The position numbers and the translations under genes were made by a program. A stretch of 53,385 nucleotides of DNA. Origin: an uncultured archaeon. GTDB taxonomy: Archaea > Asgardarchaeota > Hermodarchaeia > Hermodarchaeales > Hermodarchaeaceae. The notes under the pieces were generated by a model, which saw nothing but the letters and a program-made list of their open reading frames with translations, was not told the origin of the DNA and did no database searches. How positions within the stretch are numbered: position 1 is the stretch's first letter; each line of letters opens with the position of its first letter. Location: contig CAYFXC010000008.1 in the NCBI GenBank assembly GCA_964347045.1, positions 20,373 through 73,757 on the forward strand, in the 5' to 3' direction. Below are positions 1-53,385 of the stretch, one piece after another.

Positions 1-1370
1 GGTCTATACTTGCTGCTCTCCGTGAAGACCCTAAGATTCTTCGAAAGTCACAACAACGTCGTGGACTAGACACCGGCATCGTAGAGGAGGCAGTGCAACT
101 TGATGCAGCTTGGCGAAAAACACGAACTGACCTGGCAGAATTACAGCGCCAACGCAACCAGGTTGCAAAAGAAATTGGTAAAATCAAGGATAAGACTCAA
201 CAAGAAAAACTCATTAAGAAATCCAAGAAATTGTCAGAACAGGTATCAGCTGGAGAACGAAAACTTGCTGACCTCGAAACACGTCGTATGGACCGATTAA
301 AAGGCATTGCAAATATTGTGCACGAATCCGTTCCTGATGGAATGGACGAAACCGAAGCAAAGCCCGTGAAATATTTTGGTAAACCTCGCGTTTGGGCAGA
401 CCATGTTGACCAATTTGTTGCAGCGGCAGAAGGCTTGAAAGCGGATTATGAGGTTGTCTCCACACAACCGAAGAGCCACTATGACATTTCTGAGGAAATT
501 GGACTTATTGATACTACTCGAGCCGCAAAAGTCGCTGGTTCACGTTTTTACTACCTAATCGATGATATTGTGTGGCTGGACCTTGGACTAGCCCTCTATG
601 CTCTTGACAAGATTACCAAGCGGGGATTTACCCCGATTTTACCACCCAACATGCTAAACTATTCAGCATATAGTGGTGTTACGGATATCACTGCCTTTGA
701 AGATTCATTGTATAAATTAGAGGATCAAGATCTCTATTTGATTGCCACTTCTGAGCACCCTATCGCTGCTCAATACATGAATGAGGTCCTTGAAACTGAG
801 GAACTTCCTCTTTGCTTTGCAGGTTACAGCCCATGCTATCGAAAGGAAGCAGGTGCTCATGGCAAAGACACTAAGGGCATATTCCGTGTCCATCAATTCT
901 CCAAGGTCGAAATGTTTGTCTTTTGCCTTCCAGACGATTCTTGGACGTGGATAGAGAAGATGATCACCATCGAGGAAGAGATTTGGACACCATTAGGTAT
1001 TCCCTTCCGAATTGTGATTTTACCAAGTGGTGATTTTAGCCGTGTAGCCTCGAAAACATATGACTTAGAGCTCTGGATGCCTTCACAAGGACGTTATCGG
1101 GAATTTGTATCCTGTAGTAATTGCACGGATTACCAAGCTTTCCGGTTAAATACACGCTTTGCGGAAAAACGAGGGCACCCAACCAAAGGGTTCGTTCACA
1201 CGCTCAACTCAACAGTTATTGCTACTACTCGATCTATTACGGCTATTTTGGAGAATAATCTTCAAGAAGATGGGCGAATCTTGATTCCGAAACCACTTCT
1301 GTCTTACTTCAAGCACATCGAGTCCGCGCCAGACAAGTACATTATTCCAGCCCATCTTAAAAAGAAATGA
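1..1370 (+). CDS. serS: Seryl-tRNA synthetase (5' end just outside window)
   Basis: Class II motifs (LIATSEHP, YRKEAGAHGKDTKGIFRVHQFSKVE, HTLNST). The frame is open from base 3 (SILAALREDPKIL...), so the true start lies upstream of the window rather than at 93. Confidence 0.97.
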   Translation, partial: SILAALREDPKILRKSQQRRGLDTGIVEEAVQLDAAWRKTRTDLAELQRQRNQVAKEIGKIKDKTQQEKLIKKSKKLSEQVSAGERKLADLETRRMDRLKGIANIVHESVPDGMDETEAKPVKYFGKPRVWADHVDQFVAAAEGLKADYEVVSTQPKSHYDISEEIGLIDTTRAAKVAGSRFYYLIDDIVWLDLGLALYALDKITKRGFTPILPPNMLNYSAYSGVTDITAFEDSLYKLEDQDLYLIATSEHPIAAQYMNEVLETEELPLCFAGYSPCYRKEAGAHGKDTKGIFRVHQFSKVEMFVFCLPDDSWTWIEKMITIEEEIWTPLGIPFRIVILPSGDFSRVASKTYDLELWMPSQGRYREFVSCSNCTDYQAFRLNTRFAEKRGHPTKGFVHTLNSTVIATTRSITAILENNLQEDGRILIPKPLLSYFKHIESAPDKYIIPAHLKKK

Positions 1371-1501
1371 GCAGAATAACCCAACTGATGTTTACCTTAA
1401 ATTGGAGCATCCGTTAGTATTAATGACCACTAAATATTTGAGATAGACTCTTCATTCCCAGAAAACAATTATTAACACATAGAGGTATGTAACTCTGTCC
1501 G

Positions 1502-2368
1502 TTGGGGTTGGTGACCTGCGTGCCTAGAGAATTAGTGATGCTCCGCGTTGTTGATACCGGTGAAACCGTTCAAATCACCGATGGTGCTCCAGCGAAGACC
1601 CATATGAAACCAGATGAGGTACTTATCATCATCGATGATGAGGACCGCCTAATCTGGATTTGGAAAGGTACTGAAGCACCCGTCCGACGAAAATTCATTG
1701 CAGCCCGTCGTGCATCAGGTATCCGAGACCAGCGAGGACTTGTCTACAAGATTGTTTCAGAAGATGAAGGACAAGAGGGCGCAAAATTCCTTGAAGCCAT
1801 GGGATTACCCTTATCAACCAAACCCGATGAAGGTATGAAAGAAGCACCGCCATCAGCACCACCCGTACCAAGAGAACCGGTAGGACCTATCACCGAGCCA
1901 CCAAAGCCTGCACCAGTGCAGGAACCCAAACCGGCGGATTATCGAGAAGCGGTAGTATCCGCAACCAGAAAACCTGAGCGTCAAACAGTCCAAGTACCTC
2001 GTCCCCCTTCTGACATCATAGAACAGGTTGAAAAGCTGGAACCAATTCCTGGTTTCCGCCGAGAATTCGTTTTAATCGGTTATGATGCTTTTGGAATAAC
2101 TGAAGAATCAACAAGTGTATTGGGCAAAACTACTAAAACCCAAAAATTACAACGTATTGATTCACTTCCTGAGGGCACTGTGTTTGCCCAAGGTTATACT
2201 CCACGAGTAGTCATTAAAGATGGGCAAGTCTTAGCCATCGAGTTCCTTAAGCATTTAGAAGAAGAAGAGTACCTTCATGAAAAAGAAGCTGTTAAGGAAG
2301 AAATGGCTCGTCAAATTACCGAACTTATCGAAGCGTCCCGGAGAGAAAAGGGTCGTCAAAAGTCGTAG
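1502..2368 (+). CDS. Single gelsolin-domain protein with Pro-rich linker and C-terminal extra domain (Asgard 1DGelX-like)
   Basis: DEVLIIID...IWIWKGTEAPVRRKFIAARRA...EDEGQE..KFLEAM fits the gelsolin/villin repeat pattern. A Pro-rich linker and a globular C-terminal region follow. The start may be GTG ~1520. Confidence 0.75.
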   Translation: MGLVTCVPRELVMLRVVDTGETVQITDGAPAKTHMKPDEVLIIIDDEDRLIWIWKGTEAPVRRKFIAARRASGIRDQRGLVYKIVSEDEGQEGAKFLEAMGLPLSTKPDEGMKEAPPSAPPVPREPVGPITEPPKPAPVQEPKPADYREAVVSATRKPERQTVQVPRPPSDIIEQVEKLEPIPGFRREFVLIGYDAFGITEESTSVLGKTTKTQKLQRIDSLPEGTVFAQGYTPRVVIKDGQVLAIEFLKHLEEEEYLHEKEAVKEEMARQITELIEASRREKGRQKS

Positions 2369-2386
2369 AAACAGTGAGGGGATATA

Positions 2387-2782
2387 ATGCAACAATTTGC
2401 TATGAGCGAAGAAGAAGCCAAACAATTGGCAATGTACTTACGTGAAATCACGTTGTATACAGAACTTGAAACGCTTGCGGTGGTCACAAAAGCCGGTCGA
2501 CGCGTAGCCTTTAGTTCTACAAAGGGTGTCGATATTGATCCTGATTTACTTTCTGCGATTTCTGCCGTCCTATTGCAAACTGGGATTGAAGCGGTTCAAA
2601 AACTAGCCTTTGAACCACTTTTTGAATTGATCGTTCGTGGAGAAAAGGGTATTATTGTCGTTACTGATGCCGGACCCTTGGTACTCATTGGTGCTGGCGT
2701 AAAAATTGAATCGCTGGGACATGTAGTTTCTGTTTTTCGGCACTTTGGGCGCGAAATTGCTAGTTTATTTACTAAAAAGTGA
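2387..2782 (+). CDS. Roadblock/LC7 (MglB/LAMTOR-like) domain protein
   Basis: 131 aa; LAVVTKAG...DPDLLSAISAVL...ELIVRGEKGIIVV...LG pattern typical of roadblock domains. Confidence 0.85.
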   Translation: MQQFAMSEEEAKQLAMYLREITLYTELETLAVVTKAGRRVAFSSTKGVDIDPDLLSAISAVLLQTGIEAVQKLAFEPLFELIVRGEKGIIVVTDAGPLVLIGAGVKIESLGHVVSVFRHFGREIASLFTKK

Positions 2783-2815
2783 GTCTTTTTCAGAGAATGC
2801 CCCATAATTTGAGGG

Positions 2816-3391
2816 ATGACGGTATTTCAATTCCTCACAATATGTGATAAACTTAAACGGGTACTCCGAACCGGGTGGCTTCTTCGCGGCGTACCACCTT
2901 CCTCTGCAGAAAATGTTGCAGCTCACTCACACACCACAGCCATCCTTGCATATCTACTTGCACTACAAGCAAAGGAATCCGTGGATTTCCACCAACTACT
3001 CCTAATGGCATTAATTCATGACATTCCAGAAGCAGAAACTGGTGACATTCCAATGAGTGCCCAAAGAGCTGATCCAAGTATCCGAGAAGCAAAGAAGAAA
3101 ATAGAAAATATTGCAATGCAGAAAATAGTTACCTATATTCCTAAAAAACTCCAACCGACTATTACCGCTGCTTGGTCGGCGTATTGTAAAGGCACATCGA
3201 TTGAAGCACGTTTAGTAGAAGTTGCTGATCGCCTTGCCACGGCTTTACACGCAGCACAACTGGTAAAAACTGGATTTCCAGCTGAAGAATTTCAAACATT
3301 CGTTGATCATGCTGTATCAACAGTTCTTGAGCTCCAGATTCCACAAGCACAAGAGTTCATTACGGAACTTCGAGAGAATTTCACCATCTAG
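2816..3391 (+). CDS. HD-domain 5'-deoxynucleotidase (YfbR/HDDC2-like)
   Basis: LKRVLRTGW, ENVAAHS, ALIHDIPEAETGDI and VADRL motifs. Confidence 0.9.
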   Translation: MTVFQFLTICDKLKRVLRTGWLLRGVPPSSAENVAAHSHTTAILAYLLALQAKESVDFHQLLLMALIHDIPEAETGDIPMSAQRADPSIREAKKKIENIAMQKIVTYIPKKLQPTITAAWSAYCKGTSIEARLVEVADRLATALHAAQLVKTGFPAEEFQTFVDHAVSTVLELQIPQAQEFITELRENFTI

Positions 3392-3462
3392 CCTAGAACC
3401 GTTAATGAAGCAGTGGAAAGAAACGTTTAAGACACGTATTGACTGAGAAACCGCAGGAGTAG

Positions 3463-4830
3463 ATGAAAATATCGCCCAAATCCAAATCGCCTAAAGTATC
3501 TGCTTCAGAGCCGCTACAACGTACTCATTATTCTAATGAACTGAATCCAAAGATGGCAGAACAAGAAGTGACAATCACAGGATGGGTACAACGAATCCGC
3601 CGATTAGGCAAAATCAGCTTCTTGCTAGTTCGAGATCGCGAAGGAATCACTCAATGTACCATCCCACACGCGAAATCTGCTCCGGAACTACTTGAAATGA
3701 TAGACAAGCTTGATAACGAATATGCAGTGGTTGTCAAGGGTCAAGTAAAGGCAGAAAAACAAGCTCAACGTGGAGTTGAAGTGATTCCCGAGCAAATTAC
3801 ATTGGTCAATTCCGCGCCTGCAACTTTGCCCCTAGATACATCAGGAAAAGTGGAAGCGGATATTGGAACCCGATTTGATAATCGAGTAATGGATTTAAGA
3901 CGTCTCGAAGCTCAACGCATATTCAAAGTGCAACATGTCACAGTTTCTCGAATGCGACAATTCCTCGAACGCCATGGGTTTCGTGAAATTCACACTCCAA
4001 AGATTGTGGCGACAGCCACAGAGGGAGGAGCGGATTTGTTTGAGGTAAAGTACTTTGAACGAAAAGCATTCCTCGCTCAAAGTCCACAATTCTATAAACA
4101 GCTTTGTTTGGTTGCAGGATTTGATCGAGTCTATGAGGTGGCTCCGGTCTATCGGGCTGAGAAGCATAACACACCCCGCCACTTGAATGAATATACAAGT
4201 TTTGATTATGAAATGGCCTGGATTCAAGATGAAGAAGATGTAATGCAGTTGGAAGAGCAAATGCTCGTAGACGCGTTCACTAATTTGAAAAAAACTTGTT
4301 CAGAGGAACTCGAAGAACTGGGTGTAAATATCAAGATTCCAAAAATCCCAATTCGTCGAATTGAGGTTCGAGAAGCTATTGAGCTTTTGCGAGAGATAGG
4401 AATTGACCTTCCTCCAGATTCTGACATCCCCAGTGAAGGAGAGGAAAAACTCTATCAACAGGTGAAGGAGGAAACGGGTGAAGAATTCTTCTTTCTAACA
4501 CGGTACCCAATGACAATCCGTCCCTTCTATACTAAGCCCTTAGAAAGTGATCCAACGTTGACCCATGGATTTGACCTTATTTACCGTGGAATGGAGGTAA
4601 CAACAGGAAGCCAGCGTATTCATCAATATAACATGTTGATACAAAAACTCAAGGATGAAGGGCTAAACCCGAAGACCTTTGCCTTTTACGTAGAGCCTTT
4701 CAAATATGGTGCACCACCTCATGGAGGATTGGCGATCGGGGTTGAACGATTAACAATGCAGATGCTTGGCTACTCTAATATCCGGGAAGCGGTCCTTTTT
4801 CCGCGTGATCGAACCCGATTAGTGCCCTAG
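3463..4830 (+). CDS. aspS: Aspartyl-tRNA synthetase, archaeal type
   Basis: OB-fold N-terminus; EGGA, LAQSPQFYKQ, YRAEKHNTPRHLNE, GAPPHGG.AIGVERL, LFPRD motifs. Confidence 0.97.
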   Translation: MKISPKSKSPKVSASEPLQRTHYSNELNPKMAEQEVTITGWVQRIRRLGKISFLLVRDREGITQCTIPHAKSAPELLEMIDKLDNEYAVVVKGQVKAEKQAQRGVEVIPEQITLVNSAPATLPLDTSGKVEADIGTRFDNRVMDLRRLEAQRIFKVQHVTVSRMRQFLERHGFREIHTPKIVATATEGGADLFEVKYFERKAFLAQSPQFYKQLCLVAGFDRVYEVAPVYRAEKHNTPRHLNEYTSFDYEMAWIQDEEDVMQLEEQMLVDAFTNLKKTCSEELEELGVNIKIPKIPIRRIEVREAIELLREIGIDLPPDSDIPSEGEEKLYQQVKEETGEEFFFLTRYPMTIRPFYTKPLESDPTLTHGFDLIYRGMEVTTGSQRIHQYNMLIQKLKDEGLNPKTFAFYVEPFKYGAPPHGGLAIGVERLTMQMLGYSNIREAVLFPRDRTRLVP

Positions 4831-4898
4831 AATTCTGAATAAGTGAATAGTAGGTAAGTTCAAGAGGAACAGAGTATTCATGTTGAGTTGGTGATGCT

Positions 4899-5099
4899 AT
4901 GTCAAAACCAAGTGATCAAATGGGCGCATATTTCCAAAAGAAGGGTGAGAACTTGGAAGAACTAGCGGACCATCATGCATTGATTGGTGAAATATCTCAA
5001 GCTAAAGAGCTCTATGCTCAAGCCCGAGCGATGTATGAACGTTTGGGTAACCAAGAACTCACGTCCCGAATAGACAAGAAATTGAATAATCTAAAATAA
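4899..5099 (+). CDS. Small TPR-like helical protein
   Basis: 66 aa with SD-like GGTGA upstream; LA......GE..QAKELYAQARAMYERLGN resembles a single TPR. Confidence 0.55.
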   Translation: MSKPSDQMGAYFQKKGENLEELADHHALIGEISQAKELYAQARAMYERLGNQELTSRIDKKLNNLK

Positions 5100-5136
5100 T
5101 CCAGCGTTAGAACAACGATTTTTGCCTATCTTCCAT

Positions 5137-6138
5137 TCAGAAGATTGTGATGAAGCGAGTTGCAGGCTCACTTCGAAGTGTTACAGCAACTTGATCACTG
5201 TTGTGTTTAAGGATATTTCGTTCTTTTTCCGAAAGTTGGAGATATGATGAAAGCTCTGAGTCAAGACCACTGGATAAAATGAAATTACTTGATTGACTAA
5301 TCTGGAAACTTAACTCTTTGTCCTGAGTTTCAAAAATTACAAATGGTTTCTGAGCAGATGAATATCGGGCATGAAGCCATTGGAGCAAGTGGATAGAAAG
5401 CCGGGGGGGATTGATTAGGAAGAGGGGAGGAAGATTCTCATCTTCTTCGGCTAGCAGCTTCATAAGCAATAGGTTCATTGCGAATGTGAGGGTTGATGAA
5501 TTGTTTCCAGATATTATCGTTGGAAGGTTTTGAATCCGCGATAAGGCGATGTTGTCATAGTTTACATCTAGAATATCAAGAGGGATGGCGTCAAATAATC
5601 GCTGTATTTCGAAATAAGCAGTTTTATGATGTTGATAGAAGAGAAGCGTATCTTGAAGGTATTGAATTGTAGGTTTGGAAACCGATAGAATAACCCGCCA
5701 GATGATGACATGAAGAAGGTTTCGAGCCACTTGAGAAAGAGGGGCAAACTGTTCGAAGAGATTGATTAGGATGCTAATCTGCCTCGAAAGGTGTTGTCGG
5801 ACGCTAAACCCTAATGCGTTAAAGGTAATGGCATCTTTGTCCAAGTCAAGTTCCCATAGTTGACCTTCACAGACTTGCTCTTCAAGATTTTCGGAAGGAT
5901 AACCTTTCATAACGAGTATAGGAATCTGATGATCATCACAGAGTTGAATGAACAGGTTGAAGTAAATGTCTTTAGCGCGAGGTCCCATCACAAATAGGTT
6001 GGTTAGATCATGAAAGGTCAATACGAAGGGGTGGGTATGCTGATTTTGAACAAGGTAACCAAGCTGGATTATCCCATTCGTATTTGGTGGTTCGAAATTA
6101 AAAGGCGAGTTTTCGTCTGACAACTCGTTTCCCTGCAC
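5137..6138 (-). CDS. Hypothetical protein, possibly a degenerate HerA/DUF87-like ATPase
   Basis: IQLGYLV...FVLTFHDLTNLFVMG and FNAL resemble the HerA/VirB4-like N-terminus, but no Walker A GKT/S or Walker B DE is present. Confidence 0.5.
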   Translation of the reverse strand: MQGNELSDENSPFNFEPPNTNGIIQLGYLVQNQHTHPFVLTFHDLTNLFVMGPRAKDIYFNLFIQLCDDHQIPILVMKGYPSENLEEQVCEGQLWELDLDKDAITFNALGFSVRQHLSRQISILINLFEQFAPLSQVARNLLHVIIWRVILSVSKPTIQYLQDTLLFYQHHKTAYFEIQRLFDAIPLDILDVNYDNIALSRIQNLPTIISGNNSSTLTFAMNLLLMKLLAEEDENLPPLFLINPPRLSIHLLQWLHARYSSAQKPFVIFETQDKELSFQISQSSNFILSSGLDSELSSYLQLSEKERNILKHNSDQVAVTLRSEPATRFITIF

Positions 6139-6302
6139 TCCAAGCAGATTCCACCTTTTTTTAGGTATTCGTGCTTATCTGTTACAACAGACAGACATAC
6201 TGCAGAGAGGTCACTGAAAGTATTCGCGAGGATTTCCTTGCCTTGCCGTTTCCTATTTAAGCCAGAAGCGTTAATGCAAAATTCATTCGAGGAACGTTAT
6301 CC

Positions 6303-7217
6303 ATGAAAGTGAAACCATTCATCACAATTATGCGGCCAGCTAATCCACTATTTGGTAGCCTCACCGCTATAATCGGTGTCCTTACGACAAACTATTTCAT
6401 AATCGTCAACTTTGGACTGGTCCGTTGGACAATTTCTGATCTCATCATTGTGCTAATATTAGCCGCCCTAACCTACATTTTCTTAGCATCTGCCGGGAAC
6501 GTTGTTAATGACATATACGATTTAGAAGTTGACAAGGTGAACCGTCCGAACCGACCGCTCCCAAGTGGTCAGATCACAATTAGACAGGCGAAAGCGTGGA
6601 CGGTGATCCTAATCCTCTTATCGCTATTCTTTTCGGTTCTTACAATTCCCTATTCTTTTATTAGTATCTGGACTGTCGCCATTGCAGCCCTTTTCGCATT
6701 AGTTGGGTTGATTTATGCGGCTAAGGGAAAAGTGATGGGAGTTTGGGGGAACTTCACAGTAGCGATAAGCTTCGCGTTTGGGCTTTTCTATGGAGCTTTG
6801 ATTACATTCCTATTCGTTCCACCCATCATCTTTGTTTATTTCATTACCGCTGCTAGCGTGCTCCAAGGTCGGGAGATAATCAAAGGAATTGAAGATATCG
6901 AAGGCGATGTATTGCGAGATGTCCAAACGATTGCAAGGAAGTATGGCGTTCGAACCGCGGCGATTCTTGCAGCTATTTGTAATATTATTGGTATCATTGG
7001 TTTCTGGTCACCCTGGATTGTGAATATATTGGGTTTGAATTGGACCAGCGCGCTATACATCGTTCTACTAATTCCTGGATCCATTTTTGTAGCTTTATCT
7101 GCTATTCTTATTCTTCGAAATCCGAAGGGAAACGCAGCACGAGCAAGTTTCTTTGATAAAATTGGTGCATATTTGGGATTATTGAACTTTCTACTTGGAT
7201 CTATTATCATTATCTAA
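6303..7217 (+). CDS. UbiA-family prenyltransferase, digeranylgeranylglyceryl-phosphate synthase
   Basis: MRPAN, GNVVNDIYDLEVDKVNRPNRPLPSG and REIIKGIEDIEGD motifs; multi-pass membrane protein. Confidence 0.92.
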   Translation: MKVKPFITIMRPANPLFGSLTAIIGVLTTNYFIIVNFGLVRWTISDLIIVLILAALTYIFLASAGNVVNDIYDLEVDKVNRPNRPLPSGQITIRQAKAWTVILILLSLFFSVLTIPYSFISIWTVAIAALFALVGLIYAAKGKVMGVWGNFTVAISFAFGLFYGALITFLFVPPIIFVYFITAASVLQGREIIKGIEDIEGDVLRDVQTIARKYGVRTAAILAAICNIIGIIGFWSPWIVNILGLNWTSALYIVLLIPGSIFVALSAILILRNPKGNAARASFFDKIGAYLGLLNFLLGSIIII

Positions 7218-7234
7218 CAGGAGAGACAACAAGG

Positions 7235-7924
7235 CTGCGAATTGCTGCCACAAGTGACATTCATTGGCCCCAATATCAGGGATTGTTCATTAAATCATTG
7301 CGACAACTCCCCTCAAAACTCGACCTTTTTCTTCTCGCGGGAGATCTTGTCAGTCGTGGTAATGCAAGGAGCATTCTACCCATTGTGGAAAAACTCAATG
7401 AAGCAAAACTCAACTGTCCAGTAGTCGCCTGCTTTGGGAATGATGACTACGATTCAATCAAAGATATACTCCGAACCAAAGGGCAAGGCACGCTTATTTT
7501 TCTCGACGATGAACTCATGACGTTCACGATCGACGGAATGAAGATAACAGTAATAGGCAGTCGGGGTGTGCTTGATCACCCAACATTTTGGCAATCACGG
7601 AACATCAAGGATATTCGAGAAACATACACAAAAAGAGTTGTCACTCTTGACTCACTTTTCAAGGAAGCTAAAACGCTAAGTTCCTTCATTATTTTGCTAA
7701 CACACTATGCCCCCACTTTCACTACATTGAAAGGTGAATTACAAAGGGATTTCGCTCAAATGGGAAGTAGGCGCGTAGAGGAACTTCTCAAACGTCACTC
7801 CCCAACGCTAGCCATCCATGGTCATGCACATCAAGGATTACGGAAAACCAAGTTAAATAATACTCACGTCTATAATGTTACTCTTTCATTGAATCGCCAA
7901 ATTGTTGTTATTAAAATTCCCTGA
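7235..7924 (+). CDS. Calcineurin-like metallophosphoesterase (probable CTG start at 7235)
   Basis: Extending the 7283 ORF upstream in frame gives (L/M)RIAATSDIH, followed by AGDLV, FGNDD, THY and HGHAH motifs. Confidence 0.88.
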   Translation: MRIAATSDIHWPQYQGLFIKSLRQLPSKLDLFLLAGDLVSRGNARSILPIVEKLNEAKLNCPVVACFGNDDYDSIKDILRTKGQGTLIFLDDELMTFTIDGMKITVIGSRGVLDHPTFWQSRNIKDIRETYTKRVVTLDSLFKEAKTLSSFIILLTHYAPTFTTLKGELQRDFAQMGSRRVEELLKRHSPTLAIHGHAHQGLRKTKLNNTHVYNVTLSLNRQIVVIKIP

Positions 7925-8032
7925 CAAGAACCACGCAGAGGAAATCCGCGCGCGCTATCTCAAGGATTTAGGTCGGAAGGAAACCCGTTTTTAAATGCGT
8001 TTAGCCCTGTTTTAAAGATTTAAGAAAAGTAT

Positions 8033-9529
8033 ATGTGTCGTTCACGCGACAAAACCTTCATGTCCCAGCCAGCGGTGGATCCAAAAAACAGTGGTTTTTG
8101 CCCCTCCTGCCACATCAACATGGCTGAACGCTACTGTAAAGAATGTGGACAAGTCTTTTGTCTCCCCTGTTCTCGCCAAGACCTCAGCGAATTCTATACT
8201 TGCGCTCGATGCGGTCCAGATAATATCAAAGAGCAGGAAGAAGGCGAATGGGAATGCACCGAATGCGAAGAACCCGCACAGATGGCAACACGCCGTGTAT
8301 ATTTATGCCCTAATTGTGGTTCTGAGGAAATTGTACCTATCCATAACATGCGCCAAGAGTTAGTGGGACGATTTCGTACCACATACTACCGACTACGTAC
8401 TGGACATGAATTGCTGGCAGGATTCGCAGCACGATTGCGCATACTTCGATGGCGGGTCCGGGAACTTCGGACTGCGAGTTTTCTACACAACCCAGAAGTA
8501 GAAAAAGAACTTCTCGATTTAATGAAAACGGATTTGCCCAGTGTTCAAGAACGCATACTCTTTCGGGCGCGGAATGTTGTGGAACGACACCGAGCGAGTA
8601 AAATCCGTTTTATCCATCCTGAACGTTGGACTATCACTGATTTTCCACTTCTAGCAGGGTTAATTGAAGCAATTCAAGAAGATGTTGCAGATTACCAAGC
8701 CTATTGTCGAGACCTGGTTAATGGATTAGATGTGAACCTTGCAACGATTGAGACACGTTTGACTCAAATTGCGGAGTGGCATAAACTCTTCAATGATCAC
8801 ATTGAATATCTGCCAGTTATGGAAAATGAACGCCCTGTTGCAGCAATACAACCAGTAAATCTTGGCAAAACCGAGTCAAATGAAGGGATGGGTAATGGCA
8901 TCCTTTTTATTACCACGCAGCGTCTTCTATTTCTTGGTCGAAAAGGCTTTTTCAATAAAGAAATGCGTGTCGTTCACACTCTCGCGCTTAGAGAAATTTC
9001 TGACATCGAACTGCATGGGCGACTTCGCCGACGACTCCGCATCACTACAGAAAATGAAGAGCTGAAAGTTGGGGGACCCTCCAAGGTATTAGAAGAGACA
9101 CCAGATGCCATCAATATGGCTACAAGCTTTTCTGATCATAGTTTGGTAACTACTTCTGGCTCATTACGTGTATTGAACCTCAAGGTTGACGTGACTCCTT
9201 TACGTGAAGAACTAGATCAACTTATTAATTACGCCATTTCATCAGAGGACTTGGATCCTTCAAGCCAAGTTGATGTTCCCCGCCCCTACTCATATCCCGA
9301 GGGGTATTATCCTCGGTTTTCAACGAGTTCTGATGGATTGGAACGAGACCCAGTATTTCAACTTGAGCAGCAACGATTCAGTATCGAGTCGACTATGGGA
9401 TTGTTAAAGAAGCAGTTCGAGGAAGGGAAACTGTCTGATGAAAAATTCTTCAAACAGTATCGTTCCCTAACTCAAGAACTCTATTTGGTTGAAGCGCAGA
9501 TTCGGGATTTTCGAAGACGCCAAGGCTAG
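8033..9529 (+). CDS. B-box/Zn-ribbon + helical region + PH/GRAM-like domain + C-terminal steadiness-box (ESCRT-I-like) protein
   Basis: Six CxxC pairs at the N-terminus; GILFITTQRLLF (PH/GRAM-like strand); C-terminal SIESTMGLLKKQFEEGKLSDEKFFKQYRSLTQELY matches the steadiness-box pattern also seen in the Vps23 gene here. Confidence 0.7.
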   Translation: MCRSRDKTFMSQPAVDPKNSGFCPSCHINMAERYCKECGQVFCLPCSRQDLSEFYTCARCGPDNIKEQEEGEWECTECEEPAQMATRRVYLCPNCGSEEIVPIHNMRQELVGRFRTTYYRLRTGHELLAGFAARLRILRWRVRELRTASFLHNPEVEKELLDLMKTDLPSVQERILFRARNVVERHRASKIRFIHPERWTITDFPLLAGLIEAIQEDVADYQAYCRDLVNGLDVNLATIETRLTQIAEWHKLFNDHIEYLPVMENERPVAAIQPVNLGKTESNEGMGNGILFITTQRLLFLGRKGFFNKEMRVVHTLALREISDIELHGRLRRRLRITTENEELKVGGPSKVLEETPDAINMATSFSDHSLVTTSGSLRVLNLKVDVTPLREELDQLINYAISSEDLDPSSQVDVPRPYSYPEGYYPRFSTSSDGLERDPVFQLEQQRFSIESTMGLLKKQFEEGKLSDEKFFKQYRSLTQELYLVEAQIRDFRRRQG

Positions 9530-9574
9530 AAAGAGCCAGATTCATGTGAATAATACCAATGACGTGTGGCGATA

Positions 9575-10207
9575 CTATTCTTTAACTTCTTTTTTCAGGC
9601 GTTCAAGTTCGCGTTTTGTCCGCTCACGCCTTTCCTCAGAAGTTTCGAGAAGCTCTTCTTCTCCTTCTGGTACAGAAGGCAATTGACCGGCTTCTTCAAG
9701 GGCAATCATGGTCTCGATATCCTCGAGTTCTGCATCTACTTCAGCGTCCATTTCTTCATCGTCAAGACCTAGACCAAGAATTTCTTCGGTTGCTTCAGCT
9801 TCTTCGATGAGGGCTTGAGTTTCAAGAATGACCTCACGGGCAACTTCAGGTGAAGCAGTTTCTCGTAGCTTTTCAAGTTCAGCGCCTATACCTTTAAGAG
9901 CACCAATAACTTCGGTTTCGCCACGAGCTTGGTCTATGGCTTCAACACCGCGTTCCATTAGATCGATTTCTTGCTCAATTAATCTAGCTTTTCGTAGATA
10001 GCGTTGACGTCGACGGAGTTGAAGCTTGGCAGCTTTACGATCCCCCCGTCGAACATATCTAACCGCCTTTATCCGAGAATCCTTAGCCTTTGTTTCATAT
10101 TGACGACCACGGACTTCGAGTTTATCAGTCACCCGGTGAATCCGAGCAATAGTATCTTCCTTGGGTTCAGGTTTTTTCGGAAAGAGTTTTTCCCAGAATT
10201 TTGCCAT
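9575..10207 (-). CDS. ESCRT-III protein, Snf7/Vps20/32/60-like
   Basis: Amphipathic N-terminus MAKFWEKLF (ATG 10207 after GGAGG); basic hairpin GDRKAAKLQLRRRQRY; acidic tail DEEMDAEVDAELEDI; LPSVP (MIM2-like) motif. Confidence 0.9.
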   Translation of the reverse strand: MAKFWEKLFPKKPEPKEDTIARIHRVTDKLEVRGRQYETKAKDSRIKAVRYVRRGDRKAAKLQLRRRQRYLRKARLIEQEIDLMERGVEAIDQARGETEVIGALKGIGAELEKLRETASPEVAREVILETQALIEEAEATEEILGLGLDDEEMDAEVDAELEDIETMIALEEAGQLPSVPEGEEELLETSEERRERTKRELERLKKEVKE

Positions 10208-10211
10208 TTGT

Positions 10212-10823
10212 CTAGCCCTCCTCCTTAAGTCGTTCAATCTCTTTTTCTAGTTCAGAAACCCGTTTTTCGGGTTCAGGAAGTGAGGTACCCGTTTCGATTT
10301 CGATTTCCGAATCGAGTTCTTTCAACGCGTCTTTTACTTCTCCGTCAGTTACTTCAGTGGACACAGCCATACGCTCCATTCCCGCTTCAGCTACCTCTTG
10401 AGTCATTTCGAAGTGGCGCAGGTTGCCTTCAATCTGATCGACTAATTTGGCAACCTCAGGGACCTTAACTTGGCTCTTGAGTCCACCGAGCGCAGAGTTG
10501 AGCTGTCCAAGGATTTTTGCAACCTCACCCATAGCTTCGCTTTGACGCAATTGTGTTTGTAATCCTTCAATTCGCAGACGATAGGCATCTACGCTTAAGG
10601 CCCATTTCTGGAACCGCAGATGATGCTGTAAATACATTCGTGTAGCATCCATATTGCCTTGGAGTCGGTATTTTTTAGCTCGTTGACGGCTTTTACTCGC
10701 TTCTTTTTCGAGCATCTTGCGTTGTAAATCGAGCTTCCGCGTGAATACATCGAGGCGGAAGATGAGTTTTTTCAAATCGGTTCCGCCGCCCAACCATGAT
10801 ACAAATCGGCGAATAGCAGACAT
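10212..10823 (-). CDS. ESCRT-III protein, Vps2/24/46-like
   Basis: Basic N-terminal helices (GNMDATRMYLQHHLR), acidic C-terminus, terminal ELEKEIERLK (MIM1-like) helix. Confidence 0.88.
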   Translation of the reverse strand: MSAIRRFVSWLGGGTDLKKLIFRLDVFTRKLDLQRKMLEKEASKSRQRAKKYRLQGNMDATRMYLQHHLRFQKWALSVDAYRLRIEGLQTQLRQSEAMGEVAKILGQLNSALGGLKSQVKVPEVAKLVDQIEGNLRHFEMTQEVAEAGMERMAVSTEVTDGEVKDALKELDSEIEIETGTSLPEPEKRVSELEKEIERLKEEG

Positions 10824-11009
10824 TATCGTTACCTTCCAGAGAATCCTTCAAATCGAACCTATTATACTTTTGGTCTCAAGGTCTTTAATGCCACGGTTCC
10901 ATGTATCGATTCGCAAAAAACAGGGAATCAAAACACTTACTTTTCTGAAAAAAGAAGAAAATGCCCGGCAACCTATACCAAGAGTTTTCGGGCACAATTC
11001 AATGTGAGC

Positions 11010-11735
11010 CTATTGTTTGTTTGCACTTGCACGAGCAAACATCGAAAGTCCAATGACAGCTAGCAATATTCCGATAAAGCCCAGAGCTAGCATCGACAGC
11101 ATGATCGGGGCAAGGAATAAGACGAAAGCCATACTCATTGCGGAGATCGCCCATAGTAATAGGCCGATCATGGCAATCCAATTCCCAGTTTTCATACCGC
11201 CTTCCTGCTGTTTTGTAACTCGATAGGTATGAATGAGTGGTAGTATGAACATATAGATAATTGCGAGGAGACCACCGTAAATGACAACACCCCAAGGCAT
11301 TGCGAGCCAGTGTAAAATACCGTCTGAAACGGTGACAGTGCTAGTGGGTGTGGTGAATAACCAGAGCACTGCAAGAAAGGAAATGGTGCCAATAAGAAAA
11401 AGATACTACATCCATTGTGGCAGAGGAATTGTTTTTGCACTGAATATAAAGAAGACCATGAAAAAGGCGTAAAGAGCAACACACGACCAAGCTCCTAAAT
11501 AATATGGAAGGAGTTGGTTCGGCGTGGCTATCGCAGGAAGCAGATACATCATTGATGCGAGGATTGAATAGGCGAACAGAAGAAAGATAATGGTGAGGAA
11601 GCTGAGCCAATTATATTCCTTTCGTTCTTCATTAGAAATCACTGTTCGGAATGTAACGATTGTTAGAAACAGTATCAAGATCCAAGTTAGAATTATGAGA
11701 GCAAAATGAATAGGTGTTTCATGAATGTAAAGCAT
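11010..11735 (-). pseudogene. Multi-pass (~7 TM) membrane protein interrupted by one in-frame TAG
   Basis: ORFs 11406..11735 and 11010..11369 share a frame. Only TAG at 11408-11406 separates them, and the bridging codons read YLFLIGTISFLA. Confidence 0.7.
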
Positions 11736-11810
11736 TCCTAGGAACCCCTCTGCACTCCATTTCGTTACATATGTTATAAAAACTCTATCATTCCATTTTT
11801 GGCGTTTTTT

Positions 11811-12941
11811 TTACAAATTGCCGCTCTCAAGATACGATAAAAGTTGATCCTTACTCATATCTGCAATTCCAAGATCTTCAAGCGTTCGTCCTTCTTTCCA
11901 AAAGTTCTTTTTCTTTATGGACGAGTACAGATTAATCTGTGCATCAATAATTGGTGTCTCCACTCCCAGTTTATCACCAAGAAGTCCAACTGGAACTAGT
12001 CCATAGGGGATATCTTCACTTACATACCGATCATCCAGAGAATGAGGGCCTTTGACCGAGGCAATGATTTCATTGGTTCTTTTTGGTGCCTGAAAAACTC
12101 GGGCCATTGGACTTACAGAGGTTCTAAACTCGGGTGAAGGATGGGAGAGAGGTTCAAGCCCTAAAGCGTTACCTACTGCAGTAAATTCTTTGTAGGTGGC
12201 TTCGATGATTTGACCAACTGATGTAGTAATACCTTCACGGTAGAGATTGAACTCACCACCAGAATACTCAATTCGACCTGTATTGAGAAGCGTCGCAGGG
12301 GGATGGATATAGGGGTTCGGATTGCTCAGGGCGACTTCGATGACATTGGTTGCCTTTTGAGGTTGTTTTATTCTCAGCCCATTGACTTCATGTGCGGGAT
12401 ATAGATCAACGAGAAGCTGATGTATTTTTGAGGTGAATGTGGCGGGAAATGCTGAGACAGAAAACTCTGTAGCAACTAATAAACAATCAACTTGTCCAGG
12501 ACCATAAAGACGACAGCCATAAGGAAGGGTGCTAGTTTCAGCTATAACAACATCAGAAGCCACGTTTTTTTTGCGAAGAAGCTGGGCCATTTCAAGCGAT
12601 CCGAAGTTGCCCGGAAGAAGAATTAGGGACTGGCCTGATTCTAAATGAGGAGCTAATAGGTCAGCAATTGGGGCATGACCAAAGGCGGGAACCACAATCA
12701 TGATAAACTCAACATCTGTTATGGCTTTAGCGATATCCGTTGTTGCTAATTCAACTTTTACAACCCCTTCACCATAAAGCCCCTTGAGCTCGATTTCCCT
12801 AGTTTTAAGTGTGTGTTCGATGTTCTTCTTAAACTGGGGAAGTTCGAAAAAATTGATGGTGTGACCATCGAATGTAAGATGTCCCGCCATCTGGTGACCA
12901 CCATTACCACCCCCTATTACACAAAGATGATAGGATTTCAT
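11811..12941 (-). CDS. NAD/NADP octopine/nopaline (opine) dehydrogenase family protein
   Basis: GGGNGG Rossmann motif, ETSTLPYGCR, LSNPNPYIHP, RYVSEDIPYGLVP. Confidence 0.9.
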   Translation of the reverse strand: MKSYHLCVIGGGNGGHQMAGHLTFDGHTINFFELPQFKKNIEHTLKTREIELKGLYGEGVVKVELATTDIAKAITDVEFIMIVVPAFGHAPIADLLAPHLESGQSLILLPGNFGSLEMAQLLRKKNVASDVVIAETSTLPYGCRLYGPGQVDCLLVATEFSVSAFPATFTSKIHQLLVDLYPAHEVNGLRIKQPQKATNVIEVALSNPNPYIHPPATLLNTGRIEYSGGEFNLYREGITTSVGQIIEATYKEFTAVGNALGLEPLSHPSPEFRTSVSPMARVFQAPKRTNEIIASVKGPHSLDDRYVSEDIPYGLVPVGLLGDKLGVETPIIDAQINLYSSIKKKNFWKEGRTLEDLGIADMSKDQLLSYLESGNL

Positions 12942-12982
12942 ACAATTCCTCCAGAGTGTGCATAATTGTAGATGAGCTAGGT

Positions 12983-13966
12983 CTAAGATTGTTTGCCTGA
13001 TAAAGCCATTTTCAAATGTTTAAGTGATACATTTCCACCCGAGCAAATAAGACCCACTCTTTTATCTTGGAGTTGTTGACGAATTTTGAAAGCAGCAGCA
13101 AGCGGTGCAGCCCCAGCGCCCTCAGCGAGGGTGTGGGCTTTTGTAATCATCCAAACCATTGCTTGAAGTATTTCTTGATCACTGACCAGAATGAACCCGT
13201 CGAGGTACTTCTGAAGGATTCCTTGTGGTAATGAAAACGCAGTTCCTGTTGCGAGTCCTTCAGCAAAGGTTTGATTGGGTGCCTCAACTAATCTGTGTTG
13301 TTTCCAAGATTGATAGGCAGCAGGAGATGCCTCCGATTGCACACCAATCACTTCGATTTTAGATTTTTGCGCTTTGGCTACAATACATGTTCCCGCAGCA
13401 CCACTTCCGCCTCCGACAGGCACAATTATTACTTGAAGTTTAGGTTCTTGTTGGAGCATTTCTAATGCTTGAGTTCCTACGCCTGCTATCAGCTCAGGCT
13501 CGTTACCAGAATGTATATAACGATAGCCATGTTTTTCTGCTAATCTTTCACAATGAATTCTTGATTCATCATAATTAATACCATGAAAGATGATTTTTGC
13601 TCCCATCGCTTTCATAGGAGCGATTTTTCCCGGATTGGCTCCTTCAGGAACTACAACGATTGCGCGGACACCAAAGATCTTCGCGGCATAAGCTATCGAT
13701 TGACCATGGTTCCCTGTTGATGCACCTATCACGCCCTGCTTTTTTTCCTGTTTTGAGAGTTGAGAAATTAGGTTAATGCCACCTCGGACTTTGAAAGCAC
13801 CAATTGGTTGATAGTTCTCATGTTTGATATAAACCTCAGTTCCAATCAGTTCATTTATGGAAGCATAGCTATGGAGTGGAGTGGGTTGCAGGTAAGATTT
13901 TATTCGGTTTTGGGCTTGTAACACATCTTTGAACTCTGGAATTCGCATAACGAGTTCTCCTGTCAA
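12983..13966 (-). CDS. PLP-dependent threonine/serine dehydratase (no ACT domain)
   Basis: KHENYQPIGAFKVRG, ASTGNHGQS, VPVGGGSG, EGAGAA and CSGGN motifs. Confidence 0.93.
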   Translation of the reverse strand: MTGELVMRIPEFKDVLQAQNRIKSYLQPTPLHSYASINELIGTEVYIKHENYQPIGAFKVRGGINLISQLSKQEKKQGVIGASTGNHGQSIAYAAKIFGVRAIVVVPEGANPGKIAPMKAMGAKIIFHGINYDESRIHCERLAEKHGYRYIHSGNEPELIAGVGTQALEMLQQEPKLQVIIVPVGGGSGAAGTCIVAKAQKSKIEVIGVQSEASPAAYQSWKQHRLVEAPNQTFAEGLATGTAFSLPQGILQKYLDGFILVSDQEILQAMVWMITKAHTLAEGAGAAPLAAAFKIRQQLQDKRVGLICSGGNVSLKHLKMALSGKQS

Positions 13967-14216
13967 AATATTAAGGGCTGATCTGTATTTTGAGAGTTTC
14001 GAGTCTTCTTAAATACTGGTTTTGAGATTTGATGGATAAAAAAGAACAGAAAATTGTAGTTTTAACCCTAGTTTAGAATGCGTTCTTCAATTGGTTCGTT
14101 TTCTAGAGTTGAATAAGTATTGATGAAGTTCTTCCCTTGTAAATGCCCTCCCTTTTAAGTATCTCTTGAAATCGATAAGAACGAACAAGAAAAAGACGAT
14201 GTTAGAACAGCTGTGG

Positions 14217-14314
14217 ACCTGTAAATTTTGTCATCCGTTGGGACCTACCTGTAAAGCCTTAAGAAGGCGTTTTTGAGGGCGATAACCAACAAATTTTTTC
14301 AAAAATTTCTCGGG
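14217..14314 (+). repeat. Intergenic direct repeat copy R1 (core AAGAAGGCGTTT at 14261)
   Basis: Left arm plus core aligns ungapped to 18081-18136 (42/56 identical by hand count). Right arm GGGCGATAACCA...AATTTTTTCA...TTTCTCGGG matches 16536-16575. Confidence 0.85.
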
Positions 14315-14327
14315 AATACATAAAAGC

Positions 14328-14390
14328 GCCTAACGTTCAGTTGTATGGTAAGAGATACAGGGATAATATCATTGTAAAAACAAGTTAGGC
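14328..14390 (+). other. Candidate integron attC-like site
   Basis: GCCTAAC (RYYYAAC) at 14328 and GTTAGGC (GTTRRRY) at 14384 are perfectly complementary, span 63 bp and end 9 bp before a gene start. The internal L-box pairing is weak. Confidence 0.45.
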
Positions 14391-14399
14391 GGTGGAAGC

Positions 14400-14912
14400 G
14401 TGGCCCTAGACTTATTCTTGTTCGTTGCGATCGCGGAAATCGCAGGAATCTTTGTGGGCTTCGGCGCTCTCATCAGTGTAGCACGCTGGGGCGAGATTGA
14501 GCCGGCTCAACTTGCGCGGATTCGCGGTCTCGTCACGGTCGGACTTATGGTGATCGTCGTCGCCCTTATACCAGTCGGTCTTGACCTCTACGGGATCACT
14601 GATCACGCTCTCTGGTTCATATCTAGCCTCATCTTCTTTACGCTCAACTGGATTGTGCTCATCTTGTCTTTGCGAGATCCCCTGAATATAGAACTCATGA
14701 AAACCGAAATACAGACCAGGCCCGTGATAAATGTGCTCTTTTGGCTCTTGCTCGAGGTCCCACTTCAGGTCCCCCTAATTCTCACCATGTTTGGCTTGTA
14801 CCCGCATCTAGAACCCGCCTTCTATTCAACAGCGCTCTTGTTCAGCTTATTTGAAGCCACGTTCGCTCTTGTGCAGATCGTCTATTCGCAAGCTAGTCCA
14901 ACAAGTGTCTAA
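14400..14912 (+). CDS. Hypothetical membrane protein (cassette-like)
   Basis: 170 aa with ~5 hydrophobic segments, visibly more GC-rich than its flanks; the stop codon lies inside GTCTAAC. Confidence 0.75.
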   Translation: MALDLFLFVAIAEIAGIFVGFGALISVARWGEIEPAQLARIRGLVTVGLMVIVVALIPVGLDLYGITDHALWFISSLIFFTLNWIVLILSLRDPLNIELMKTEIQTRPVINVLFWLLLEVPLQVPLILTMFGLYPHLEPAFYSTALLFSLFEATFALVQIVYSQASPTSV

Positions 14913-15048
14913 CGCACCTGTCGTCTCACCAGGAGCAGCAGGTGACCACTCAACTCCGGTTCAATCGGACATCTAAACAAAGATCAGTTAAATGGCTCCA
15001 CTAATTACTAGAATCGCACCAGAAAATATTACTTCGATTCTTTAAAGT

Positions 15049-15603
15049 TCAGAAGAGTCCAAGAAAGCGGATGAGACCAATGATATGGTAGATTATTGCA
15101 ATAATTGTGCCAATAAGTCCAATCCATTGGAGGCTGGTTGTGATTCGTTGATGAGAAAAGGTAGATATGATTGGATCGGGCTGATAGTCTTTAGGAATCG
15201 ATTTGGGTCGTTTTGTTCCCTTGGGACCGAACGAATCAACTTCTGGGAATATGTCGATTTCTATAACTCCGCGTGTAATTAGTTTAGTTAGACACCGAAC
15301 GAAATCAAATTTTTTCAGGCTGAGTAGAGTACTAGCGGTAGTTATCCGTGTAGGGTGAGTAACGGAAGCGACAAACCCTGCGACAATTCGTAATTTACCA
15401 ACTTCGTTCCATTGACTAGTAGCAATCCATATACCTAAGAAGACAAAAATGAGAGGGACTGAAAACCATGGGATGGTTAGCATCAGCAGAGCACCAAAGG
15501 CAATGATTCCTGCTATGGCGATGGCTACCCCGATTCCAATTATTATTGTATAACCTTCAATTAACCGACCCATGTTCTTATGATCTAACCTCATTTTCAC
15601 CAC
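15049..15603 (-). CDS. Hypothetical membrane protein with possible winged-helix-like middle
   Basis: Two N-terminal TM segments, a soluble middle region and a C-terminal TM segment. Confidence 0.6.
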   Translation of the reverse strand: MVKMRLDHKNMGRLIEGYTIIIGIGVAIAIAGIIAFGALLMLTIPWFSVPLIFVFLGIWIATSQWNEVGKLRIVAGFVASVTHPTRITTASTLLSLKKFDFVRCLTKLITRGVIEIDIFPEVDSFGPKGTKRPKSIPKDYQPDPIISTFSHQRITTSLQWIGLIGTIIAIIYHIIGLIRFLGLF

Positions 15604-15783
15604 AGATATGGAAGGAATTCTTGAGTGTGATTCAGCGAACTGTCTATTTATGTATGTATCTATAATTATAGCCAGCTAGTATCAGAAAACAAATCAAAGC
15701 TTAGATAGCCGTTTTTCATTTTTCAACAAAAGAATAGGGATTTGATGATGCGCTACAACCGAGTTTTGTGGAGTAGACCACAT

Positions 15784-15823
15784 TTAAGAAGGCGTTTTTA
15801 GGGGCGAACTCCATAAAATACGC
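15784..15823 (+). repeat. Intergenic direct repeat copy R2 (core at 15786)
   Basis: TTAAGAAGGCGTTTTTAGGGGCGA matches R1/R3; 15792-15823 can fold into a bulged hairpin. Confidence 0.75.
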
Positions 15824-15898
15824 ACTCTCACTCTACTTATTCCCAGTATCTTTTTTTGGAAGTTCAGCTCTCATCTTATTAAGGAGGAGGATCCTATC

Positions 15899-16420
15899 GT
15901 GGTCAGATTTGTCCCCTATAATCCGACTTCCCATCGAGTACAGTTCTTGGAATTGAATATTGAGTTTATAACATTCATCGCGAATCAAATGCGTGTTCAC
16001 CATAATATTGACCCCGAGGTTCATGGAGGAGGACAGACTATACAAGAATATGTTGAAATTCACCTCGACAAATTCGCAAAAATAAGACCCCCTAAAGGAA
16101 TAATCTACATCGTTGAATCGGAAGGGAAAGCAATAGGGATGGGGGCGCTAAGTTCACTCGATATCGGAGTTGGCGAAATCAAACGCATGTATATCCGTCC
16201 AGAACATAGAGGAAAAGGTATAGGAAGAAGGCTACTGACGAAATTACTGAAAAAGGCAAAGGAGTTTGGATATACGTCTCTGCGCCTTGAAAGCCAAGAC
16301 TTCATGACGGTGGCGCACAAATTATACAGGTCTATAGGATTTCAAGAAACAGATGCATATCCCGGTAGTGAAACCCCGGATTGGTATCCCCATAATTTAT
16401 ACATGAAAATTGATTTGTAG
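15899..16420 (+). CDS. GNAT-family N-acetyltransferase
   Basis: GEIKRMYIRPEHRGKGIGRRLL and AHKLYRSIGF motifs; AGGAGG RBS. Confidence 0.93.
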   Translation: MVRFVPYNPTSHRVQFLELNIEFITFIANQMRVHHNIDPEVHGGGQTIQEYVEIHLDKFAKIRPPKGIIYIVESEGKAIGMGALSSLDIGVGEIKRMYIRPEHRGKGIGRRLLTKLLKKAKEFGYTSLRLESQDFMTVAHKLYRSIGFQETDAYPGSETPDWYPHNLYMKIDL

Positions 16421-16507
16421 CATTTCAATCTGAAATCTCTAAAGAAAAACTATTGAAGAATTCGTTAGTTTGCCTATCCTTCAAAGGCTGATTAATACCA
16501 AAGCCAT

Positions 16508-16575
16508 CCCGCAAAGACTAAAGAAGGCGTTTCTGGGGGCGATAACCACATAATTTTTTCAGGGGTTTTCTCGGG
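16508..16575 (+). repeat. Intergenic direct repeat copy R3 (core at 16521)
   Basis: CCCGCAAAGACTAAAGAAGGCGTTT is identical to 18112-18136; the right arm matches R1. Confidence 0.88.
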
Positions 16576-16770
16576 TGATAACTAGATAAGTCAACCCCTT
16601 CTTTTGTTGTCATCGCACTAGTAAATCTGCCAGGCATAAACACCTCACAGTATATTTTGTGGTCTTAACCCTGAATTTTGTAAAACAAACCTGAAGCTAG
16701 TTTTGTGTTGAAGTTCATTTCTTCCTAATCAGCAGTGGCTTTACAGATGCCGAGGAGCTGATCAAAGATA

Positions 16771-17751
16771 TCATTTCGGGAGATTATTCAGGAACTCTAT
16801 TCTCTTCTTCTCGATCTCATCCTTGTCTTCTCCTACCCACAAGAAATGTCCACCATGGACTTCAAAGAGTTCAGCATGTGCGATATTTTCTTTTAGGTAT
16901 TCAGCGTGGTGCCACTTAACGTCATTATCCATTCTGCTGTATATCAACAGGGTAGGAAATGATATCTGATCAACTGGAATTACGTCGATTTCGTCCATCA
17001 ATCTCACATCATGAATTAACCCCTTCTTCCTATGGCTTAGTGGCAAGGTTGTATTGGTTAAATCCCGTACCCACTTCTTTCTGACTTCATCATTTGATAC
17101 TAACTTCACGAAATCATCCAGTTCACTTTTCTCATACAATGTTTCAAGTTTAAGAACTGCTTTGAAAATGGCAGCAAAACCGATCTTCATGAAAACCGCA
17201 GTTAACCATCCCGATAAGTCATCCAATCCTCTCATAAAAAAGAGCCGTGCCCATCCATCCAGCATTCCCTCACTGCTATATTCTGATGCTACTCCAGCCT
17301 CCATTATCAGTCCATTAACTCTCTCTGGATATTTATTGGCGAGGAATAGAGCAACAGGTCCTCCTGCAGAGAGTCCATCAACCACTACTTTTTCGATATT
17401 TAGACTATCCATCAGGGCTACACAGAGGTCAGCTTGTTCTTCATAAGAGAGGGGTTTGAAAGGAGTTCCAAGATATCCCGTTCTGGAGGGAGCCAAGATG
17501 GAATAGCCATGTTCTATTAGATATTCAAGCATGAATCCCTGATCAAAGCCACCGGGACCGCCATGTAACACCAAGACGGTTGGACCCTCTCCTGCAAGCT
17601 TGTATTCTATCTCACCAAGCTTGGTTTCAGCTATGATTCCATCTTTCAATGTTGCCAATAATCCTCTTTTCCAAGCGAAATATCGGAATATGATGAAAAC
17701 TAGGAGGATGAAAACGATTCCAAGAGTGATTAGTAATGCATCTAGTGCCAT
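16771..17751 (-). CDS. Membrane-anchored alpha/beta hydrolase
   Basis: N-terminal TM segment; LHGGPGG oxyanion motif, GLSAGG nucleophile elbow, Asp and GGH catalytic positions. Confidence 0.92.
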   Translation of the reverse strand: MALDALLITLGIVFILLVFIIFRYFAWKRGLLATLKDGIIAETKLGEIEYKLAGEGPTVLVLHGGPGGFDQGFMLEYLIEHGYSILAPSRTGYLGTPFKPLSYEEQADLCVALMDSLNIEKVVVDGLSAGGPVALFLANKYPERVNGLIMEAGVASEYSSEGMLDGWARLFFMRGLDDLSGWLTAVFMKIGFAAIFKAVLKLETLYEKSELDDFVKLVSNDEVRKKWVRDLTNTTLPLSHRKKGLIHDVRLMDEIDVIPVDQISFPTLLIYSRMDNDVKWHHAEYLKENIAHAELFEVHGGHFLWVGEDKDEIEKKRIEFLNNLPK

Positions 17752-18080
17752 CTTTGGCCATTTGTATCAGAATTCGTCTAAATTAAATCTTCCCTACCTA
17801 TGATAATCAATTGGATTCCTAGTTCTCCTAGGAACATGTGATGGCTGAATCCATAAGAGAGAAGGACAACTTAGGGGGGACTAAGAGCTCCAAGGGTCAT
17901 GAGTATTTGATTGCGTGTCTCAAAATGCGTACCCCATTCTCTTGCGGTCCGCAACAATACCATGAGCCCCCCTATCCCTATACCATATCAAGACTAAACT
18001 CACAGATTTTGACCAAGACCATCCTGACGAATTGCAGGATGACAAGGGGTTAATTGTAGTTTCTCAGGATAAGAAAGTTA

Positions 18081-18136
18081 ACCTGCAAAATTTGTCCTAT
18101 GCTAGTGCGTACCCGCAAAGACTAAAGAAGGCGTTT
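18081..18136 (+). repeat. Intergenic direct repeat copy R4 (core at 18125), directly upstream of vps4
   Basis: Shares left arm and core with R1/R3 but not the right arm; followed by the vps4 leader. Confidence 0.88.
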
Positions 18137-18176
18137 TCCTGAGTAGTGTTAAGTGTATTCGAAAGGTTGATAGTAA

Positions 18177-19334
18177 TTGACGAGTTCAGCGATGTTTCAA
18201 CTTGCAGAGACGAAAGCCAAGGAAGCCTTGGTCTTAGACCAGCAGGGCAAGCGGTCTGGAGCCATGTCTAAGTACATAGAAGCGGCAGATATCCTTGTAC
18301 GTGTTATGAAAGTCTCGAAGAATCCTCAACTTCGTCGAATTGCCTTAGAGCGCGCGGACCAATATGTAGCTCGTGCCAAAACGTTGCGCAGTGCGAAACT
18401 CCCTGCGGGGGGTCCTGTTCCGGATTTTGAAGGCGTGGAGATTGTTGATCAAGAGGATAAGGAGTTGCAAGAAGACATCGATAGTATGATCATCAAAGAA
18501 AAGCCTGATGTCAAGTGGGAGGATGTGGCCAATCTTGAGGAGGCGAAACAAGCGCTTCGAGAATCGGTCATTTTGCCTTTATTACGACCTGATTTGTTTA
18601 CGGGGGCTCGGCGTCCATGGAAAGGGGTTTTGATTTTTGGTCCTCCGGGATGTGGAAAGACCCTGATTGCGAAAGCGGTGGCCAATGAAGCGGGATGCAC
18701 CTTCTTTAACGCCGATGCTGCTTCCCTTGTTTCCAAGTGGTTGGGTGAATCGGAGCGCTTGGTGAAAAATCTCTTTGCGTCAGCTAGGAAAGAGCAACCA
18801 GCGATTGTGTTTATGGATGAAGTTGATGCACTCACCGCTGAACGTGGTGCTGATCAGGTAGGTGGTGAACGCCGGTTGAAAACCCAATTCTTGATTGAAA
18901 TGGATGGAATGAAGAGTAGGAAAGGTGACCATATTGTCGTTTTAGGTGCAACCAACCGTCCTTGGGATCTTGATGCAGCATTTCGTCGACGTTTTGAGCG
19001 GAGGATTTTGGTGCCTATTCCAGAATTTGAAGCCCGCGTTCGTATCTTTGAGATTCATACAAGGGGCATTGATTTGGCTCCGGATGTTGACTTTAACCTC
19101 CTTGGAGAAAAAACAGATGGGTATGCTGGGTCAGATATTGCGCTCATCTGTCGTGAAGCTTCTCTCCAACCAATTCGTGAATTGGACGCGTCGGGTGCAA
19201 TTCGAGACAAAGAAGTTATGGCCCGTTCTGTGAATCTCCAAGATTTTCTTGATGCCCTGAAAAACATCCGATCAGTGGTGTCACCAGAAGAACAAGCCAG
19301 GTATATTGAATGGGATAACACGCATGGTTCATAG
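18177..19334 (+). CDS. vps4: Vps4 AAA+ ATPase (MIT + AAA)
   Basis: N-terminal MIT (AKEALVLDQQG...Y..RA..L); GPPGCGKT, SKWLGESERLV, FMDEVD, ATNRPWDLDAAFRRRFERR motifs. Confidence 0.95.
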   Translation: MTSSAMFQLAETKAKEALVLDQQGKRSGAMSKYIEAADILVRVMKVSKNPQLRRIALERADQYVARAKTLRSAKLPAGGPVPDFEGVEIVDQEDKELQEDIDSMIIKEKPDVKWEDVANLEEAKQALRESVILPLLRPDLFTGARRPWKGVLIFGPPGCGKTLIAKAVANEAGCTFFNADAASLVSKWLGESERLVKNLFASARKEQPAIVFMDEVDALTAERGADQVGGERRLKTQFLIEMDGMKSRKGDHIVVLGATNRPWDLDAAFRRRFERRILVPIPEFEARVRIFEIHTRGIDLAPDVDFNLLGEKTDGYAGSDIALICREASLQPIRELDASGAIRDKEVMARSVNLQDFLDALKNIRSVVSPEEQARYIEWDNTHGS

Positions 19335-19344
19335 GGGATAGAAC

Positions 19345-20073
19345 GTGTCGAAGGAAAAGTCCAGGGAACGCGCTAAGGAGAAAGAGAAAGATGAGCTGCG
19401 TGCTGATGTGAAGCTCACCGAGGAGGACTGGATTGACCTTCTGCAAAAGACACGTGAGCAGATGGCGAGTGTTGAGCAAGCGGATGAAACCGCCGTTCTT
19501 GTAATGCCTGTAACCGAGGAAGAAGAGAAACAGCTTGAGGACTTAGCCCGAAAAGCCGTTGAAAAACTCGGTCGACGATTTGTTTGGATTGCAAAACGTG
19601 GCCGATATGGCTTCATGTTTGTGATTCCAACCTCAGAAGCAGATATCGAACAGTGGGGTGCCGAATGGGCAGGTTTTACCGTTGACTATTGCCGAGAAAT
19701 GCTAATGCATATTGTCTCGACTCGAACGCTGGTGATGTTAGATCCTTTCAATGAGATACGTCCAGATCGAATGAAGGCAGTCAAAATCATTCTTGGGGTT
19801 TTAGTGAAAGAAGAGCTGGGGCGATGGATTGATGAAGCCGAGGGGATTATTCGAATTACCTGGAAAACCGATGAAGAATGGGCGAATGAAATTCGTCAGT
19901 GGGCATTAAAAACGGGAAGAACCACTTTTACACTCTTTAAACTGAAAGAGTATCGAAAGGATCTGGCAAAGCTACCAAAATCTGAACTTCGGATTATTCT
20001 TCAACGTCTTGTGGAACGCAAGCAAGCAAAATGGCTAGATCGGGAACAAGAAGTTGTAGAAGTTCTTGTTTAA
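19345..20073 (+). CDS. vps25: ESCRT-II Vps25-like protein
   Basis: QWGAEWAGF..DYC and WKTDEEWANEIRQWA tandem winged-helix pattern; adjacent to vps4. Confidence 0.8.
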   Translation: MSKEKSRERAKEKEKDELRADVKLTEEDWIDLLQKTREQMASVEQADETAVLVMPVTEEEEKQLEDLARKAVEKLGRRFVWIAKRGRYGFMFVIPTSEADIEQWGAEWAGFTVDYCREMLMHIVSTRTLVMLDPFNEIRPDRMKAVKIILGVLVKEELGRWIDEAEGIIRITWKTDEEWANEIRQWALKTGRTTFTLFKLKEYRKDLAKLPKSELRIILQRLVERKQAKWLDREQEVVEVLV

Positions 20074-20090
20074 TATTAGGGCTAGTCTGA

Positions 20091-20843
20091 TTATTCGGCA
20101 GGGTTGAGTCCGGGGAAGAAGTATCGTTTACCATGGACAAAAGACTTATCGATTTTTGCTGCACCCACTGATTCGAGGCTTTTAAGGGCAGCATCAGCTC
20201 TTTCTTGAGTCCAATTGGTTTGTGTTATGACTTCTTCCAGGGTGGTGAAGCCTGTTCGGCTTGCGACCGAAAGAACTGCGACCTGATCATTGGTAAGTTC
20301 TCGTGGAACGAGTTCAACAATTCGGATTCCTGAGGGGAGTTTTCGAATGCCTGGGACTAGCTTAGCATTAGCAAGATTTTGAATGGCCTTTGCGACATCG
20401 ACTTGGGAGACGCTAGAACGGCGTTGTTTATTGACAATTAACACAATTTCAGCTAGGGTCATAATGCCGCCTGTGGCTTCTCGACGCCGCTTGGCAATAT
20501 CTAAGATTTGGAGACCGAGTTCATCATAGAACCGTCCTCGACCTGTAAGACGTTCCATTAATCCAGGTTTCTCTTTCATATCTTGAGAAAAGGGAATTCC
20601 AGGCATAGTGATTCCTAGTTCATGGGCAATCGTAGCAGCTTTCTCACTATATTCAGGTGAGACTTCTATAACTTCGCCGTAGGTTTGTTCAAAGACATCT
20701 GCTTTTTCTCGTAATTCCGATATAGTTTGGAGCATGTGTTCGAGTTCTTTGAGCATGAGTTCGACGCGTTTCTTTTTGTAAGCGGCGTCCATTTCCATTT
20801 GTTTTTCAATTTCCCAAAGTCCCATGATCTTTTTCCTCCTCAT
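20091..20843 (-). CDS. ESCRT-II Vps22/36 (EAP30)-like protein
   Basis: FYDELGLQI...TGGIMTLAE, VPRELTNDQ, WTQERA...L and RYFFPG are typical of EAP30/Vps22. Confidence 0.9.
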   Translation of the reverse strand: MRRKKIMGLWEIEKQMEMDAAYKKKRVELMLKELEHMLQTISELREKADVFEQTYGEVIEVSPEYSEKAATIAHELGITMPGIPFSQDMKEKPGLMERLTGRGRFYDELGLQILDIAKRRREATGGIMTLAEIVLIVNKQRRSSVSQVDVAKAIQNLANAKLVPGIRKLPSGIRIVELVPRELTNDQVAVLSVASRTGFTTLEEVITQTNWTQERADAALKSLESVGAAKIDKSFVHGKRYFFPGLNPAE

Positions 20844-21133
20844 ATTTGTCGTATGTAGTTAAGCCACGTTTCAGCTCGCATAGCGAATCGTCGGGCTTCA
20901 ACTTCCTCCACATGTTGGGTTAGGTTGTTTCCATATTTAGCCCAAAAGTATTCATACCATTCTTGGGCTTCTAGTGTTACGGGGTGGTCGATGCCGAGCA
21001 TGGCTTCGGCAAAGGCGGCGACCACATCTAAATCTTCAAGGATATATTCAGCGTTTATGCGTAGATTAGCTTTGTTGATGGCGTTCACCAACCGTTCGCG
21101 CATTTCGGCAAAGGAACGCATTGGGTGTACCAT
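20840..21133 (-). CDS. Small helical protein resembling a stand-alone Vps28 C-terminal domain
   Basis: VEARRFAMRAETWLN parallels EEAKQLEFQAVRWLN of the neighbouring Vps28; overlaps the Vps22/36 start by 4 nt. Confidence 0.55.
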   Translation of the reverse strand: MVHPMRSFAEMRERLVNAINKANLRINAEYILEDLDVVAAFAEAMLGIDHPVTLEAQEWYEYFWAKYGNNLTQHVEEVEARRFAMRAETWLNYIRQI

Positions 21134-21152
21134 CAGCTTTCTTCCTCAACAT

Positions 21153-21800
21153 TTATTCATCAGCCGCCATCTCTCGAAGTCGACGCTTGAAATCGTTTAA
21201 CCAACGAACTGCCTGAAATTCAAGCTGTTTAGCTTCTTCGGGCATAAGAGTTGCATTGGGATCTCGCCCTTGAAGCTGATTACGCCAATCTTTGAGCGCG
21301 ACTAATATCCAATAATCCGGTGGAAAGTTCGGATATTTCGTTAAGAGAATGATAGAATCATCTAAGAGAGGCACAATAAGATTCATTTTCGCGACATCGC
21401 CGAGTTTGGCAATATCAATCAGCGTGATTAGATCTGAAACAATGTCCGCAGTTTTTGCAGCCATACGAGCAGAGGTTTGAGGAGCCAGTTCGACGGTTTC
21501 TTCACCTTCTGGGGCTTGTTCCCCAAGCTGAAGTTTTTCTACCGCAGTGGGAAACCGTTCGGTAATTTTTTCCTCTTCTATAAACTCGTCCCAGGTTTCA
21601 CCTTCCGCTTCAAGCAGCTGTCGAGTTTTTATGGTATCGCGGACAAGCGATTTGAGCTGTCGCTTGTAGAGGGCAGGTTGTAAATCGCCGTCATCGAATT
21701 TCTCGGCAATGCTATCAAGGGTTGCTATAGTTCCATACAATTCAGCTTCTAGTTCGACAACCTTGCCTTTTTTTGGTCGTTTTTTCTCACGCATGGCCAT
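21153..21800 (-). CDS. vps28: ESCRT-I Vps28-like protein
   Basis: AELYGTIATLDSIAEKF..G....Y...L..L N-terminal hairpin; ADIVSDLITLID C-terminal four-helix bundle. Confidence 0.88.
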   Translation of the reverse strand: MAMREKKRPKKGKVVELEAELYGTIATLDSIAEKFDDGDLQPALYKRQLKSLVRDTIKTRQLLEAEGETWDEFIEEEKITERFPTAVEKLQLGEQAPEGEETVELAPQTSARMAAKTADIVSDLITLIDIAKLGDVAKMNLIVPLLDDSIILLTKYPNFPPDYWILVALKDWRNQLQGRDPNATLMPEEAKQLEFQAVRWLNDFKRRLREMAADE

Positions 21801-21826
21801 AGCATTCGCCTCTGAAGTAGATTTGA

Positions 21827-22582
21827 TTATGCGTATTTCTCGAGTGCCTTGTCAATTTGGTAGAGCCGTTTCTTGTATCGCTTGTATAATTTGGTATATT
21901 CGGTTGATGTAATTTCTGCCGCATCAAATTTCTGCTCAAGATTCTGCAACAAGTCTGAGATGGCTAGTTTCTCACTTTCAAGTTCGAGCTTCTCACGTTC
22001 TTTTGCATCCGCAGGAAGGATCAGGGCATCCATCTCGTCTTCATCAGTAACTTCACCGGTTGTAATAGATCCAGTGTCTATTTGGGCAGCCATTCGAGCA
22101 ATACGTTCGTCGCGATCTTGGACTTTCTTGGTTAATCGTGAAACCTCACGTTCGAGCTGTTGATACCGTTGTTGGAGCACTTCTTCCTTCGGAGGCATCG
22201 TCACTTTAGGGGCTTCTCGGGTCGCATCAGGCACAGGAGGTTCACGGGCGAACAGGCCCTTGATACTATTAACCACCTGGTAGACGTGATAATGAGGTTG
22301 CCATTGTGTGACTATTCGAAGATGAATAGCCCCAGATTCAGAATCGACTCGAGGATGCTTCGTCGGAGTAAGCATTCGTGCAACTGGCGGTTGAGCTGGA
22401 AAGTTTGGAGGTACAATAATCTCGACTAGAAATTCTTGTTTACTTCGTGGTCCACCTTTGATTTTTCCTCGCCATCGGCGAAGATTTGACTCAACGGGAG
22501 TGAACGTAGGCGCACGACGATACATCAATTGCGCTTCACGAGCAATCGCCAATTCTTGTTGACTTCTTACAGCCTGTGCCAT
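21827..22582 (-). CDS. vps23: ESCRT-I Vps23/TSG101-like protein (UEV + coiled coil + steadiness box)
   Basis: PPNFPAQPP and HPRVD UBC fold without the catalytic Cys; coiled coil; C-terminal AISDLLQNLEQKF...ITSTEYTKLYKR. Confidence 0.88.
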   Translation of the reverse strand: MAQAVRSQQELAIAREAQLMYRRAPTFTPVESNLRRWRGKIKGGPRSKQEFLVEIIVPPNFPAQPPVARMLTPTKHPRVDSESGAIHLRIVTQWQPHYHVYQVVNSIKGLFAREPPVPDATREAPKVTMPPKEEVLQQRYQQLEREVSRLTKKVQDRDERIARMAAQIDTGSITTGEVTDEDEMDALILPADAKEREKLELESEKLAISDLLQNLEQKFDAAEITSTEYTKLYKRYKKRLYQIDKALEKYA

Positions 22583-22665
22583 AGAAACACACCATGATAC
22601 TTATTTGAATCCTGCTTGTGAGAGCGAGCATTTAATCTTTGGCAACTGGAACCTATTAAGGGCGG

Positions 22666-23202
22666 TCAGGTTGAACTACTCTTAGTTTTTTGTTTTGTTG
22701 CCATGCTCTTTTTCGAGGGGGTATCATTAACAGCTTGTCGGACGGTAACCAGAATGTTGCTTTGAAGCTCACGAAGAAATTCTTCAAAGCGCGTTTCAAA
22801 GAGGGTAATCATTTCCTCAAGTCGTTGAACCGCTTGGGTCAATGTAGGAACTAGTTCTTTTTGAAGTTCCCGTAGTTCCTTTGAATTGGATTCGGGCTTT
22901 TTCTTTGTCACTTTGTCCATGGTTTTTTCAAAGGTTTCAAATCGATCGACAAGAACTCCTAGTCGTTCAACCGAAGACTCTGAAGCAATGGTATCATCGG
23001 CTACAAGCTTCTGAAGTGTTTTGACCTCCCGAAGAAGGGCCCGAATATTTGCTTCCATCTTTAGATTCATCCGCCCGATGTCTGAGTCAAGTAGGTTCAG
23101 ACCTTTCACTATTCGCTTCAGGGATTCAACAGTAGGCACCAATCCTTTAGGCGTTTTGATGGCTTCAATCTCGATAGCGTATTTTGGTGGATCAGAGGAC
23201 AC
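22666..23202 (-). CDS. Coiled-coil protein of unknown function heading the ESCRT-I/II gene run
   Basis: Heptad-rich 178 aa ORF, same strand and directly upstream of vps23. Confidence 0.65.
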   Translation of the reverse strand: MSSDPPKYAIEIEAIKTPKGLVPTVESLKRIVKGLNLLDSDIGRMNLKMEANIRALLREVKTLQKLVADDTIASESSVERLGVLVDRFETFEKTMDKVTKKKPESNSKELRELQKELVPTLTQAVQRLEEMITLFETRFEEFLRELQSNILVTVRQAVNDTPSKKSMATKQKTKSSST

Positions 23203-23401
23203 GGTAAGATTAACCCCCGAAGCTCTCGTTCAAGTGTACTCACCTCAGACTTTTAAGCTTTGATTTGACTGACAAAATAGCGAAAAACTAGTGGATTTTG
23301 CGGAAAACCAACCTACTCTCTTGAATGGCTCGCATTTCCATAGTTTTTTAAGAACGCATCTAGAAGAAATGCCCGAGCGGAACCGACAAAGGGGCAATAC
23401 C

Positions 23402-23653
23402 ATGACACAATCAGCAGGACGGTTTGTAATTTCATCGGTGAAAGAAATTGGCCGATGGGATTGGACCAAATCAACTGCAATGTGTTGTGTCTGTCGCCTC
23501 CAGATCCGTGATGGTGAGCAAATGGTTCATTGCCCGCATTGCGGCAATCCCGCCCATTATCGGCACTTGGCAGAATGGGTGAAGATGAAAGGCACTTGTC
23601 CTATCTGTCGGAACCGTATTACCCTACGAAGGTTGAAACCGGTTAGAAAATAG
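23402..23653 (+). CDS. Small RING-finger E3 ligase, Rbx1/Apc11-like
   Basis: CCVC...CPHCGNPAHYRHLAEWVKMKGTCPIC; probable start ATG 23402; abuts the ubiquitin gene. Confidence 0.85.
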   Translation: MTQSAGRFVISSVKEIGRWDWTKSTAMCCVCRLQIRDGEQMVHCPHCGNPAHYRHLAEWVKMKGTCPICRNRITLRRLKPVRK

Positions 23654-23902
23654 TTGGTGGTTAAAATACGAATAGAAGTTGTACCGGCGATTGGGGGTAG
23701 TGACCCCATCGCTCTTGAAGTGGAACCTAATACAACTATTGGGGAGATTCGGAATCGTGTGGCCCAAATGCGCCGGATACCGCCCAACATTGTTATCCTT
23801 GCGTATCGTGGTGCCCAGCTAACCGATGAACAGACTGTCAAGAGTGTTGGAATCACGCCTCACGACAAATTGTACCTCATCACGAGGACCGAGGGCGGCT
23901 AG
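23654..23902 (+). CDS. Ubiquitin-like protein ending in di-glycine
   Basis: LEVEPNTTIGEIR...IPP...L.Y.G.QL.D..TV...GI...D.LYL...EGG matches the ubiquitin pattern. Confidence 0.93.
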   Translation: MVVKIRIEVVPAIGGSDPIALEVEPNTTIGEIRNRVAQMRRIPPNIVILAYRGAQLTDEQTVKSVGITPHDKLYLITRTEGG

Positions 23903-24103
23903 GAGCAGCTAAACCAAACGGTTTCGATCTCAGTCGTCCCTCTATTTTTCTCTTTTCTAGAAAACCCTAGAAGACCTCATTCCTAATGCGTTTACCATAA
24001 GCAAATCCGTTTTGTAAGACTACCAACCGAAAAGGTCTTTATTACTGACGCAATTGGTATCTGTACTGGGGACCGACTTTTTTTAGGAAGAGGCGCTGTC
24101 CAC

Positions 24104-24565
24104 ATGCTATCAGAAGAGGACTATTGGGCAAGGTTAGCTCTTGAAGCCAAGAACATGGAAACCGAGGAACCGTCGTTCCAACCCGTTCAGGGCGACCTTA
24201 GACGATGGCAGGGATTTTTATTGGGTACTGGAATTTATGATGGAGGCGTCTTCGTCTTACAAATCAATGTTCCTCGTTCTTTTCCCTACGAACCACCACA
24301 GGTTCGATTTATCACAAAAATCTGGCATCCAAATATCTACAGGGGTCGAGTATGTGTTGGCATCTTAGGTAAGGATTGGTTACCAAGCATGTCACTAACT
24401 GGTGTTGTTGAAACACTAAGAAACCTTATGAATTTTCCTAACCCTGATGATCCATTAAATCAACGGGCGTCACGTGAAGCCAAAAGAGATCCTGTGAAGT
24501 TCGAACGAACGGCGAAAGACTGGGTACAACGCTTTGCGGGATGGGATCAGATACAACGTAGGTGA
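24104..24565 (+). CDS. Ubiquitin-conjugating enzyme E2
   Basis: YDGGVF, FPYEPPQVRFITKIWHPNI...VC..IL..DW and NPDDPLN; catalytic Cys present. Confidence 0.95.
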   Translation: MLSEEDYWARLALEAKNMETEEPSFQPVQGDLRRWQGFLLGTGIYDGGVFVLQINVPRSFPYEPPQVRFITKIWHPNIYRGRVCVGILGKDWLPSMSLTGVVETLRNLMNFPNPDDPLNQRASREAKRDPVKFERTAKDWVQRFAGWDQIQRR

Positions 24566-25605
24566 AATTAATCATGGACGATCCAGTTGTCGAAGAGAAA
24601 AAGAGGGTCCCGGTATATCATGGAACTGAAAGGTATGCTCGCCAATTACTCCTCGATGACTGGAATCAAGAAAAACTCTCAAAGTCAACTGTCGTTGTAA
24701 CAGGTATTGGTGCCTTAGGCACCATTGTCGCTGTTGATTTGGTCCTCACAGGAATCGGTAAGGTTGTAGTAATAGATTTTGATACTATTGAACTATCCAA
24801 CCTTAGTCGCCAATATCTGTTTAATGACGAAGACGTTGGGAAATCAAAAGCCGTTGTTGCGGGACAACGTCTTCGTGAGATGAATCCCGATGTGCAAGTT
24901 CTAGCATTAAATTGTGCTATCCAAGATGTTCGACATTCTATTTACGAAGAAGCTGATCTTATTATTGATGGCCTTGATACATTTGAGGCACGACGCTGGT
25001 TGAATTCATTATGCGTCCAAAAAAATAAGGTTCTCATTCATGGAGGAATGTATGGTTGGTGGGGTAACGTGCAACGCGTAGTGCCCTTCGAAACGGCCTG
25101 TTTGGAATGCCAACCTCTTGTTCCTGCCGAACGTTTACAAAAAGCATGTACGCTACCCGGAGAACGCCGAAAACTGGAGGAGCCACCTCCCAAGTTTCCT
25201 GCACTCTTAAGTGTGGCAACCATAATTGCGGGAATTCAGTTCCAAGAATCATTGAAGCGCCTTTTAGGAGTTGGTACTCCCTTAGACAATTACTTGTTTT
25301 ATGATAGCCTTCATCAACAGTTCACAATCCTTAAGCTTGCCCGAAACCCAAATTGCTTCCTATGTAGTGATCGATTTCGGCTAAAGGGCGAAATTTATGC
25401 TGTTGGTCGCAAAGAAACTGTTGCGGAACTGAAAAACCGCTTGATTATGACATTTGGTTTACAAGACCCCAAGATTATCCGCCGCGGAAAAGTTCTCGCT
25501 GAAGATCAGATTCTTGGGAAACTGCGTTTTAAAAACAAAGAACCCTTATTTATTATTGATTCAGCCTTAGCACAACCTCTAAAGCTGTTAGCGGTTTTCA
25601 AATAA
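24562..25605 (+). CDS. Ubiquitin-activating enzyme E1-like (ThiF + Cys + C-terminal ubiquitin-fold domain)
   Basis: RYARQ, GIGALG, DFDTIELSNLSRQYLF, TACLEC, ACT catalytic Cys, CFLC, and a C-terminal ETVAELKNRL extension. Confidence 0.93.
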   Translation: MKLIMDDPVVEEKKRVPVYHGTERYARQLLLDDWNQEKLSKSTVVVTGIGALGTIVAVDLVLTGIGKVVVIDFDTIELSNLSRQYLFNDEDVGKSKAVVAGQRLREMNPDVQVLALNCAIQDVRHSIYEEADLIIDGLDTFEARRWLNSLCVQKNKVLIHGGMYGWWGNVQRVVPFETACLECQPLVPAERLQKACTLPGERRKLEEPPPKFPALLSVATIIAGIQFQESLKRLLGVGTPLDNYLFYDSLHQQFTILKLARNPNCFLCSDRFRLKGEIYAVGRKETVAELKNRLIMTFGLQDPKIIRRGKVLAEDQILGKLRFKNKEPLFIIDSALAQPLKLLAVFK

Positions 25606-26356
25606 TTGGAATAACGGTTAGCCGAACTAAAATTGCGATGATAACCACGAATAATGTTACACTCATTGTGATGAGAAGAGCGGTTTCGGAAGGCATTCGA
25701 TAACGTTCTCGAATTCCAATGGAAAGAAGTAATGCACCCCATAGCATTGCAACACCTGCTAACCCATATACTGCAAGCCAAATGGGAGCAATATACAAAA
25801 CGGTCAGATTCGCCATAGTTGTAGGGGGAAGAAATGCTGAGAGTAACCCTGCGGAAAGAAGATTAGCAAGAAGAAAGGGAAAGAGGGCATATTGTCCAAT
25901 TAGAAATGTTTCAGACAAATGCCCCTCGCGTCCTGAATAGTTGATAATCATATGGATAATTCCAAAATAAAATAGGTTTAGGAGCATGTATAAGAGCGAT
26001 AGAATTGCAAATACCCCAAAGAAGCCATACAATAAGAGATTCGCCGCGTCACTAACATGAATGACCATGGCAATATACCAAAGTGAAATAACAGCTAGAT
26101 TGCCAAGAAAGATTAGTGCTGGTCCTCGACTATCAGTTTCATGGGCAATATCCCAAAATGTGACAGCAGGAAATCTCAGGACGCCCCAAAGGCGTTGACG
26201 AAGGGTCAATCGACTTTCCCATTGGCGTTCTGGACGTTTCATAAAGGGGAGAATCCGTTCAAATTGCTCAGTTCTGAATCTGTAACCACATTGAGGGCAC
26301 ACGGCATCTTGAGGACCGACGAGGATCAGACATTCAGGGCACCGCAATTTTGACAT
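25598..26356 (-). CDS. Zinc-ribbon + Yip1-domain membrane protein
   Basis: CPEC...CPQCG, then LWGVLRFPAVTFWDI and ~5 TM segments with GQYALFPF and LLSIGIRERY (Yip1-like). Confidence 0.8.
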   Translation of the reverse strand: MSKLRCPECLILVGPQDAVCPQCGYRFRTEQFERILPFMKRPERQWESRLTLRQRLWGVLRFPAVTFWDIAHETDSRGPALIFLGNLAVISLWYIAMVIHVSDAANLLLYGFFGVFAILSLLYMLLNLFYFGIIHMIINYSGREGHLSETFLIGQYALFPFLLANLLSAGLLSAFLPPTTMANLTVLYIAPIWLAVYGLAGVAMLWGALLLSIGIRERYRMPSETALLITMSVTLFVVIIAILVRLTVIPII

Positions 26357-26604
26357 GCTTTAGTCACACTCGATATCAGAATCTTGTAACAGAAACTTAT
26401 TTGCTTTCGGTTTTCAAGCCCCGACGAAAGCTTTAAGTTAGGAGCCCTCAATTTTCTTTTTGAAGTGATCCCCGTGTGGTATGACTTTCTCCCAAAGCAG
26501 TGATTATTTTCAAAGAACTAGCTACCCCAAATTATGGAAGGGATCGCAACGAAAAATAACCCTTTTCAAGATAATATCTCCTATCAGAGTGGAGGTCCGT
26601 CTCC

Positions 26605-29499
26605 ATGATTGATCCTAAAGAAATTGAACCAAAGTGGCAAATGCGATGGCGTGAAGCTCAAGCGTTTGATGCTGATCCTAACCCGCAACGTCCAAAATTC
26701 TATCTAACTGTTCCCTATCCATATGCGAATGCACCAATGCATGTAGGACATGGTCGAACCTACACCATAGGCGATGTAATTGCAAGATACAAACGAATGA
26801 GCGGGTTCAATGTTTTATGGCCAATGGCCGCTCACGTAACTGGGACACCGGTTGCGGGCGTAGCAAAACGAATCCGTGACAAAGACACAGAAATTCTGAA
26901 AGAATATCGTTCGAGCATCGGATATTACCGAGCAAAGAAAGATATTAACTCAGTTTTAACAACCTTTACTGACCCGAAAGCGATTGCTCAGTTTTTTGTC
27001 AGTGTTTTTGAAGGCGACTTCCGTAAATTAGGTTATTCAATTGATTGGAGACGAAAATTCACAACCAATGACCCTGAATATCATACCTTTGTAACTTGGC
27101 AATTCATCAATCTGCAACAACGAGGGTATATTACTAAGGGTAGATATCCGGTTCTTTATTGCGTGTCGTGTGGAAACGCCGTAGGTGAAGATGACCTACT
27201 GCTAGGCGAACACGCTAAGGTTGCAGAATTTATTGCAATCAAATTTCCATTCGAAGACGGTTTCTTAATTGCAGCTACACTTCGTCCTGAAACAGTATTT
27301 GGTGTAACTAACCTCTGGATAAATCCCGAAACAACATATTCGAAAATACAAGTAGGAGAAGAAATTTGGTATGTGGCAAAACCTGCCGTCCGAAAATTAG
27401 TGAACCAAGGACATCGATCAAAACGGTTAGAAGAATTTTTTGGCACTGATTTTATTGGAAAAATGTGTAAATCACCAGTTGAAGATCGAGATCTTCTAAT
27501 CTTACCGGCTGAATTTGTCGATGAAGAAAATGCAACAGGTATAGTCTACAGCGTTCCTTCTCATGCGCCATTCGATTGGACTGCACTGCATGATATCCAG
27601 AAGACAAAAACAGCTATTCAGGGTTTCAAACTTGACTTTGACTCCGTTCAAGCTATCGAACCTATTTCGATCATCACAATTGAAGGATATGGTGAACACC
27701 CCGCGATTGAAATCGTCGAGAAAATGAAAATAAAAAATCAAAAATCCACAGCCAAACTTGATGAAGCAACAGAGATCCTATACAAAGCAGAATTCTACCA
27801 AGGTATTATGAAAGAAAATACCGGACCCTTTGCTGGACGCAAAGTTAGTGAAATAAAAGATGAGGTGGTTGCCTATCTTGAAGAACAAAATCGAGCTCTC
27901 CGGTTTTATCAACCCGATCTGAAACCTGTCGTTTGCCGTTGTGGAAATGACGTTGTAGTTGCGGTTCTACCAGATCAATGGTTCATCAATTATGGGAATG
28001 TACAATGGAAGGCTCAAGCCACAAAAGCATTAGACAGAATGTTCATTTACCCCGAGATGTACCGTCGGTTATTTGAATCCACTTTTAGCTGGTTGAAAGA
28101 ACGTCCAGCAGCTCGAAAACGTGGTTTAGGCACACGATTACCTTTCGACCGAAAATGGGTTATTGAATCTCTTTCTGACTCAACAATTTACATGATCTTC
28201 TATCTAATTATTCATCATATCCGAGCGAACCAGATTACTGAACAACAACTAGATACATCATTTTTTGATTACGTTTTCTTGGGAAAAGGAGAGAAAGGGA
28301 AAATTTCAGAAAGGACAGGAATTTCAGAAGAAGTTCTATCCATCATGCGAGAAGAAGTTGAATATTGGTATCCAAATGATCAACGACATACCAGTGTCGG
28401 ACACATTCCAAACCACCTTTCCTTTTTCATCTTTCATCATACTGCACTATTTCCTCAAAATTATTGGCCAAAATCGATAACTCTCAACGAATATCTAATT
28501 CGCGAAGGAGAAAAGATGAGTAAAAGCAAGGGGAACTTTATTCCTTTGGCTGATGTCCCTAGGCGTTATGGTGCGGATCTATTCCGCCTCTATATCAGTC
28601 AAATTGGAGACTTGCAATCGCTCGTCGATTGGCAAGACAAAGACGTTTCAAATGTACAACGCCGATTCAAACGCTTGACTCGAATTCTAGAAGAGACTTC
28701 AAAAATCCCTGAAACGCCGTTAAACGAATCTAAGCTTAGTTTAATGAGCCGATGGATTCTTTCAAAAATAAACACAACTATCCGAGATGCAACTGAAGCA
28801 TTAGAACGCCTGCGGTTTCGAAATTATTCCCTTCTGACATTCTTTCATCTCCTAAGCGATGTAGAATTTTATCTGCGTCGAATGAAAAAAGCAAGCCCAG
28901 AACGTGACGCGGTGATGCGCTATATTGTCACTCGTTGGGTAAAAATTCTAGCTCCACTCATACCACATTTATGCGAAGAAATCTGGGAGCGACTTGGAAG
29001 CATTTCTTTTGTCTCCCTCGAAACCTGGCCTACAATAGATGAACGATTCATCGATGAAAAGATTGAGAAAGCAATGGATGTTGTCTTACACACAATTACA
29101 GATATCAAAGAAATCAAAAAATTACTCAAGGGCAAATCTGTGAGCACAGTCCATATTTTCATTAGTCCCTCCTGGAAGTATGATGCCATGAAAAAGGTCA
29201 CAAAGGCTAACGCGGCTCCAACTATGCAAGAGTTGATGCCCATTCTGATGAAAGATCCAAAAATGAAGAAACGGGGGAACGAAGTTAATGACCTTGTCCA
29301 AGCTATTGTGAAGGCAGGGGGGTTTTGGACCTTCGTCGATAAGACAACTGAGAAAAAAGCCATTACCGAGAATAGTGACTTCATTCAATCAGAAACGGGT
29401 TTTGAAGTGAATATTCAAGATGGCGACAAACCCATAAAAGACCCCAAAAACCGGGCACCCAAGGCCTTACCAGGGCGACCAGCTCTCTTTTTAGAATAA
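26605..29499 (+). CDS. leuS: Leucyl-tRNA synthetase, archaeal type
   Basis: PYPYANAPMHVGH, ATLRPET, SVPSHAPFD, ESLSDSTIY and KMSKSKGN motifs. Confidence 0.97.
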   Translation: MIDPKEIEPKWQMRWREAQAFDADPNPQRPKFYLTVPYPYANAPMHVGHGRTYTIGDVIARYKRMSGFNVLWPMAAHVTGTPVAGVAKRIRDKDTEILKEYRSSIGYYRAKKDINSVLTTFTDPKAIAQFFVSVFEGDFRKLGYSIDWRRKFTTNDPEYHTFVTWQFINLQQRGYITKGRYPVLYCVSCGNAVGEDDLLLGEHAKVAEFIAIKFPFEDGFLIAATLRPETVFGVTNLWINPETTYSKIQVGEEIWYVAKPAVRKLVNQGHRSKRLEEFFGTDFIGKMCKSPVEDRDLLILPAEFVDEENATGIVYSVPSHAPFDWTALHDIQKTKTAIQGFKLDFDSVQAIEPISIITIEGYGEHPAIEIVEKMKIKNQKSTAKLDEATEILYKAEFYQGIMKENTGPFAGRKVSEIKDEVVAYLEEQNRALRFYQPDLKPVVCRCGNDVVVAVLPDQWFINYGNVQWKAQATKALDRMFIYPEMYRRLFESTFSWLKERPAARKRGLGTRLPFDRKWVIESLSDSTIYMIFYLIIHHIRANQITEQQLDTSFFDYVFLGKGEKGKISERTGISEEVLSIMREEVEYWYPNDQRHTSVGHIPNHLSFFIFHHTALFPQNYWPKSITLNEYLIREGEKMSKSKGNFIPLADVPRRYGADLFRLYISQIGDLQSLVDWQDKDVSNVQRRFKRLTRILEETSKIPETPLNESKLSLMSRWILSKINTTIRDATEALERLRFRNYSLLTFFHLLSDVEFYLRRMKKASPERDAVMRYIVTRWVKILAPLIPHLCEEIWERLGSISFVSLETWPTIDERFIDEKIEKAMDVVLHTITDIKEIKKLLKGKSVSTVHIFISPSWKYDAMKKVTKANAAPTMQELMPILMKDPKMKKRGNEVNDLVQAIVKAGGFWTFVDKTTEKKAITENSDFIQSETGFEVNIQDGDKPIKDPKNRAPKALPGRPALFLE

Positions 29500-29503
29500 C
29501 TTA

Positions 29504-29710
29504 CTATGCAACACGCCGTCCAAATGGTTGTGAATGCTCTGCACTTTCACCTACTGGAAATTCATGTTGACAGCGCGGGCACTTCGCATAACCACAATTA
29601 CCTATCGTTGCCGATGGGCAATTCCCACAGGCCATGATTCGCCCATAACTAGTATCGAACTGGAAGCCACATTGAGGGCATGCAACAATAACCAATTTTA
29701 ACCACATCAA
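29504..29710 (-). CDS. Small Cys-rich zinc-binding protein
   Basis: CPQC, CGNCP, C...KCPRC; lies downstream of the metal-binding protein gene. Confidence 0.65.
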   Translation of the reverse strand: MMWLKLVIVACPQCGFQFDTSYGRIMACGNCPSATIGNCGYAKCPRCQHEFPVGESAEHSQPFGRRVA

Positions 29711-29748
29711 GGTTCCTTCTATTGCCGTGTAAAAAGACTTTCGAACGA

Positions 29749-30834
29749 CTAATCTTGCGCACGAGTATAACGAATAAGAAGTATTAATTCAATCACGGCG
29801 AGGGTACCAAAGACTGCAGCAACTATTATGACCGGCATACTAATCGTGAGAAAATCGACAGCAGGAGGAATTCCTCCACTAACACCTGTCACAATAACAC
29901 CAGTATTGTAAGCCATGATTCCAACATAGTCTTCGAGTTCAGAAAAAACAATACGAACCCATACCAATGGAACACCAGAATCTGCTGAGAGCTGTTGGGC
30001 GAATTCTCCCGCAGCTTGTAGTTGAGCGACGTCCGAAGCCAATATGAGGTTTATTGATCCATTTTGTAGCGCTTGTTCAACTGCAATTAATTCGGGTCCT
30101 GAAATGAAGACGTTTTCATCCTCCATGAGTAATCCTTGTACTTGAAGACTCAAGGCTTCAGCAATATAGGCTTCAGCGGGGAATGTAATAATTACTTTCA
30201 CATTGAATAGCTGATGAAGTAACTGCAGTTGCATAATAAAGGTCTCGAGCTCAGAAACTTTGGAGACAAACTCTGTAAAGCGATTCTGCCAATATTGTGA
30301 AAAGGTCGAATTAAGGGAGCTACAGAGATCCCGCGTGGCATTGGCAATAGCAATCGCGTTTTGGGGTAAGAGCCAATATCCATGAAGATTTTCGTCGTGC
30401 GCAGGTTGTTGATTCCAATCCATTGAATGTGCAGCAGAACTGGGATGCCCATTCAGAAGAAGTAACCTCGCTCCAAAGGCTAGATAATCATCTAATGTGA
30501 TATACGGTTTCCCGACTTGAAGAGCAAGTTCCTCTTCCCAGTCGAAATGCCCAGTTAAGACCAACATGTCAGCGGCGCTAGCCATATCGATGATCTGTTG
30601 CGTGAGTGCAAGGGCGTGAGGTTCAATCCCTTCAGGAAGAAGGATCGAAACCTCCACTTGTACTCCACCTACTTCGCGGACGATACCCGCCAATGGTTGT
30701 AGAGAAACAGCAATCTGCAGAGCGGGAGTTGTTTGGGCAGAAGTACTTTGGAATATTCCGAATGCACCCAGACTAATAATCATAATTCCGAGAATGGCTA
30801 GGATTTGGTTTCGTTGCATTGTAACCACATTCAA
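29749..30834 (-). CDS. Zn/Mn ABC transporter substrate-binding protein (ZnuA/TroA family)
   Basis: Signal peptide, LLPEGIEPH, HGYWLLPQN and a C-terminal TM anchor. Confidence 0.88.
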   Translation of the reverse strand: MNVVTMQRNQILAILGIMIISLGAFGIFQSTSAQTTPALQIAVSLQPLAGIVREVGGVQVEVSILLPEGIEPHALALTQQIIDMASAADMLVLTGHFDWEEELALQVGKPYITLDDYLAFGARLLLLNGHPSSAAHSMDWNQQPAHDENLHGYWLLPQNAIAIANATRDLCSSLNSTFSQYWQNRFTEFVSKVSELETFIMQLQLLHQLFNVKVIITFPAEAYIAEALSLQVQGLLMEDENVFISGPELIAVEQALQNGSINLILASDVAQLQAAGEFAQQLSADSGVPLVWVRIVFSELEDYVGIMAYNTGVIVTGVSGGIPPAVDFLTISMPVIIVAAVFGTLAVIELILLIRYTRAQD

Positions 30835-30850
30835 TTCGTGTCATGGAAGG

Positions 30851-30900
30851 ATTATTAACTTCATAGGCAATTCTTAATAATGCCGAATATTAATAATCTT
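30851..30900. promoter_or_regulatory. Candidate operator for the NikR-like regulator
   Basis: ATTATTAA-N15-TTAATAAT inverted repeat (30851-30881) plus a second TTAATAAT at 30890, between the divergent genes. Confidence 0.5.
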
Positions 30901-30940
30901 TCTGGTATTTTTATTAACAAACCCAATTCGTGGTGACACA

Positions 30941-31333
30941 ATGCCAATTATCAGCATCTCATTAAATGATCAGGACCTGCAAAAACTCGACCGCCTTCAG
31001 TCATCAGTGGGCTATTCCAATCGTTCAGAACTTCTTCGGCAAGCCATTCGAACACTGGAAAACGAGCTCCAAAACCTCAAGACCCTAACCGGCAAAGTTT
31101 CTGCTGTGCTGACTATTGTCTATGGAAAGAAAGGCAAAGGGATTGAAAGCAACTTCTTGCTACACCGTCAGGCTACTCTTATCGACGCCTTACTTCATTC
31201 CCATACTGTAAATGGCGAATGCATCGAGGTAATCGTGGTAAATGGCCCAGCTAAAGAAATACGAGATTTAGTGAAAATGTTGAAGGGAAATCGAAAAATT
31301 GTGATGGTGAAAGTAGCAATTATTGGAGAGTAG
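30941..31333 (+). CDS. NikR/CopG-family ribbon-helix-helix metalloregulator
   Basis: IISISL...LD......GYSNRSELLRQAIR and LHSH...CIEVIVVNG motifs. Confidence 0.9.
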   Translation: MPIISISLNDQDLQKLDRLQSSVGYSNRSELLRQAIRTLENELQNLKTLTGKVSAVLTIVYGKKGKGIESNFLLHRQATLIDALLHSHTVNGECIEVIVVNGPAKEIRDLVKMLKGNRKIVMVKVAIIGE

Positions 31334-31340
31334 ACAACCT

Positions 31341-32147
31341 ATGACAACAACTCGCTTAATCGAAGCAGAAAATCTTACAGTAAAATACCCAAACGGTGAT
31401 GTAGCTTTGGTTGATGTAACCTTTTCCATTGATTCTTCAACATTCATGGCAATAATCGGACCAAATGGATCAGGAAAAACGACACTTCTCAAAACAATGT
31501 TAGGCCTTCTCACACCTACTGAAGGAGTTATTCGTGTTTTAGGATTTAATGCGAAGCGGGAATACAAAGCAATTCGTCGGATGGTTCGATATGTTCCTCA
31601 AAGGGACCAAATAGAAGCGACGGTACCCATGAAGGTAAAGGACATCGTACTAATGGGACGATTATTAAAAAAGCCGCCGCTACGTGTGGCTTCCAGGAAA
31701 GATGTAGAATTGGCAAAAGACGCCTTGCGTCGAGTAAATTTGGAGCATCTTTGGAAACAGCCGTTTCCGGAATTATCAGGTGGGCAACGTCAACGTGTGC
31801 TAGTCGCCCGGGCTTTAGCCTCTGAAGGACAGATTATGATGCTCGATGAGCCCCTGTCAGGCGCCGATCATGATAGCCAAGTTCAAATCGTTGAAGCCTT
31901 GCAGGAATACTATGCTGAAAATCAAGTTAACATTATTATGGTGACCCATGACTTAAACCCCATTCACACGTTGGTTAAAGACGTCTTAATGCTGAATCGT
32001 ACAGTTATTGGAATTGGGCATCCCTGTGCGGTGATGGACCTTGATCTCTTAAAGCAGGTCTATGGACCCTCAGCAAAAATCGTCGAGTTAGCAGGGCACA
32101 AATATTGTATTACACACGACTCGGGATTCGACCGCCATGATCACTGA
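31341..32147 (+). CDS. Metal ABC transporter ATPase (ZnuC-like)
   Basis: GPNGSGKT, YVPQ, LSGGQRQR, LDEP and VTHD motifs; ATG at 31341 likely. Confidence 0.93.
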   Translation: MTTTRLIEAENLTVKYPNGDVALVDVTFSIDSSTFMAIIGPNGSGKTTLLKTMLGLLTPTEGVIRVLGFNAKREYKAIRRMVRYVPQRDQIEATVPMKVKDIVLMGRLLKKPPLRVASRKDVELAKDALRRVNLEHLWKQPFPELSGGQRQRVLVARALASEGQIMMLDEPLSGADHDSQVQIVEALQEYYAENQVNIIMVTHDLNPIHTLVKDVLMLNRTVIGIGHPCAVMDLDLLKQVYGPSAKIVELAGHKYCITHDSGFDRHDH

Positions 32148-32988
32148 TGTAATCAACCTCATCTTAACATCACCGATTTTGCAGCGTGCAATACTCGCTT
32201 CGGTACTTGTTGCAATTATTGCAGCAACTACCGGAACCTTCATGGTTTTTCGAGGACTATCGTTTCTTTCTGCAGGTGTAGCACATGCCGCATTGGGTGG
32301 TGTTGCTCTGGCATTATTCCTTCAAGCTACAGGAATCGCACCATGGTTTGATCCAATATTAGGAGCAGTAATCTTTGCAGTCTTCGTGGCGGTTATGACT
32401 GCTTATGCAGGTGAACGAGGAATCGCTCAAAAGATGGAAGTTGCTGTGGGTGTATCTTTTGCTCTTTCGATGAGTATTGCTGTATTTTTGATGTATTATT
32501 TACCTCCAACGATGACCCCCATTATTTGGGGGTATTTAGTTGGTGATATTCTTCTCCTTGACAACCTAGACGTTGTTCTTTTACTTGGCGTCGCATTATC
32601 CCTAATGATTCTTTTCATTCTCTTTAAGAAGGAATTCGTATATGTTAGCATAGATATGGAAGGATCCACAGCTCATGGTATGAATGCCCGCGGTTATAAC
32701 TACCTCATGCTCATTTTTGCAGCCGTTGCAATAGCTTTGACAATTAAAGCCGTTGGAGCAATCCTCGTTTATGCAATTCTCATTGCTCCCGCAGCAGCCT
32801 CAAATGAGTGGATGAAAACCGTCAATAACGTTATCATCGGCACAGTAGCCATCGCTCTCACCGCAATGCTTCTGGGGCTTGCTGGTTCATTTGTTATCTA
32901 TGCCTCACCAAGTGCCATTGCAGGAATAATCGCAGCACTCGCTTACATTATCGCAATCCAAGTAAAACGCTTTAAACGTGAAAAATAA
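32137..32988 (+). CDS. Metal ABC transporter permease (ZnuB-like)
   Basis: GVAHAALGG, YLVGDIL and VGAILVYAILIAPAA motifs. Confidence 0.93.
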   Translation: MITDVINLILTSPILQRAILASVLVAIIAATTGTFMVFRGLSFLSAGVAHAALGGVALALFLQATGIAPWFDPILGAVIFAVFVAVMTAYAGERGIAQKMEVAVGVSFALSMSIAVFLMYYLPPTMTPIIWGYLVGDILLLDNLDVVLLLGVALSLMILFILFKKEFVYVSIDMEGSTAHGMNARGYNYLMLIFAAVAIALTIKAVGAILVYAILIAPAAASNEWMKTVNNVIIGTVAIALTAMLLGLAGSFVIYASPSAIAGIIAALAYIIAIQVKRFKREK

Positions 32989-33089
32989 ATCGCGGATCCA
33001 AGCTGTCGAAACACTGTTTCACGTATAAATTCGGTTTTACCACGTTTTATTAGCCAGACTGTTGGTTCATTCTTTGGAGAGATGAGTCC

Positions 33090-33860
33090 ATGTCATCGAA
33101 TTCCGATTACGCACAAGGGTTAATTCTCATTAACGGTCGCGCCTACCAAGCCAAAGAAGTACTACAGGCGCTTGAACGCCAAGCCATGACATCTCTACGA
33201 GCTGTGGGCGACGAATTATGGATTGGTAAGGAGCGAGTACACGCACTTGCAAAACCGTCTCCCGAACAGGTGATGAAGCTAACCTGTTATGGTAGCCTTG
33301 CCTTTTGTTGTGATTTAAACCGTGAGTGTAATCTCCGAGATCAAGCAATTGATTTACTGGGCATTTCGAAAGAAGAATACCGAGCAATACAGAGAGAATG
33401 CCACAAACAATTTTTACGACAAGGTGAACGTTGGTGGCCAAAGGAGCAGTATGGTTCTTTTAGTTCAGAATATTCTCGCGCGCAATCGATATCCGAAGAG
33501 CAAAAACAGCACGAACCATTTGAATCTTGGCGAGAAGGTTCCTCCTCGGGAAGATATGGCACAAACCGCGATTCATCACCATCATCTAGCGCCAGTTCTG
33601 GAAACTCTGTGGATTTGGGTGGACTTTTTTCGACCCCGGAAGAATATAGTTCCCGTTCATTAACCGATCCAGATCCCTACGCAGGATTATCCTTTCGTCG
33701 AATCAGCGAGTCTGAGAGCCTCTCGTCTGAGGGATGGTATTCTTCTGGAGATAGTGGCACCTCCCCGCATTCGACCACGCCAGGATTTTGTATATATTGC
33801 GGACAGGATTTAAGAGAAGACAGTGAATTCTGCAACCGTTGTGGACGCAGCCAAAAGTAG
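33090..33860 (+). CDS. Cys-cluster protein with Ser-rich linker and C-terminal zinc ribbon
   Basis: TCYGSLAFCC...C.LRD...LGISKEEY resembles one repeat of methanogenesis marker domain 9; ends FCIYCG...FCNRCG. Confidence 0.65.
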   Translation: MSSNSDYAQGLILINGRAYQAKEVLQALERQAMTSLRAVGDELWIGKERVHALAKPSPEQVMKLTCYGSLAFCCDLNRECNLRDQAIDLLGISKEEYRAIQRECHKQFLRQGERWWPKEQYGSFSSEYSRAQSISEEQKQHEPFESWREGSSSGRYGTNRDSSPSSSASSGNSVDLGGLFSTPEEYSSRSLTDPDPYAGLSFRRISESESLSSEGWYSSGDSGTSPHSTTPGFCIYCGQDLREDSEFCNRCGRSQK

Positions 33861-33913
33861 CCTTTTATCACCAAACGAAATTGTTGAACAATAGCTTTTA
33901 CCAATGATAAGCG

Positions 33914-34546
33914 CTAGCCCTTCTTCGCTAGTTTTCGTAATGTTTCGATTTGCTTGGTGAGTTTTTGAAGATCTTGTTTCCATCGTCGAATCTTTTCTAC
34001 ATCGGCTTCCGTCTTATCAGAACTAGCAGCTTCAAAATCAGCTATCCGTCGTTCAAGTTCGAGGGCACGGCTACTTAAGCCTGCAATACGGCCATGAACT
34101 TCTGGTGTTGGTGAAACGATTTCTAGCAAAGTTTTCACAGTAACTCGGATTTCTTCGAGAACAGAAGCTAGTTGGGTCATCGTCTGGCGTATGGAAAGTA
34201 AGCTCTCACTAACTAGTGTGCTGGATTCTTCGGTGGGTCCTTTTCGTCGGATAAGGAAAAGACGTACCTTAGAGAGGATGTCAAAGTACAATTGGACTAA
34301 TTGTTCTTCATCTCGGAACCATGCTGTGAGAGGATTCCATTTCGACACCATTTCATAGAGCAGTTCTAGTTCTTGGCCAAGCTGTTGAGATTCAGAACTC
34401 TCTTCGGCTTGGATGACAGCTTTTAGTTGAGGAATAAGGGATATAATTTCGGCCTTGGCTTTAACTTCTTGAGCTGTGGCAATATCAGAACCCATTAGTT
34501 GTCGATATAGTTCTTCGAGCCGTTGAACACTTTTGATTTCGCTCAC
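33914..34546 (-). CDS. Helical/coiled-coil hypothetical protein
   Basis: 210 aa ORF with heptad-rich C-terminus. Confidence 0.65.
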   Translation of the reverse strand: MSEIKSVQRLEELYRQLMGSDIATAQEVKAKAEIISLIPQLKAVIQAEESSESQQLGQELELLYEMVSKWNPLTAWFRDEEQLVQLYFDILSKVRLFLIRRKGPTEESSTLVSESLLSIRQTMTQLASVLEEIRVTVKTLLEIVSPTPEVHGRIAGLSSRALELERRIADFEAASSDKTEADVEKIRRWKQDLQKLTKQIETLRKLAKKG

Positions 34547-34598
34547 GCTAGTTTCAAATCCTCAACCTAGTGTTATTCTTGTCGATGATTGATACAGT

Positions 34599-35618
34599 TC
34601 AATATCCGAGCCCTAATCGAATCTCGCGAAGAGATTGGTAGCCAGTTGGATATCCGAGCATTGAGTAAATGTCTGAGATTCCCGCGGTGTCTGCTAAGGA
34701 TTTAGCCCGGTGATATTCAGCTTCATCTTCAATAATCCAATGGGTCATTGAAAACTCAACGCCTGTTTTTGTGAGTGAGCTGATGAATGAGAGGTTATCA
34801 ATATAGTCGGCGAAGTCTTTAGAACCTGGGTCGGGTAAGATTGGAGTCCAAGGGAAGGCTTCGATGGATACGTTCTTGCTCATATTTGCAATAGTTTCAA
34901 GATCCAATCCTAGATTCGTTCGCGTTCCGACTACATATCCACTTTCTGGATCGATGGGATAAGTAGGAATGACTTTCAAATCAGGTTTGACTTCTTTAGC
35001 AGCTGTAACTAGTTGTTGGATAACACTGGACATTTTTGCTACGCGCCATTCAATCCATTGGTTATACAGAGCAGGATTTGAAGCGGAATCAGCGATTTGA
35101 AATGTATGACGAAGTTCAGCATATTCAGTGAATTCATTTCGGCAATCGTTACAGTAGCAGTAACTAGTGTGTGGATAACCAAGATGTGCAAAAAAGAGGG
35201 TTTGAATAGGGTTTTCTGCGACTTCCTTGATTACCGTAATCATATGTTGAAGGAAAGCGGGTTTATTTGGACAGACAAAGCCATCTAATGTTTTGCCCTC
35301 GGCCGTGAAGGTTTTGAATTCATGGTCGGTAGCAAAGAATGCATCGGCAAACATATTCAGATAGGCGCCTGCGCGGATTCCCACGGCTTCTGTTGTATCG
35401 ATGAATTCATCAAAGAAGGTGGGATTTTCATCATCGGCTGGTGCCACTTTGCTGGAATAAAATACCCGTCCTGACAAACCCTTAGCAATAGCTACAGCGT
35501 ATTCAAGATATCCACCGTAACTTGCAAAGAAATCGTCAAGGCTGGTTTTTAGCCCATGAGGATCCACAATGAGTGAAACCCCTCGAGTTAGAAGGTCCCG
35601 TATCTCCACAGTTTCCAC
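34599..35618 (-). CDS. Glycoside-hydrolase-like TIM-barrel protein (GHL10/GH42-like)
   Basis: FVCPNKP, YCYCNDCRNEF and W.EWR...M patterns typical of GH-like families. Confidence 0.6.
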   Translation of the reverse strand: METVEIRDLLTRGVSLIVDPHGLKTSLDDFFASYGGYLEYAVAIAKGLSGRVFYSSKVAPADDENPTFFDEFIDTTEAVGIRAGAYLNMFADAFFATDHEFKTFTAEGKTLDGFVCPNKPAFLQHMITVIKEVAENPIQTLFFAHLGYPHTSYCYCNDCRNEFTEYAELRHTFQIADSASNPALYNQWIEWRVAKMSSVIQQLVTAAKEVKPDLKVIPTYPIDPESGYVVGTRTNLGLDLETIANMSKNVSIEAFPWTPILPDPGSKDFADYIDNLSFISSLTKTGVEFSMTHWIIEDEAEYHRAKSLADTAGISDIYSMLGYPTGYQSLREIRLGLGY

Positions 35619-35673
35619 CTACAAGAATAACTATAACAACTGTGGCAAAAAGCCTGAATAAACTTGTCGCCAA

Positions 35674-38319
35674 TTAACCGAAAAAGGTATCTAGTCTACG
35701 CATTCCTATAGTGTCTAGCCATTCAATTCCTAGAGCATCAAGAACTTGTTCAAAGGTGCTTTTCACCAAATCTTTGTATTTAGCCACATCGATATCTTGA
35801 ACAGTGGCCTGCTCAACCGGCTTTACACCACGCGTAGTCTTAACAAAGGCAATAATGTCACCAGCACCAACTTCTCTTCCAGCCGCTTGAAGCTGCTTCG
35901 CAGCTTTTACATGCTGAGGTGTGGTTTTTGTGTAGGCACTAAGATTCTTCGTCAATTGGACACGAATCGCCAAATCTTCTACGTCAAAGTCCCGACGTTC
36001 CAACATTGTTAGCTTTTCACGCGCCAATCGAAGTATACGTTCTTTTGCCGAAGTAAATCCATCAGGGTCACGCACTTGACGTAAAATATCTATCATTTCC
36101 ATAAACGCGATTTGCAGAAATGCCGGGGTATTCCGTTTCTTTCCGGTTAGGCCTTTGATATCAACCAAACCGTCTTTTGATACACCTAGATAATTCTTCT
36201 TTCGGCTTGACAAGGCAACATATCTGTATTCCTTTTCAACATCCAATTCAACCCGTAATTCCTTCTCGCTGTAATCGATAAGCTGCTTCAATTGATCCTT
36301 CGTTGGGCGATCTAAAAACAAACTATCCGTATCGCCATAAAGAACCTTGACGCCAATTTCTTCAGCTTTTTCGATTGTCTGAGTAATCGCATAGCGACCG
36401 AGAGCGGTTATAGATTCTGCTGCAGGCGCGCAATATAATGGAAAGTGGCTGGCGCCTAGCACCCCATAGGCGGCGTTGGAAAAAACTTTCAATGCTTGTT
36501 CAACAACACTAAACCAACTTCGTTGATCAAGAGGTAACGTCGTATTCTTAGCCTGCGGTTTAAAGTGTTCAACACGGACATCACGAATGAGACCGATGAT
36601 GAGACTCGTAATGCCTTGACGTCGGGTACAGATCCAATGTGGTGTTTCAGGGACAAGATTTTCTTTACATTCAGGGTGGTCGCACCGTACAGTTTCATAA
36701 CTTAGGTTATAAGATTTCATAATACTAGGATAGAGACTAGAAAAGTCGACAACGGTAACGTTGAAGTGAACGCCTTCTTTGGGTTCAACAACAATCGCAC
36801 CCATGTATTTTTTACCTTTAATAATCGCTTCTGTCACTGCTTCACCTTTGAATGCCGCGATTTCATCTTGGCGGGGGATTAGGTAGTTATTTTGTCGGTG
36901 GGCATAGTAGAGAAGGCTACGAATCCAGTTGGATACGGCCGTTCGTGTAAGATCATGCATGCCTTGATGTGAGACACGCATTAAAAGCAAGATCAAGCCC
37001 ATGACAAGGTCGTTGTCAAATTGGGTAAGCCGCATATTCAGCTTTGCGTCTTGCAAGTTGTATTGAGCCAGCAAATTAACAGGAATTTTGTCAATCTGGT
37101 CAGGGAGTTTGAATTTACCCTCACCTAGAAGCGCTTGACTGACAGTCTCGAGACGGACTTCGCTGTATCGGTTCCTGAATGCATAAATTTGAATAGATCG
37201 ATTATGGAAGAAGCGGTATAAATCAATATGAACCCCATATTCAAGTTCGGCTTCAGGATTTCCTCGAAAACCACCTCGTAACCGAACGGGATTATCAGTG
37301 GGTGGAATACCGAGTTTTTTCGCCCGATTAATTAAGTATTGAAGATCAAAGTTATCACCGTTGAATGTCAAGAGGATTGGCGTTCGCCAGAGAATACGAA
37401 AGACGGATTCAACTAAGTCGCGTTCGTCATCAAAGACCTCAACCGAAACCTCATCAGGGAGATTATCGTGGGCTATTTCCTGGGAGTCACGACGTAAAAG
37501 GAAAATTCGCCCTATTCCAGCATCATCCACTATCGCGATTGAAATAATTGGTTGTGGCGCTTGTTGGGGGTCTGGAATGCGATCAATGAATTCCGACTCC
37601 ACTTCGATATCTATTGCTAACCGGGGTAATGATGTTGCGGGGGTTAGGAAAAGTGGGAGATAATCTTCAATGAGCTTTGAAAGCTCCAGGTCCCCTTTGA
37701 ATAATCCTCGAATTTTGGTCGCATCTTCAGCTGAGTATTTCTGTGGAACAGGCTGCAATTGGTTTTCTTGAATCTTATAGAAAAGCCCTGGTGTTAGGGC
37801 TCTATCCATGGTATAGCATTGAGTATAGCGAATGTCGGCTTCCCAAGCATGATCACGCCCTAGTTTTTCCCGAATTGAATCAGGGCGCCCTCCAATCGCT
37901 AAAGGATCCCTTGCAACAATGACAGTGTATTTTTCTTCCTGGTCACGAAGTAAGTTGTATTTGGGGCTCTCTTCAAATTTAAGAAAGCCTGAATGACCAA
38001 TCACGTCATTTTTTTGTGAGAGAGTTTCACGGGATAGATCCGTTAAACAATATGGATGGTGTTCTGTGTTATCAAGCCACTCGTAGATTTGCCCTTTATC
38101 AACATTATAGAGCTTGAGTTTAGCAACACCTGGATCGCCTTTATAATCAATGTTTATTAACACGCCAGGTGGTCCAGACTTGGGCGTGTTGGGATAATCG
38201 GATGGCCGAATGGGTTGATCTTTGCTCTGTGCCAAGATTTGAGTTAATAGCGAGGTTTTCTTGCGCTTCTTTGGTAAAGATTCATGTTTCGATTTGGACT
38301 TCGATTCTGATTGGTCCAT
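35674..38319 (-). CDS. polB: Family B DNA polymerase, PolB1 type
   Basis: AWEADIRY, DIEVE (exo I), TFNGDNFD, DFSSLYPSI, K...NAAYG, YGDTDSLF and a C-terminal PIP-like LDTFF. Probable start ATG 38319; the ORF track gives 38439. Confidence 0.95.
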   Translation of the reverse strand: MDQSESKSKSKHESLPKKRKKTSLLTQILAQSKDQPIRPSDYPNTPKSGPPGVLINIDYKGDPGVAKLKLYNVDKGQIYEWLDNTEHHPYCLTDLSRETLSQKNDVIGHSGFLKFEESPKYNLLRDQEEKYTVIVARDPLAIGGRPDSIREKLGRDHAWEADIRYTQCYTMDRALTPGLFYKIQENQLQPVPQKYSAEDATKIRGLFKGDLELSKLIEDYLPLFLTPATSLPRLAIDIEVESEFIDRIPDPQQAPQPIISIAIVDDAGIGRIFLLRRDSQEIAHDNLPDEVSVEVFDDERDLVESVFRILWRTPILLTFNGDNFDLQYLINRAKKLGIPPTDNPVRLRGGFRGNPEAELEYGVHIDLYRFFHNRSIQIYAFRNRYSEVRLETVSQALLGEGKFKLPDQIDKIPVNLLAQYNLQDAKLNMRLTQFDNDLVMGLILLLMRVSHQGMHDLTRTAVSNWIRSLLYYAHRQNNYLIPRQDEIAAFKGEAVTEAIIKGKKYMGAIVVEPKEGVHFNVTVVDFSSLYPSIMKSYNLSYETVRCDHPECKENLVPETPHWICTRRQGITSLIIGLIRDVRVEHFKPQAKNTTLPLDQRSWFSVVEQALKVFSNAAYGVLGASHFPLYCAPAAESITALGRYAITQTIEKAEEIGVKVLYGDTDSLFLDRPTKDQLKQLIDYSEKELRVELDVEKEYRYVALSSRKKNYLGVSKDGLVDIKGLTGKKRNTPAFLQIAFMEMIDILRQVRDPDGFTSAKERILRLAREKLTMLERRDFDVEDLAIRVQLTKNLSAYTKTTPQHVKAAKQLQAAGREVGAGDIIAFVKTTRGVKPVEQATVQDIDVAKYKDLVKSTFEQVLDALGIEWLDTIGMRRLDTFFG

Positions 38320-38429
38320 CCATGATGAGAGATTCGAAGGCACGCAATATCGCTTCCGAATCGAATAAGAACCATCCCACTTTTTAGCCTTTAGCCCATT
38401 GATACATCTAGCATTATAATGGAGATTTT

Positions 38430-38882
38430 GTGATGCCATCCTGTTCTTTTCCCTTAAAAGAAATGATAGTTGCCCGATTTAATACTGGAGAAGATCTCTT
38501 CCAAGGTATTAAGAAGGTTGTTTTGCGCCATGAGGTTAAAGCGGGTATGTTCACGGTTATTGGAGCCGTAGATCGAGCGCAGTATGGATTTTATCATCCG
38601 AAGAAAAAAACGTATACGAATCTCAGCTGGGAGCCAGACTCGGATTCATCTCCTGCACTTGAGATAGTCAATTGCACGGGAAACATAGCAATATTGGATG
38701 ATACTACGGTTATTCATGCCCACATCACCTTCACAGGAGAGAAGGGAGAAATCCTAGGTGGTCATTTGCTTGAAGGATGTCGCATTAACCCTACAGCGGA
38801 ACTAATGCTTTTGAACGCAGACGGGGTATTGAACCGTAAACGCAATGATAACTTCAACTTGGCATTTCTTTCGATTAAATAA
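38430..38882 (+). CDS. PPC/DUF296 domain protein
   Basis: RFNTGEDL, IGAV, LEIVNCTGNI, HAHI and GGHL motifs. Confidence 0.9.
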   Translation: MMPSCSFPLKEMIVARFNTGEDLFQGIKKVVLRHEVKAGMFTVIGAVDRAQYGFYHPKKKTYTNLSWEPDSDSSPALEIVNCTGNIAILDDTTVIHAHITFTGEKGEILGGHLLEGCRINPTAELMLLNADGVLNRKRNDNFNLAFLSIK

Positions 38883-38964
38883 TGGTTCTGATGGTCTGAG
38901 AGGGGTTCACGAAAGACATTAAATCATCAAAGAGTATCTAATCTGAGCGAGGTGTGATGGAACC

Positions 38965-40710
38965 TTGGCTTCGCCACAGATTCCAGCAGGGCTAAGTATC
39001 TCCATTAAGGAACATGAACATACCCGGTTAACAGCTGATAATATAATTACACGGTTTGATCCCCGTGGGCAAGTTATTGTGAAAAATAACTCTCGTAAGT
39101 ATGCTATTTGGGATGCAGAACTAGAACTAAACCGGCAAAACCGAACCACGCTAGGAACCGATACTCTCGATATTGGTCGATTGGATCCAATGACAGAGTG
39201 GGAGAAAGAATTCATTATAAAGGAAATCGAGTCTCCAATGCTTTTGCTTTCCGAGGCATTGGACACGTTTCATGAACGTGTTGGAGTTAATAATGCTCTT
39301 GTTTTCGAATATAAGATGCCGGTAGAAATCAGCCTTAACCTTCGAAATCACTCGGGTGCAACAATCCATGATATCGTTGTTACGAAAGAAATACCGCCAA
39401 TATACAATGATGTGGATATTCAGACATCTCAGTTAGGCAAGGTGAACTATGATTCAAAGGCAGGTCAGATTGTGTGGACAATTAAGGAGCTGCCTTCCGA
39501 ACAAATAGCGATCCAACGTATCCGAGCTACAATTACCGCTGAAGACACAGAACCTAAACCAGGTGGAAAAGTTCAGGCTACTTATCGCTTATCTGATGTA
39601 GTGCGTAGTACTCTTGTCCCCACGCTCCATGCATCAACAGAAACAGAAGTGAGTATCGAAAAAGAAGAGAACCCCATGCGAGCGGGTTCTTGGCGATGTA
39701 AAGCTTCGCTTCAAAATGCGAGTGAATTTCCCCTTCGCCTTGAACGAGTTCAAGTGGTACTAACTGCACCTGAGAACGAGTTACTATATGAGGGAACACC
39801 TAATCTTCGACTTGAGCCAGGAGAAGTATGGGGTCATGAACTAGAAGTGAGTGCGGATCAGCCTGAATTTGATGTTATAGCACTTTCCACAGTTGAAGCA
39901 CCCATTACTCAAGAGATTGTGGGAACCATTGAGAAAGTAGAGACTGTTTTTCCGGTGCTTCGTATTGAAGGAAGCAAGCGTGTCGAACCCCTTGAATTAC
40001 TTGCATGGGAACCCGCTCCAGTAGCTGTGACATTACAGGCAAAGAACACGGGGTCTACTGATTGTGATGATATCACCTTTATTGAACCGCTTCCTCCTGG
40101 TTTTGAGCCACCTGAAACAACGCAAATTCGTGTACGGGTGGGTGATAAACCGATAACCCGAAATGTCAAAGTCGATATCCGACCAAAGGATCGTGATCTG
40201 AAGATTCCTCATAAACTCAGCATTCAGCTTCATGATTTGACTGAAAGTCTTTCTCCAATTAAACCGGGTGATACAGTCACCGCTAATTACATCACCATCG
40301 CAAGGGCTCCTAAACCTAACTATGAACATGCGCTTCCGGTAAAAATCGAAGCTAACACATTTCCTCCTGGACCAAAAGCCACAGCAGAGGTTCCAGAATC
40401 AATGGCACCAGTAATTAAAATTCGATCTGTAGTACGGAAACTCCGAAAAACACGGATGGTGGCACCTACTTCTGAAGCAGGTGAATTACTAGTTACTGTA
40501 ACCTTTGTGAATGAAGGAGAAAGCAGTCTTCATGACCCAGAACTTCAAGACCTAATTCCTCCCAATTTTGAATATGTGGGTGTTCCGCCTGGAACACCGG
40601 AGCCCTCGCTGCGTGACACTATGAACGGTACAGTGGTTATTTGGGCTTTGCCAACGATGATGAGCCGAGAAAGTTTTGTGGGCAGATACAAATACAAACC
40701 CAAAGAGTAA
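38965..40710 (+). CDS. All-beta cytosolic protein with mu-homology (adaptin medium chain)-like/Ig-like domains
   Basis: No signal peptide or TM segment. ISIKEHEH...RGQVIVKN and DIVVTKEIP...GKVNYD....QIVWTIKEL resemble mu-homology subdomains. Confidence 0.55.
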   Translation: MASPQIPAGLSISIKEHEHTRLTADNIITRFDPRGQVIVKNNSRKYAIWDAELELNRQNRTTLGTDTLDIGRLDPMTEWEKEFIIKEIESPMLLLSEALDTFHERVGVNNALVFEYKMPVEISLNLRNHSGATIHDIVVTKEIPPIYNDVDIQTSQLGKVNYDSKAGQIVWTIKELPSEQIAIQRIRATITAEDTEPKPGGKVQATYRLSDVVRSTLVPTLHASTETEVSIEKEENPMRAGSWRCKASLQNASEFPLRLERVQVVLTAPENELLYEGTPNLRLEPGEVWGHELEVSADQPEFDVIALSTVEAPITQEIVGTIEKVETVFPVLRIEGSKRVEPLELLAWEPAPVAVTLQAKNTGSTDCDDITFIEPLPPGFEPPETTQIRVRVGDKPITRNVKVDIRPKDRDLKIPHKLSIQLHDLTESLSPIKPGDTVTANYITIARAPKPNYEHALPVKIEANTFPPGPKATAEVPESMAPVIKIRSVVRKLRKTRMVAPTSEAGELLVTVTFVNEGESSLHDPELQDLIPPNFEYVGVPPGTPEPSLRDTMNGTVVIWALPTMMSRESFVGRYKYKPKE

Positions 40711-40719
40711 GACCTTCGT

Positions 40720-41748
40720 CTAGTAGAACCAAGTGTCAATTTTTGGTTCAATCAATTCGCGTTGCGCGTCATCTGTTGATGCGGGGCATAATGAACTCAG
40801 AGGGCATCTTCCCTTACATGTGACTTTTAGAAGCTGCTCAACGACGAAGCAGTCGTTCGAACAACCCGTGACACAAATAGGATTAGTGACTAGACAACAA
40901 TTTCGTCCAAAATGCCAGAAGAAATCGTCAAGTTCCAGTACTGATCGTTTAGCGTGTTCTCCAACCTGCAAATACGCCTCCCCAATTTTTTCACGTAGGA
41001 TAACATCTGTTTCAAGTGAAAGGGGGCGCTGTTGTCGGAGATGCCCCGCAAGATCTAATGAAACCTTAACAATACCTGTTCGCAAAGCAATGCGCGTAAG
41101 GTGGTTATCAACAGGAATTTGCACTTGATGACTATCACTGATAGACCATAGGTTTCGACGGAGCAAGAATTTCACAAATAAGAAACTCTTCTTTTTTGCC
41201 GGATCTTCATAAGCTTGAAACCGAGAAAGTAATTGTAACAACCCGAAACTAGCCCTCTTGTGATTAGATGTTATCCGATGATTTGCGGCTTTAAGTAGAT
41301 TAAGTACAGAACCCTGATATTTCTCTAAAAGCAATTGCCCCGCATTACGTAACAATGCAGCTCTCTCAACGGGATTATTGATGGTGACTTGCACGGGGTA
41401 TTTAACAGTGTACCATTCTGTCACGGTTTGGTCAGATATGTGAGCCATCGAGGAAGGATGAAAAATCTGTGGATTAGCATTAAATTTCTGGAGGCTAAGA
41501 TGCCAGAGGAGATCAGCGCCTTGAAAATACTTCCCCTCAAAAGTACCTTCAAAACTTTGGTTAAGAGGACTTGTGCGATGATCAATTCCCGTGACGAAGA
41601 AGAAGAAGTGAGCAACATCTTCAGGTTCATGTTTCGGGGAGGGAAATAGATAGGGATCTAAGAAATCCTCGACTTGAGGTTGAAGTTCATCCAAACGCTG
41701 TCCGAGTTTTTTACTTTGTTCTTGTGAAAGAATCACTGAGTAATTCAC
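40720..41748 (-). CDS. Queuosine-salvage/HhH-GPD glycosylase-like protein with C-terminal Cys cluster
   Basis: ERAALLR..G..L, FQAYED, IPVDNHLTRIALRTG, LDDFFWHFGR and C-terminal Cys residues. Confidence 0.6.
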   Translation of the reverse strand: MNYSVILSQEQSKKLGQRLDELQPQVEDFLDPYLFPSPKHEPEDVAHFFFFVTGIDHRTSPLNQSFEGTFEGKYFQGADLLWHLSLQKFNANPQIFHPSSMAHISDQTVTEWYTVKYPVQVTINNPVERAALLRNAGQLLLEKYQGSVLNLLKAANHRITSNHKRASFGLLQLLSRFQAYEDPAKKKSFLFVKFLLRRNLWSISDSHQVQIPVDNHLTRIALRTGIVKVSLDLAGHLRQQRPLSLETDVILREKIGEAYLQVGEHAKRSVLELDDFFWHFGRNCCLVTNPICVTGCSNDCFVVEQLLKVTCKGRCPLSSLCPASTDDAQRELIEPKIDTWFY

Positions 41749-41819
41749 AGAAATTTACAACCCCAATCCCCTGCAAATAGGAAGGAATAAAAGTCTTTGT
41801 CAGAAGAAAGCTATGACGA

Positions 41820-42371
41820 GTGATGTCTGATTTTAGAGAAGCCCAAATGGATGATGTTTTCCGACAGATGACAGAAATCCTTGAAAGGACGTTAAACCGT
41901 ATTAGTGAAGTTGAGCAGCATATTTCGAAGGACTTGGAGAGCATTCGCCGTCAATTGGACGCTGTTGGAGTTCTTAAGGATAATATCGCCAATCTGAATA
42001 ATCGAATCGATTCGTTAAGCAAGAAACTGACAGAGCTAAGCAAATCGGAACCTCAAGAACTTAATCGCATGATGATGCGATCTATTAGCGAATTAGATAA
42101 GCGCATGCAGATGTTTACTATCACCGAAGTTCTTTCACGTCTTGAAACAGGCCAAGATTTTGCGCCACGCACTATGAGTAGTTCAGCTGTAGCGAAATCA
42201 ACGGAAACAGTGGGAAAAAAAGGAGCCGAGGCAACCGTACCGACCTCTGAACCTGCTCCACCAGCAAAAGCCCAGGTCGATGCAGTTGCCGAAGCTACGG
42301 GATCTGATCAACCGTGGCGTGAAAAGATGCGCGAGAAGTATGGTTTAAAGAAGAAACCTGGAAAAGTGTAG
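41820..42371 (+). CDS. Coiled-coil protein with low-complexity tail
   Basis: ~110 aa heptad region followed by an Ala/Pro/Thr tail. Confidence 0.7.
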   Translation: MMSDFREAQMDDVFRQMTEILERTLNRISEVEQHISKDLESIRRQLDAVGVLKDNIANLNNRIDSLSKKLTELSKSEPQELNRMMMRSISELDKRMQMFTITEVLSRLETGQDFAPRTMSSSAVAKSTETVGKKGAEATVPTSEPAPPAKAQVDAVAEATGSDQPWREKMREKYGLKKKPGKV

Positions 42372-42380
42372 GTCCATCTA

Positions 42381-42827
42381 TTACTTTTGTAGTTCAAGAT
42401 AGCGTCGAATTAAACGCTCCATGCGTAAGCAGTATAATGCATCTTGAGCTGCTTGTAGGGTTTCTGAGAGTAATTCTAATGCTTGAGCGTCCGCGGAGGA
42501 GCTGCGAAGATCACCTAGGGATTCAAAACCTTGCGCGATGGTTGCCGCGAGCTGAGAATAGTGAGTAACGCTACTCCGTCGCTGTTCACGCAAATTGGAT
42601 AAAAGTTCTTGAAATTGTGGTTCAATGGTTTCTAGGCGTGCTTTAACAAGTTGATCGATTTGGTTGATTGTCTCTTTAAGAGTAGAAACATCTTGGGTCA
42701 GGTTAGTTAATTTGGTAAATAGGCTATTGAACGCCTGGGTGACAAAGGGAATCAGAGATTCATCACCAGTGGGAGTGGATTGTTCTGGCGGCGGGGGGGT
42801 TGGAGGAGTAGGTGGTTGTTCAGTCAT
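42381..42827 (-). CDS. Coiled-coil protein with N-terminal polyproline
   Basis: QPPTPPTPPPPEQ followed by heptad repeats; same strand as the actin-like genes. Confidence 0.7.
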   Translation of the reverse strand: MTEQPPTPPTPPPPEQSTPTGDESLIPFVTQAFNSLFTKLTNLTQDVSTLKETINQIDQLVKARLETIEPQFQELLSNLREQRRSSVTHYSQLAATIAQGFESLGDLRSSSADAQALELLSETLQAAQDALYCLRMERLIRRYLELQK

Positions 42828-42841
42828 TTTATTGAACCTCT

Positions 42842-43231
42842 TTATTTGCCTCCTTTCCTAAAAGATTCGAGTTCTTTCACTGTTTGGAGCACCTCATCTA
42901 GATTGATTCGATTTGTTAACTCGTCTACTATTTCAATAATGACACGAATCGCTTCCTCAATATCTTTAAGATTACTGAGTTCCTTTGCTCGGTCCACTTC
43001 AGCTAAAAGTTGGGTTTCGACCAGCTGACGTTGTTCTCGAAAAGTTGAAACATCACGATGAATCTCTTGGGCGGCTAAGTTGGCTTGTTTCGCGGTTTCC
43101 TCCATCTGGGTAGACAAATCTTGTCCAAGCTGCATCATTGCAGTTTGAGTGCCTTTGAGTTGTTCTCCGAGTTCATCAAGACCTTTTTCAATTTTTTTGA
43201 TCGCTTCTTTTACTGTAGCTGCATTTGTCAT
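42842..43231 (-). CDS. Coiled-coil protein
   Basis: Heptad repeats; ATG 43231 with GGGAG SD, 20 nt after the actin-like stop. Confidence 0.7.
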   Translation of the reverse strand: MTNAATVKEAIKKIEKGLDELGEQLKGTQTAMMQLGQDLSTQMEETAKQANLAAQEIHRDVSTFREQRQLVETQLLAEVDRAKELSNLKDIEEAIRVIIEIVDELTNRINLDEVLQTVKELESFRKGGK

Positions 43232-43251
43232 TGTTTCTCCCTGTTCTGATT

Positions 43252-44271
43252 TCATGTTTTTGCGGCGCCAAGCCAACTACTGAAAAGGGGAGATTCAAGG
43301 TCATAAACATTGACCTTAAGATAAGGAATTTGAGTTTGGAGATCGGTTTCAATACGAGTTGTGAGACCAGGAATCATTGAACCTCCACCTGTAATGAGAA
43401 TATTCGAGGCTAATTCGGCCCGTACAGTTGGATCTACATGCATTAATACATCTACAATAGCTTCTGTTAAGCCTTTGTCTCCTACTCCAAGAAGTGTTGG
43501 TTGAAATAATACTTCTGGTGCTTGCCATGGAAGTGGACCAAGGGGGAGCTCGATACCCTCAAACGGAAAATCCACATTATCTTCAAAAACATCATCAACA
43601 GCCATGGGAAAAACTTGGCAATGTGATTGTTTAATTGCCCGAATGGCTTTGGGGCTATTCGCTAGTCGAAAATAGTATGAAGCAAGCTTAGATGAAGCCG
43701 TTTCTGCTTTATGGAGGAGAAGTTTACGTATTTCGGCAGAAACCAAGAAACTCCCAGTAACCAGTGGAAGTATTTGTTCTTCTAATAGAAATCCCCGATA
43801 AATCGGAGTGACGAATGTACTTGTGTATCCGATATCCAAGATTAATGCCGTTTTCCGTCCCCAATAATTGAATGTTTGAACTTGTTGCATTGCTGCTTTG
43901 ACATGTTGGCATTCAAGGACATCTTGTATTTTTTCACATAACGAATTTAAGCGATCTCGTGGGGCTTGGGGAAAAAATAGTAATGTCAATTGAAGTTTTT
44001 CTCGTTGTTCATTCATGATGGGAAAGTTTTCCAAAGCGAGCACACAAAGTTGGGTAATAAGAGATGTATCCTTGGGAAGTATACCATTTTCAAGCGGGAA
44101 TATCCACGTACCTCTACCAGGGTCAAGTTCGAAAAATTTTGAGGTACCACTACCTGGTTTGGGATTCTTGAAAGCAGCAGGTATGATTATGGGTTCCGGT
44201 TGTTGGGGAAACCCACATTTCATGTAGCCACTACCCAGGTCAATGATAAGGTTGGCTTGGGTAACCTTCAC
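43252..44271 (-). CDS. Divergent actin-related protein (Arp-like) 2 of 2
   Basis: IIDLGSGYMKCGF, ILDIGYTSTFVTPIYRG, APEVLFQP, NILITGGGSMIPG and SWLGAA motifs. Confidence 0.9.
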   Translation of the reverse strand: MKVTQANLIIDLGSGYMKCGFPQQPEPIIIPAAFKNPKPGSGTSKFFELDPGRGTWIFPLENGILPKDTSLITQLCVLALENFPIMNEQREKLQLTLLFFPQAPRDRLNSLCEKIQDVLECQHVKAAMQQVQTFNYWGRKTALILDIGYTSTFVTPIYRGFLLEEQILPLVTGSFLVSAEIRKLLLHKAETASSKLASYYFRLANSPKAIRAIKQSHCQVFPMAVDDVFEDNVDFPFEGIELPLGPLPWQAPEVLFQPTLLGVGDKGLTEAIVDVLMHVDPTVRAELASNILITGGGSMIPGLTTRIETDLQTQIPYLKVNVYDLESPLFSSWLGAAKT

Positions 44272-44386
44272 AAATGAAGTTTAGGAAGCATGTTTGAAAA
44301 CAGTTTCGATTTTGATGAAGGAACTACCCTGATTTATGAGAAATAGTAGTATTCGAAGAAATGAATAAGAACGAAATAGTGGGGAG

Positions 44387-45409
44387 TTAGGGTGTTTCTG
44401 GAGGTCTATGCAATGCTGCAGCACCAGACCACGCATTTGTGAGCGCATCTTCGAGGGCATAAACATTTACAGGTAGATGGGGAAAGCGCTGTTTGAGTTC
44501 ATATTCAAATCTCTCTCGAAGACCAAGGAACAAGGAGCCACCACCTGTTAGTACTATATCATTTGATAGATCACGGCGAATTGTCATATCAGTTTGTTCA
44601 AGTGATTCAACCACTGCGTCGATTAGGCCAACATCACCGATACCTATGAGCGAAGGGTCGAAGAGGACTTCGGGAGCTCTCCAAGGCACAGTTCCCAAAG
44701 AGACATTAAGATTCTTGCGGCGGTATTGCCATTCTCTTGGCAGTTTTTTGTCTTTGGGATTGGGTCGAACTTGGCAGAAATTCCGTTTGATGTATTCGAT
44801 AGCTTTGGTATCTGTAGCGATCTTGGCATAATCTGAATAGCGCCTAGAATTTTTTGCCATATCTTCAAATAAACGCCGTAGTGCGGCAGTAACGTAGAGG
44901 CTACCCGTGACCGTGTCGACGACATGTTCTCGAAGTAAAAAGCCTTGGAAAATTGGGGCTATCATTGATATTGTGTGTCCAATATCCACTACTATTCCTG
45001 TGTGCTTGCCAAGAAAAAGAAGAGTGAGAACTTGTTGATAGGCTGCTAGAAGTTTGCGACAACCAAGCTGTATCCTTAATTCATCACACACATCATACAC
45101 TCGGTTTTGTTCAACTGTTGAGAAAACGAGGAGCTGGAGTTCCGTTGCAACTCGTCGATGACCACCTATAGCCATTCGATTAAAGATTTCAAGAATTAAG
45201 GGCTTCAAAACTTCACTATTTGGAAGATTCCCATTTTCAAGTGGAAAGAACTTCCCTATTCGATTCGGATCCAGGGTAAGAAGATACGAATCGCCTTTAG
45301 TTTCACCGTGATTTTTTAAATACGCTGGCATGATTTTGGGTATTGTCTGGTTAGGGTAGCCATACTTGAGAAAACCGGTTCCTAAATCAACAATTAGGGG
45401 ATTTTGCAT
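44387..45409 (-). CDS. Divergent actin-related protein (Arp-like) 1 of 2
   Basis: IVDLGTGFLKYG, VVDIGHTISMIAPIFQG, APEVLFDP, IVLTGGGSLFLGLRERF and AWSGAA motifs. Confidence 0.9.
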   Translation of the reverse strand: MQNPLIVDLGTGFLKYGYPNQTIPKIMPAYLKNHGETKGDSYLLTLDPNRIGKFFPLENGNLPNSEVLKPLILEIFNRMAIGGHRRVATELQLLVFSTVEQNRVYDVCDELRIQLGCRKLLAAYQQVLTLLFLGKHTGIVVDIGHTISMIAPIFQGFLLREHVVDTVTGSLYVTAALRRLFEDMAKNSRRYSDYAKIATDTKAIEYIKRNFCQVRPNPKDKKLPREWQYRRKNLNVSLGTVPWRAPEVLFDPSLIGIGDVGLIDAVVESLEQTDMTIRRDLSNDIVLTGGGSLFLGLRERFEYELKQRFPHLPVNVYALEDALTNAWSGAAALHRPPETP

Positions 45410-45451
45410 AAGAGTTCCTCATTTTCCCAAATAATTGAAAAGTAGCTAACG

Positions 45452-46261
45452 TTATGAAAGCAGAGTAGAATAAGGTAATGTTGGCTCGATGAAATTAAAT
45501 GTAACTTTAGGAAGTTCAACACGCAAAATCTGGGTTAGCCGACTCATCCCTGGAGTTTCGGTAGATGTTTGAGGAACTACAACCAATTTTATTTTCAATT
45601 GACTAGCTTGGGTTGCTAGTTCATGCGTAAGATGACCGGTAAGATAGGTATCATACCCTTGTTCCCATGCGAGATGCAACCACTCGGGGTTGATTCCTTT
45701 TCCACTAACAATAACAAGCCGCTCCACTTCATCATCAAGATTTCCCACATAATCAATCGATGGAACCTTCAAGCGCTTCGATACATATTGAATAAACATT
45801 TTCAAATTCGTTTCTTTTGGAACTTCGCACGCACGCCCGAGAGGATATATTCCACCCAGAAGAGGAACTTTGAACACATCATTAGTTTTGAATCCTAGCG
45901 TATGAGCTAAAACATCATTCATGCCTCCATCAACCATAGCCCAATTGTGGTGAGCGATATAGACAGTGAGGTTTCGCTTTAACAAATGTTGAAGAAGAAG
46001 CTGAGGTAAACCGATTAATCTGCGTGTAGATTGGGGAAACGGCGTGCGGTGGGCAATTAGAAGACCGGCTTTATGTTCGTTAGCTCTAACTATTACTGGA
46101 AGGGTAACATCCACACAAACATCTACCGCAGAAACGCGAACACGCTTTTGTTTCGATACATTACTTACTCCTAAAATCACGCCGTCAACATCATCGTGTG
46201 GCACATACATAGTGGGGGCCAGTTTCTGTAATCTAGAGATAATCTCCCATAGCGTTGTCAT
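45452..46261 (-). CDS. NIF3/DUF34-like protein with degenerate metal ligands
   Basis: LQKLAP...DVDG, CVDVT, YIAHHNW...GGMNDVLA and YLTG motifs; probable start ATG 46261. Confidence 0.82.
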   Translation of the reverse strand: MTTLWEIISRLQKLAPTMYVPHDDVDGVILGVSNVSKQKRVRVSAVDVCVDVTLPVIVRANEHKAGLLIAHRTPFPQSTRRLIGLPQLLLQHLLKRNLTVYIAHHNWAMVDGGMNDVLAHTLGFKTNDVFKVPLLGGIYPLGRACEVPKETNLKMFIQYVSKRLKVPSIDYVGNLDDEVERLVIVSGKGINPEWLHLAWEQGYDTYLTGHLTHELATQASQLKIKLVVVPQTSTETPGMSRLTQILRVELPKVTFNFIEPTLPYSTLLS

Positions 46262-46365
46262 AAAAACCAACCTACCAGTCGATTGTACCCAAAAGAGACT
46301 ATCTAGATTTTTAGTCTTTTGCGGGGTTTGCGATAGCATAATTTGAAAGGCTTTATAATTCATAT

Positions 46366-47790
46366 ATGCTAGGCAAGGCGAGGAGAAGCAGAAAAGTGTC
46401 CCAAGGAACTAGTCGAACGGAAATTAGCCGTGAAGAGGCTGCTGCAGAGGTGCTTTCGCTTTGGGACGAGCATTCTTTGTCACTTCGTACGTCCATGAGA
46501 CAGCTTGCAGATGATTGGCAAATTAAAGATTGGCGCATTCGGACGGCTATTCATAGTCTCGTGTTCGAAACTGTTCGACGATTAAATACAATAGATTTCA
46601 TTCTAAACCAAGTACTTGAAAAAAGCCAGATTTCTGACTTAGATTCTCTCACACGGAATACATTAAGAATTGCTACCTATCTGATCCATTATACGGACAC
46701 AGCCCCAGCCCTAGCAACCAATGAAGCCGTTTCAATTATTAAACAAAGGAAAACAAAACGACTTGCGGGTTTCGTTAATGCTGTTCTCCGAAAGGTTCAA
46801 CGGATTGACCTCAACGACTTCATTACCTCAATTCAAGAGTTAGGGCATCAAGAGCTAGAATTTTCTGTACCCCGATGGTTGTTCGACTACATCAATCACA
46901 TCCTAGAGCCTACTGAGGCACAAGCCTTTTTTTCCACGATTTTGCAAAATCCATCAGTCTATATTCGGATCAATACACTCAATCAACAGACCAGTAAGAC
47001 AATTAGCGAACTTGAACAAGCTCAGTTTCTTTGTACGCCTGTCCCAGAACTCCCAGAAGCATTTAGGCTACAACGGGGAAAGCGCCCGGTGACTCAAACC
47101 GATGCTTATGTGCAAAACACAATCTACCTCCAGAGTGTAGCCAGCGTCTTAGTTTCTCGAATACTAGACCCACAACCAAATGAGATTGTCATTGACCTAT
47201 GTGCCGCCCCAGGCAGTAAGACCTCACATCTTGCACAACTAATGGGAAATCAGGGCAATATTCTAGCGCTAGACAACATGCAGTCGCGTGTCCAAGAAAT
47301 GAACCGTAACTTACGTCGATTAGGTGTTCGCAACACCCATGTGATACTAGCAAACAGCTTCAAACTTCCCTTTCGAGAGCATTTTCAGGTTAATTTTGTA
47401 TTGGTTGATCCTCCTTGCAGTAATACTGGGGTAATCCAGACACGTCCTGAGGTAAAATGGAGCATGACTCCAGAAAAAATACGCCGCCTGAGTGTGGTTC
47501 AATCAAGCTTGTTACTGAAAGGGAGTAAGCTTGTTGCGCCAGGTGGATTTCTTGTTTATTCGACATGCTCGATTACATTAGATGAGAATGAACATTTGAT
47601 TCGTGATTTTCTTGACGCCAATCCAAATTTTAGACTAATTCCTGCACAGCCTATGCTTGGCTCGGCGGCTTTTGAAGGATTGGCGGATTGTCAACGATTA
47701 TTCCCCCATCGGAATGATACAGAAGGGTTTTTCATTGCTAAAATGCAACGAAAGCAGACTGCTAGTCGGGAGCAAGATTCTCGTTGTTAG
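46366..47790 (+). CDS. RsmB/Fmu (NusB + NOL1/NOP2) RNA m5C methyltransferase
   Basis: NusB-like GFVNAVLRK; DLCAAPGSKT, LVDPPCSNTG, YSTCS...ENE and GFFIA motifs. Confidence 0.93.
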   Translation: MLGKARRSRKVSQGTSRTEISREEAAAEVLSLWDEHSLSLRTSMRQLADDWQIKDWRIRTAIHSLVFETVRRLNTIDFILNQVLEKSQISDLDSLTRNTLRIATYLIHYTDTAPALATNEAVSIIKQRKTKRLAGFVNAVLRKVQRIDLNDFITSIQELGHQELEFSVPRWLFDYINHILEPTEAQAFFSTILQNPSVYIRINTLNQQTSKTISELEQAQFLCTPVPELPEAFRLQRGKRPVTQTDAYVQNTIYLQSVASVLVSRILDPQPNEIVIDLCAAPGSKTSHLAQLMGNQGNILALDNMQSRVQEMNRNLRRLGVRNTHVILANSFKLPFREHFQVNFVLVDPPCSNTGVIQTRPEVKWSMTPEKIRRLSVVQSSLLLKGSKLVAPGGFLVYSTCSITLDENEHLIRDFLDANPNFRLIPAQPMLGSAAFEGLADCQRLFPHRNDTEGFFIAKMQRKQTASREQDSRC

Positions 47791-49223
47791 ATGAAAATTG
47801 GCCACATTGACATATTCTTTGGTAAAGTTAATTGTCGGAAAGGTTTGTCTTTACTTGCCTCATTGATGAGGTGAGCAAGGGCAGCAGGAGACAGTAATTC
47901 GGATTTGGATTTCTTAATTGTTGATTTCTCCCGAATCGTGACCGGGAATTCATTAGCGTCTAATTCCTTATCACCAATTACGACGACAAACGGAACCCAT
48001 TGTTTACCCGCATTCCGAACCTTCCAACCCACCGTTTTTCCACGGTCATCGAGGACTGCTCGAACATTTTGGGCGCGGAGCAGGTCGACAATATTCCCTG
48101 CATGTTCTTTATGACGATCGGCAACAGGAAGAACCACAGCTTGTACAGGAGAGAGCCAAATCGGTAGCATGGGCAAACGTCCTTGTTTTTGCCGTTTTAC
48201 GGCGCTTTCAAGTAGCCCATAAACGAGGCGTTCAAGGCTGCCGATGCTAGTATGTACAATAATGCATCCAATGTCTTCCCCTGCCTCATTGACATAGGTG
48301 ATTCCATAACGCTCGGCATCACTAACATCAAGTTGAACCGTACTCAATTGCCCTGAACCTTCTGCAGCGTCTACAAATTGAAATTCGTTCTTCACATTCC
48401 AATAATGACTCATCTCTGGTAGTAATTCTACGAGAATAGGGCGTTTCAAATCTTTGGCAAGAGTGACTAGGAGATCTTTGGTCTGGTCAAAGTATTCTTC
48501 GACGATACGGAAGACAAGCAAGTATTCGATACCGAGACCTTTAATGAGGCGATCATAGTGTTTCGTGATCATGGCGAATTCTTGTTTACCTTGTTCGTAG
48601 TCTGCACAGAAGCAGTGAATATCTGGCATGGTAAAGGCTCGAAGTCGTCGGAGCCCTACGCATTCACCACGCTTCTCCAGCCGGAAGGATGGTGACAATT
48701 CAAAGATCCGAATAGGAAGTTGCCGCTGCGACATCTGCACGTTTTTCATAGTGGAGAATAGACCAAAGTCTCCAGCAAACCGAAGTAGCAGCTCTTTATC
48801 TTTGCTAAGTTTAATGCGATAGTCCTTTTCAAGGAATTTCTCAGCTTGCTCAGCGATGTCTTTCTGGCTGATCCGGTACATCAACGGAGTTTCAATTCGC
48901 ATAGCACCAATCATATTCACGGCGATTGTGTGAACGTAGTCTTCCAACAGCTCTTTCAAAAGAGATCCTTTGGGAAAGAACTTGAAATGTCCCACGTCAG
49001 AAGCAGGTTCATAATCGATAAGTTCCAGTTGACGCATGATACGGATATGCGGGGGCTCTCCCTTAGCAGCTCGGCCAAGTTCTTCTGTCTCAATGAAGGT
49101 GCGAAGTTCCCCTTTGATAGCTTCATAGCTATTTAAATCGTCTATGTCAAGAGACTTTTCAACACCTTTTGAGTCGATAATTAAATACTTAGCCAAGGCT
49201 AACGCCATCCTATACAATTTCAC
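47787..49223 (-). CDS. thrS: Threonyl-tRNA synthetase, archaeal type, lacking the N-terminal editing domain
   Basis: PPH...DYEPASDVGH, LRFAGDFG, SFRLEKRGECVGLRRLRAFTMPDIH, LSTVQLD, HTSIGSLER, LPIWLSP; only 478 aa. Confidence 0.93.
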   Translation of the reverse strand: MKLYRMALALAKYLIIDSKGVEKSLDIDDLNSYEAIKGELRTFIETEELGRAAKGEPPHIRIMRQLELIDYEPASDVGHFKFFPKGSLLKELLEDYVHTIAVNMIGAMRIETPLMYRISQKDIAEQAEKFLEKDYRIKLSKDKELLLRFAGDFGLFSTMKNVQMSQRQLPIRIFELSPSFRLEKRGECVGLRRLRAFTMPDIHCFCADYEQGKQEFAMITKHYDRLIKGLGIEYLLVFRIVEEYFDQTKDLLVTLAKDLKRPILVELLPEMSHYWNVKNEFQFVDAAEGSGQLSTVQLDVSDAERYGITYVNEAGEDIGCIIVHTSIGSLERLVYGLLESAVKRQKQGRLPMLPIWLSPVQAVVLPVADRHKEHAGNIVDLLRAQNVRAVLDDRGKTVGWKVRNAGKQWVPFVVVIGDKELDANEFPVTIREKSTIKKSKSELLSPAALAHLINEASKDKPFRQLTLPKNMSMWPIFI

Positions 49224-49275
49224 TTGTACTCGGGAAATCTCGTTTCAATAGGGATAAACATTTCTCTAGACAACT

Positions 49276-50484
49276 GTGAACTTAAAAGGTGAAACAAGCA
49301 TGACTTCAACACTGGTTCATGAAAAAAATCAACAAGCTAGTGATCTCCTCAAAGAATTGGATTTGGATGCCTGGATTATCTGGGTCAGAGAAACCAAGCA
49401 AATGGCTGACCCTGTTTTATCATTGATTTTAGGCAAGGATGTAGTCTGGCAATCTGCACTGATTTTTACCAAGAAAGGACAACGCGTGGCAATTGTGGGC
49501 AATCTTGACGTGGATGGTATCATACCGTTAGGTATCTTCGATGAAGTGATTCCCTATACACAAAGCATCCGTGATGTTCTTCGGAAAAAACTCGATTCAT
49601 TAAAACCAAAGAAAATCGGTTTGAATTTTAGTCGCGATGACGTGGCTGCTGATGGTCTTACCTTCGGAATGTATAATTTGTTAGCAGAATATTTGGAAGG
49701 AACCCCATATGCAAAGTGTTTCGTCAGTGCTGAATCATTGCTCATGAGGCTTCGGGGTCAAAAAACCCCAGAGGAGATTAAACGTATTAAGAGAGCCATT
49801 AACATAACTGAGCTCATTTTTGAAGAAGCACGCGAGTTTTTACAGGTTGGGCAATCAGAATTAGAAATTCAAAGATTCTTCCATCGGCGTATAATGGAAC
49901 ATGGTGTCACATTTGCGTGGGGAGCCGATCATAATCCTGCAGTCAATGCCGGACCTAATAAGCAGTTCGCCCACGCAGGACCCACAGAAAATAAAACAAA
50001 AAAGGGACACCTGCTGCATTTCGATTTTGGAGTACGAAGTCAAGGATATTGCTCTGACCTGCAACGCATGTTTTTCTTTGGTAATCCGAAAAATATTCCT
50101 GAGGAAGTTCTCACTGCATTTGAAACTGTTCGGGATGCAATTCAAGGGGCAGCCCAATTCATTAAGCCTGGAGTGAGAGGACATGAAGTTGATAGTCTTG
50201 CCCGAAGCTTCGTTCTTGAACGTGGTTATGACGAATATCAACATGCTTTAGGTCATCAATTGGGGCAAGAATCCCATGATGGTGGAACTCTTCTTGGACC
50301 GTTATGGGACAGATATGGTTCTAGCCCGAAGGGTCTCATTGAATCAGGCAATGTTTTCACCTTAGAACTGTATGTGACAACACAGAACTATGGACAAGTC
50401 AGTCTCGAAGAAAACATCTTGGTTACCAAAGAAGGTTGTCGATTTTTATCCACCCCGCAGACCGAACTCATCTGTCTTGGATAA
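49276..50484 (+). CDS. Xaa-Pro aminopeptidase (M24)
   Basis: DFG....YCSDLQR, HALGHQLG..SHD, FTLE and LEEN; metal ligands intact. Confidence 0.92.
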   Translation: MNLKGETSMTSTLVHEKNQQASDLLKELDLDAWIIWVRETKQMADPVLSLILGKDVVWQSALIFTKKGQRVAIVGNLDVDGIIPLGIFDEVIPYTQSIRDVLRKKLDSLKPKKIGLNFSRDDVAADGLTFGMYNLLAEYLEGTPYAKCFVSAESLLMRLRGQKTPEEIKRIKRAINITELIFEEAREFLQVGQSELEIQRFFHRRIMEHGVTFAWGADHNPAVNAGPNKQFAHAGPTENKTKKGHLLHFDFGVRSQGYCSDLQRMFFFGNPKNIPEEVLTAFETVRDAIQGAAQFIKPGVRGHEVDSLARSFVLERGYDEYQHALGHQLGQESHDGGTLLGPLWDRYGSSPKGLIESGNVFTLELYVTTQNYGQVSLEENILVTKEGCRFLSTPQTELICLG

Positions 50485-50495
50485 ACAAAGATCCA

Positions 50496-50572
50496 TGGCG
50501 GGCCCGCAGGGATTTGAACCCCGGATCTCTGGATCCGCAATCCAGCGCCATATCCTACTAGGCCACGGGCCC
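50496..50572 (-). tRNA. tRNA-Arg (anticodon GCG), CCA encoded
   Basis: Reverse complement GGGCCCGTGGCCTAGTAGGATATGGCG-CTGGA TTGCGGA TCCAG-AGATCCGGGGTTCAAATCCCTGCGGGCCCGCCA folds as a cloverleaf. Confidence 0.95.
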
Positions 50573-50659
50573 CTTTGTCATGTAACTCTTGTAGGGTAGA
50601 AGTGTGGCTTTTAAAGGCTTCTCCTAAAAAAAGATTATACTGTAAGAACCCACGTTAGG

Positions 50660-51172
50660 TTAGGTTCCAGCGAGGATTTTGCGCCATTCATCAATGTCGT
50701 GAAGTAGACTTTCACGATGTTTTGCACTGAGATCTTGATTTATTTTATATGTTTCAAGAGTTCGAATCCAACGTGCCCAAGGACCCATTAACCGAGGATC
50801 ATGGCCAACCAGCCGATGAGATAATTCGCGGCGTTTACGCAATGCTATTAGAATATCTACTGCGCGAGTCAAGTTTTCAATCTCACGTTTCATTGCATCT
50901 ACCTCGTCTAATGCGGGGTTTGTGCCATATTGTTCGGAGTTTTCTGATAGGCGATCTAGAATAGATTCAACTTCACTGGGTTGAAGCATTGCTGCTCGAA
51001 GAGCTTCATCAGCAATCATAAGTGCCTTTTCAAGAATTGATGTGAGAACTATCAAGTTGTTTTGAGCAATTACATTTGGTGGGTGTTCTAGGGTTTTATT
51101 GCAATCTTGAAGAAGCTTATCGATGGCTTTCCGATGAACACGGATTTCTTTTTCATACGACATGAACTTCAA
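50660..51172 (-). CDS. Hypothetical helical protein
   Basis: 170 aa ORF with no recognisable motif. Confidence 0.6.
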   Translation of the reverse strand: MKFMSYEKEIRVHRKAIDKLLQDCNKTLEHPPNVIAQNNLIVLTSILEKALMIADEALRAAMLQPSEVESILDRLSENSEQYGTNPALDEVDAMKREIENLTRAVDILIALRKRRELSHRLVGHDPRLMGPWARWIRTLETYKINQDLSAKHRESLLHDIDEWRKILAGT

Positions 51173-51295
51173 CCATTTAGGAGGGAAATCGTAGATTCCT
51201 TGGCGTCTAAGAGGAATAATGAGAGAAGTCGTTATAACATTTTCTCGTGGTAATCGCTGTTTATTAGGGGATTAAGTGAAATTAAGATTGAAAAA

Positions 51296-52411
51296 TTAAA
51301 TCGTTTCAAGAGGAACCTGATTTAATATTTCAAATTCTCCCACTTTTTGATAAACGATTGTATCACTAAGGCGAACACTTCCAACGGCGGGTACATTGAG
51401 ACCAGTTTCGATTGTAAAAATCATACCTGGAAGAATCGGAGTTTCTTGTGTTGGTGAGATGTAAGGTGGTTCTATGGGTTGCAATCCGATTCCGCTTCCC
51501 AATTGAGATTCTAGATGTGGAAGATAGCCCCGATCATCAGCAATATGACGGATGCATAATGCAATATCACGGACAAGTGTGTCAGGATTAAGTATATCTT
51601 GAGCGGTTTTTACAGCATCCCGAGCACATTCAAAAACTGCTTGTTGTTTCTTCTTGGGTTTTCCTGTTAACACGGAGCGAGTAATATTTGAACAGTAATC
51701 ATCACTTACTGCAGAAATGGAAATCACTACAAACTCATCGGACCCAATCTCTCGACGGCTTGCAGGAACATAAGAACAGCTGGCGCGGGGTCCTGATGCT
51801 ATTACGGTGGGATATCCCGTGTGTGTGGCTCCTGCTTTGCGAAGAGTCTTTTCCACTTCGGCGGCCACTTCGATTTCGGAAATACCCGGACGAATAAACT
51901 CAATGGCAGCACGTAATCCGTGTTCAGCAATTTGAAAAGCAGTTTTAGTTTTTTCTATTTCAGCTTCATCCTTAATCATTCGTAATTCAGCCATTGCAGT
52001 GGAAATATTACGGAATCCAGCATCCGGCAAAATACGTTTAATTTCTTCAAATCGCCGGGCTGAGACAAAGTTTAATTCGACTCCAATATCAACGGAACGC
52101 AGATTATTTTGTTCAATGACTGTTTGAATTGATTCTAAAAGAGTTGACTGGACATCATTAGCCGCTTCAGGTTGATAAGGTTGGACATTGCGAAGCCAAG
52201 ATTCCGCTTTCGCAAATTCACATTCTCCCTGAGGTACAATAAGAATTGGATCCGCATCTCGAATCAGAACCGCTACTGAACTCCCAAGTATTTCCGCGGG
52301 CTTGTATCCCGTGAGATACCGAATATTGAAAGGGTCAAAAAGGATAATACCATTGATTTCTTCACGGGTCATAATCCGCAGAGCCCGATCCAAACGCATA
52401 CAAGAAAACAC
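51296..52411 (-). CDS. M24 peptidase-fold protein with degenerate active site
   Basis: Creatinase-N (NIRYLTGY), LRMIKDEAEI and PGISEIEVAA present; most metal ligands replaced. Confidence 0.85.
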   Translation of the reverse strand: MFSCMRLDRALRIMTREEINGIILFDPFNIRYLTGYKPAEILGSSVAVLIRDADPILIVPQGECEFAKAESWLRNVQPYQPEAANDVQSTLLESIQTVIEQNNLRSVDIGVELNFVSARRFEEIKRILPDAGFRNISTAMAELRMIKDEAEIEKTKTAFQIAEHGLRAAIEFIRPGISEIEVAAEVEKTLRKAGATHTGYPTVIASGPRASCSYVPASRREIGSDEFVVISISAVSDDYCSNITRSVLTGKPKKKQQAVFECARDAVKTAQDILNPDTLVRDIALCIRHIADDRGYLPHLESQLGSGIGLQPIEPPYISPTQETPILPGMIFTIETGLNVPAVGSVRLSDTIVYQKVGEFEILNQVPLETI

Positions 52412-52485
52412 CGCAGTACAATCCTGTAGAGTAGGATTAAATTTCTATCCCTTTGTTCCCATTTTGGTCTAACCCACCCCATTCG

Positions 52486-52497
52486 TTTATATATAAG
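52486..52497 (+). promoter_or_regulatory. Candidate TATA box of the tRNA-Arg(CCG) gene
   Basis: TTTATATATAAG ~30-40 nt upstream of the mature tRNA 5' end. Confidence 0.5.
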
Positions 52498-52525
52498 TCA
52501 AAGAACTCATCGAAAGATAGTTTCA

Positions 52526-52600
52526 GGGCCCTTGGCCTAGTATGGATAGGGCGACAGGTTCCGGACCTGTAGATCCCGCGTTCAAATCGCGGAGGGCCCG
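52526..52600 (+). tRNA. tRNA-Arg (anticodon CCG)
   Basis: GGGCCCT...ACAGG TTCCGGA CCTGT...CCGCGTTCAAATCGCGG AGGGCCC G cloverleaf; CCA not encoded. Confidence 0.95.
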
Positions 52601-52698
52601 CCCCTTTGATTTCTGAGTGTTTGATTGACTATAGCGTAACTAAAATGCATAAAAGGGCGCTCCAGCTAGACTCGCGTAATATAAGGGGGTAAGAATAC

Positions 52699-53385
52699 GT
52701 GCAAATGGAATCCCAGTGTATCAGTTGCTTAATTTCACGAGCGTACCAAGAAGTCCAATTGGCATCCACAGATTTGAAAGTCCAATTCGAGGCAATGACA
52801 GAGGTTGTTGAAATTCTGAACTCGGTGCTTATCAAAGGTGGTCGATTAGAAAGAATTCCAGCACATGTGGGAACACGTCGTGACCACGCTATCCAACGTA
52901 TTACTGGTTGTCCAGACCCTTATAATCAGTTGAAACAAAGATCAAACGAAGCCGCTTTGGATTTAATCCAGCCATTGGAAGATTTTGTGAAAAAGTCGAC
53001 TGACCCACAACAGTGTTTTCGCCGAGGGTGTATTGTGGCGTCTCTTGGAAATGTCATTGAGTATGGGGTTGCGGGTCATGAAATCCCGTGGGACAACTTA
53101 CCATTACTAGTCTCCCAAGCTGAAAGTGAGCTAGCCATTGACCAAATATCAAACCTGTATAAATTGGCTCGAAAAGCAAAACGCACGCTATATTTAACAG
53201 ATAACGCAGGAGAAGTGGTATTTGATCGGTTGTTAATTGAGGCTCTACATAATTTAGGATCGCATGTAATTGTGGCGGTGAAAGGAGACCCTATTTTGAA
53301 TGATGCGATGCTTGAAGATGCAAAAGTAGCAGGTTTATCAGAAAGCGCAGAGATAATTACAACCGGTGGGGGCGCGGTGGGAGTA
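52699..53385 (+). CDS. ARMT1/DUF89 damage-control phosphatase (3' truncated by window)
   Basis: Not in the ORF track. From GTG 52699 it reads MQMESQCISC...DPY...GNVIEYG...YLTDNAGEVVFD...VKGDPILNDA. Confidence 0.9.
   Translation, partial: MQMESQCISCLISRAYQEVQLASTDLKVQFEAMTEVVEILNSVLIKGGRLERIPAHVGTRRDHAIQRITGCPDPYNQLKQRSNEAALDLIQPLEDFVKKSTDPQQCFRRGCIVASLGNVIEYGVAGHEIPWDNLPLLVSQAESELAIDQISNLYKLARKAKRTLYLTDNAGEVVFDRLLIEALHNLGSHVIVAVKGDPILNDAMLEDAKVAGLSESAEIITTGGGAVGV

Follow-up and report, generated by a model that had tools for sequence, protein, structure and literature searches.

Among prokaryotes, it is the Asgard archaea that encode the closest relatives of the eukaryotic ubiquitin-ESCRT pathway; to our knowledge, they have no Vps36, Vps37 or ESCRT-0. 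Which protein could recognize the membrane for such a pathway is the question raised by one gene in the window analyzed here, the whole 53,385-nucleotide stretch from an uncultured archaeon of the Hermodarchaeaceae. The main ESCRT locus of this window, at 18–26 kb, encodes Vps4, Vps25, Vps22, a 97-aa ORF at 20840–21133, Vps28, UEV-Vps23, E2, and E1. The gene in question lies outside it, facing an ESCRT-III pair, and an earlier note proposed that its product could be a third ESCRT-I subunit in the Vps37 position, supplying membrane and ubiquitin recognition. The genes concerned are as follows.

6303..7924 (+): UbiA prenyltransferase and metallophosphoesterase genes, upstream of the gene under study (Pfam)
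8033..9529 (+): whole ORF under study, 498 aa (ORF call and translation)
9575..10237 (-): ESCRT-IIIB (Vps20/32/60-like) gene (Snf7 E 9e-19; best PDB matches 9fn1_U and 9ftl_A, Asgard Vps20/32/60-like / ESCRT-IIIB)
10212..10823 (-): ESCRT-IIIA (CHMP1/2-like) gene (sequence matches)
21153..21800 (-): Vps28, predicted headpiece partner (gene annotation in the window)
21827..22582 (-): UEV-Vps23, predicted headpiece partner (Vps23_core, the only other match in the genome)

Domain architecture of the protein

The ORF on the forward strand is a real feature that the earlier note described accurately, as the 12 family-wide Cys and the AF2 architecture attest. Translation probably begins at M10 (ATG at 8060) and yields 489 aa, because most close homologues begin there (MSQ) and residues 1–9 are unconserved. 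The gene is single-copy in its own genome (2.58 Mb, 89% complete). The AF2 model, based on a family alignment of 69 sequences with a mean identity of 15%, reaches a pLDDT of 91 and a pTM of 0.74 and reveals the domain order Zn-helices-PH-linker-hairpin, with the following elements.

8099..8212 (+): B-box/RING-like module, four CxxC pairs within aa 23–60, two Zn sites (Cys in 59–61 of 61 members)
8255..8317 (+): third Zn site, zinc ribbon C-x2-C-x13-C-x2-C, aa 75–95 (Cys in 62–66 members)
8339..8797 (+): three long helices, aa 103–147, 154–194, and 203–255, forming a helical bundle or "coiled-coil" stalk (AF2, pLDDT above 93)
8828..9124 (+): PH domain of PH-GRAM/GLUE type, aa 266–364 (VIA-align, Foldseek, bPH_3)
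9128..9238 (+): two post-PH helices, aa 366–402 (AF2)
9239..9349 (+): flexible Pro/Tyr-rich linker, aa 403–439 (AF2; 413–433 disordered, with pLDDT below 50 there)
9350..9523 (+): C-terminal helical hairpin, aa 440–497 (helices 440–463 and 469–497), a Vps23-type steadiness box (broader profile A2 against PDB)

The linker is highly variable in length across the family, in which the proteins are 480 to about 900 aa long. Single-protein Pfam matches are sub-threshold (bPH_3, E 3e-4; Vps23_core, E 2.4e-3); across the 69 members, bPH_3 is matched in 31, Vps23_core in 20, zf-B_box in 17, and GRAM in 9. An NCBIfam search of the protein returned nothing useful. Foldseek matches of the model to DH-PH (RhoGEF) proteins were rejected as helices-plus-PH look-alikes, with rmsd values of 18–27 Å over 300+ columns and no evidence of GEF function.

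The beta-rich zinc region (aa 20–102 of the model) contains six CxxC pairs (aa 23/26, 35/38, 43/46, 57/60, 75/78, and 92/95) that make up three Zn sites, every one of the 12 Cys being kept in 59–66 of the 61–66 family members that cover it. The first four pairs follow the B-box-1-like spacing C-x2-C-x8-C-x2-C-x4-C-x2-C-x10-C-x2-C. One of the zf-B_box matches lies above the cut-off (24.8 vs 24.1 bits), while the protein itself is unmatched; an ANCHR-like B-box is found in 9 of the 69 members, and the family profile searched against PDB matches the zinc module to the RNF4 RING and to the TRIM2, KAP1, and MID1 B-boxes. The third site matches the Zn-ribbon families TFIIB, HVO_2753, and L37ae. The NZF (RanBP2-type) signature consists of W-x-C-x2-C-x3-N-x6-C-x2-C and a T-F ubiquitin-binding dipeptide, and the WECTEC ribbon had been likened to it. 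This NZF/ubiquitin-binding reading did not survive: W73 is present in just 5 of 62 members, the spacer is 13 residues and not 10, and the second Cys is followed by E-E instead of T-F. An unconserved tryptophan and wrong spacing thus rule out the third Zn site as an NZF.

The PH fold comprises seven strands and a C-terminal helix (AF2, aa 268–364). A VIA-align structural search against representatives, with a matched span of aa 256–370, aligned this region with many PH domains at Z 10–13.3, among them the PH-GRAM domain of MTMR2 (1lw3_A; Z 13.3, 107 residues at an rmsd of 2.6 Å), a Leishmania domain (Z 12.5), and Lam6 (Z 12.4); the GLUE domains of yeast Vps36 (2cay_B) and mouse EAP45 (2dx5_A) both follow at Z 10.5 and 17% identity, with 92–110 residues aligned. 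Vps36 GLUE appears at Foldseek rank 9 (E 2.7e-4). The middle domain thus has a GRAM/GLUE-type PH fold (VIA-align Z 10.5–13.3, Foldseek), as the earlier note had supposed, without GLUE as the best match, because GRAM structures outscore it and Foldseek ranks it ninth. A specific GLUE relationship is not borne out either by profiles: Pfam GLUE (PF11605) has no match in the protein or its genome and matches 2 of the 69 family members, weakly, below or near the cut-off, and across 137 high-quality Asgard genomes it mostly picks other small PH-plus-zinc-ribbon ORFs, which it scores above this family. Judged by sequence, the PH domain has no privileged link to GLUE. The protein is the sole bPH_3 match in its genome. 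A basic cluster (R297, K309, R330, R333, and R334) is basic in 51–61 of 68–69 members, and the family PH domain carries a mean net charge of +6; both features fit a putative binding to an acidic surface.

The C-terminal hairpin is a genuine Vps23-type steadiness box. Over profile positions 440–496, the A2 profile searched against PDB sequences places the yeast Vps23 core in the top three ranks (2p22_A, E 1.2e-6; 2f66_A, 3.8e-6; 2caz_A, 1.4e-5), followed by TSG101 (8e-4) and Vps37B (6vme_C, 0.022). In addition, BLASTP pairs the final 64 residues, without a shift in register, with the C-terminal end of the local UEV-Vps23 (E 2e-4), and Vps23_core matches in the genome are confined to these two proteins. 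Vps37 is a poorer match to the hairpin, Vps23 (E 1e-6) being far ahead of Vps37B (E 0.02), and Mod_r of Pfam gave no match to the protein at E values up to 0.1. Values of 0.022 for Vps37B against 1.2e-6 for Vps23 lend Vps37 orthology no support.

Genomic neighborhood and published family

The gene and the ESCRT-IIIB gene are convergent, with 45 bp between their stop codons and ESCRT-IIIA beyond ESCRT-IIIB, in agreement with the convergence on an ESCRT-III pair reported earlier. A convergent arrangement does not amount to co-transcription. The pairing extends across the phylum: among 21 genomes picked across 8 families and 17 genera of Asgard archaea, 20 have an Snf7 gene tail to tail on the opposite strand within 2.5 kb of the orthologue. 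In family f31, a 250–280-aa ORF matching the N-terminal part of the window's Vps28 lies in the same cluster as the family gene, at a distance of ~3 kb, in 5/5 genomes; the statement that f31 lacks Vps28 (Pfam VPS28, 0/40) was rejected on the strength of these ORFs.

The closest database relatives carry Thorarchaeota/Hermodarchaeota labels, and the ESM Atlas neighbors are all Promethearchaeota (Asgard) clusters. Besides these clusters, the Atlas yielded one weak bacterial GRAM lead at 0.83. A narrow, Thor-only profile built from close homologues (A1) detected ORFs of 490–750 aa in 275 of the 400 Asgard genomes searched, spanning 58 of 85 genera, and a HMMER search of 1.84 billion representatives retrieved 98 clusters with representatives of 480–900 aa. 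Absence from families f7 and f9, a result of A1, was dropped when A2 recovered full-length members in both (E 1e-38 to 1e-45). With A2 as the query and one genome searched per family, the complete genomes G067 (f10) and G002 (f3), which encode Vps28, gave hairpin-only matches in other genes and no full-length member.

The family has been described before. Makarova et al. (2024, mBio, PMC10936438) reported the Asgard-specific Znr_CC_PH_SB / Znr_PH_CC_SB (cog.011556), with the same architecture, as "likely to be ancestral in Asgardarchaeota" and "a likely ESCRT-I component", its PH domain being "expected to be membrane associated" "by analogy" with Vps36; their neighborhood table places the Lokiarchaeum (GC14_75) member two genes from a Vps20-class gene, in convergent orientation. 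The protein studied here has the three N-terminal Zn sites, long helical region, PH domain, and C-terminal steadiness box of cog.011556. The ORFs and clusters that HMMER links to it have this architecture as well, together with the ESCRT-III neighbor listed for Lokiarchaeum. By its architecture and its ESCRT-III neighbor, the protein is probably an orthologue of Asgard Znr_CC_PH_SB (asCOG cog.011556), the published members having been compared by description: the domain lists are identical, the ESCRT-III (Vps20-class) neighbor likewise, and nothing essential differs. To that description, the present analysis adds that the first two Zn sites look B-box/RING-like rather than plain ribbons, that the PH domain is of the GRAM type with a conserved basic cluster, and that the order is Zn-helices-PH-SB. 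Both the protein family and its ESCRT-I/PH-membrane reading have thus been in print since 2024 (PMC10936438), so the idea of the earlier note is reasonable but not new. A literature search found no experimental study of the Znr_CC_PH_SB family.

A predicted adaptor of ESCRT-I

The best explanation, which we consider moderately likely, is that the protein is a modular ESCRT adaptor, predicted to dock into ESCRT-I through its steadiness box, to rest its PH domain on the membrane, and to bind a partner through its Zn module. The hairpin would take a place beside UEV-Vps23 and Vps28 in the ESCRT-I headpiece. The target hairpin, that of Vps23, and the N-terminal hairpin of Vps28 would then total three, as in the eukaryotic ESCRT-I headpiece, and the docked hairpin would topologically occupy the place of eukaryotic Vps37. 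The basic PH domain would serve as the membrane anchor of the complex, and the zinc module may bind a further partner or cargo. Through this combination of hairpin docking, basic PH domain, and zinc module, the protein would supply membrane recognition, the role of the eukaryotic Vps36 GLUE domain that is missing from the short local Vps22.

Comparison with eukaryotic ESCRT-I proteins delineates what such an adaptor would be. The hairpin is homologous to that of the Vps23/TSG101 ESCRT-I core (2p22, 2f66, 2caz, and 6vme; E 1e-6), and in both it is the last element of the chain, whereas the protein has no UEV domain and carries Zn-helices-PH in its N-terminal part. Relative to Vps37 (Mod_r), it would fill the third headpiece hairpin place while resembling a Vps23 paralogue from which the UEV is absent; it resembles Vps37B only marginally (E 0.022), and its Zn and PH domains have no equivalent in Vps37.

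The AF2 architecture, the Vps23-type hairpin, the basic PH domain, the ESCRT-IIIB pairing, the wide distribution, and the literature argue for the adaptor reading. So does a variant in family f26, whose protein carries this head on Vps22-like winged helices and thereby shows that ESCRT-I/II-type scaffolds use it. The Vps23-like, rather than Vps37-like, character of the hairpin argues against it, as do f10/G067 and f3/G002, which have Vps28 and hairpin-only matches. We know of no PI3P in archaeal membranes, which also counts against the adaptor. Hatano et al. (2022, PMC9192718) found neither Vps37 nor Vps36 in Asgard archaea and observed an Odinarchaeal Vps23(2):Vps28(1) trimer from which a third protein is absent. 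Because this trimer forms without one (PMC9192718), a third ESCRT-I subunit is not required, at least in the Odinarchaeal lineage.

Alternative roles and the f26 variant

CdvA is a membrane adaptor for CdvB, and the main rival explanation, unlikely in our assessment, is that the protein resembles CdvA in recruiting or regulating ESCRT-III directly: its PH domain would lie on the membrane while the hairpin or stalk engages ESCRT-IIIB or self-associates, without ESCRT-I. The most conserved genomic link is indeed to the ESCRT-IIIB gene (20/21 genomes), and Vps23/Vps28 lie 12 kb away in this window. Makarova et al. (PMC10936438) also reported that the CdvA hairpin resembles the steadiness box in HHpred and described a Thermoproteales CdvA paralogue with a Zn ribbon and a coiled coil. 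Compared by description, crenarchaeal CdvA and this protein both have a helical hairpin and are both encoded next to an ESCRT-III gene; CdvA is a membrane-binding adaptor, and the protein is predicted to be one. They differ in that CdvA has a PRC barrel in place of a PH domain and in that the winged helix targeted by the CdvA C-terminal peptide is absent from Asgard ESCRT-III proteins. The best hairpin matches, moreover, are the headpiece hairpins of Vps23/TSG101, the Vps28-N-matching ORF of f31 belongs to the same cluster as the family gene, and the convergent genes form no operon, all of which weigh against a direct link to ESCRT-III.

A weaker alternative, which we rate as doubtful, was the strongest version of the earlier note: an equivalent of Vps36, or bridge, in which the ligands would be the Vps28 C-terminal domain and ubiquitin for the Zn fingers and lipid for the PH domain. 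It is consistent with the PH-GRAM/GLUE-like fold, at 17% identity to both GLUE structures, and with the local Vps22 (250 aa), which has no PH domain and in which the note had seen no room for GLUE. Vps36/EAP45 GLUE (2cay, 2dx5) and the present domain have a PH-GRAM-like fold in common, and membrane attachment is plausibly the same job in both; however, the PH domain here is unsplit, without NZF inserts, and joined to a steadiness box instead of winged helices (f26 excepted). Against this alternative, the Zn sites are N-terminal and not PH-inserted and belong to B-box/ribbon types without an NZF signature. The GLUE model, with its weak matches to 2/69 members, prefers other small Asgard PH proteins, and GRAM fits the fold better.

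The f26 exception bears directly on this alternative. In three f26 genomes, a positional orthologue comes after the UbiA and metallophosphoesterase genes and points toward the Snf7 gene, as in the window. Its Zn-helix-PH head is retained, whereas a tandem winged helix stands in place of the hairpin. Its model (pLDDT 84) has human and yeast Vps22 as the best structural matches (E 2e-7, TM 0.55–0.58), followed by Vps36, and its C-terminal part is 34–43% identical to canonical Vps22 proteins; f26 nevertheless retains a separate Vps22 of 248 aa. The EAP30 winged-helix core is restricted to the f26 orthologues, while the protein of the window ends in a hairpin. By analogy, the f26 orthologue has a Vps36-like plan, with a Vps22-like winged-helix pair where the hairpin would be, which favors the Vps36-equivalent reading.

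The f26 variant also invites a broader, rather speculative proposal: the Zn-helix-PH head may be a transferable membrane/cargo cassette, attached to ESCRT-I by the steadiness box in most lineages and to ESCRT-II by the winged helices in f26. As such, it would correspond in archaea to the GLUE head of Vps36 and might even be its evolutionary source. Hatano et al. (2022, PMC9192718) did not find the "undetermined factor" that bridges ESCRT-I and ESCRT-II, and on this proposal the family would be that factor.

Lastly, a zinc-ribbon RNA-binding or B-box/RING-type protein outside the ESCRT system, as suggested by database names on relatives ("predicted RNA-binding Zn-ribbon protein, DUF1610"; "B-box zinc finger protein") and by weak matches to Zn-ribbon RNA-binding proteins, is highly improbable: these matches span only about 40 residues, far below family cut-offs, and the reading takes no account of the PH domain and Vps23-type hairpin, of the linkage to ESCRT-III across the phylum, or of the ESCRT-II core fused to the head in f26.

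The present gene adds no new kind of system. It is a clean, high-confidence example of the family, beside both ESCRT-III classes, in a genome whose ubiquitin-ESCRT locus is complete, and therefore a good candidate for expression and binding work. Should the cassette proposal prove true, the head would be the ESCRT-I/ESCRT-II bridge sought by Hatano et al. (2022, PMC9192718). This nearly pan-Asgard family is the best candidate for the ESCRT-I/II membrane-recognition step in Asgard archaea.

Winged-helix form of the target protein in f26

In Asgard family f26, the positional orthologues of the Znr_CC_PH_SB protein encoded in the window, measuring 601-608 aa, carry a Vps22-like tandem winged helix in place of the steadiness box. 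Canonical Vps22 is also present separately, alongside this form.

f26 winged-helix orthologues
L048:13401-15206 (genome G298)
G299:C95:9025-10839
G297:C86:4159-5613

Upstream of the Znr_CC_PH gene, genes for a UbiA prenyltransferase and a calcineurin-like phosphoesterase (window 6303-7924; f26 locus L048:10282-13121) share their order and strand between families f1 and f26. The f26 plan, a Znr_CC_PH head followed by winged helices, is Vps36-like in architecture and occurs in a small Asgard lineage.

Small PH and zinc ribbon proteins

Two small Asgard proteins, each composed of an N-terminal PH domain and a C-terminal zinc ribbon, score on the Pfam Vps36 GLUE model, one over and one slightly under its cut-off of 24.1 bits. 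The gene for the former is flanked by RING-finger and Arf-like GTPase genes.

PH and zinc ribbon proteins
L050:930-1565 (genome G126), 211 aa, 29.5 bits
L049:974-1864 (genome G116), 296 aa, 23.2 bits

Vps28 and ubiquitin-side genes

The Pfam VPS28 model matched 0 of 40 genomes of family f31. The N-terminal part of the window Vps28 matches f31 ORFs of 250-280 aa, located ~3 kb from the Znr_CC_PH_SB gene.

f31 matches to the Vps28 N-terminal part
G389:C26:178741-178983
G320:C81:136229-136480
G318:C105:205620-205853
G335:C1:436948-437184
G312:C1:362294-362512

A 74-aa ORF, without a Pfam or NCBIfam match, adjoins the E2 and E1 genes in the window (listed coordinates, 23245-23469 (-) and 24104-25605 (+)). 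Thorarchaeota have been reported to lack ubiquitin (Hatano et al. 2022, PMC9192718).

EAP30-like matches in the source genome

Outside the window, the source genome (G000) holds two more EAP30-like winged-helix matches, both weak; one falls in a 222-aa ORF and the other in a 605-aa ORF.

Weak EAP30-like matches
G000:C7:15432-15803
G000:C1:91232-91414

These ORFs may represent additional ESCRT-II-like paralogues.

Follow-up and report, generated by a model that had tools for sequence, protein, structure and literature searches.

Among systems that accumulate gene cassettes beside a promoter and shuffle them, with no recombinase in each cassette, only integrons are so far well understood. IMEX elements and the pdif modules of Acinetobacter plasmids exploit Xer and have no recombinase of their own, and the tycheposons of Prochlorococcus islands are reportedly tandem integrative elements that sit, together with integrase-less satellites, at one attB. 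Both integrons and integrase-less attC clusters (CALINs) have been reported in Archaea, with an enrichment in Asgard MAGs (PMC9668308); the biology of Xer/dif has likewise been described (PMC2958812, PMC5357621).

The locus compared here with these systems lies upstream of vps4 in the window (the whole 53,385-nucleotide stretch of a Hermodarchaeota contig that was analyzed). Its likeness to integrons and CALINs is one of organization: small accessory-gene units are arrayed with one conserved recombination-type site between them, the sites share one orientation, insertion takes place beside a promoter, at one fixed platform site, units common to several genomes occur in different order, and the array has no recombinase. 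We consider it probable (roughly 0.6) that the repeats are attachment-type sites of an integron-like module-capture array and constitute a new kind of site, for which the enzyme is a candidate only.

The preliminary description of this DNA had reported four direct, intergenic copies of a 12-mer, and an exact search agrees; the core, AAGAAGGCGTTT, occurs on the + strand at 14261, 15786, 16521 and 18125 (sites R1–R4, core-to-core spacings of 1525, 735 and 1604 bp). Allowing at most one mismatch, there are five matches in the window against 0.37 expected, a number reached by 0/100 shuffles. We also reproduced the 25 identical bp of R3 and R4 (an exact run), the ungapped 42/56 match of R1 to R4, and the right arm beginning GGGCGA common to R1–R3, in place of which R4 enters the vps4 leader. 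The repeat is larger than first read: a full site spans ~200 bp around the core, with a left arm of ~50 nt that is of two types (L1 and L2) and a right arm that is either the module arm Rp (~80–130 nt) or the vps4 leader (Rb), all four left-by-right combinations being seen, at 20, 13, 12 and 4 sites. Conservation across 49 sites is at least 90% at core positions, versus 40–80% in the arms, and an informal look at core decay against distance from vps4 gave no clear trend. The GATAAC boxes of Rp are phased, direct at +18 and +54 and inverted at +84–95.

All four sites lie on the + strand. R1 (14216–14314, also its profile extent) combines an L1 arm (nhmmer E = 4e-7), the exact core at 14261–14272 and an Rp arm (E = 2e-12), whereas R2 (15737–15810, likewise its profile extent) has an L2 arm (E = 2e-18), the core at 15786–15797 and a decayed Rp (E = 3e-4). 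R3 (16474–16650, profile extent 16474–16598) carries an L1 arm (E = 4e-14), the core at 16521–16532 and a full Rp (E = 4e-22), in which box phasing and the site alignment place GATAAC boxes, two of them direct and one inverted. R4 (18076–18176, profile extent 18076–18136) joins an L1 arm (E = 5e-20) and the core at 18125–18136 to the vps4 leader, which bears a Shine-Dalgarno-like AGGTTGAT; this core stands 40 nt ahead of the vps4 TTG start at 18177.

The intervals hold unrelated genes, as first described. Module 1 (14315–15736) encodes two membrane proteins (ORFs 14400–14912, + strand, and 15049–15603, − strand) for which no Pfam family was matched; their homologues, at 65–73% in amino acids, are found in other islands, mostly closer to ESCRT-III. 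Module 2 (15811–16473, + strand) holds a GNAT acetyltransferase (15899–16420; PF00583, E = 1e-19), and Module 3 (16651–18075) an alpha/beta hydrolase (16771–17751, − strand; PF00561, E = 1e-17) with an unassigned 71-aa ORF (17838–18053, + strand). Modules measure 0.7–3.7 kb and contain one to four genes in either orientation, which differs from integron cassettes, mostly single, co-oriented, promoterless ORFs. The conserved right anchor is vps4 itself (18177–19334, + strand), an AAA ATPase with MIT and Vps4_C domains (Pfam; 87–96% in amino acids across the genus), and the conserved left anchor is an ESCRT-III gene pair (9575–10823, comprising 9575–10237 and 10212–10823, − strand), with tblastn orthologues at 79–97% in amino acids in the genus and sister genus. 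Inter-genome homology on the ESCRT-III side ends ~100 bp past the start codon. The adjoining part of the island (10824–14215) gave no match to the site profiles; it holds two small ORFs, an octopine-DH-like gene (11811–12941, − strand) and a PLP-dependent enzyme gene (12983–13966, − strand; both by Pfam), and these four genes are present in this genome alone among the islands compared. The ESCRT-III-side boundary is sharp yet has no site, and some of the island's variation therefore has another origin.

The repeats might be nothing but vps4 promoter copies acting in cis, through which neighboring genes are co-regulated with vps4, and have no role in rearrangement. The core does stand at a fixed distance, 40–50 nt, upstream of vps4 at 12/12 loci in two genera (nine same-genus and three sister-genus genomes), a related A/T-rich element, TAAAGAAG, lies upstream of vps4 in another family, and R1, R2 and R4 each precede a + strand gene. 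The gene that follows R3, however, is convergent and turns its 3′ end to the site, about half of modules begin with a gene on the reverse strand, and the element is found nowhere else in the genome. Scatter of the motif across the genome had been named beforehand as the mark of such a regulatory site; what we found is that the arm profiles match the vps4 locus alone in the 2.58-Mb genome, and island contigs only across 15 genomes of the genus. Exact copies of the core number six in this genome (four at the vps4 locus, two outside), and the core+Rp pattern, sought among ~185k species genomes, was found in Hermodarchaeota MAGs only, plus one chance match. Co-regulation also fails to explain why insertions and deletions stop precisely at the core; the rearrangement data already count against it as the whole story, and we regard it as very improbable.

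Those rearrangements become apparent on comparing the same junction in relatives. ESCRT-III and vps4 lie head to head in the sister genus, ~180 bp apart with a single core, and the gap in five other families is ~130 bp and has no repeats; judged by these sequences, a short junction of this kind is the ancestral state. In this Hermodarchaeota genus the junction is occupied by an island of 7 to >25 kb, in which the sites number from 3 to at least 9 and are all in direct orientation, the position between conserved core genes being the same and the content differing among relatives in the islands compared (all genomes are fragmented MAGs, with several arrays split across contigs). Species differ by entire modules inserted at the core, which is duplicated: G004 and G005 have a single, empty site at the point where G013, G003 and G012 have 1760, 1082 and 4688 bp inserted, with a core on both sides. 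At occupied sites the previous left flank persists at the left junction (54/60) and the vps4 leader at the right junction (27/30), whereas the replaced flanks show identities of only 11/30 and 18/60. This conforms to the logic of att sites, in that the core is identical on both sides of the insert and single when the site is empty, and the arms are hybrid.

From species to species modules have come and gone, changed order and been swapped, and their junctions lie at the core; breakpoints unrelated to the core were what the preliminary description had named as grounds for abandoning its reading. Homology blocks end within 15 bp of a core in 26/75 cases, versus 1.0 expected and a maximum of 5 in 1000 trials, and ten end exactly at core position 0. 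Shared modules are 88–97% identical between species, compared with 76–85% for vps4/vps25; the GNAT module is 91% identical to that of G010 against a backbone of 84%, and in G010 the site orthologous to R2 carries L1 on its left, homology beginning at core +1. The hydrolase module (from 16534–16571 to 18135) recurs at ~99% in contigs of three other studies, bounded by sites, and past 18132–18136 these contigs continue into other Rp arms or unrelated sequence (no contig reached 90% likeness in runs X2, X4 and X10 and in this genome's vps4 beyond ~18280; as missing coverage does not amount to absence, only ends running on into unlike sequence were counted as different). Exact gain, loss and exchange of modules at the core, core duplication and the existence of both empty and occupied sites speak for the first proposal, that gene modules were serially inserted at one chromosomal site, and the reading of the array as a module-capture site is supported by sequence comparison.

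Such mosaicism could also arise in a flexible genomic island through homologous recombination only, the ~200-bp sites being passive conserved spacers (duplicated promoter segments), RadA-type swaps taking place in the sites or the flanking ESCRT genes, and junctions falling at the core as the longest perfectly conserved stretch. It would be in keeping with this that no recombinase is associated with the array, that L1 plus core offers up to 25 bp of perfect and ~60 bp of high identity, and that the island is variable at its left boundary, where no site is present. The swaps themselves argue otherwise. L1 and L2, which have no mutual homology, were exchanged at the core at four independent junctions (those of the GNAT module, the F09 arginase module, the F26–F05 module and vps4), and in both L1/L2 and Rp/leader swaps only the 11–12 bp of the core are common to the partners, so that extended homology is missing from the exchange points. 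Homologous recombination further leaves two things unexplained, the invariable presence of the same phased-box right arm on unrelated cargo and the much stronger conservation of the core relative to the arms where a site is far from vps4; we consider this reading unlikely.

The attachment-type sites favored here differ from the sites of the known systems, and the preliminary assessment that they match neither attC nor dif holds. RNAalifold on 27 sites gave a consensus structure of −0.32 kcal/mol with 2 pairs, that is, no consensus hairpin or RNA across the site as expected of attC. A candidate R′′/R′-type pairing of GCGATAAC with GTCATCGC was rejected; the sequence is real, but covariation is absent and the helix is 74.1% paired versus 74.2% in shuffles, and thus no pairing appears to be selected. 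A single exact pair of RYYYAAC...GTTRRRY attC boxes occurs in the 7.3-kb island (14328–14390), unrepeated and not at a module boundary. The exchange point is instead a 12-bp core with double-strand-type arms of ~50 and 80–130 nt. As for dif, dif-like or TIR-like dyads at the core do not exceed chance: the best dif-like arrangement at L1–Rp sites averages 6.95/11 with a 10-bp spacer, against an average maximum of 7.08 for random 75-bp windows, and L2 sites score 1–3/11, lacking even a weak dyad. The core thus resembles neither a dif core nor that of a classical tyrosine recombinase. A search of all Rfam families, at E up to 1, gave no match in 10800–18400, no viral contigs bearing core+Rp were found, and a tRNA was discarded as the target, the nearest tRNAs lying at 50496 and 52526.

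That an identical core flanks each insertion and that an empty one-copy target exists would equally suit non-autonomous transposons inserting with fixed orientation into one target (in the manner of Tn7 or casposons), with the core as target-site duplication and a transposase or casposase encoded elsewhere. Some modules do have short inverted ends (L1 inner end versus Rp start, up to 9/11) and an IS110-family gene is present on contig C78, but inverted ends do not exceed chance overall and are missing from L2-type modules, no Y1 transposase and only a TnpB fragment were found, and no island contains a transposase. MITE/DDE elements would be recognized by TIRs with a variable target-site duplication; the flanking repeat is here always one sequence. 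Transposition of this kind strikes us as improbable.

Searches with PF00589 and PF00239 found no tyrosine or serine recombinase on the window's contig, in line with its earlier reported absence from the window, and no match on island contigs in 15 genomes, so that the island elements have no integrase of their own. Recombinases next to other copies of the repeat, which the preliminary description had proposed looking for, did not emerge in those genomes, where no recombinase lies in or beside any island; the recurring island family F04, considered as a hidden recombinase, is a nitroreductase. Outside the island, an Xer-type tyrosine recombinase gene is present at G000:C12:27168–28115. Its product passes the archaeal XerA model and scores 154.9 bits on TIGR02249, for which the integron-integrase cut-off is 265; an IntI-type integrase, the enzyme of integrons, was not found in the genome (89% complete). 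The Xer-type gene is the sole conserved tyrosine recombinase of the lineage, occurring in 12–13/14 other genus genomes versus 0/4 sister-genus genomes, a correlation that amounts to a single phylogenetic contrast among MAGs 72–91% complete. No site-like sequence lies within 1.5 kb of it. The case is circumstantial, yet this lineage-specific recombinase encoded elsewhere is our candidate enzyme.

A host Xer alongside island elements without a recombinase is the arrangement of Xer-exploiting systems, and the likeness to IMEX elements and pdif modules extends to small modules that lie between short conserved sites and whose movement is presumably due to a host enzyme of the Xer type. The differences lie in the sites: no 11-6-11 dif-like dyad was found at the Hermodarchaeota core, the arms are long with phased boxes, and the sites are direct, chromosomal and at a promoter, whereas pdif sites are alternately inverted and on plasmids. 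Arrays of the tycheposon type resemble the locus in serial integration at one chromosomal att site, giving a hypervariable island with direct att repeats, and in pairing a long-armed attP-like site with a minimal attB. Here, though, a protein gene's promoter/leader is targeted instead of a tRNA gene, no integrase is found in any island element examined, and the units are much smaller.

The two ends of every module differ: one bears the conserved Rp with its phased GATAAC boxes, the other a left arm of type L1 or L2. Insertion leaves left arm–core–Rp on one side and left arm–core–vps4 leader on the other. The array would have grown through serial insertion of small accessory-gene packets at one point, the 12-bp core in the vps4 promoter/leader, by what may be conservative site-specific recombination within the core. 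As one product of insertion is left arm–core–leader, vps4 always retains the core and A/T-rich element upstream. Exchange would proceed via a circular module with one complete site, and, the modules being without a recombinase gene, catalysis would be in trans; a dedicated enzyme acting in trans and the passage of modules through circles, both raised in the preliminary description, are hypothetical. Among assembled contigs no circular module junction was seen, and an apparent joint leading back from 18136 to 16573 (run X10) was rejected, as different sequence follows after 45 nt of Rp and the joint is another array site. The Xer-type protein would be the putative enzyme and the GATAAC boxes its accessory (arm-type) binding sites. 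Taken as a whole, an undescribed Hermodarchaeota gene-capture platform, analogous to the integron, with a ~200-bp double-strand-type site in the vps4 promoter and with a lineage-specific Xer-type recombinase, bacterial in its affinity, mobilizing the modules in trans, is a tentative proposal that we rate at somewhat under even odds.

Integron logic with an unrelated site would mean that the strategy had more than one origin, one of them in Archaea. For in vitro testing the locus offers a defined exchange point of 12 bp, the two families of arms and a single candidate enzyme. Lying within the ESCRT-III/vps4 promoter region, the array is also relevant to how accessory genes are tolerated, and perhaps regulated, beside eukaryote-like membrane-remodelling machinery in Asgard archaea. 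The position of the array upstream of vps4 also accounts for most MAG contigs of the genus breaking just there.

The 12-mer AAGAAGGCGTTT is present as exact matches on the plus strand at 14261, 15786, 16521 and 18125, as the preliminary description had reported, with all four cores lying in intergenic sequence. At up to one mismatch the window holds five copies against 0.37 expected (a count of five was never reached by shuffled sequences), and four of the six exact copies in the whole genome (2.58 Mb in 83 contigs, 43% G+C) fall within it. The finer comparisons made in that description were likewise reproduced: R3 and R4 have 25 identical bases, R1 and R4 agree at 42/56 positions, R1–R3 have a common right arm, and R4 leads into the leader of vps4, whose TTG start (18177) lies 40 nt further on.

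A stack of ~49 copies from 15 genomes of the genus resolves these repeats into a composite site, whose profile matches in the window span 14216–14314 (R1), 15737–15810 (R2), 16474–16598 (R3) and 18076–18136 (R4). The left arm (~50–58 nt) belongs to one of two unrelated families, termed L1 (R1, R3 and R4) and L2 (R2); it is followed by a core in which 11 positions are at least 90% conserved and the twelfth is T or C according to the right arm. Two kinds of right arm exist, the vps4 leader (Rb) and a module arm (Rp) of ~80 nt, beyond which conservation continues to approximately +135. Of 46 sites, 34 have a GATRAS box in Rp at +18, 17 have one at +54 and 18 have an inverted copy near +84–95 (chance level 0.3 per bin); many L1 arms begin with a box resembling this one. 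All four arm combinations occur, a simple classifier assigning 20 sites to L1–Rp, 13 to L1–Rb, 12 to L2–Rp and 4 to L2–Rb. A 14-nt stretch of the L2 arm (e.g. 15737–15785) matches exactly the beginning of the vps4 leader of other species (TTTTGTGGAGTAGA), so L2-type modules may stem from an excision that was imprecise and took leader sequence with it.

The sites punctuate a 7.3 kb island (10824–18176) between the ESCRT-III pair (9575–10823, minus strand) and vps4 (18177–19334, plus strand), the latter followed by genes for a Vps25-like protein (19345–20073) and an EAP30/Vps22-36-like protein (20091–20843, minus strand). In the sister genus (three genomes), ESCRT-III and vps4 are divergent and adjoining, separated by a gap of ~170–185 bp that holds one core only, ~50 nt upstream of vps4. 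The equivalent gap in five other sampled families is ~130 bp and free of the repeated promoter segment, with one of the five having TTTAAAGAAG at the place equivalent to the core. The island itself is an innovation of this genus of Hermodarchaeota (Asgard archaea; related contigs bear the name Hermodarchaeota in public records). The single core of the sister genus and TTTAAAGAAG of the other family make the left half of the core look like part of a native A/T-rich (TATA-like) vps4 element, with a putative promoter role. That the repeat is purely regulatory is nevertheless very improbable, and identity as a mere promoter copy was rejected, because R3, like roughly half of the sites overall, faces a reverse-strand gene. 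The vps4 start itself appears to be a conserved TTG, preceded in both genera by the Shine–Dalgarno-like AGGTTGAT (18165–18179 in the window, and orthologues); the window's earliest in-frame ATG (18192) is not kept in the sister genus.

Profiles of L1, L2 and Rp match this locus alone in the whole genome, so that the motif is not one scattered genome-wide, and a BLAST search of 15 genomes of the genus with the sites found matches only on contigs that include one flank of the locus (ESCRT-III or vps4) or pieces of the island. Arrays contain from 3 to at least 9 sites (the latter in G013), always in the orientation of vps4, and islands exceed 25 kb in G012 and 18 kb in G013; all genomes are MAGs (72–91% complete) with arrays split over contigs, making site counts lower bounds, and one contig (G004:C48) has no fixed orientation or placement relative to the ESCRT genes. 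Most contigs of the genus (G004, G005, G007, G008, G009 and G011) break inside vps4 or 60–1100 bp ahead of it, many of them only a few hundred bases away on the upstream side, probably through assembly failure caused by repeated sites and strain variation, as is expected of a repeat-punctuated, strain-variable region. None of 2.9 million viral contigs has the core plus Rp pattern; of ~185,000 species genomes, only Hermodarchaeota MAGs carry it, apart from one chance match, and the seven metagenome contigs that contain it represent this locus with different module orders.

Comparison across the genus reveals an ancestral single core and arm–core–arm arrays in which modules, the packets of accessory genes between consecutive sites, have been inserted, lost and exchanged with junctions at the core, as had been predicted for relatives of this genome. 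Two genomes (G004 and G005) are empty, reading from a Fe-S protein gene through an L1 arm, one core and the leader into vps4. At the same point G013 has an additional 1760 bp with a 349-aa gene, G003 an additional 1082 bp with a 220-aa gene on the opposite strand, and G012 an additional 4688 bp comprising two modules, one of them a four-gene ABC-transporter set. In all three, the left-hand homology to the empty genomes stops between core +10 and +12, and the right-hand homology restarts between core 0 and −15. The left junction of G013 retains the old left flank (54/60) next to a new Rp arm (11/30 to the leader), and its right junction joins a new L2 arm (18/60) to a retained leader (27/30). 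Exchange is seen in the GNAT module, where the window and G010 are 91% identical from core +1 but have L2 and L1 left arms, respectively; the arginase-family module (F09; G013, G012 and G008) and the F26–F05 module (G001 and G008) both begin at core 0 behind differing arms. Of the 75 internal homology-block ends found across every genome pair, 26 fall no more than 15 bp from a core, including ten exactly at core position 0, against a random average of 1.0 and at most 5 over 1000 trials; related genomes are non-independent, yet the effect is large.

We favor, at a probability of roughly 0.6, a mechanism in which exchange would proceed by conservative site-specific recombination inside the core, each module passing through a circle with a single site, with catalysis supplied in trans and the boxed arms serving as accessory sites. 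Homologous recombination alone would fit the missing recombinase (neither a recombinase nor a transposase was found in any island, in keeping with the earlier claim for the window), but leaves unexplained the swaps between arms with just 11–12 bp in common, the universal boxed right arm and the strong conservation of distal cores, and we regard it as unlikely. Target-duplicating transposition in trans, as another source of the junctions, is less probable still. The proposed site-specific model leaves the ESCRT-III-side edge of the island (~10919–10931) unexplained, no site being detectable there; this edge is sharp, common to six genomes, ends in ...TTCGCAA and lies ~100 bp from the ESCRT-IIIb start, with the genes beyond differing genome by genome.

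Modules have spread horizontally between species. Nucleotide identity of common modules is 89–97% for G012–G013 (vps4/vps25, 76%), 93% for G008–G012 (78%), and 91% for each of G001–G002 (77%), G013–G014 (80%) and G000–G010 (84%, G000 being the window's own genome), such that within one genome pair the modules are far closer than adjoining, strongly constrained backbone genes. Genes at the ESCRT-III end (e.g. two membrane proteins) are just 67–79% identical and look vertically inherited. The hydrolase module (from 16534–16571 to 18135) recurs at ~99% identity (6–15 differences) in public-run contigs of three other studies, which begin right after the R3 core and end at the R4 core; contigs extending beyond 18132–18136 enter other Rp arms or unrelated sequence, and one GNAT-module contig has an L1 arm before the module, switching exactly at 15786. 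These being assembled contigs, they document alternative joins, not frequencies. The same 99% conserved module includes a 71-aa ORF (17838–18053) between the hydrolase gene and R4, with no Pfam match. Cargo comprises enzymes (GNAT, alpha/beta hydrolases, arginase-family, amidase, Zn-dependent dehydrogenase, nitroreductases and amidohydrolase), an Fe-S protein, MFS and Na/H transporters, the ABC-transporter set and many ORFs without a Pfam family; the module adjoining vps4 differs in nearly every species.

The site resembles neither attC nor dif, a point on which hairpin, box and dyad tests agree with the preliminary description: there is no consensus hairpin, the sole inverted box pair of the site lacks covariation, the one canonical R''/R' pair in the island lies away from any boundary, and dyad symmetry is at chance level. 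No tRNA or Rfam family matches it. The lone perfect RYYYAAC...GTTRRRY pair (GCCTAAC ... GTTAGGC, 63 bp, 14328–14390) sits between the R1 right arm and the gene at 14400 and is absent at other modules; an island as large as this one would be expected to hold ~0.09 of them, and the pair could be either an isolated attC-like remnant or a chance occurrence. Integrons and CALINs are known in Asgard MAGs (PMC9668308). The array follows the same logic and resembles Xer-exploiting modules. Each defining sequence feature tested for either family is absent; we therefore class the array as a variant of known integron-like logic that could turn out to be a family of its own when its enzyme has been identified.

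The sole conserved tyrosine recombinase of the genus (315 aa, G000:C12:27168–28115) is a candidate for that enzyme, a lead and not proof, as it rests on one phyletic contrast: it has 72–86% identical counterparts in 11 other genomes of the genus, one more (G005) containing a fragment, and was not found in four sister-genus genomes (each 80–83% complete). It passes the archaeal XerA model, scores far under the integron-integrase cut-off, and has a scattered distribution in the rest of the phylum (closest match outside, 41%); its own lineage extends down to 63% identity, beyond which the nearest proteins are bacterial XerC (42–46%). The gene is unlinked to the array, no site-like sequence lies near it, and searches of the genus detected no serine recombinase. 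Some 60–100 nt upstream of the tyrosine recombinase gene (before 27168), a palindrome-containing motif, TGGTAATACCA then GCGGTTAAAT, is conserved in most genomes of the genus; it could be an operator or the enzyme's own site, and is dissimilar to the array core. Elsewhere the window's genome encodes an IS110-family transposase (369-aa frame, G000:C78:459–905), a second, non-conserved tyrosine integrase of 350 aa at a contig end (G000:C9:121096–121863) and a TnpB fragment.

Follow-up and report, generated by a model that had tools for sequence, protein, structure and literature searches.

Introduction

Among the proteins considered here, only the small RING protein srfp of C. subterraneum (PMC5654768) and the Helarchaeial RING E3 (10.1101/2023.07.25.550441) have been demonstrated to act as E3s together with their cognate E1, E2 and ubiquitin. 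In srfp, the residues I30, W58 and R69 are needed for activity, and the substitutions I30Q, W58A and R69A impair the cascade (PMC5654768). The Helarchaeial cascade of E1, E2 and RING was described in an unreviewed preprint to mono-ubiquitylate UEV-Vps23 at K201 (10.1101/2023.07.25.550441). In the same work, the 'N-loop' of the Asgard RING was already described as aiding the binding of UEV-Vps23. Surface plasmon resonance of the E3 on the UEV domain gave a KD of 2.6e-4 M for the full-length protein and of 8.1e-3 M for a version without residues 1-19. It was also reported there that a JAB/MPN gene replaces the RING gene in Borrarchaeia. The clustering of ubiquitin and ESCRT genes in Asgard genomes is a known arrangement (PMC9192718; bioRxiv 10.1101/2023.07.25.550441). 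A further point of comparison is Rbx1, which holds three zinc ions per molecule, the second site ending in Asp97; the N-terminus of free Rbx1 lacks order, and a strand of 16 residues forms there only upon cullin binding (PMC3366790).

Genomic context of the RING gene

The window, i.e. the whole stretch of 53,385 nucleotides that was analysed, contains a gene for a small RING protein together with genes for ubiquitin, E2, E1 and ESCRT components. The features of the locus are the following (positions in the window).

21827..22582, minus strand: UEV-Vps23 (ESCRT-I); Pfam UQ_con 59.9 bits, UEV and Vps23_core under their cut-offs
22666..23202, minus strand: coiled-coil gene, 178 aa, no Pfam family, head-to-head with the RING gene; conserved N-terminal module KYAIEIEAIKTPKGLVPTVESLKRIV
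23402..23653, plus strand: small RING E3 gene (P0001, 83 aa), heading the RING-Ub-E2-E1 operon
23417..23467, plus strand: N-terminal arm of the RING protein, residues 6-22 (GRFVISSVKEIGRWDWT); consensus RF-[VI]-I-x-x-V-K-x-I-G-x-W-D-W-T
23483..23611, plus strand: RING cross-brace core, residues 28-70, with invariant ligands and a pLDDT of 89-95
23654..23902, plus strand: ubiquitin; Pfam ubiquitin 45.7 bits, ending in ...LITRTEGG followed by the stop
24104..24565, plus strand: E2 (UBC) enzyme; Pfam UQ_con 115.6 bits
24562..25605, plus strand: E1-like (ThiF) enzyme; Pfam ThiF 211.4 bits, start overlapping the E2 stop

The start of the RING gene was set at the ATG at position 23402, since all orthologues begin with MTQSAG and the upstream part of a longer, GTG-initiated frame is not conserved in them. 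Residues 7-32 of the translated protein read RFVISSVKEIGRWDWTKSTAMCCVCR. The ubiquitin frame starts with TTG or GTG directly after the RING stop codon (TAG, 23651-23653). On the minus strand, the coiled-coil gene beside the RING gene is part of a run with UEV-Vps23, Vps28 and EAP30, and Vps25 and Vps4 lie on the plus strand farther upstream of the RING gene. The RING-Ub-E2-E1 order was also found in the loci L006, L007 and L062, and this synteny beside ESCRT genes recurs across distant lineages. Orthologues of the RING protein with 60-94% identity are labelled as RING finger protein in metagenome-assembled genomes of Hermod-, Hod- and Odinarchaeota.

Two side observations concern the composition of the cluster. 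The ubiquitin of the window has a free GG C-terminus without a pro-peptide (23897-23902); C-terminal extensions are present in the Helarchaeial (bioRxiv 10.1101/2023.07.25.550441) and Caldiarchaeum (PMC5654768) ubiquitins. No JAB/Rpn11 gene is found in the cluster of the window; in L006 such a gene separates UEV-Vps23 from the coiled-coil gene.

The gene is the Hermodarchaeota-type orthologue of the already described Asgard operon RING E3. Like the Helarchaeial RING E3 (10.1101/2023.07.25.550441) and srfp (PMC5654768), it codes for a protein of about 80 aa and heads a Ub-E2-E1 operon beside ESCRT genes, and its product displays the same eight zinc ligands, the same E2-contact residues and the linchpin. 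With the Helarchaeial protein it further shares the conserved 'N-loop' and a coiled-coil neighbour, the uncharacterised asCOG005522 (10.1101/2023.07.25.550441). There is no difference in kind between these two proteins and the RING of the window.

The RING core

The initial annotation had described the protein as a RING E3 with an N-terminal strand of the Rbx1/Apc11 type. Membership of the Rbx1/Apc11 family was not borne out, as Pfam and PDB searches place the core with generic RING-H2 and Prok-RING fingers, an outcome named beforehand as refuting the initial reading. In Pfam, zf-RING_2 (PF13639) passed its gathering score over residues 27-70 of P0001 (28.9 bits, cut-off 27.3) and Prok-RING_1 matched with 26.2 bits. 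Both zf-rbx1 (PF12678) and zf-ANAPC11 (PF12861) were absent among the 25 Pfam matches listed for P0001 (four more were at E 0.31-1), and the RING gene was not matched in genome-wide scans with the two families. The nearest sequences in the PDB were generic RING-H2 proteins, namely EL5 (E 2.8e-7), followed by RNF165, RLIM and RNF38 (to E 1e-3), with Rbx2 at E 0.02-0.04 and Rbx1 at E 0.25-0.43. Such generic E3s (EL5, RNF165/Arkadia-like, RLIM, RNF38) provide the best sequence matches to the core and have the same fold; unlike the window RING, they are multi-domain eukaryotic proteins and lack its arm.

Structure models pointed in the same direction. The core was modelled with a pLDDT of 89-95 in two AF2 runs (21, then 32 sequences) and, compared with the PDB by Foldseek and VIA-align, superposes on generic RING/U-box domains with Z up to 9.9. 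This comparison effectively covered residues 23-83, and the 50 matches listed do not include Rbx1. The closest ESM Atlas clusters consist of archaeal zf-RING_2 fingers and not of Rbx.

The operon RING has exactly eight Cys/His ligands in the pattern CxxC..CxxC..HxxH..CxxC (C28, C31, C44, C47, H52, H55, C66 and C69), all of which are invariant in 32 sequences. The His that serves as ligand 4 in RING-H2 fingers is Asn49 here, and C44, three residues upstream of ligand 3, apparently substitutes for it. The E2-contact residues are V30, W59 and P67, with R70 as linchpin. W59 and P67 are invariant among the orthologues, V30 is conserved in at least 90%, and R70 is present. By residue numbering and motif, V30, W59 and R70 match I30, W58 and R69 of srfp from C. 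subterraneum. The protein of the window is most likely an active E2-recruiting RING.

The N-terminal arm

Sequence comparison identifies the arm as a strongly conserved, family-specific element. Conservation of the WxW strand in orthologues was a test set beforehand, and [RK]F and WDW were kept at 30/30 loci from many Asgard families, the consensus [RK]F-[VI]-I-x-x-V-K-x-I-G-x-W-D-W-T being near exceptionless among them. W19 is invariant and G17 at least 90% conserved (32 sequences), and the spacing of 10 residues from RF to W is conserved among orthologues. The arm is missing from 125 other relatives out of a search of 1.8 billion proteins and from small RINGs located outside ubiquitin operons. 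It is also missing from the three other fingers of the same RING family in the own genome (G000:C6:139166-139537, minus strand; G000:C10:37836-38018, plus strand), two of which lie in tandem inside one 224-aa frame.

The segment following the arm is more variable. In most orthologues, a spacer of five residues (range 3-7) separates WxW from the first Cys, versus six in the clade of the window, and outside that clade G or N replaces the R of CxxCR. An ungapped register of RF, WxW and CxxCR with Rbx1, as initially proposed, is correct for the window protein, but the six-residue spacer and the R are restricted to its own clade.

In two AF2 monomer runs the arm reached a pLDDT of 57-71, and DSSP called neither secondary structure nor contact with the core; the deeper alignment of 32 sequences gave 71-81 for residues 11-30. 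Because the arm was never confidently structured, its conformation is not readable from these models. The arm is predicted to be unstructured on its own, like the free N-terminus of Rbx1 (PMC3366790), and a partner is therefore expected for it. An arm-only profile made from 23 orthologues had its best PDB match in 7avk (E 0.016), an unrelated bacterial LPXTG surface-protein repeat. The matched segment, V-K-F-V-G-T-W-E-F-T, reads as strand-Gly-turn-strand from its sequence pattern.

Longer orthologues of 120-146 aa were observed as well (P0033, P0039, P0078, P0113 and P0129; loci L071 and L072; family f12 and genome G057). They carry two or three extra copies of a strand-like motif, G-x-[FHY]-[VI]-x-F, upstream of WxW. 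Polar linkers rich in Lys/Thr lie between these copies, which resemble repeated linear docking motifs.

Candidate 'Rosetta-stone' fusions were also considered (P0024, P0150, P0082 and P0058), and none of them indicates a known partner domain. In P0024 and P0150, which are membrane and helical proteins, the RING is accompanied by a degenerate arm, and P0082 combines HEAT repeats with a RING without arm. P0058 (316 aa) is a distant relative in which four WH-like repeats, judged by eye, are followed by an arm (IGNWEF) and a RING. It has no Pfam match and may represent an arm-RING fused to a WH scaffold.

The coiled-coil neighbour

The protein encoded head-to-head with the RING gene is homologous across lineages and consists of an N-terminal module followed by heptads. 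The module has the pattern K-phi-x-I-E-phi-E-A-I-x-T-P-x-G-x-V-P-T-phi-E-S-phi, in which I15, T17, P18 and G20 are invariant. The most conserved part of the protein lies within residues 7-30 (A-I-x-T-P-x-G-x-V-P-T).

The distribution of both genes was analysed in 400 Asgard genomes. The arm was found in 16 families, the coiled-coil gene in 17 and both in 15, with about 80 genomes carrying the two; these co-occurrences were counted on whole genes (arm-RING orthologue, coiled-coil gene), and related genomes are non-independent samples. Neither is present in about 15 families, e.g. f7 (0/31), f20 (0/135) and f31 (0/86). In 13 families the two genes are at most about 1.3 kb apart, mostly head-to-head. 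They are co-directional in f12 and G057, the lineages with the extra motifs, where the coiled-coil gene follows the RING gene downstream on the same strand. Non-adjacent genes were seen in f13, f4 and one genome of the genus of the window. Exceptions to the co-occurrence are f29, a single genome of 80% completeness with an arm-RING and no detected coiled-coil gene, and f24 and f25, where the coiled-coil gene occurs in 10 of 12 genomes without an arm-RING (for example among G285-G296). L007 and an ENA contig group the RING, ubiquitin and coiled-coil genes together, with no UEV gene within the stretch seen. An apparent joint decay of the RING and coiled-coil genes in G058 and G064 was rejected, as the in-frame stops of the six-frame translation precede the actual start codons, leaving both genes intact.

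A second pair was found in genome G116 (G116:C1:1913800-1916400), where a paralogous RING is encoded head-to-head with an ATPase.

L068:555-779, minus strand: paralogous, divergent RING of 74 aa which keeps the arm (RYITLTKRFLGEWKW)
L068:894-2273, plus strand: AAA ATPase of 459 aa

In the paralogous RING, WKW is separated from the first Cys by a single residue. Over its first 40 residues, the ATPase matches the N-terminal module of the coiled-coil protein (hhalign 93%, E 3e-7). The module appears to be transferable, occurring on a plain coiled coil as well as on an ATPase.

The pattern of distribution and neighbourhood shared by arm and coiled-coil gene is the classic signature of a functional pair. 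This genomic linkage makes the coiled-coil protein the foremost candidate for the partner of the arm.

Proposed mechanism

The arm is probably a family-specific docking element for the N-terminal module of the coiled-coil protein, attached to a generic two-zinc RING core, so that the protein would resemble Rbx1 in its way of working and not in its membership. The core would recruit the E2~ubiquitin of the operon through V30, W59, P67 and the linchpin R70. The arm (residues ~6-22) probably lacks order by itself and probably adopts a strand or hairpin when bound to its partner. The candidate for this partner is the N-terminal module of about 40 residues of the head-to-head coiled-coil protein, which would result in a two-part ligase, the arm working on it as the arm of Rbx1 works on the cullin. 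UEV-Vps23 would be a likely substrate and possibly a secondary contact. Identity, conservation and genomic linkage were computed here, and from them we infer the physical docking and its geometry.

Binding of a scaffold through the arm had been suggested at the outset, with the RING as a minimal E3 hinting at a cullin-RING precursor. The first part of this suggestion is plausible and agrees with an arm that is conserved, predicted to be unfolded alone and set in a docking-like genomic context. The candidate scaffold is the coiled-coil protein, no cullin having reached threshold in the own genome or in 400 Asgard genomes.

Alternative functions of the arm

An unlikely alternative, put forward for the Helarchaeial orthologue, is a role of the arm in substrate recognition: as a loop it would bind the UEV domain, so that the RING would dock directly on UEV-Vps23 of ESCRT-I and attach a single ubiquitin to its steadiness box. 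This is suggested by the K201 modification and by the loss of SPR affinity upon deletion of residues 1-19 (10.1101/2023.07.25.550441), and UEV-Vps23 lies within the same cluster in the window and in L006, L062 and L064. Against it, the affinities, sub-millimolar to millimolar, come from a single unreviewed study and are so weak (0.26 mM versus 8 mM) that a different or additional partner is indicated. Moreover, the distribution of the arm follows that of the coiled-coil gene more closely than that of UEV-Vps23, since full-length UEV-Vps23 occurs in families without arm-RING and coiled-coil gene (f7, 31/31 genomes; f11; f32; most of f10). The UEV-free stretches of L007 and the ENA contig also speak against it. 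Complex prediction with the UEV domain (1-130) and the RING, using alignment inputs, gave no answer either way (0.00, mark 0.32). As a separate observation, the Pro-containing turn of the coiled-coil module could, from its sequence, be a ligand for the peptide groove of UEV too.

It is improbable that the arm acts inside the ligase, as a hairpin on the RING, in RING dimerisation or in a contact with ubiquitin that primes the closed E2~Ub, with no scaffold involved. Flanking segments serve dimerisation or priming in many RING E3s. Such a role would fit the higher pLDDT of residues 11-30 with the deeper alignment, the strand-Gly-turn-strand of an all-beta repeat as best PDB look-alike of the arm, and the ubiquitin start abutting the RING stop, which suggests coupled synthesis. 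It is opposed by DSSP, which finds no strand or core contact in either AF2 model, and it leaves unexplained both the linkage to the coiled-coil gene and the pair of arm-RING and AAA ATPase in G116. Docking on the coiled-coil module is the reading retained here.

Comparison with Rbx1 and Apc11

The segment of Rbx1 used in the initial comparison is correct, and human RBX1 17-96 is identical to the PDB RBX1 chains letter for letter. Rbx1, Rbx2 and Apc11 resemble the protein of the window as small RINGs with an N-terminal arm of about 16 residues, in which RF and WxW are equally spaced and which is disordered without its partner (by prediction in the case of the window protein), and with a RING-H2-like core showing Ile/Val, Trp and Pro as E2-contact residues. 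They differ from it by a third zinc site and an insert of about 20 residues between the first and second ligand pairs, both missing here. With only 12 residues between C31 and C44, there is no room for this insert. The last ligand pair is CxxC here (C66-x2-C69) and Cys...Asp in Rbx1, Rbx2 and Apc11. Further differences are the mismatch of profiles and the partner: no cullin or Apc2 was found, a short coiled-coil protein being the candidate scaffold here.

It was considered whether the arm is truly homologous to the N-terminal strand by which Rbx1, Rbx2 and Apc11 form an intermolecular sheet with the alpha/beta domain of the cullin. This would make the RING an archaeal precursor of the CRL subunit, its scaffold having later become, or been replaced by, a cullin. 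The common RF-x10-WxW spacing points in this direction, as do hydrophobic residues coinciding at six positions of the arm and the disorder of both arms without partner. In an anchored profile of the arm, the Rbx1 flank scored 19.0 versus a maximum of 4.7 over 125 other RING flanks (shuffle p 0.0024), a score deriving wholly from RF and the two Trp, in a comparison that was picked after the fact. When residues 1-36 were used as query, Rbx2 was the sole PDB match (E 1.5); in Pfam, the same residues had no match and residues 1-48 had three unrelated ones. The alignment of the full families of operon RING and Rbx1 by hhalign (probability 79%) runs through the arm, with 75% reached already by the RING core alone and a 14-column gap opening opposite the Rbx1 insert.

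Other results speak against homology. The N-terminal parts alone gave P=0.019 and a probability of 2.4% in hhalign, and the arm-only profile retrieved no Rbx or Apc11 chain from the PDB at E<=10, its best match being the unrelated 7avk. The Rbx1 HMM found nothing in the own genome at E<=10, in line with the missing matches to zf-rbx1 and zf-ANAPC11. To this are added the missing third-zinc insert, the nearly invariant G17 of the operon RINGs in place of an invariant Ala in Rbx1, and a spacing from WxW to Cys that is off by one in most orthologues. From sequence, the likeness of the arm to the Rbx1 strand is weak, only modestly above chance and not family-level, and a shared origin of both arms is not established; on balance, homology appears very unlikely.

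A cullin was searched for with sequence profiles. In the own genome, which is 88.9% complete, the Pfam Cullin family was without a match, and in 400 Asgard genomes no match exceeded the cut-off (0/400); Cullin_Nedd8 gave only noise-level matches, as in control genomes. Cullins are unmentioned in two published proteome-wide structural surveys of Asgard proteins, which is a weak negative. The idea of a cullin-RING precursor thus found no support, given the lack of the third-zinc insert, of a match of the arm profile to Rbx/Apc11 and of a cullin over threshold. The precursor being unproven, the analogy is at most one of function, with a different scaffold in the form of a coiled coil. The further proposal that arm and coiled-coil module would form an intermolecular beta-sheet, giving an archaeal scaffold-RING ligase on the principle of the cullin/Rbx domain, and that the Rbx1/Apc11 strand descended from this arm, as a CRL 'plug' predating cullins, is very unlikely.

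Implications

Both the RING protein and the conserved arm have been described before, and the likeness to Rbx1 is weak. New here is the phyletic and neighbourhood link of the arm to the N-terminal module of the coiled-coil protein, which was not proposed in the earlier work (10.1101/2023.07.25.550441). The origin of the eukaryotic ubiquitin machinery has been traced to Asgard operons of this type, and the interest of the arm lies in the question of how a single small Asgard RING chooses its substrates. If the arm docks on the coiled-coil protein, the uncharacterised but conserved coiled-coil gene would gain a concrete, testable partner, and Asgard archaea would have a two-part ligase made of a catalytic RING and a scaffold, following the logic of the cullin-RING ligases.

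Follow-up and report, generated by a model that had tools for sequence, protein, structure and literature searches.

Organization of the locus

The window, i.e. the whole stretch of 53,385 nt that was analysed, contains two genes for short actin-family proteins (ArpA and ArpB) and three genes for helical proteins (CC1, CC2 and CC3), and all five were confirmed at the positions given in the preliminary description. All coordinates are positions in the window, counted from its first letter. The genes and the features located in and between them are as follows:

44387-45409, minus strand: ArpA, short actin-family protein of 340 aa, the slower-evolving paralogue
43252-44271, minus strand: ArpB, short actin-family protein of 339 aa, directly upstream of CC1
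43232-43251, minus strand: spacer between ArpB and CC1, 20 nt with a GGGAG ribosome-binding-like motif (read from sequence)
42842-43231, minus strand: CC1, extended-helix protein of 129 aa, counted from the start conserved among orthologues
42828-42841, minus strand: spacer between CC1 and CC2, 14 nt with an AGAGG ribosome-binding-like motif (read from sequence)
42381-42827, minus strand: CC2, 148 aa, with polyproline head, SLIPFVTQAFN motif and one long helix
42786-42815, minus strand: polyproline tract of CC2, residues 5-14, PPTPPTPPPP near the N-terminus
41820-42371, plus strand: CC3, 183 aa, with a helical core at approximately residues 4-110, then a linker that is not conserved and a C-terminal peptide that is
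42312-42368, plus strand: C-terminal peptide of CC3, PW.EKM.EKYGLK..PG

ArpB, CC1 and CC2 show operon-like packing. The open reading frame of CC1 in the program-made listing extends to position 43276, beyond the conserved start. ArpA and ArpB most likely form one operon with CC1 and CC2, co-transcription being suggested by the gene arrangement. CC3 converges on CC2, and the stop codons of the two genes are 9 nt apart. Alignments of orthologues identified CC1, CC2 and CC3 as conserved protein-coding genes, and heptad-compatible helical cores were found in each of them (approximately residues 1-121 in CC1, 25-144 in CC2 and 4-110 in CC3). The earlier reading of two co-oriented coiled-coil genes, one of them starting with polyproline, and a third gene convergent on them was thereby borne out.

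Shortened actin-related proteins of a single archaeal class

Both Arps matched the Pfam Actin family PF00022 far above its cut-off of 27 bits (ArpA 117.1 bits, ArpB 113.9 bits), and the two proteins are 40% identical to each other (E 8e-87). Against the Pfam MreB family they reached 16-18 bits, which is under the MreB cut-off. The phosphate-1 (DLGxG..K.G), phosphate-2 (DIG, with DxG kept), PEVLF.P, TGGGS and W.GAA motifs were found in the family alignment, and G10, G12, K15, D142, G144, G289, G290 and Q125, the equivalent of Q137, were invariant in 31 short-Arp sequences. These results confirm ArpA and ArpB as genuine, shortened and very divergent actin-related proteins, in agreement with the initial recognition of two paralogous actin-fold proteins of approximately 340 aa with nucleotide-binding motifs. 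ArpA, the one of the two that was folded with AF2 (pLDDT 92, pTM 0.90), shows in its predicted model a four-subdomain actin fold of eukaryotic type, and the best Foldseek matches of this model were eukaryotic actins with a TM of approximately 0.8.

Orthologues of ArpA within the genus are 71-86% identical, and the identity of ArpA and ArpB to the lokiactin of the host genome itself amounts to only approximately 27%. In a sequence search of the PDB, Arp1 was the best match of both proteins (ArpA, 92 bits versus 88 and 83 bits; ArpB, 82 versus 81 bits), and Arp2, with 77 bits, was placed under the scores of Arp1 and actin. Apart from one chain labelled 'HC1 actin', the best 60 PDB matches were all actins or Arps of eukaryotes, and no crenactin chain was among these 60. 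According to the family alignment, the short Arps carry M, F, L or I in place of the H161 equivalent, and the groove segment matching actin residues 141-150 is more hydrophobic or aromatic (LLFLG in ArpA, NYWG or WGYWG in the ArpB clade).

Compared with the canonical actin of the host genome, the short Arps are missing 10 and 3 residues of subdomain 2, 6 residues of subdomain 4 and everything beyond W.GAA, after which ArpB continues for 2 and ArpA for 9 residues. Correspondingly, their alignment to PDB sequences stops at approximately residue 346 of the 375 residues of actin, and the last ca. 28 residues of actin are absent. The C-terminal end point is the same in all of the approximately 30 family members, and for this reason the truncation is not a frameshift. 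The subdomain-2 deletion is likewise kept in all members, and no member reaches the canonical full length of approximately 375-390 aa, so that the short subdomain 2 and the stop after W.GAA, noticed before in the window, proved to be family-wide. As judged from these alignments, both halves of the canonical longitudinal contact of F-actin are absent from the short Arps, namely the tip of the D-loop and the helices at the C-terminus that wall the barbed-end groove; the earlier statement that filament-contact elements are missing holds for these two, the lost C-terminal segment building part of the groove. We infer that canonical polymerisation would not be available to these proteins; the broader suggestion of a non-polymerising pair in the preliminary description is conjectural, and MreB- and ParM-sized homologues do polymerise.

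The occurrence of short Arps was surveyed in 400 Asgard genomes of 33 families. They were found in 19 of 19 genomes of one GTDB class (submitters' label Hermodarchaeia) and were absent from every other one of the 400 genomes searched. In the phylogenetic tree, they formed one separate clade with 100/100 support and a stem of approximately 2.1 substitutions per site, and the lokiactins of six Asgard families including that of the host genome grouped apart from them. The tree compared the short Arps with Asgard lokiactins, and the separateness of the clade is relative to these; within this scope, the comparison with lokiactin proposed in the preliminary description yielded a separate, long-stemmed clade. 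The best explanation of these data is a class-restricted, fast-evolving offshoot of the actin family. With lokiactin, eukaryotic actin and the Arps it shares the PF00022 membership, the fold similarity and the phosphate-1, phosphate-2, adenosine, PE.LF.P and W.G motifs, whereas it differs from them by its truncation, its long stem, the lost H161 equivalent and its restriction to one class.

The tandem pair of ArpA and ArpB is neither universal nor the basic unit, contrary to its initial treatment as a unit. A single Arp precedes the helical genes in several lineages of the class (L007/L046, L008, L047, L048, L051 and L053). ArpB is the positional counterpart of this single Arp and in the tree is grouped with those of L051, L053 and P0025, and single-copy lineages are located on both sides of the split between ArpA and ArpB.

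The helical proteins within and outside the class

The AF2 model of CC2 consists of one helix spanning residues 25-147 (approximately 123 residues) and has a low pTM, as expected for a subunit in need of partners. Its polyproline head is present in the genus of the window and absent from the sister genus and from other families. In the C-terminal peptide of CC3 the columns W166, E168, M170, K173, Y174, G175, L176, K177, P180 and G181 are invariant. The W-x3-M-x3-Y part of this tail is missing in the CC3-like tails of other families and was seen only in the Arp-bearing class, whereas the GLK..PG part resembles tails of families that have no Arp, and the CC3 tail may therefore serve another partner, e.g. 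canonical actin.

Genes similar to CC2 were found in 186 of the 400 Asgard genomes, belonging to 11 of the 33 families and including 128 of the 135 genomes of the largest family. No fewer than 10 further Asgard families have the trio but not the short Arp. The same arrangement, i.e. CC1 followed by CC2 with CC3 convergent, recurs in such families and is kept there as a unit within different gene neighbourhoods. The trio is thus independent of the Arp and, on the basis of this distribution, is the older module. When CC1 and CC3 were each compared to one sequence from another family, the result was not significant, whereas comparison of alignment versus alignment was significant, clearly for CC1 (hhalign probability 93%, E 3e-7) and more weakly for CC3 (probability 62%, E 7.5e-5, with the same position and orientation of the genes). 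For CC2, the remote relatives P0177/P0179 were matched with an hhalign probability of 96.6%. The slot just upstream of CC1 is occupied by the short Arp in the class and by a different lineage-specific gene in other families; a single query with the upstream protein of approximately 230 aa of one of these (family f14) gave no match in the host genome. While Asgard ARPs as a group have already been described (PMC9834061), the restriction of the short-Arp clade to one class, the non-universal pair and the greater age of the trio are new, as is the apparent distant paralogy of its three members described below.

Profiles built from this class alone revealed no similarity among CC1, CC2 and CC3. 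This result was reversed with broader profiles, in which the three families match one another, and the three proteins look like distant paralogues, bearing in mind that heptad periodicity can artificially raise the hhalign scores of coiled-coil profiles against one another.

Assignment of the helical proteins to known families was also attempted. A SNARE identity was rejected since, of the 14 CC2-like proteins scanned, 3 gave Syntaxin matches, all of them sub-threshold (best E 2.6e-4), and no family recurs in the set. A relation to BLOC-1/BORC had been prompted by the three coiled coils of approximately 130-150 aa, a weak BLOC1_2 match and a neighbour of roadblock-like appearance. It was discarded as well, because BLOC1_2 scored 16.8 bits in the protein of the window against a cut-off of 33.4 and was not among the families shared by at least two of these 14 proteins. 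The likeness to Roadblock was an impression only, as the upstream protein of ca. 230 aa of other families gave no Pfam match to it. WH2, HSA, dynamitin and p24 were not matched in CC1, CC2 or CC3 by Pfam at E up to 0.1. A search of the ESM Atlas with CC2 returned unrelated bacterial clusters with a best score of 0.87, which is under the meaningful level.

Possible association of the short Arps with the helical proteins

The reading that we prefer, tentatively, regards the Arp as a nucleotide-binding subunit on an old helical scaffold and not as a canonical actin filament. Three distantly paralogous rod-like proteins, CC1, CC2 and CC3, would constitute an old Asgard module and probably form a coiled-coil scaffold of heteromeric composition, with CC3 presenting a short peptide by means of a flexible linker. 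The class-restricted short Arp, with its actin fold and ATP-binding loops kept, would have joined this module directly upstream of CC1 and CC2 and become duplicated in some lineages. Most likely co-transcribed with CC1 and CC2, it may be bound to the scaffold either along a long helix or by insertion of the amphipathic W-M-Y tail of CC3 into the remaining groove, for which arcadin-2 on crenactin may serve as a model.

The closest precedent is the arcade cluster of Thermoproteales, in which an archaeal actin homologue, crenactin, is clustered with the small lineage-specific proteins arcadin 1-4 (PMC5173319). In arcadin-2, a core is joined by a linker without conservation to a conserved Trp-containing C-terminal peptide, which binds to the groove of crenactin (PMC5173319). 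CC3 has the same layout, and binding of its tail to the Arp is predicted by this analogy. In contrast to the arcade cluster, the helical proteins described here have no sequence relation to arcadins, are older than the Arp and are also found in its absence, and the actin is truncated and of the eukaryotic or lokiactin type.

Another reading, rather unlikely in our estimation, is that Arp and trio are mere neighbours with unrelated functions, their adjacency being inherited synteny in one small class. In every contig carrying these genes, the Arp is located directly upstream of CC1 and CC2 with CC3 convergent, and the proposed linkage of Arp and trio thus held in every relative examined, while the trio was also encountered without an Arp across Asgard. 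However, all of the class shares a syntenic neighbourhood of at least 13 genes that runs from a tRNA synthetase to PolB, and the adjacency may therefore be simply inherited and constitutes weak evidence of partnership. The Arp-less occurrence of the trio elsewhere and the spacer between Arp and CC1 in the sister genus (109-279 nt, which leaves room for a separate promoter) also fit mere neighbours. Against this stand the 20- and 14-nt spacers with ribosome-binding-like motifs in the window, the fact that Arp and trio are separated in no contig and the filling by the Arp of a slot that is held by another lineage-specific gene elsewhere. In most lineages the spacers do not exceed 21 nt, and in one genome with a 288-aa gene inserted between ArpA and ArpB, the genes ArpB, CC1 and CC2 are still contiguous.

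It is unlikely that the short Arps are self-polymerising minimal actins, which would form filaments as homopolymers in single-copy lineages and perhaps as co-polymers in those with two copies, the helical proteins being regulators or anchors comparable to the arcadins of crenactin or to ParR of ParM. The bacterial actin homologues MreB and ParM polymerise at the same length of ca. 340 aa and end similarly soon after the helix crossing back to domain I, but the short Arps are nearest to eukaryotic-type actins by sequence and fold. The kept ATP-binding motifs and the single-copy lineages on both sides of the split, as expected if either copy suffices, would suit minimal actins, and a role of CC3 in regulating polymerisation would be in keeping with its arcadin-2-like layout (PMC5173319). 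The losses of the D-loop tip and of the C-terminal groove wall, which belong to longitudinal contacts of the F-actin and crenactin type, and of the H161 equivalent argue against them.

A machine resembling Arp2/3 or dynactin, as loosely suggested by the preliminary description, in which an ArpA-ArpB heterodimer would template or cap filaments of canonical actin and the coiled coils would organise them, is very improbable: Arp1 is the top PDB match, canonical actin, a profilin-like open reading frame and gelsolins are encoded in the host genome, and CC2 carries a polyproline head in this genus, but this head is genus-specific, Arp1 leads actin by few bits, the obligate Arp2-Arp3 pair is not matched by the single-Arp lineages, the barbed-end groove for templating a daughter filament is incomplete, and dynamitin and p24 are not matched in the helical proteins. 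ARPC4 (PF05856) also gave no match in the host genome, which is 89% complete, but as the control genomes likewise yielded none, this is no firm negative.

Divergent Arps beside long helical proteins, with Arp1 as the best PDB match, also recall, by analogy only, assemblies in which Arps sit on helices, such as actin/Arp4 or Arp7/Arp9 on the HSA helix and the Arp1 filament of dynactin with its p50/p24 shoulder. They differ from these by the lack of HSA, dynamitin and p24 matches and by the pair not being universal. A bolder form of the scaffold reading, which we consider improbable, would make CC1, CC2 and CC3 a hitherto unrecognised heterotrimeric rod that serves many Asgard lineages as a core structural element, among them the family to which most sequenced Lokiarchaeia-type genomes belong. 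Its dedicated ATP-binding subunit in Hermodarchaeia would be a stripped-down actin, docked by the exposed aromatic barbed-end groove of this actin on the W-M-Y tail of CC3 or on a long helix. If true, this rod with a docked Arp would be an archaeal forerunner-like analogue of HSA modules and the dynactin shoulder.

If the Arp binds the trio, it would be the second archaeal actin homologue with dedicated partners, after crenactin and the arcadins; if it does not, it would be one more lineage-specific Asgard ARP. As a naturally minimised actin of eukaryotic type, the short Arp shows which parts are dispensable and what results from the removal of both longitudinal contacts. The trio itself, an uncharacterised helical module of three genes, is present in roughly half of the Asgard genomes sampled, the family with the largest number of genomes being among its carriers, and may be testable in cultured strains.

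Gene content of the locus and its truncated actin-related proteins

The locus consists of a new clade of truncated actin-family proteins in front of an undescribed helical-protein module that is widespread in Asgard archaea. All five genes attributed to 41820-45409 by the preliminary description were recovered in an ORF listing:

44387-45409, minus strand, ArpA (340 aa)
43252-44271, minus strand, ArpB (339 aa)
42842-43231, minus strand, CC1 (129 aa, counted from the start shared by orthologues)
42381-42827, minus strand, CC2 (148 aa)
41820-42371, plus strand, CC3 (183 aa)

Besides the two Arps, the host genome (2.58 Mb, 89% complete) encodes two two-domain gelsolins, a single canonical actin (447 bits) and, at the end of a contig, a fragment of an actin.

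ArpA and ArpB scored 117 and 114 bits against Pfam Actin (cut-off 27) and share 40% identity (E 8e-87). The closest solved structures were Arp1/centractin and actins (E 1e-25 to 1e-18), with alignments ending at about residue 346 of 375. For the analysis of motifs, 30 family members were aligned with the canonical actin of the host genome. The motifs initially noted in the two Arps were invariant throughout the family, namely the phosphate-1 loop (G10, G12, K15 and G17, with D8 nearly so), the phosphate-2 D-x-G (D142, G144), PE.LF.P (E247, L249, F250, P252), the adenosine GG (G289, G290) and the tryptophan W327, as were Q125 (equivalent to Q137), P152, G156 and K208. The short subdomain 2 and the stop after W.GAA were likewise common to all aligned members. 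Compared with canonical actin, 10+3 residues are missing from subdomain 2 (D-loop region), 2 behind the strand near position 95, 6 from subdomain 4, and everything past W.GAA (about 28 residues). Because all members stop at the same point, the truncation is characteristic of the family and does not reflect damage.

ATP binding and hydrolysis were judged by the established roles of actin residues H161 and D157/G158. In all family members M, F, L or I takes the place of H161, and H/Y and T stand at the positions of D157/G158; on this basis the Arps plausibly bind ATP, but actin-like hydrolysis is uncertain. One wall of the barbed-end groove, the segment matching actin 141-150, shows a stronger hydrophobic or aromatic character (LLFLG in ArpA; NYWG or WGYWG in the ArpB clade). 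AF2 modelling on the family alignment confidently assigned ArpA an actin fold (pLDDT 92, pTM 0.90) with the lowest confidence in the shortened subdomain-2 loop, and eukaryotic actins were retrieved with this model by Foldseek at a TM of about 0.8.

Among 5.8 billion proteins, a word-indexed search yielded only about 32 clusters of the short-Arp family, labelled by their submitters as Hermodarchaeota, Thorarchaeota, Hodarchaeota or 'Promethearchaeota', while the remaining matches had ≤27% identity over most of the query or were partial. In a scan of 400 genomes of the phylum, short Arps were limited to one GTDB family (18/18 genomes and the window's own); outside it no short Arp was found and the top matches were ordinary actins. 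This family makes up an entire GTDB class of 19 genomes, which the NCBI names on identical clusters suggest to be Hermodarchaeia. Tandem A and B copies were present on one contig in the window's genus wherever the assembly allowed, and in pieces or on separate contigs in a few fragmented assemblies. The sister genus carries one copy (41-44% identity), and the metagenomic contigs L008, L051 and L053 represent additional single-Arp lineages. In one genome of the window's genus (L043:6695-7561, G105:C3), ArpA and ArpB are separated by an inserted 288-aa gene of the same orientation, whose product bears an N-terminal CPIC motif and matches no Pfam family.

In phylogenetic trees the short Arps formed one clade (support 100/100, stem about 2.1 substitutions per site), separate from lokiactins and the other sampled Asgard ARP clades, and no sister group was resolved. 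The single Arps of L051, L053 and P0025 clustered with ArpB (95/83 in the first tree, 90/78 in the second), those of the sister genus with ArpA in the second tree only (93/84). Because single Arps fall on either side, the A/B duplication may be old, with reciprocal loss afterwards, or else the root may be misplaced. A class-specific ARP is in itself unsurprising, since complex histories of gain, loss and duplication are already documented for Asgard ARPs (PMC9834061).

Helical proteins within and outside the class

CC1, CC2 and CC3 proved to be conserved coding genes with heptad-compatible cores (about residues 1-121, 25-144 and 4-110, respectively). The conserved core of CC1 is STFREQRQLVETQ...RAKELSNLKDIE, and CC2 is marked by SLIPFVTQAFN, REQRRSSVTHYSQLAAT and LYCLR.ER.IRR. 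AF2 predicted CC2 as a single helix (residues 25-147) with a low pTM, as would be typical of a subunit needing partners. Its polyproline head is limited to the window's genus; relevant to a possible profilin partner for this head is the sole profilin-like ORF of the host genome (L104, G000:C1:139201-139476), which scored 24.2 bits, just under the Pfam cut-off of 25. In CC3 the helical core is followed by a linker of about 50 residues without conservation and by a C-terminal peptide with invariant W166, E168, M170, K173, Y174, G175, L176, K177, P180 and G181.

Word-indexed profile searches with CC1 and CC3 gave matches in the same class only. An exhaustive CC2 profile search of 1.84 billion representatives gave two weak matches of the right length, which carry the same N-terminal motif and aligned at hhalign probability 96.6% (E 6e-10). 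Their contigs repeat the gene order of the window: a ~150-aa helical gene is followed by the CC2-like gene and then by a convergent ~200-aa gene, whose product combines a helical core with a charged linker and ends in a short motif. Upstream there is a ~230-aa protein that belongs to no known family, and no actin gene accompanies the trio. The CC2 family was detected in 54/400 Asgard genomes with a first mixed profile and in 186/400, from 11 of the 33 families, with a broader one (among them f13 5/5, f14 6/6, f15 3/3, f19 13/14, f26 3/3, f27 4/4), and was not found with the broader-profile query in f2-f12, f21-f25 and f28-f33. In f20, the largest Asgard family, CC2-like genes were detected in 128/135 genomes, nearly always as a tandem of two ~140-aa ORFs with ~60 nt between (e.g. 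G206:C7:233457-234300), and because of this prevalence the helical module should occur in cultured relatives. In a set of 14 CC2-like proteins, no Pfam family was matched repeatedly.

In f13, f14, f26 and f27 (in f27 as a profile match only, the ORF listing there giving none with a usual start codon) the CC2-like gene follows a CC1-like gene, with a CC3-like gene converging, and f15 and f17 show variant arrangements. In profile comparisons, whose scores can be inflated by coiled-coil periodicity, homology across families was supported for CC1 (93%, E 3e-7, 115 columns) and more weakly for CC3 (62%, E 7.5e-5); with the broader profiles CC1-like matched CC2-like proteins (96.4%, E 1.2e-9, 124 columns) and CC3-like matched them partially (84%). 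A distant paralogous relationship among all three is probable and would be expected of a heteromeric rod. The helical trio is older than the short Arp: across Asgard archaea the CC1-CC2/CC3 arrangement is kept in other families, whereas the Arp linkage is confined to one class.

Several further genes adjoin the module. In two other families (L061:4678-5382, L095:9218-9907, L097:6801-7469) a conserved 222-234-aa protein outside all known families precedes the trio; its N-terminus appeared roadblock-like by eye, Pfam gave no such match, and one query did not find it in the window's genome. In f15 (L098:8276-11671, L102:4265-7594) the CC1-like/CC2-like pair adjoins an unassigned gene (169-171 aa), a helical protein (262-267 aa) and a larger protein (618-624 aa). 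The L098 copy of the largest has a GTPase domain of the Arf/Ras type (70 bits for Arf), a context that hints at a link of the helical module to small-GTPase systems. One f17 genome (L101, G127:C5:131000-135500) carries the helical cluster twice within 4 kb in differing gene orders, and a 570-aa divergent actin-family gene about 14 kb away (G127:C5:148334-149449). CC3-like tails of several families (L075 etc.; L095, L096, L097, L101) share L-[IVL]-[KR]-P-S-[DT]-[LF]-F, in two families with G/R-R-G-Y as the last residues, and the long CC2-like protein of L101 ends in KKLFGRY. The tail motif looks like a short linear motif for a common partner.

Relation of the short Arps to the helical trio

The observation of truncated Arps beside helical genes is confirmed and its initial interpretation holds in part; the locus is best regarded as a worthwhile experimental lead, not as an established complex. 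Literature searches returned no description of the truncated Arp clade or the trio. Membership of the Arp2/3 complex fails on the obligate pair, since single-Arp lineages exist; a search for ARPC4 (PF05856), silent in the control genomes as well, gave no match in the 89%-complete host genome. For dynactin the one indication of membership is a few-bit lead for Arp1. The best precedent for this kind of system, although not homologous, is the crenactin-arcadin cluster, in which the C-terminal peptide of arcadin-2 binds the crenactin groove (PMC5173319).

A physical interaction between the Arps and the trio is a tentative hypothesis, rated slightly less likely than not. In its favour, CC3 shares the arcadin-2 layout of core, linker and C-terminal peptide, and its tail contains an amphipathic W-x3-M-x3-Y seen in this class only. 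On every contig carrying them, the Arp is the gene immediately before CC1-CC2 and CC3 is convergent; ArpB, CC1 and CC2 are separated by 20 nt (GGGAG) and 14 nt (AGAGG) in the window, the spacers measure ≤21 nt in most lineages, and ArpB-CC1-CC2 are contiguous despite the 288-aa insertion in one genome. The Arp also fills a slot held in f13 and f14 by a different lineage-specific gene. Against an interaction, the trio plainly works without the Arp in other families, the tail part GLK..PG..L resembles tails of Arp-less families, and the Arp-CC1 spacers of the sister genus measure 109-279 nt. Moreover, the linkage has little discriminating power because conservation within the class extends to all the surrounding genes (aminopeptidase, tRNA synthetase, RsmB, NIF3, Arp, trio, queuosine-salvage-like gene, 581-aa beta-rich protein, PCC and PolB).

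The beta-rich protein (38965-40710, plus strand), which adjoins the locus across the whole class, matched a DUF11/CLIPPER repeat at 41.5 bits and, below the cut-off of 31.6 bits, the adaptor mu-homology domain at 27.4 bits.
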